Assembly: GCA_021399395.1 (NCBI GenBank) | Contig: JAAFKJ010000011.1 | Coordinates: 1-10,412 of the forward strand | DNA: 10,412 nucleotides | Source: Candidatus Heimdallarchaeota archaeon | Lineage (GTDB): Archaea > Asgardarchaeota > Heimdallarchaeia > Heimdallarchaeales > Heimdallarchaeaceae | Reading direction: 5' to 3' | Shown: positions 1 to 10,412 of the stretch, in pieces | Numbering within the stretch: the first letter of the stretch is position 1 | How the letters are laid out: the number at the start of each line of letters is the position of its first letter | Made by a program: the position numbers and the translations under genes | Notes under the pieces: model-generated | Database searches by the model: none | Seen by the model: only the letters and a program-made list of their open reading frames with translations | What the model was told of the DNA's origin: nothing

Positions 1-1
1 T

Positions 2-1048
2 GAAGATATACTTTTAGAGATTAAAGGGCTCAAGACATACTTTTTCACAGAAGAGGGTGTAGTTAAAGCTATTGAGTCTGTTGATATTGTCGTTTATAAA
101 TCTGAAACACTGGGCTTAGTGGGTGAATCAGGTTCGGGTAAGTCAGTCACTGCTTTATCCATTCTTGGGATTGTTCCTGATCCTCCAGGCAAAATCCTTG
201 GTGGTGAAGTGATTTTTCATGGTCAAGATCTGAGACATCTTAGTGATTCAGATATGAGAAAAATCAGAGGTAATCAAATTGCTATGATTTTCCAAGATCC
301 AATGACCAGTCTTAATCCAGTATTCACTGTTGGTGATCAGATTAGCGAGGCTATTATGCTTCACCAAAAAGTGACAAAGAAGGAAGCTAAAGAGAAATCT
401 ATCAAAATCATGTCCCTCGTAGGTATTCCTAGTGCTGATGAACGTGTGGACAATTATCCCTTTGAATTTTCTGGGGGGATGAGGCAACGTGTTATGATTG
501 CAATGGCTCTCAGCTGTAATCCTGAATTACTAATAGCTGACGAACCATCAACTAGTCTTGATGTTACCATTCAAGCACAAATTCTCGAGCTACTGAAAGC
601 TACAAGTGAAGAGTTTGATATGAGTATCATTCTTATCACACACGATATGGGTGTTATTGCTGAAATGTGTGATCGTGTGGCAGTTATGTATGCCGGATAT
701 ATTTGTGAGGTTGGTGATATTATGGTTATTTTCAAATCGCCCTACCATCCTTATACAAGAGGTTTGCTAGGTGCAATTCCGAGACCAGATGCGGCAAGAG
801 AGGATCTGACGATTATCAGAGGATCTATTCCAAATCTTATCAATCCTCCCTCTGCATGCAGATTCCATCCAAGATGTGATTATATGATGCAAGGGTTGTG
901 TGAGCATAATCTACCTGATTTAGTAGAAATAGAACCAGATCACTTTGTGAGATGCCACCTTTATACTGAAGAGGGAAAAGCTTGGATGCAAGAACGTGGT
1001 GAAAAGAAGGAAATTGGCAAAATGCCAAAAGTAGCAACAACAATTTAG
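2..1048 (+). CDS. oppD: Oligopeptide/dipeptide ABC transporter ATP-binding subunit (OppD/DppD-like), 5'-truncated by the window edge
   Basis: The frame is open from position 2 ([48 protein letters not shown]), so the ORF-track start at 119 is an internal Val. Motifs: Walker [10 protein letters not shown]-loop [11 protein letters not shown], signature FSGGMRQR, Walker B LLIADEP, H-loop ITHD, HPYT, and a C-terminal CRFHPRC..C..C cluster. Confidence 0.93.
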
Positions 1049-1052
1049 GTGA
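1047..1052 (+). promoter_or_regulatory. Shine-Dalgarno (AGGTGA) for the oppF-like gene, overlapping the oppD stop
   Basis: AGGTGA at 1047-1052 lies 5 nt before ATG 1058, which favours ATG 1058 over GTG 1049 as the start. Confidence 0.7.
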
Positions 1053-1057
1053 AAAAA

Positions 1058-2281
1058 ATGGGTAGTTCAGAATCTTTTATTGATAAACTTGCTTCTAAAC
1101 AACAGCAGAAAGGACTTCTAGCTGATCGTATTAGAACAAAAGATATGGGAGAAGATGTAATTTTAGATGTTATAAATTTGAGAAAATTCTTTGATATTCC
1201 TGTGCCCTTCGAAACCACTTGGTTTATGATTGCGTTTGTTGGAGCTGTTGTTTTATTTGCATTTTACCAACTTTATGGACTGATTGCAATCGGCGGAATT
1301 ATTGTTCTTTACTTTGCTTTACCGTATGTTCCACCATTTAACAAAAGACCAAAAGTAGCACATCTTAAAGCGGTTGATGGTATTAGCTTACAAATCAAAA
1401 AAGGTAAGATTGTTGGTTTGGTTGGAGAATCAGGTTGCGGTAAAAGTACAGCAGCAAAAACAATTATTAGGTTACATGAACCTACATCAGGTTCAGTTTA
1501 TTTCAAAGGAATTGATATTAATCGTTTAACCTCTGAGGAAATGAAAGAAATCAGGAGACATTTGCAAATTGTATTCCAAGATCCTTATGCTTCATTAAAT
1601 CCTCGAGCTACAGCACATGATATCATTATTGAACCATTTGATATTCATGGAGTAGCTTCCGGAGATGAAGCCAGTTACAGAGTTCTAACACTCTTGAAAG
1701 ATGTAGGTCTTGCTCCTCACCATGCTTATCGTTACCCTCACGAATTCAGTGGAGGACAAAGACAAAGACTAGGGATTGCAAGAGCTTTAGCATTAGAACC
1801 TGATTTTATAGTAATGGATGAACCAGTTTCAAACCTCGATGTATCTGTTCGTGCAGCTATCATTCAGCTAATTCTCGAGCTTCAAAGAAAAATGGGTCTG
1901 ACCTATTTGTTCATTGCTCATGATTTATCTCTTGTTAAAATCCTCTGTGATGAGGTTAATGTAATGTATCTAGGAAGAATAATGGAAGCTGGAACCAGTG
2001 ATGAAATTTTTGAATCAATGATGCATCCATATACTAAAGCTTTGATTTCCGCAGTACCAATTGCAGATCCAACAAAGCGTTCTAAGAAAATCTTCCTTAC
2101 AGGAGATATTCCAACTCCCATCAATCCACCTCCAGGATGTAAATTCCAAACAAGATGTCCTCTAGTATCTGATGTATGCCGTGTAGAAGAACCTCAAGAA
2201 AGATGGTATTCAGAAACACATGTGGCCTACTGTCATAATATTGAAGGCGGAGAAGAGACCCCAGATTTCTTTAAACAATAA
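1058..2281 (+). CDS. oppF: Oligopeptide/dipeptide ABC transporter ATP-binding subunit (OppF/DppF-like) with an inserted hydrophobic, putative transmembrane segment
   Basis: KAVDGIS, Walker A GESGCGKS, VFQDPYASLNP, YPHEFSGGQRQR, Walker B IVMDEP, IAHD, HPYT, CKFQTRC..C..C. Start chosen from the SD at 1047-1052. Confidence 0.92.
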   Translation: MGSSESFIDKLASKQQQKGLLADRIRTKDMGEDVILDVINLRKFFDIPVPFETTWFMIAFVGAVVLFAFYQLYGLIAIGGIIVLYFALPYVPPFNKRPKVAHLKAVDGISLQIKKGKIVGLVGESGCGKSTAAKTIIRLHEPTSGSVYFKGIDINRLTSEEMKEIRRHLQIVFQDPYASLNPRATAHDIIIEPFDIHGVASGDEASYRVLTLLKDVGLAPHHAYRYPHEFSGGQRQRLGIARALALEPDFIVMDEPVSNLDVSVRAAIIQLILELQRKMGLTYLFIAHDLSLVKILCDEVNVMYLGRIMEAGTSDEIFESMMHPYTKALISAVPIADPTKRSKKIFLTGDIPTPINPPPGCKFQTRCPLVSDVCRVEEPQERWYSETHVAYCHNIEGGEETPDFFKQ

Positions 2282-2282
2282 T

Positions 2283-2320
2283 CTTTCTTATTTTTTCCTT
2301 TATTTTTCTTTTTACTCTTT
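2283..2320 (+). terminator. Archaeal-type oligo-T terminator after the opp operon
   Basis: Pyrimidine tract tctttcttattttttcctttatttttctttttactcttt immediately after TAA 2281, with no hairpin. Confidence 0.6.
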
Positions 2321-2387
2321 AAACTAAAACAAGATTTATTTAGTCTAATTCAGAGTGTACGATGTTATTTAACTTGTACGTACTACT

Positions 2388-2394
2388 GAGAGGT
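2388..2394 (+). promoter_or_regulatory. Shine-Dalgarno (GAGAGGT) for the 2403 ORF
   Basis: GAGAGGT ends 8 nt before ATG 2403. A TATA-like TTTATTTA lies at 2335-2342. Confidence 0.6.
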
Positions 2395-2402
2395 AATAAT
2401 CC

Positions 2403-3155
2403 ATGAGTAGAGTGAATCTTGAATCAGCTCAGAATAATATCGAGCGATTATCAAATAATCTGAATGAATTGCAACAAATGCTCTCCAGCAAGAATGATGA
2501 GTTGAACGCAAAAATCAGAGAATTTAATGATGTACTCTCTTCTTTCTTTAGAGAAGCAGATGAAAAGAATCAGCTCTTTAACAAAGAGGAAGAAAGAAAG
2601 AGAACAAATAGTGAAGAATTGGAGCAACTTAATGCTAAGTTCCAAGAATTGAATTCTAGAAAAGATATCCTGCAATCAGAAATCGCCAGTAAACAACAAG
2701 ATATTGGACAGTTATCGGCTTTAGTTCTTGAAAGAGAGAAATTAAGTACAGAAGCTAGCCTTCAAGTTGATTCTCTCAACGAAAGAATTGCTAATTTTAA
2801 CAGAAAAATCGAAGAGATGGAAGTTCTTACAGATGCGCTAATTGAAGAAACTAAGGAGAAAACAAGAACTTTGGAAATAAAGAACGCCGAATTATCAGAA
2901 CAATATAATAGAATAGTATCACGTTCCAAGTCCTTACAATATCTAATCAAAAAGGATATTGTAACACTTCCTGAAATTCAAGTGATTCGCAGCTTGAATA
3001 CACCTGGTATTGACACATTGGATAATCTTCGAAAAACATCGGGGGTTTCAGAGGATATTATTAGAAAAATACTACAAGATCTAGCCCGACTAGAAGTTGT
3101 TGCTTTTGATCCATCAACTGGAAAAATCCAGATTTTATCAAGGATTGATATTTAG
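2403..3155 (+). CDS. Hypothetical protein: long N-terminal coiled coil plus C-terminal winged-helix (TrmB/MarR-like) domain
   Basis: 250 aa. Residues ~1-175 are E/K/Q/N/L-rich, Pro-free and show heptad periodicity. The C-terminus PEIQVIRSLNTPGIDTLDNLRKTSGVSEDIIRKILQDLARLEVVAFDPSTGKIQI fits a helix-helix-turn-helix plus beta-wing pattern. Confidence 0.75.
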   Translation: MSRVNLESAQNNIERLSNNLNELQQMLSSKNDELNAKIREFNDVLSSFFREADEKNQLFNKEEERKRTNSEELEQLNAKFQELNSRKDILQSEIASKQQDIGQLSALVLEREKLSTEASLQVDSLNERIANFNRKIEEMEVLTDALIEETKEKTRTLEIKNAELSEQYNRIVSRSKSLQYLIKKDIVTLPEIQVIRSLNTPGIDTLDNLRKTSGVSEDIIRKILQDLARLEVVAFDPSTGKIQILSRIDI

Positions 3156-3166
3156 GAGGAATAAAG

Positions 3167-3919
3167 ATGACAATAGAAAAACTCAATGAAATTTTAGGTG
3201 ATTTAAAGCGAGGAATAGAAGAATTTTCATCACGCTCTTCTTCAACTATTTCTAGCTCGAAAATAACTCTTGAATCAACAGAAGCTGATGTTAGAGCCAT
3301 TCCTGAATATCTTTTAACTCTTCAGAATTCAATGAATGAAATCCAGAAGAACAATAAAGAATTAGAAGAGAAAATAATGAATATAAAACAAGCAATTGAT
3401 ACTGTTACAACTGAGATTGAAATTAATGAGAGCAACAAAGGTGATCTTATAGAGACCGAAGGTAGGAAAAGGACCTATAAAGAAGATTTGGAAAGGCAAA
3501 TAGCTGAGTCTCAACAAAAGAAAGCTCAACTTGATTTAGAATTCAATGATGCTGGTGGTGATGCCACTAGAAAAGAACAAGAATATAATCAATTACAAAT
3601 AAGCACAGGAGAAGAGATTGAGCGTTTAAACCAACAAATAGGTGAAGCAACAACAAGGGTTCAACAAGCAGAATCAGAGAACAAGTTGATTGTGTACCTC
3701 ATGGATGCTGGTTTGATGGATGTTCCAGAAGCTGAAGTGGTAGCGATAGTTGCGGCATATCCAAATGGTTTGAAAATTGATGAAATCAAGCAAAAAGTCA
3801 ACATGCCACCTGTAAGGGTACAACCAACAGTAAATAATCTTCTAGAAACAGTCTTAGAATATGATGCACTATCTGATTCCTACAAGATTATAGATACAAT
3901 CAAAAAAGAGCTTTTGTAA
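3167..3919 (+). CDS. Hypothetical protein: long N-terminal coiled coil plus C-terminal winged-helix-like domain; probable distant paralogue of 2403-3155
   Basis: 250 aa, 11-nt gap from the upstream gene, SD GGAGGA at 3155-3160. Coiled-coil composition to ~aa 172, then PEAEVVAIVAAYPNGLKIDEIKQKVNMPPVRVQPTVNNLLETVLEYDALSDSYKI. Confidence 0.72.
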   Translation: MTIEKLNEILGDLKRGIEEFSSRSSSTISSSKITLESTEADVRAIPEYLLTLQNSMNEIQKNNKELEEKIMNIKQAIDTVTTEIEINESNKGDLIETEGRKRTYKEDLERQIAESQQKKAQLDLEFNDAGGDATRKEQEYNQLQISTGEEIERLNQQIGEATTRVQQAESENKLIVYLMDAGLMDVPEAEVVAIVAAYPNGLKIDEIKQKVNMPPVRVQPTVNNLLETVLEYDALSDSYKIIDTIKKELL

Positions 3920-3920
3920 G

Positions 3921-3941
3921 CTTTTTTTCTCCTATTTCTTC
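3921..3941 (+). terminator. Oligo-T terminator after the coiled-coil pair
   Basis: ctttttttctcctatttcttc directly follows TAA 3919, with further T-runs at 3965-3978. Confidence 0.55.
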
Positions 3942-4053
3942 AAAACCTAGAATCAATGCAACCCTTTTTTACATTTTTCTAAATTTATTTTATATATTTG
4001 GTTTTGATTTATGTATCTGGAGAGTTCTTGCACACGTAATTTCAGAGTGATAG

Positions 4054-5466
<1,413 letters not shown>

Positions 5467-5474
5467 TTTAGAAA

Positions 5475-5502
5475 GATAGGAATATCCTATCACTCTTTTT
5501 TC
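5475..5502. terminator. Hairpin plus T-run between convergent genes; candidate bidirectional terminator
   Basis: Perfect 7-bp stem GATAGGA-ata-TCCTATC (5475-5491), followed on + by actctttttt and on - by tttct. It overlaps the TGA of the minus-strand gene. Confidence 0.55.
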
Positions 5503-8465
5503 TCTTCTTGTTTTATTATCATCCCTTCCCTATTTTGTGCATCTATTCGCACAATTAGGGGGTGCTTTAATCTGACATGGTTCACATATTGGAGTTCTCT
5601 TTCTGGTTTTTTAGCTTGCAACCATTCCCAATCTATGAAGTGATTTTCCTTTGTATGTTTGATGTGGAAGTAACCTATGTTTGCTGTTACTATATTATGA
5701 AAGAAATGAGTTCCTTGAGAGAAATCAACCATGAAATCTTGTAAAGATGTTTCGATTATTGCCTTTGCACCACTAATATTACTCCATTTAACAGGAATGC
5801 CTAAGAATCTATCAGCTGTTCCCCATCGACCAAATCCGATTAAGAGATATGATCTACCTTCTTTAAGTAACAAAGCATTCAACTCATCTATTTCCTCAAC
5901 CATTTCTAGTGTTTTGGTTTTATCAAACATTTCTGGTTTGACATAGATTACGTCTTGGATATCTTTTCGGAGTAAATTGCCTGAAACGTGGTTTGAGTAT
6001 GCAAGGACCTGACTTACATCTACTGAATCATAATCTTCCATCAGTAGTATTTCTTGTTGCAAGAATGGTCGTATCTGAAGTATAGAGAAAACATTTTTCT
6101 CATCAGGTGAGTTCTTAAAAGTTCCAGCGAATTCTATTTCAATCGAAGACCCGAGTGCTCTTTCACCTATTTGCAGAATCCTTGTCAATAATTCAGATAG
6201 AGGAAAGATAGAGTATTTGAGTTGCTGACCAAATGTAATTACAGGAGAACCTTCACCAAAAAATCCATCTCTTAGTGCTTCGGATTCAAAATTATAGGAA
6301 TCAGCTATTTTGGTTAATGTTCCATCTTTAATTGCATCAGACAAATTTAACCGTTTCATATAAGGATCATCATTCAAAATATCAAACTCTTTCATTGTTA
6401 AATCAATAGCATAATAGTTCTTCTGACTTTGTTCAAGAAGAATATCTGGAGTTGAGAAATAATTGATTTTAGGGTACTTAGGGCAAAATCGAACTGCTGA
6501 TTCACCTTCTACTATAGTTTTTCCAAGTCCTAGAGCTAAATGAGCGATTCGATCTTCTGGTTTCATGTAATCGCCAAAAGGATAATAGTTGTAAGAAGAA
6601 GCTGTTCCAGAGAAGTCTGGATAAAATCTATCATTGTGTTCATGCCCTACTACTTCCTGGATTACGACAGCCATTTTAGATTCTTCTACTGTCTGCTGAA
6701 TAGTCTCAGCATAGGATTTAGCAAGTTTCAAGAATTGAGATGCATATACCAATTTTATTGCAGTACAAAGCTGTTTTGTTCTCTCTTCATCACCATCTTG
6801 ATTATTTGGAATCATATATGTATCAAAAATACCAGCAAATGGTTGATATGCTGAATCTTCAAGAAGGCTTGATGATCTAATTGCCAAGGGACCAGTAAGA
6901 TCTTTTAATAGAAAGCGAAGATCTTTCACTATGCTTTTAGAGAGTTTTGCCTTTACAAACTTCTTTTTGATTTCTTCATCACTTGTCTCGGATAAGGCAA
7001 ATTCGTAAAGATTATTTTCTTCCATAAACTTATCATATTCATCGGTTCCAATTACAATCGTTTTGGGAATTTCTACTGATATGTCTTCAAATTCAGATTC
7101 AATCAGAAATGAATTCAACAAGAACATAAGAAAAGCAATTCCTCTACCTTTTCCACCTAAAGATCCAGGACGGAGTCGTAAGAACAAAATCTGATGGTGA
7201 TAGTTTTCATAAGAAAAATCGTTAATTACACCTTTTGTTTTTTCGTTGACAAGTTTATTAATAGTTTTTAGGAGAAAGTCTTGAAGTTCTTCTTTTGTAA
7301 ATTCAGACACTTTTCTGGGTTTAAGCGTTTCAGCAATCTCAAACTCTCCTCTAGCATGTAACCAATTTGAAAAATGGTCATTCTTACCATGAAATACAAG
7401 ACATTCTAAAGGAACCTCAGAGATTTTGCTGAAAAATGTTATAACGTCATTGGCATTGCCAAATTCAACGCCATCTTGATTTTTGAAAACAAAATCACCA
7501 AATCCCACATATTGAAGAAGCCAATTCCTTAAATCCCACATCATTCCATGAGAACGTTTGTGGATGTAAAAACACCCCATCTCTTCTGCTTCCTCTCTAT
7601 AGAATTCTTTACTGGATTGAAGTACAATTGGAAGATTTGTATTTTCTTCTTTTATTCTCTTAGCAAAAAGAAATCCTGCGTTCTTAGTTAGTTTACCATC
7701 TACTGGGAATTCTATATCAGAGATTACGCCCATCAGATAATCTTTGTATTTTTCATAATAAGCAAGAGCTTCTTCATAGGTTTCAGCTAAAAGAATTTTG
7801 GGTCTAACTCTCATCTTAAGTAAATCTTGGAAATCGTTTGTACCTTCAGTTATTAATCGATGAGTTTGCCGCATTATCTCACCATAAAGCTCTGGGAGGA
7901 GGAGTGAATAGAAACGAATAGAATCGTCTACAAAAATAAAAACTCTAACATTCCCCTTCTGGGTATCATAATCAGCATTAAATTTATCTTCAAGATGTTT
8001 TATTATGGCAACAAATATTTTAGAATCACCATTCCAAACAAAGACACGGTCAATTCCCTTTCTTTTTTCAAATTCAGGAAGGTATTTTATTTCAACAACA
8101 CTGTTCAGAAGCAATATTACTGGAATATCTTGAATTGATTTTACATTCACTCCAAAAGAAAACGCATCCATATCCCCTAGCCTTCTCATGGTTATTACCA
8201 AATCAAACTTCTTTTCTCCAAGCATTTCAAGAGCTTCATTTGCAGAAGAAACACGGGTAATTCTCGGTAAAGTTCTGAGATTGAGGTTCTGGAATTCTTC
8301 ATAGATTTGATCAGATAGACGCCCATCTTCTTCGAGCATGAAACTATCATAGATACTTGATACAAGAAGAACATTCCTCATCCGGATATCCATTAATTCA
8401 TGAAATATTTTGTACTTTGGCTTATATTCTAGAAAGAAACTCTCTGCATCTTGATGTGAAGACAA
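5490..8465 (-). CDS. Receiver-domain-containing PEP-synthase/PPDK-like ATP-grasp protein ('PEP/pyruvate-binding domain' family), function unknown
   Basis: 991 aa, TTG start with a strong SD AGGAGGT 6 nt upstream. Degenerate REC (NVLLVSS..FDLVITM); second REC (FVD180D181, GVISD250, LQSS, YIHK303); PPDK_N-type motifs GSLGGKG (434-440), IRSSSLLEDS..PFAG (R530), MAVVIQEVVG, LGLGKTIVEG, IEIEFA, LQIRP (796-800); C-terminal GFGRWG and SQGTH920FFHN. Confidence 0.85.
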   Translation of the reverse strand: MSSHQDAESFFLEYKPKYKIFHELMDIRMRNVLLVSSIYDSFMLEEDGRLSDQIYEEFQNLNLRTLPRITRVSSANEALEMLGEKKFDLVITMRRLGDMDAFSFGVNVKSIQDIPVILLLNSVVEIKYLPEFEKRKGIDRVFVWNGDSKIFVAIIKHLEDKFNADYDTQKGNVRVFIFVDDSIRFYSLLLPELYGEIMRQTHRLITEGTNDFQDLLKMRVRPKILLAETYEEALAYYEKYKDYLMGVISDIEFPVDGKLTKNAGFLFAKRIKEENTNLPIVLQSSKEFYREEAEEMGCFYIHKRSHGMMWDLRNWLLQYVGFGDFVFKNQDGVEFGNANDVITFFSKISEVPLECLVFHGKNDHFSNWLHARGEFEIAETLKPRKVSEFTKEELQDFLLKTINKLVNEKTKGVINDFSYENYHHQILFLRLRPGSLGGKGRGIAFLMFLLNSFLIESEFEDISVEIPKTIVIGTDEYDKFMEENNLYEFALSETSDEEIKKKFVKAKLSKSIVKDLRFLLKDLTGPLAIRSSSLLEDSAYQPFAGIFDTYMIPNNQDGDEERTKQLCTAIKLVYASQFLKLAKSYAETIQQTVEESKMAVVIQEVVGHEHNDRFYPDFSGTASSYNYYPFGDYMKPEDRIAHLALGLGKTIVEGESAVRFCPKYPKINYFSTPDILLEQSQKNYYAIDLTMKEFDILNDDPYMKRLNLSDAIKDGTLTKIADSYNFESEALRDGFFGEGSPVITFGQQLKYSIFPLSELLTRILQIGERALGSSIEIEFAGTFKNSPDEKNVFSILQIRPFLQQEILLMEDYDSVDVSQVLAYSNHVSGNLLRKDIQDVIYVKPEMFDKTKTLEMVEEIDELNALLLKEGRSYLLIGFGRWGTADRFLGIPVKWSNISGAKAIIETSLQDFMVDFSQGTHFFHNIVTANIGYFHIKHTKENHFIDWEWLQAKKPERELQYVNHVRLKHPLIVRIDAQNREGMIIKQEEKKE

Positions 8466-8471
8466 TAGTTA

Positions 8472-8478
8472 ACCTCCT
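8472..8478 (-). promoter_or_regulatory. Shine-Dalgarno AGGAGGT supporting the TTG start at 8465
   Basis: The + strand acctcct reads AGGAGGT on -, with a 6-nt spacer to TTG. AT-rich TATA-like candidates lie at ~8492-8503 and ~8520-8527. Confidence 0.75.
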
Positions 8479-8533
8479 GTTTATAGAAGTATTATATATT
8501 AAAGAATAAGGGTCATCTAATTTAAATTTGTTG

Positions 8534-8554
8534 AAAAAAAAGAAAAGAGAAAAA
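8534..8554 (-). terminator. Oligo-T terminator after the MFS gene
   Basis: The + strand purine run aaaaaaaagaaaagagaaaaa reads as a T/C tract on -, just after the TAA at 8561. Confidence 0.6.
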
Positions 8555-8560
8555 TCTCAT

Positions 8561-9910
8561 TTATTTCGCAAGTATTTTGTCGTCATCTTCTGAACCTGTT
8601 CTTTGGATGAACAATGTACATACTAATGCAGCTACAAAAAAGATGCTTGAATATAGAAATAGAAAACTAATATTTGAAGCATCAAAAATAGCTCCAGCCA
8701 TAACAGGAGAAACGATTGCAGCTAGTGCAGAGAAGAAGTAATATAAACCTGTATAAGTACCCAAACGAGCTGTTCCAGCAAGTTCCCATACTATTACGAT
8801 ACTGTTTATGTTTATAAATGCCCAGAACATTCCTCCAAGGAAGAGCAAAACTCCATCAATTAATATTTCCCATGTCCACTTAAATGGGAGAAATCCAATG
8901 AATTCGCTTAGTGCAGGGACACGAACTATTGACAGTATTACAAGAGGAATCATTACAGATATTAATCCAATAAGACCTATGATTATAGTTTTCTTTCGCC
9001 CTATTTTTTTTGCGATTAAACCTGCAGGAATAGCGAATATGATGAATGTCAAAGAGTAAACTCCTAGTAGCATACTTGCTGATCCTTCCGTCATATTAAG
9101 CAGATTAGGATCCGTTGCATATAGACTAAACCATGTTTCAATTGCATTGAAAGCGAAGAACCAGAATAGTATTGCCAAAAGAATGAAAATCAAACTTTTA
9201 TCCTTGTCTTTAAACATATTCCGAATTGCATCTAGCAGACTAACTTTTTCTTTTTCTTCCACATCAACCCGTTCTTTAGGTTCTTTTATATTAAAATACA
9301 GAACTACCAGACACAAAACCATCACTACTGAAGCAATTACAAAAGTGATAATTGGGTTGTCAGGGTCGTAAATTGCACCCATAACAAAGAGTCCTATTAA
9401 AGCTCCAACTCCACCAAGAAGATTGATGACTGCATTACCTCGACTTCTATATTCCTTTGACACTAAATCGGGCATGAGAGCTACCACTGGAGCTCTGTAC
9501 AAAGCCATTGAAATATTGAAACCACCGATGATTATAATGATTAGAACTAAGGAATCCTTAAATGTTGGAATTAAACCAAAGAAAAGAGCAGCAATCGGTA
9601 TTCCAGCAAGAATAAAAGGCATACGACGACCAAACTTGGTCCATATATTGTCAGAAACCTTTCCTATCCATGGTTGAAGTGTAATAGCAGCGATATTATC
9701 AAGCACCATTATGATACCTATTATTAATTTTGCATTGTCTAAATGACCAAGCAAAGAATCTAGATATACTGGCACATAGATGTTAAACATAGACCAAGTT
9801 ATTGCAGTTGTGAAAAAACCCAGACCTATAACTGCTGTATAAAGGTATGAAAAACTCTTTCTATCTCTAGCATCTGCATAATTACTTATAACATTTCTAA
9901 AAAACGACAT
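8561..9910 (-). CDS. MFS transporter, SLC45/GPH (sucrose/maltose permease-like) family
   Basis: About 12 hydrophobic segments; motif A variant QPWIGKVSDNIWTKFGRRMPF; ALMPDL; AGLIAKKIGRKK in the second half; GTYTGLYY. Start taken as ATG 9910 (GTG 9931 is the alternative) because of the TATA position. Confidence 0.88.
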   Translation of the reverse strand: MSFFRNVISNYADARDRKSFSYLYTAVIGLGFFTTAITWSMFNIYVPVYLDSLLGHLDNAKLIIGIIMVLDNIAAITLQPWIGKVSDNIWTKFGRRMPFILAGIPIAALFFGLIPTFKDSLVLIIIIIGGFNISMALYRAPVVALMPDLVSKEYRSRGNAVINLLGGVGALIGLFVMGAIYDPDNPIITFVIASVVMVLCLVVLYFNIKEPKERVDVEEKEKVSLLDAIRNMFKDKDKSLIFILLAILFWFFAFNAIETWFSLYATDPNLLNMTEGSASMLLGVYSLTFIIFAIPAGLIAKKIGRKKTIIIGLIGLISVMIPLVILSIVRVPALSEFIGFLPFKWTWEILIDGVLLFLGGMFWAFININSIVIVWELAGTARLGTYTGLYYFFSALAAIVSPVMAGAIFDASNISFLFLYSSIFFVAALVCTLFIQRTGSEDDDKILAK

Positions 9911-9932
9911 AATAAGTGAAAATTTTTGCACC

Positions 9933-9946
9933 TATAAAATTCTTAT
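9933..9946 (-). promoter_or_regulatory. Putative archaeal BRE/TATA promoter for a leaderless MFS transcript
   Basis: The minus strand reads ataagaa-TTTTATA. The TATA centre is ~26 nt upstream of ATG 9910, and there is no SD at normal spacing. Confidence 0.45.
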
Positions 9947-10152
9947 GTAGACAAATTTAACATATTAAAAAAACAGAAACTGATTAATTTCCTATATTTC
10001 CACATTGTGTACTAGTTTGGGGGGGTTTAGGTCATTTATTCCAATAATTAGAAGTATTCGAAAATATTTTTAATGTCTAAACATCTCGTACAAGTAGAAC
10101 TAACTCAGCTTTTTTATTTGAAGTTGAGAAAAACAGTGTGATGTGCTAGACA

Positions 10153-10412
10153 ATGGAACCGGAAAATAGAGGAAATGATACTCTAATTCATGAAGATGAA
10201 TTCTTAGATTCAGGTACTATTGTCCCATTATCTCAGAGGGATGCTTTGATAGTTGAGATGTATGAAGATGGTTTATCTACATATGATATAGCTATCCAAT
10301 TAGAACTAAACCGACACACGATATCAAGAGTTCTTAAAGAAAACAGAATAGAAACAAGAACTATAGCTGATTACCATAAATTCAAACATGAAGATATTGA
10401 ATTATTGTTTAA
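10153..10412 (+). CDS. Helix-turn-helix protein, 3'-truncated by the window edge (not in the ORF track)
   Basis: ATG 10153 follows an in-frame TAG at 10147-10149 and stays open to the end: MEPENRGNDTLIHEDEFLDSGTIVPLSQRDALIVEMYEDGLSTYDIAIQLELNRHTISRVLKENRIETRTIADYHKFKHEDIELLF. GLSTYDIAIQLELNRHTISRVL is a clear HTH pattern. Confidence 0.75.
   Translation, partial: MEPENRGNDTLIHEDEFLDSGTIVPLSQRDALIVEMYEDGLSTYDIAIQLELNRHTISRVLKENRIETRTIADYHKFKHEDIELLF

Follow-up and report, generated by a model that had tools for sequence, protein, structure and literature searches.

The two adjacent genes at 2403..3155 (gene A) and 3167..3919 (gene B), both on the plus strand of the window (the whole 10,412-nucleotide stretch of DNA that was analyzed), are best read as a new, uncharacterized, Asgard-wide family without a described function. 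Each product consists of a single long helix followed by a C-terminal winged helix (wH), and the two are paralogues that strictly co-occur in a fixed order, with constrained lengths and matching heptad phase in their coils. Our leading explanation, which we offer tentatively and with somewhat less than even confidence, is that A and B join obligately into a rod whose wH heads are paired and which acts as a tether or spacer.

Locus, gene order, and spread

Both genes begin with ATG and encode 250 aa, gene A being the A-type and gene B the B-type paralogue. The stop codon of A (TAG, 3153-3155) is separated from the ATG of B at 3167 by an 11 nt spacer, and the ribosome-binding site of B (GGAGG, 3155..3159, plus strand) overlaps that stop codon. 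A ribosome-binding motif for A (GAGG, 2390..2393, plus strand) lies 9 nt before its start and is invariant in 17/17 aligned upstream regions. Approximately 62-75 nt 5' of the A ATG is a BRE/TATA-like, promoter-like box, AACAAGATTTATTT (2328..2341, plus strand), which is the best-conserved part of the aligned upstream regions (n=17, same genus) and probably acts as the promoter. Oligo-T tracts are known termination signals in archaea, and we therefore read the T-rich tract at 2283..2318 (plus strand), found 3' of the stop of an oppF-like gene (2281), as a likely archaeal terminator that would separate the pair from the upstream opp genes. Another T-rich tract (3920..3941, plus strand) directly follows the B stop and likely terminates the two-gene operon. 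The preliminary description of this DNA had reported two 250 aa ORFs with an 11 nt gap, a Shine-Dalgarno sequence over the first stop, and flanking T-tracts, all of which were confirmed, and its proposal of a stand-alone two-gene operon is upheld by the pair's own conserved promoter-like box and the T-tracts on both sides.

Outside the window, the immediate upstream neighbor of the B-type gene is a same-strand A-type gene in all 55 evaluable loci, which come from many Asgard families; four further loci cut by contig ends were left out of this count. Intergenic gaps are no longer than 29 nt in 24/24 full pairs, with stop and start overlapping in 13 of those, and such tight spacing fits translational coupling and equal dosage. 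B-type matches (E <= 1e-8) were retrieved from 237 of 400 genomes of the phylum, examples by family being 28/30 in f1, 11/12 in f2, 20/22 in f5, 12/12 in f6, and 110/135 in f14. The pair was found in f1, f2, f4-f8, f14, f17, f18, and f25, and was not found in the genomes examined from f11, f12, f13, and f23. The operon is kept in most of the sampled Heimdallarchaeia and Lokiarchaeia genomes, and homologues carry source names from Heimdallarchaeaceae, Kariarchaeaceae, Hodarchaeales, Promethearchaeota/Lokiarchaeota, and Baldrarchaeia, the last being assigned by source name. No neighboring gene is conserved beyond family level, gene context differs between families, and it is only in Heimdallarchaeaceae that the pair is flanked by opp genes and gdhA. 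The window's own genome has one copy of the pair, which is strongly constrained, and this copy number, together with the family-dependent neighbors, suggests a global rather than a local role.

Among matches to A, 42/47 are 250 aa long, and of the 73 B homologues, 42 have 251 aa, 23 have 250 aa, and the remaining 8 span 237-253 aa. Across Asgard pairs, A-type proteins range from 239-266 aa and B-type proteins from 239-258 aa, with a median |lenA-lenB| of 6 aa (34 pairs from many families, using first-start ORF calls). Family-type matches in a library of 1.84 billion proteins are 237-254 aa long, and in a separate search the 120 matches listed of 569 are 237-253 aa long. The exact length matching that had first drawn attention to the pair stands as a tight constraint, but 250/250 equality is seen only in close relatives. 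The expectation that homologues would occur as adjacent pairs held at all 55 loci, and their lengths are tightly constrained. The preliminary description had recognized no named family for the pair, and none fits it: no curated family or solved structure among those searched covers it, and full-text searches of the literature on Asgard archaea gave no paper on such a pair; asCOG-type supplementary lists may include the family.

Fold, paralogy, and coil register

The AF2 model of A (pLDDT 90.7) places residues 4-183 (2412..2951, plus strand) in a single long helix, with pLDDT mostly >90, followed by an H-H-H-E-E winged helix in residues 184-250 (2952..3152, plus strand) with elements H190-198, H206-213, H217-229, E233-235, and E241-244. 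The model of B (pLDDT 87.3) similarly has a single long helix across residues 3-180 (3173..3706, plus strand), containing the invariant P46, and then an H-H-H-E-E-H arrangement in residues 181-250 (3707..3916, plus strand), comprising H186-196, H204-210, H215-225, E230-233, E238-241, and a short C-terminal helix at 243-249. Heptad analysis agrees with both long helices, and fold searches agree with both wH domains. The three-helix bundle followed by a beta-hairpin wing that characterizes a wH is present in both AF2 models. The A domain aligned with the wH of SelB (1lva_A) at Z 8.5 and rmsd 2.1 over 60 residues, the B domain matched MarR 2fa5_A (E 3.5e-3) and TrmBL2 5bpd, and the fold matches of the pair as a whole include MarR, IclR, Fur/Nur, CAP, SelB wH, and TrmBL2. 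The previously described architecture of a long coil and then a C-terminal wH in both proteins is thus supported by AF2 and by the matches to wH regulators, and the fold comparison found both C-terminal domains to be wH of the MarR/TrmB kind, not unrelated folds.

Neither window protein has a Pfam match to MarR (PF01047) or TrmB (PF01978), and neither reaches any Pfam HTH cut-off, the best for B being HTH_69 with 13.9 bits versus 27. Among relatives at E <= 0.01, Pfam MarR was matched by 4/20 B-type sequences (best E 9.5e-5), and A-type sequences matched TrmB in 3/17 and MarR in 2/17. Because the window proteins score below the cut-offs, yet their relatives retrieve MarR and TrmB, the A and B wH domains are, judged from sequence, a divergent branch of the MarR/TrmB superfamily and not members by Pfam's rule.

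The coils of A and B are barely alignable (BLASTP E 0.001, coil segments only), as had been noticed at the outset. An hhalign comparison of the two family alignments nevertheless matched A 154-248 to B 151-245 (E 3.8e-5, probability 70.7%) with an offset of 3 residues, the same as in the preliminary description. In distant lineages each protein matches both the A and the B profiles, and a tree of 10 pairs splits the A and B clades with 99/99 support. By the hhalign match and this tree, A and B are ancient paralogues, in agreement with the old duplication that had been proposed. The junction between coil and head carries the motif K176-x3-Y180-L181-x8-P190-E191-x2-V194 in A and K173-x3-Y177-L178-x8-P187-E188-x2-V191 in B, most residues of which show little or no variation across the family alignments. 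This motif had been described as a switch from coil to globular domain; it is indeed present and conserved, but it is part of a MarR-like wH module, which also forms tandem repeats in other proteins. The repeat proteins P0225 and P0198 score 51.7 and 32.7 bits, respectively, versus a MarR/TrmB-type Pfam cut-off of 24.6.

Within Heimdallarchaeaceae, conservation peaks at the junction of B (mean identity 94% over residues 171-190) and at the very conserved N-terminal tip of A. The outward-facing heptad positions of A are conserved to the same degree as its core, which hints at further partners or a higher-order bundle beyond a simple dimer. The A heptads are continuous along the helix, with stutter-like shifts at two places, around residues 34-38 and 150-154, and the window B heptads are in phase with them at the offset A(i)=B(i-3). 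Anchored at the junction, the A and B heptad phases coincide over the whole coil in 7/10 lineage pairs; the remaining 3/10 show a constant phase shift, which fits the 1-2-residue junction indels of the alignments. Beta-branched residues predominate at a and Leu at d in the coil core, which coiled-coil rules associate with parallel coils of two strands. Signals for specific pairing between the chains were also scored. In the window pair, layers that are polar in both chains number 3/51 versus 4.1 expected (P 0.34), so that complementarity in the core is not significant. Over 34 pairs the number of coinciding polar layers slightly exceeds that in rolled controls (165 versus 146.9 +/- 8.6), a test biased by the register assignment. 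The g-e' charge score is higher for A:B (+1.9) than for A:A (-0.4) and B:B (-2.3) and so favors the heterodimer, but it falls within the shifted-control spread of -3.3 to +4.1. A polar/hydrophobic alternation between A and B seen by eye in mid-coil was discarded, being neither significant nor reproduced over the 34 pairs.

The net charge of the wH averages -1.1 in A (positive in 9/34 pairs) and -3.5 in B (positive in 2/34 pairs), and both whole proteins are acidic. Mostly net-acidic wH domains do not favor unspecific DNA binding and make DNA binding uncertain. Of the earlier reading as wHTH-like domains in a candidate DNA-binding system, the wH fold holds, but DNA binding is less certain given this acidity. 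According to their consensus, most B-type sequences retain a K and an R-T pair in helix 3.

Proposed rod and competing explanations

Made together from one small operon, A and B would form an obligate complex, in its likeliest form a two-stranded coiled coil with parallel chains in register and ~180 residues in each, which at 0.148 nm per residue would be ~27 nm long. The C-terminal end of this rod would carry the two MarR/TrmB-derived wH domains next to each other, and the very conserved A N-terminus would form the distal tip. The complex may serve as a non-enzymatic spacer or tether: its double-wH head would grasp either DNA, in the manner of a MarR dimer, or a specific partner, and the rod would present the head's cargo at a fixed distance to whatever binds its surface or tip. 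Rigid, fixed-length rods with paired heads are typical of tethers and rulers.

What the heads hold and how the chains pair are the points on which other explanations diverge. One possible, though doubtful, explanation is that the A-B rod has protein-binding heads, making it a scaffold or adaptor for some process of the cytoskeleton, the membrane, or proteostasis; wH domains bind proteins in ESCRT-II, cullins, and kleisin partners. The net acidity of both wH domains in most of the 34 pairs and of the whole proteins agrees with this, as do the conserved exposed coil face of A and, within Heimdallarchaeaceae, the concentration of conservation at the B junction and A tip instead of the recognition helices; in addition, PMC10936438 describes archaeal proteins linked to ESCRT that combine a coil with a C-terminal wH. 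The nearest sequence families, MarR and TrmB, however, bind DNA, most B-type sequences retain the third-helix R-T pair and K, and ESCRT, actin, and tubulin genes are not conserved neighbors. As for pairing, the two stutters are placed almost symmetrically in the 183-residue A coil, one ~35 residues after its N end and the other ~31 before its C end, so that an antiparallel arrangement fits equally well. We would nevertheless consider it unlikely that A:B dimers or homodimers pair in this way to give a bipolar rod with one wH per end, bridging DNAs or partners ~27 nm apart, as the domain order is alike in both paralogues and so is their heptad phase when counted from the junction. The junction helix is moreover the most conserved part of B, as expected if junctions and heads pack together, and parallel pairing predominates among long intermolecular coils of two chains that have globular domains at like ends.

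It also appears quite unlikely that A and B are separate homodimeric rods, that is, co-expressed paralogues with related but distinct tasks. Homodimers are in register by definition, the heterospecific core and charge signals are not significant, and A and B differ in surface conservation, all of which would suit such an arrangement. Against it stand the fixed order in 55/55 evaluable loci of very divergent lineages, with tight or overlapping stop and start codons, and the tendency of conserved gene pairs to encode interacting proteins. Homodimers would furthermore stack like-charged conserved core residues, for example K30, E62, K66, K87, K97, and R111 in A, and K91, E98, K101, K105, K119, and K136 in B. 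We regard it as very unlikely that the pair is a heterodimeric, specific regulator of transcription akin to MarR/TrmB, its coil sensing a signal such as temperature, as in the coiled-coil repressor TlpA. The MarR/TrmB-type wH would be in place, and the conserved upstream region could hold an operator, but no conserved target genes adjoin the pair (its context varies by family), conserved blocks upstream are limited to the promoter-like box and the ribosome-binding motif, and no conserved inverted repeat was seen by eye in the 17 upstream regions. The length and sequence of the coil are, moreover, conserved far beyond the needs of a sensor or dimerization helix.

Returning to the A-B tether, its most far-reaching form would be an undescribed, Asgard-wide core machine of the cell, in which a two-subunit, 27-nm rod grips chromosomal DNA with its double wH and uses the conserved A surface and N-terminal tip to couple it to a filament or membrane partner, such as Asgard actin or tubulin. 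There is, in our estimation, only a slim prospect of this. If true, A-B would be a prokaryotic counterpart, and perhaps in principle a forerunner, of the coiled-coil DNA-to-cytoskeleton linkers that eukaryotes have in Ndc80/Spc24-25 or Hop2-Mnd1. No known prokaryotes are more closely related to eukaryotes than Asgard archaea, and to our knowledge very little is known of how their chromosomes and cytoskeleton are organized; if A-B links DNA to another cell structure, it would offer a new entry point into Asgard cell biology. Lokiarchaeota/Promethearchaeota include cultured members, and since the proteins are small and soluble-looking and have homologues bearing these names, A-B function may be testable there.

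Comparison with known systems

The eukaryotic meiotic recombination cofactor Hop2-Mnd1 consists of paralogous chains of ~200-250 aa in a long parallel heterodimeric coiled coil, with one wH per chain juxtaposed at one end and binding DNA. A and B are likewise two paralogous chains of ~200-250 aa with a long coil and one wH each, and may pair in a like manner. In Hop2-Mnd1, however, the wH is N-terminal and the coil is in three segments, whereas A and B have a C-terminal wH and an unbroken ~180-residue helix. The TBPIP and Mnd1 Pfam signatures are absent from A and B at E <= 0.1, and no sequence relation was found. Spc24-Spc25, of the kinetochore Ndc80 complex, is formed of two short, paralogue-like chains with an N-terminal parallel coil and paired C-terminal heads at one end of a rod, an arrangement that A and B resemble in their N-terminal coils and C-terminal globular heads and may resemble in their pairing. 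The Spc24-Spc25 heads are RWD domains, whereas those of A and B are wH by AF2 and fold search. A likeness confined to the coil was obtained with SPC25 (9s4q, E 3e-7, PDB sequence search), and Pfam Spc24 appeared below its cut-off in one relative. That PDB search, made with the broad family alignment, retrieved 142 sequences at E <= 0.01, the best 60 of which are long coiled coils (myosin, crescentin, tropomyosin, SMC) with no wH protein among them.

The MarR/TrmB regulators, including the archaeal chromatin protein TrmBL2, share the wH fold of A and B, and the top Foldseek matches are MarR 2fa5_A, TrmBL2 5bpd, and Nur and IclR types. MarR proteins, in contrast, are ~150 aa long and dimerize through helices flanking the wH, where A and B have a 180-residue N-terminal coil; TrmB has an N-terminal wH, unlike the C-terminal, acidic wH domains of the paralogous pair. 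A link to ESCRT was rejected for lack of domain matches and of an ESCRT neighborhood: Pfam searches gave no match to Snf7, EAP30, or Vps25 in A or B, and ESCRT genes are absent among the neighbors of the pair in 10 larger loci. The pair thereby differs in domains and locus from the ESCRT-associated coil and wH proteins (CdvB with its C-terminal wH, ESCRT-II Vps22/25/36, and arCOG09748), and its architecture is not among the ESCRT-linked ones described in the passages of PMC10936438 consulted.

SMC and Rad50 proteins have a long heptad coil, as A and B do, but A and B lack their Walker A/B ATPase head and the hinge or zinc hook that antiparallel coils flank. No P-loop domain was matched in A or B by Pfam, and SMC/Rad50 matches fall in the coil region, far below cut-off. 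A defense-system or phage origin was also considered and set aside, with PADLOC and PHROGs returning only weak SMC-like coil matches (LmuB, JetC, SbcC). We would like to note that sources label the homologues either "hypothetical protein" or, wrongly, "chromosome segregation ATPase". The latter, an automatic JGI label carried by several homologues, was rejected, as TIGR02169 scores 24.6 bits versus a cut-off of 729 and the proteins are only 250 aa long; this SMC-type label is an artefact of the coil's composition, and the weak NCBIfam and PADLOC matches likewise stem from the long heptad coil.

The A-B gene pair and its distribution

The genes encoding A and B, at positions 2403-3155 (+) and 3167-3919 (+) of the window, each start with ATG and are exactly 250 codons long. 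The spacer between them is 11 nt, and a GGAGG upstream of the B ATG (3155-3159, +) overlaps the TAG stop of A (3153-3155, +). T-rich tracts are found downstream of the upstream oppF-like gene and downstream of the B stop. Two blocks are conserved among 17 aligned upstream regions of the same genus: a BRE/TATA-like box, AACAAGATTTATTT, some 65 nt 5' of A, and a GAGG that precedes the A ATG by 9 nt. From these signals, the two genes look like an operon that stands on its own, as the preliminary description had proposed. The window (GC about 35%) is the entire contig C191, 10,412 bp, of a 2.8 Mb source genome that is 82% complete.

A and B belong to an Asgard gene family that is ancient, widely distributed, strictly paired and fixed in size. 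Named homologues occur in Heimdallarchaeaceae (the complete Ca. Heimdallarchaeum endolithica and aukensis genomes among them) and in Kariarchaeaceae, Hodarchaeales, Baldrarchaeia and Promethearchaeota/Lokiarchaeota. A broad profile of the B-type paralogue group matched 237 of 400 phylum genomes at E <=1e-8, the weakest matches covering the coil only; by family label within the phylum, matches were found, for example, in 28/30 (f1), 11/12 (f2), 3/3 (f4), 20/22 (f5), 12/12 (f6), 110/135 (f14) and 13/19 (f17) genomes. The pair was not found in the five f11, f12, f13 and f23 genomes examined (92-100% complete), which yielded either nothing or coil-only matches in ORFs of 231-1126 aa. We examined 59 loci outside the window, 4 of them with no or insufficient upstream DNA, and an A-type gene lies directly upstream of the B-type gene on the same strand in 55 (A being cut by the contig end in 3), so that homologues do occur as adjoining pairs, a point on which a profile search had been suggested. 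The gap between the genes is at most 29 nt in all 24 full pairs of one locus set, with stop and start overlapping in 13 of these. Neighbouring genes vary beyond the family level. Two genomes carry two A-B pairs each (G023, loci L073 and L075; G163, loci L030 and L038), so that at least two duplications of the entire operon have occurred. Several B-type matches in other genomes contain one in-frame stop, TGA, TAG or TAA (for example in genome and contig G130:C13, G286:C635, G383:C48 and G384:C1), which in most cases is probably read-through beyond the gene end.

Protein length is tightly held across the family: 42/47 A homologues are 250 aa long, and 65/73 B homologues are 250 or 251 aa. When 1.84 billion cluster representatives were searched, those of the best 150 matches covering the full profile in a single stretch are 237-254 aa long, the remainder being giant coiled-coil proteins matched over the coil alone. 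A word-indexed profile search retrieved 569 proteins at E <=1e-5, and the 120 listed among them are 237-253 aa long. Across 34 pairs, with lengths taken from first-start ORF calls, A varies between 239 and 266 aa and B between 239 and 258 aa, and the two differ by a median of 6 aa. The exact equality of A and B noted in the preliminary description is therefore confined to close relatives.

Predicted architecture and relationship of A and B

AlphaFold2 models computed from the family alignments predict a long coil followed by a C-terminal MarR/TrmB-like winged helix (wH) in each protein. The model of A (mean pLDDT 90.7) has a helix at 4-183, then H190-198, H206-213, H217-229, E233-235 and E241-244; that of B (pLDDT 87.3) has a helix at 3-180, then H186-196, H204-210, H215-225, E230-233 and E238-241, ending in a short helix at 243-249. 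Foldseek searches of the PDB with the C-terminal parts retrieved only winged-helix regulators, including MarR 2fa5_A (E 3.5e-3), TrmBL2, Nur, IclR types and Z-alpha, with no match at E 1e-3 or better. These results agree with the coil and wH arrangement first read from the sequence. A second structure search, independent of Foldseek and run with A, matched the long coils of myosin, lamin and tropomyosin (Z 8-9) and, separately, the wH of SelB (1lva_A, Z 8.5, rmsd 2.1 over 60 residues) and CAP; the combined architecture was found in no chain.

In the family profiles of both proteins, the coil has a strong and continuous periodicity of 3.5 residues, with stutter-like shifts at two places, which in A lie near residues 34-38 and 150-154. 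The a positions are mostly beta-branched and the d positions mostly Leu, as is characteristic of two-stranded coils. At 180 residues, the coil would form a rod about 27 nm long. B also has an invariant P46 ('IPEY', residues 45-48, window 3299-3310) within its predicted unbroken helix, level with 'SFF' of A.

Neither A nor B reaches a curated Pfam or NCBIfam cut-off, their sole matches being coil noise. The automatic JGI label of homologues, 'chromosome segregation ATPase', is due to such matches under the cut-off and was rejected. The databases searched contained neither a curated family nor a solved structure of this architecture, and full-text literature searches turned up no paper describing the pair, which accords with the earlier failure to recognise a named family. 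Among family members, Pfam MarR was matched by 4/20 B-type and 2/17 A-type proteins and TrmB by 3/17 A-type proteins. Two further proteins, P0225 (737 aa) and P0198 (230 aa), are built from B-type wH modules repeated in tandem and joined by short linkers only (Pfam MarR, 8.3e-14 and 7e-8), and their repeats carry the same lead-in, GY[IL]...PE[FV]E[IL]L. The K-x3-Y-L-x8-P-E-x2-V motif described at the coil-to-wH junction is real, but it is not a special switch from coil to head.

By BLASTP, A and B share weak similarity over the coil alone (E 0.001). Profile-profile comparison aligned A 154-248 with B 151-245 (E 3.8e-5, probability 70.7%), reproducing exactly the 3-residue offset of the motif between the two proteins. 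In distant lineages each protein matches both profiles, one A-type ORF, for example, scoring 3e-13 against A1 (built around A) and 9.5e-15 against A2 (built around B). A maximum-likelihood tree calculated for 10 A-B pairs, drawn from 10 lineages, places all A apart from all B with support 99/99, and the duplication therefore predates the split of these lineages. The original observation is thus borne out; the old duplication previously proposed is upheld by the tree and the profile comparison, and the evolutionary side of that interpretation is much widened.

Possible pairing, orientation and ligand of the heads

We consider it possible, though somewhat short of an even chance, that A and B form an obligate parallel rod whose two wH domains make up a double head, and which would act as a tether or spacer for DNA or another partner. 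Hop2-Mnd1 is a heterodimeric coiled-coil rod with paired wH heads, and the A-B rod as read here would have the reverse polarity. What speaks for a heteromer is the genomic coupling of the two genes, their strict co-retention, and the match of the two chains in geometry and heptad phase; gene pairs that are conserved tend to code for proteins that interact. With both chains anchored at the junction, A and B share their heptad phase over the full coil in 7/10 lineage pairs; the other three show a constant phase shift, consistent with 1-2-residue junction indels in the alignments. By eye, polar and hydrophobic core residues alternate between the chains at the coil centre of the window pair (A K87/B I84, A I94/B K91, A K97/B L94, A I101/B E98 and others). 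Of all 51 core layers in the family profiles, 3 have polar residues in both chains versus 4.1 expected (P 0.34), the in-register shift ranking 2nd of 13. Polar layers of A and B fall together a little more often in the 34 pairs than in rolled controls (165 vs 146.9 +/- 8.6), a comparison biased by register assignment. The g-e' charge scores (A:B +1.9, A:A -0.4, B:B -2.3) fall inside the spread of shifted controls. As neither core layers nor charges gave a significant signal for A:B pairing, A and B may, less probably, form separate homodimers. An antiparallel, bipolar rod with a wH head at each end would also fit the near-symmetric placement of the two stutters.

The heads of the proposed parallel rod may bind DNA or protein. 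Net charge argues against DNA and for protein: the A wH averages -1.1 (positive in 9/34 pairs) and the B wH -3.5 (positive in 2/34), in pairs whose coils are acidic too. DNA binding is favoured, on the other hand, by the descent of the wH from MarR/TrmB, by the R/K in helix 3 that most B-type sequences retain, and by a basic residue after the invariant glycine of the A wing (G240-K241) in nearly all 24 aligned homologues. As a further and less likely alternative, the pair may be a specific regulator. The best conserved stretches in Heimdallarchaeaceae are the junction of B (171-190) and A 1-10 (MSRVNLESAQ, window 2403-2432), each with 94% mean identity, the latter above most of the coil. In the same group, A is no less conserved at its outward b, c and f positions than in its core (0.70-0.77 vs 0.73-0.79), and B has the usual core bias (outward 0.52-0.57 vs core 0.73). 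The surface conservation of A, together with its conserved first ten residues, suggests a partner bound along A or at its tip.

Genes near the pair

In Ca. Heimdallarchaeum endolithica, a gene whose 220-aa product matches GPP34 / Golgi phosphoprotein 3 (PF05719, E 2.5e-19; locus L034:11453-12115, -) is found two genes downstream of the pair. In two genera of family f2, the gene transcribed divergently from A encodes a protein (214 or 219 aa) that is hydrophobic in its N-terminal part and has no Pfam match (L037:5221-5865, -, and L041:11354-12013, +; 31% identity to each other, E 8e-32); it may be a lineage-specific partner or mere synteny.

Around the pair, the window also encodes oppD-like and oppF-like ABC ATPases as well as gdhA, a protein with receiver and PPDK_N domains, an MFS transporter and a small HTH protein. 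The OppF-like ORF (1049-2281, +) extends about 100 aa N-terminally of ABC_tran, which begins at residue 110; its GTG start abuts the oppD-like stop, so the real start may lie further in. The small HTH protein (HTH_23 / GerE-like; 10153-10410, +, open at the contig end) matches the CRISPR repeat-binding protein Cbp1 weakly (NF040595, E 1.7e-4), far under the cut-off. The gene at 5490-8465 (-) encodes a 991-aa protein in which a response-regulator receiver (62-119) is fused to a PPDK_N / PEP-utilising ATP-grasp domain (435-802), and same-size counterparts (993 and 991 aa) adjoin gdhA in two other genomes.

Follow-up and report, generated by a model that had tools for sequence, protein, structure and literature searches.

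The dikinase-type enzymes, which include PEP synthase (PEPS), PPDK, glucan water dikinase and rifampin phosphotransferase, have to our knowledge only metabolic or drug-modifying roles and employ a dedicated acceptor domain. In particular, all the characterised relatives that we know of phosphorylate small or polymeric non-protein acceptors, namely pyruvate, glucan, rifampin and phenol. Rifampin phosphotransferase (RPH-Lm; 5hv1, 5hv3, 5fbs) joins an N-terminal dikinase ATP-grasp domain to a C-terminal swivelling His domain, with a rifampin-binding domain of about 430 amino acids (aa) between the two, and carries no receivers. The only precedent known to us for a swivelling His domain with a protein acceptor is Enzyme I of the PTS (2wqd, 5woy), which hands its phosphate to the protein HPr; however, Enzyme I itself receives this phosphate from PEP, at a TIM barrel, and not from ATP at an ATP-grasp domain, and it too is devoid of receivers. 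PleD-type proteins (1w25, 3luf), for their part, place two receivers, one of them Asp-less, before an enzymatic output, and PleD itself has an active first receiver, a second one that serves as adaptor and a GGDEF output. Response regulators combining receiver and pyruvate phosphate dikinase domains, with the same architecture as the protein described here, have been catalogued in organisms that include Heimdallarchaeota (Galperin et al., PMC5847659), and Asp-less receivers have been found enriched with PPDK effector domains (Maule et al. 2015, PMC4395418). The passages of these two censuses that concern such proteins deal with the domain combination only, and are silent on function, on the absence of the barrel, on a cryptic His domain and on any link to glutamate dehydrogenase (GDH). 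A search of the literature found no functional study of the family, which figures there in census entries only. What is new in the present analysis is the size of the family, the swivel-type fold of its tail, the GDH link and the existence of members that have lost Asp250 and kept His920.

The window, that is, the whole stretch of 10,412 nucleotides analysed here from a Candidatus Heimdallarchaeota archaeon, contains on its minus strand a gene (5490..8465, stop codon 5490-5492) which, according to the list of open reading frames (ORFs) and their translations, encodes 991 aa from a TTG start. This ORF, singled out in the preliminary description of the DNA, proved to be real: a GGAGG element lies at 8473..8477, 8 nt upstream of the TTG, and homologues spanning the full length, with 55-100% identity to the product, occur in Asgard archaea. 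Since conservation in the family consensus begins already at about aa 19, sequence comparison favours the long TTG start over the ATG at aa 29. A 963-aa database entry starts at this ATG. The protein, whose full-length structure model reaches a pLDDT of 91.1, is built of five parts, in the order pseudo-receiver, receiver, DUF5752-like helical module, PPDK_N ATP-grasp domain and a tail of 189 aa, and every motif named in the preliminary description was found at the residues assigned to it there. The family counts 1054 clusters at 50% identity (E<=1e-30), with 906 matches across species genomes of Asgard archaea, Acidobacteriota, Bacteroidota, Gemmatimonadota and others. In the Heimdallarchaeial order of the window, where 42 of 47 genomes carry it, it is a near-core gene of uncharacterised function.

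The nucleotide-binding part is a dikinase-type ATP-grasp domain (aa 433-802; 6060..7169, minus strand), over which PPDK_N (PF01326) matches aa 435-802 with an E value of 1.2e-34, in agreement with the motifs recognised earlier at about aa 434-800. Its fold gives Z scores of 23-26 to rifampin phosphotransferase, 25.3 to PEPS (2ols) and 18.8 to PPDK (1dik), and it shares with the two latter enzymes the ATP-binding and metal-ligand positions. Specifically, G437, G438, K439, R530, S531, S532, E536, D537 and Q797 are carried by all 115 family members compared, and E778, a metal ligand together with Q797, by 114 of them. As already proposed, the TIM barrel is missing and there is no room for it: the Pfam scan of the 991-aa protein returned no match at E<=1 to the PEP-utilizers TIM barrel (PF02896) or to the mobile domain, and the protein ends 189 aa past the ATP-grasp domain, with these residues modelled as one swivel-type domain. 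No structure matches the full model better than rifampin phosphotransferase (Z 26.4 and 26.1), in which an ATP-grasp domain likewise precedes a C-terminal domain on a single tether, a swivelling His domain there and a putative one here. In contrast with that enzyme, the putative His domain here comes directly after the ATP-grasp domain, the full model showing no domain in between and thus no central rifampin-binding domain, and three modules are added at the N-terminus. With the rifampin phosphotransferase profile (NF041857), whose cut-off is 999 bits, the protein reaches 23.6 bits, over aa 497-607 only.

The tail (aa 803-991; 5493..6059, minus strand) carries the candidate phospho-carrier, His920 (codon 5706..5708, minus strand). 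The earlier reading of this region, a segment of about 190 aa with a variant sequence instead of the classical motif, holds: SQGTHFFHN occupies residues 916-924, and His920 is conserved in 113 of 115 members, next to G918 (114) and S/T919 (106). Modelled alone (pLDDT 87.7), the tail takes the form of a swivelling phosphohistidine-type domain, with modest fold scores. The four best of 48,161 chains, aligned over 107-119 residues, are the His domain of PPDK (2fm4, Z 6.9), that of rifampin phosphotransferase (5hv1 756-867, Z 6.7), maize PPDK 383-512 (Z 6.6) and the C-terminal domain of pyruvate kinase (Z 6.5), and the His domain of Enzyme I matches at Z 5.6-5.7 (2wqd, 5woy); values of 6.5-6.9 fall in the middling range of the search tool, and no chain attains Z 8. 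The proposed swivel fold is supported, at this modest level, by phosphohistidine domains being its best matches, but not by Foldseek, which returned nothing for the tail at E<=0.001. Likewise, a PDB profile search with the tail gave nothing below E 0.55, hhalign against 11 canonical His domains gave a probability of 1.1%, and PF00391 has no match in the 991-aa protein or elsewhere in its genome. In the Atlas, the tail matched nothing but fragments of family members. Among 120 listed of 502 short proteins that match the tail, most come from short contigs and several bear the label partial; they show PF01326 or no Pfam domain, and no clear stand-alone or otherwise fused form of the tail is seen. 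The tail illustrates that a domain of the phosphohistidine type can escape the current profile libraries.

In the models, His920 is the first residue of a helix (920-927) that follows a strand (900-906) and a loop, so placing G-[ST]-H at a helix start, where canonical domains have G-G-x-T-S-H. On the order of secondary structures and the alignment ranges, His920 may be equated with the catalytic His. Compared with the His domain of PEPS and PPDK, which is central in those enzymes, the tail is C-terminal, goes undetected by sequence and has about 70 extra residues; these comprise a conserved insertion with the motif G-x-G-R-W-G-[ST]-x-D. Rigid alignments of the full model run through the tail with PEPS 2ols (365 residues, model 412..987 to chain 10..467), PPDK 1dik (350 residues, 426..986 to 7..510) and rifampin phosphotransferase 5hv3 (366 residues, 417..946 to 6..866), while the isolated ATP-binding domain 5hv6_A aligns 277 residues only, over 412..802. 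The tail therefore appears to be docked on the ATP-grasp domain in the model as in the PEPS and PPDK crystals.

At the N-terminus, two receivers are arranged in tandem. As the Pfam Response_reg score of 29.6 bits is slightly below the cut-off of 30.2, their identity rests on the modelled fold. REC1 (aa 29-166; 7968..8381, minus strand) gives Z 12.8 to the PmrA receiver in a search of solved structures with model 29..166, and it is a pseudo-receiver without the acidic pair, the acceptor Asp, the Ser/Thr and the Lys of the phosphorylation pocket: S36 and S37 stand where the acidic pair is expected. The preliminary description had called this domain degenerate on account of FDLVITM, with Thr at the acceptor position. 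The motif is there (residues 87-93) and the domain is indeed Asp-less, but M93, and not T92, may be the equivalent of the acceptor, because the modelled beta-3 strand runs from 89 to 93. The five commonest residues in the 115 members are T/V/I/A/S at position 92 and M/T/F/V/S at position 93, none of them acidic. W144, G146, E159 and D160, in the same region, are invariant or nearly so in the family. REC2 (aa 172-324; 7494..7952, minus strand), which has a long insertion between beta-1 and beta-3, matches Spo0F, MicA, ArlR and others at Z 13-14 over model 172..324, with 114-121 residues aligned. The full pocket ascribed to it earlier is present, with D180, D181, D250, S284 (LQSS being 282-285) and K303. 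In the 115 members E/D180 is kept in 114, D181 in 100, D250 in 104, S/T284 in 110 and K303 in 111; position 180 is Glu in 108, so that the Asp of the window protein is the minority form. Asp250 (codon 7716..7718, minus strand), the predicted phospho-acceptor, ends the model strand 244-250. It is absent from 11 of 115 members, all of which retain His920 and every catalytic residue of the ATP-grasp domain, and an 815-aa member (P0156) keeps the enzyme core although the latter half of REC2 is missing, along with the linker module. The pair resembles PleD (Foldseek E 1.4e-7), and 3luf aligns 229 residues over model 29..322; however, the order of the receivers is reversed, and the output is a dikinase core instead of GGDEF.

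Receivers and ATP-grasp domain are connected by a helical module (aa 325-432; 7170..7493, minus strand) that is modelled as five helices and two short strands. The motif picked out in the preliminary description, FHGKNDHFSNWL, ends with the invariant W368. The proposed likeness of this module to DUF5752 is weak: 15 of 21 scanned members match PF19027 at E<=0.01, and a single member (25.5 bits) exceeds the Pfam gathering cut-off of 23 bits. The window protein itself has no PF19027 match at E<=1 in the Pfam scan, and an Atlas feature score of 0.84 between the module and DUF5752 clusters is to be taken as a lead only.

A feature that the preliminary description had missed is the conserved link to GDH. 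In the window, a GdhA-type GDH of 446 aa (4126..5466, plus strand; ELFV_dehydrog E 1.2e-90) is the convergent neighbour, its gene ending 23 nt beyond the stop of the family gene. By tblastn, a GDH homologue is found within the fetched flanks of 49 of 79 diverse loci, spread over at least 10 phylum-level labels; a count based on ORFs gives 43 of 79, as antisense shadow ORFs hide GDH genes. When at least 5 kb are available on both sides, GDH is present at 33 loci and absent at 10 of 43. The distance is 500 bp or less in 32 of the 49 loci, all four orientations of the two genes are seen (of 46 cases scored, 20 have them on opposite strands), and two Bacteroidota loci interleave three family genes with two or three GDH copies. 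Of the 76 gene copies that could be scored on the family tree, 54 have GDH within 3 kb, and the state changes 13 times or more along the tree. The distance matrices of 49 family/GDH gene pairs correlate with r 0.81 (maximum 0.19 in 1000 shuffles), a value confounded by shared descent. GDH adjoins the family gene in all 26 genomes of the window's own genera (g1 and g6); in genus g9, two complete genomes have 114-117 kb between the two genes, families f2-f4, which belong to the same order, have them on different contigs, and three genomes, 82-88% complete, have the family gene and no GdhA match. Taken together, the gene neighbourhoods make GDH a likely functional partner of the family enzyme. 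Three further leads were discarded: an ORF that seemed to fuse the family protein to GDH at one locus turned out spurious, being an overlapping frame in DNA of high GC content; the MFS transporter gene of the window (8561..9931) has no counterpart in the 79 family loci and hence does not belong to the system; and a placement of the B. thetaiotaomicron family gene between BT1970 and BT1973 was dropped, BT1971 being a catalase.

The reading we tentatively prefer, as a plausible one, is that of a receiver-regulated dikinase-type phosphotransferase linked to GDH, for which the acceptor is only a candidate. ATP would be bound by the ATP-grasp domain, and His920, on a swivelling domain held by one short tether, would accept the beta-phosphate in the manner of PEP synthase, PPDK and rifampin phosphotransferase. 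The phosphate would then be carried to an acceptor presumably other than pyruvate, because there is no TIM barrel. REC1 would act as a structural pseudo-receiver, as in PleD-type tandems, and REC2, through Asp250, as a regulatory input. Asp250 is missing in 11 of 115 members and His920 in only 2, and the Asp250-less sequences fit a regulating receiver better than a receiver that is the only substrate. Direct results of the analysis are the domain make-up, the conservation, the modelled fold of the tail and the linkage of the gene to GDH. We infer that His920 is autophosphorylated, that REC2 is regulator and not substrate, and that the target is the neighbouring GDH, most likely controlled post-translationally via phosphorylation or phosphorylation-dependent binding; GDH provides a concrete candidate for the acceptor that had been anticipated as "another protein". 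The prior for GDH as direct substrate is low, since we know of no swivel-His dikinase that phosphorylates a protein except along the Enzyme I route. A stronger version, in which a swivel-His dikinase has been rebuilt for protein-directed signalling, with phosphate passing from ATP to His920 and on to GDH, or to its own receiver that then acts on GDH, is possible, though somewhat unlikely. If true, it would represent a phosphotransfer route driven by the conversion of ATP to AMP, outside histidine kinases and Hanks kinases and common to Asgard archaea and many bacterial phyla. In that case the family enzyme might also be the agent by which ammonia reversibly inactivates the GDH of Bacteroides. 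The present form of dikinase is devoid of an acceptor domain, wired to receivers and linked through gene order to GDH, the entry point of ammonia into glutamate; its place next to GDH in many distant microbes points towards a novel mode of control over nitrogen metabolism. Should the enzyme control GDH, it would provide major soil and gut phyla with a post-translational mechanism that governs nitrogen assimilation, and would represent a new type of phosphotransfer signalling.

A different possibility, raised in the preliminary description, is a self-contained His-to-Asp relay, in which phosphate moves from ATP to His920 and then to the protein's own Asp250, in cis or across a dimer, with no need for a histidine kinase and with phospho-REC2 as the output that, for example, binds GDH. 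Receivers phosphorylate themselves when given phospho-imidazole donors, most members have an intact REC2 pocket, no recognised acceptor-binding domain exists in the protein, and the N-terminal receivers sit where other dikinases hold acceptor domains. Moreover, as had been noted, the window encodes no histidine kinase (no such domain in the seven other ORFs scanned), and the 261 flanking ORFs scanned around 77 of the 79 loci, 141 of them at E<=1e-6 and 120 at E<=1e-10, include a single one with HATPase_c. However, at least five HATPase_c genes are present elsewhere in the organism's own genome, so that unlinked kinases may exist. The conservation of Asp250 suits the relay, but as the only route it is weakened because the 11 Asp250-less members keep His920, the tail motifs and all ATP-grasp residues, and the truncated REC2 of the 815-aa protein weighs in the same direction. 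Overall, we regard the relay as unlikely.

Distinctly unlikely is that the enzyme is a small-molecule dikinase, with His920 phosphorylating either one of the metabolites around GDH (2-oxoglutarate, glutamate, ammonia or a nicotinamide cofactor) or some compound unrelated to it. The metabolite would bind to the DUF5752-like module, to the conserved REC1 face or to the tail's G-R-W-G insertion. The closest structures, RPH, HpeI and PEPS, and the non-protein acceptors of the characterised relatives speak for it, as does the strong conservation off the known catalytic sites (W144, G146, E159, D160, W368, G879-G882). GltD/NfnB-like genes, present near 12 family loci and accompanied by their partner subunit near 8, would also be in keeping with such chemistry. 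On the other hand, the protein has no known substrate-binding domain, the two receivers argue for signalling, and the frequent location of GDH on the opposite strand is more readily expected of a regulator and its target than of two enzymes in one operon.

Returning to the preferred phosphotransferase, its catalytic competence could be questioned by supposing a nucleotide-sensing pseudoenzyme, in which the ATP-grasp domain does no more than sense the energy state by binding ATP or AMP, the tail is structural and no phosphotransfer takes place. That no sequence profile sees the tail as a His domain, and that its fold match is modest, would agree with this view; nevertheless, the invariance of the ATP-grasp catalytic positions, together with the near-invariance of E778 and His920, exceeds the needs of binding alone, and makes it very improbable.

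Finally, an ordinary PEP synthase or PPDK with receivers added, suggested by PPDK_N and by fragments bearing database names such as 'pyruvate, phosphate dikinase, partial', is already refuted by the domain anatomy, as the preliminary description had proposed. The NCBIfam models of PEPS, PigC and RPH score 16-56 bits against cut-offs of 598-1350, those of PEPS alone 16-46 bits against 598-1063 (best 46.2 against 883; TIGR01418 31.7 against 739.75). In addition, 19 of 21 related genomes encode a separate canonical PEP-utilizers protein, mostly of 902-1000 aa, and the organism's own genome carries another PPDK_N gene that is truncated by the end of its contig.

The family gene (5490..8465, reverse strand) encodes a protein of 991 aa and opens with a TTG codon, preceded 8 bases 5' by GGAGG. 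Since the family consensus, as seen when 115 full-length members are aligned, is already conserved from about residue 19 onward, this long start is likely, judging from the sequence, to be the true one. The motifs quoted in the preliminary description were each found at their residue, in the translation as well as in the 115-member alignment. In a Pfam scan the protein matches PPDK_N at aa 435-802 (E 1.2e-34), Response_reg lies slightly below threshold (29.6 bits versus 30.2), and beyond these two no family matches at E<=1.

In the AlphaFold model of the whole protein (pLDDT 91.1, pTM 0.84), the ATP-grasp core matches the folds of rifampin phosphotransferase (RPH; Z 26.4), PEP synthase (PEPS) 2ols (25.3), HpeI (18.8) and PPDK (18.8). 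Residues G437, G438, K439, R530, S531, S532, E536, D537 and Q797 occur in all 115 members and E778 in 114, a near-invariance that argues for catalysis beyond mere ATP binding. The family protein shares this dikinase core with PEPS and PPDK but has no PEP/pyruvate TIM barrel, which was predicted to be missing and is indeed absent at Pfam E<=1; it likewise lacks the rifampin-binding domain of RPH. The NCBIfam models for PEPS, PigC/RedH and RPH score only 16-56 bits against cut-offs of 598-1350, and match only part of the ATP-grasp. Moreover, 19 of 21 related genomes encode a separate canonical PEP-utilizers protein, usually 902-1000 aa long, and a second PPDK_N gene, truncated where its contig ends, occurs in the window's own genome. 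The earlier statement that the protein is not a PEP synthase is thus borne out; in fact it falls outside PEPS, PPDK and RPH alike. By analogy, the enzyme may nevertheless work in the manner of a PEPS, PPDK or RPH-type dikinase.

Such chemistry calls attention to the tail (aa 803-991), which had been proposed to carry a phospho-accepting histidine, His920. A separate model of the tail, built on 57 aligned tail sequences (pLDDT 87.7, pTM 0.87), was compared all-against-all with 48,161 chains. The top matches were the phosphoryl-carrier domain of PPDK (2fm4; Z 6.9, rmsd 3.6, 116 aligned of 128 residues), the C-terminal His domain of RPH (5hv1 residues 756-867; Z 6.7), residues 383-512 of maize PPDK (Z 6.6), the C-terminal, PEP-utilizer-like domain of pyruvate kinase from B. 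stearothermophilus (Z 6.5) and Enzyme I (Z 5.6-5.7); 15 chains reached Z>=5 and none Z 8, values that are middling by the tool's own scale. Foldseek returned nothing at E<=0.001 with the tail model, its weak rows including apical domains of chaperonins, PA domains and beta subunits of class I fumarases, all members of the 'swivelling beta/beta/alpha' fold. Sequence methods (PDB profiles, PF00391 and hhalign) gave no link between the tail and canonical His domains. The top fold matches, of middling score, thus lend modest support to an assignment as a swivelling phosphohistidine domain, while Foldseek and sequence comparison drew a blank.

His920 itself is conserved as expected, being His in 113 of the 115 members, and it is preceded by G918 (114/115) and S/T919 (106/115). 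In the models it is the first residue of a helix (920-927) that comes after a strand (900-906), and the G-[ST]-H motif occupies the same strand-loop-motif-helix-strand order as G-G-x-T-S-H-A-A in the canonical His domains of the relatives' own PPDK. The canonical domain is about 70 residues shorter than the tail, whose insertion contains a stretch nearly invariant among the 115 members, G-x-G-R-W-G-[ST]-x-D-x-x-L-G-I-P-V-x-W. Rigid alignments of the full model to PEPS 2ols (365 residues aligned; model 412..987, chain 10..467), PPDK 1dik (350; model 426..986, chain 7..510) and RPH 5hv3 (366; model 417..946, chain 6..866) continue through the tail; the alignment to an ATP-binding domain alone (5hv6_A) covers 277 residues, model 412..802. 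From these ranges, which give first and last residues only, we infer that in the model the tail is docked on the ATP-grasp where PEPS, PPDK and RPH dock their His domain. Given established dikinase chemistry, the invariance of the ATP-grasp and the conservation of the His on a docked, swivel-type domain would together imply that ATP is bound by the ATP-grasp and that His920 takes the beta-phosphate, with release of AMP + Pi. The tail would then swing on a single linker (aa 801-815), at which pLDDT dips in the full model, to bring the phosphate to an acceptor.

At the other end of the protein, REC1 (29-166) and REC2 (172-324) are both receiver folds in the model, with Z 12.8 to a solved receiver for the former and Z 13-14 to Spo0F, MicA, ArlR and others for the latter; the fold search likens the tandem to PleD-type REC-REC proteins. 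The contrast drawn earlier between a degenerate REC1 and an intact REC2 applies to the family at large. In REC1 the acidic pair is Ser-Ser, and positions 92 and 93, at the end of beta-3 in the model, have no acidic residue among their five commonest. In REC2 the pocket is kept in 100-114 of the 115 members: E/D180 in 114, D181 in 100, the predicted phospho-acceptor D250 in 104, S/T284 in 110 and K303 in 111. Through REC2, then, the 991-aa protein is a genuine REC protein. Residues 144-167 (window 7968..8033 region) form the last strand of REC1 and a long helix into REC2, and W144, G146, E159, D160, N163 and D167 are invariant or nearly so, a strictness unexpected for a pocket-less receiver. 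The linker module that follows (aa 325-432) is modelled as two short strands and five helices, with W368 invariant among the 115 members. PF19027 (DUF5752) gives a sub-threshold match here in 15 of 21 scanned relatives and passes its threshold in one, and Atlas features connect the module to DUF5752 (0.84), as a lead only; no paper mentioning that name was found in the literature search.

The family is large. Of 7996 candidates scored in a word-indexed search with the 991-aa query, 5007 proteins had E<=0.001; the best 120 of these are mostly about 990 aa long and come from Heimdall-, Hod-, Thor- and Odinarchaeota, the named entries among them being 'PEP/pyruvate-binding domain-containing protein'. 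When cluster representatives were searched exhaustively, 4670 matched at E<=0.001, of which 1054 reached E<=1e-30, and the majority of the best 150 align with the query end to end; a scan of genomes, one for each species, yielded at least 906 relatives. Some members (P0132, 1557 aa; P0196, 1524 aa; and one at L015:6240-10916) carry about 540-590 additional N-terminal residues before the normal architecture, an extension in which Pfam recognises nothing at E<=0.01. The 79 loci retained derive from Asgard archaea, Acidobacteriota, Bacteroidota, Gemmatimonadota, Eisenbacteria, Myxococcota, Thermoplasmatota and others.

The architecture as such is already catalogued, as two census papers record the domain combination: Asp-less receivers are enriched with PPDK effector domains (Maule et al. 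2015, PMC4395418), and REC-PPDK is listed in three Heimdallarchaeota (Galperin et al. 2018, PMC5847659), with no function given to it in the accessible parts of either paper. What is new is the cryptic His domain, the family-wide succession of a pseudo-receiver and a true receiver, the lack of an acceptor domain, and the linkage to glutamate dehydrogenase (GDH). The literature searched, largely outside subscription journals and supplements, contained no functional study of the family and no paper tying it to GDH.

Clustering of the ORFs around the 79 loci revealed one dominant neighbour family, the homologues (61-88% identity) of the GdhA-type GDH that is the family gene's convergent neighbour in the window (4126..5466, forward strand). 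By tblastn, GDH is found in the fetched flanks of 49 of the 79 loci and, among the 43 loci flanked by 5 kb or more on each side, in 33; in 32 of the 49 it lies within 500 bp of the family gene. Among 47 GDH ORFs, one of which has no family ORF called nearby, 20 are upstream and co-directional, 10 divergent, 10 convergent and 6 downstream and co-directional. Counted per copy, with 20 copies left out for short flanks, GDH lies within 3 kb of 54 of 76 scorable family genes, with at least 13 state changes on the family tree (both trees were built with FastTree, and related genomes are not independent samples). Distance matrices for 49 family gene-GDH pairs correlate with r 0.81, a value inflated by shared descent, against a maximum of 0.19 in 1000 shuffles. 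In two Bacteroidota bins (L043:1-12406 and L068:973-15131), three family genes are interleaved with two or three GDH copies, and the paralogue pairs agree between the two trees.

Within the window's order, 42 of 47 genomes have the family gene, usually in single copy, in two lineages of the family tree (loci L111-L126 and L001-L004). The first, the window's clade, is the sister group of a Bacteroidota clade and takes in one bin with the label Anaerolineales; the second, from families f2-f4, groups with Thermoplasmatota. This pattern suggests more than one transfer of the gene between domains. GDH linkage is limited to the first lineage: the family gene and GDH adjoin in 26 of 26 genomes of genera g1 and g6 that have both, genus g9 being the exception (114-117 kb apart in two complete genomes), and in f2-f4 they lie on separate contigs. 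GdhA had no match in three genomes with the family gene (82-88% complete).

Other neighbours are rarer. GltD/NfnB-like genes (Fer4_20 + Pyr_redox_2) occur in 12 loci (e.g., L011, L012, L013, L019, L025, L052, L072) and DHODB_Fe-S_bind partner-subunit genes in 8, which would be in keeping with a theme of NADPH and glutamate. The remaining ORFs of the window encode two Opp-type ABC ATPases, two coiled-coil proteins, GDH, an MFS transporter and an HTH fragment; a domain scan detected no histidine kinase among them, as first reported, and HATPase_c appears in 1 of 261 flanking ORFs, with thresholds differing between two batches. The MFS gene has no conserved place beside the family gene in the 79 loci.

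Mixed gene orientation, together with the signalling domains, leads us to favour a regulator-target relation between the family protein and GDH over a shared operon pathway. As no DNA-binding domain was detected in the family protein, its control of GDH would presumably act after translation. Ammonia is reported to inactivate the GDH of Bacteroides fragilis in vivo in a reversible manner (Yamamoto, Saito and Ishimoto, 1987); a further reference is Baggio and Morrison (1996).

It is quite possible, and in our ranking the foremost reading, that REC2 is the input and that the acceptor is external and tied to GDH. The preliminary description had proposed, besides transfer to another protein, a His-to-Asp relay from His920 to the protein's own Asp250, for which speak the pocket intact in about 90% of members, the lack of a linked kinase and the position of the receivers in the place of the acceptor domain. 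Asp250, however, is lost in 11 of 115 members (N in four, S in two, E, Q and C in one each, and two gaps), all of which retain H920 as well as the tail motifs and every ATP-grasp residue, whereas H920 is lost in only 2 of 115; furthermore, one natural variant without half of REC2 and the linker module retains the core. This asymmetry is the pattern expected of a receiver regulating an enzyme, and it therefore places REC2 as input with a GDH-tied acceptor ahead of the relay, which appears rather unlikely. A small molecule as acceptor of the His920 phosphate ranks third and is more doubtful still.

Some further features of the loci deserve mention. In FCB-group/Marinimicrobia-type loci L021, L050, L065 and L073 the family gene adjoins phosphoglycerate kinase, and in L050 also triosephosphate isomerase. 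The tandem coiled-coil proteins of the window (2403..3155 and 3167..3919, forward strand; 250 aa each) have no Pfam match and only weak mutual likeness (E 0.001), and the close relative L002 has a comparable pair of 249-aa ORFs beside its GDH (L002:12554-13303 and 13318-14067), again with no Pfam matches. Finally, in the OppF-like ABC ATPase (1049..2281, forward strand) ABC_tran begins only at aa 110, and the N-terminal extension has a long hydrophobic stretch, unusual for a soluble ATPase subunit.
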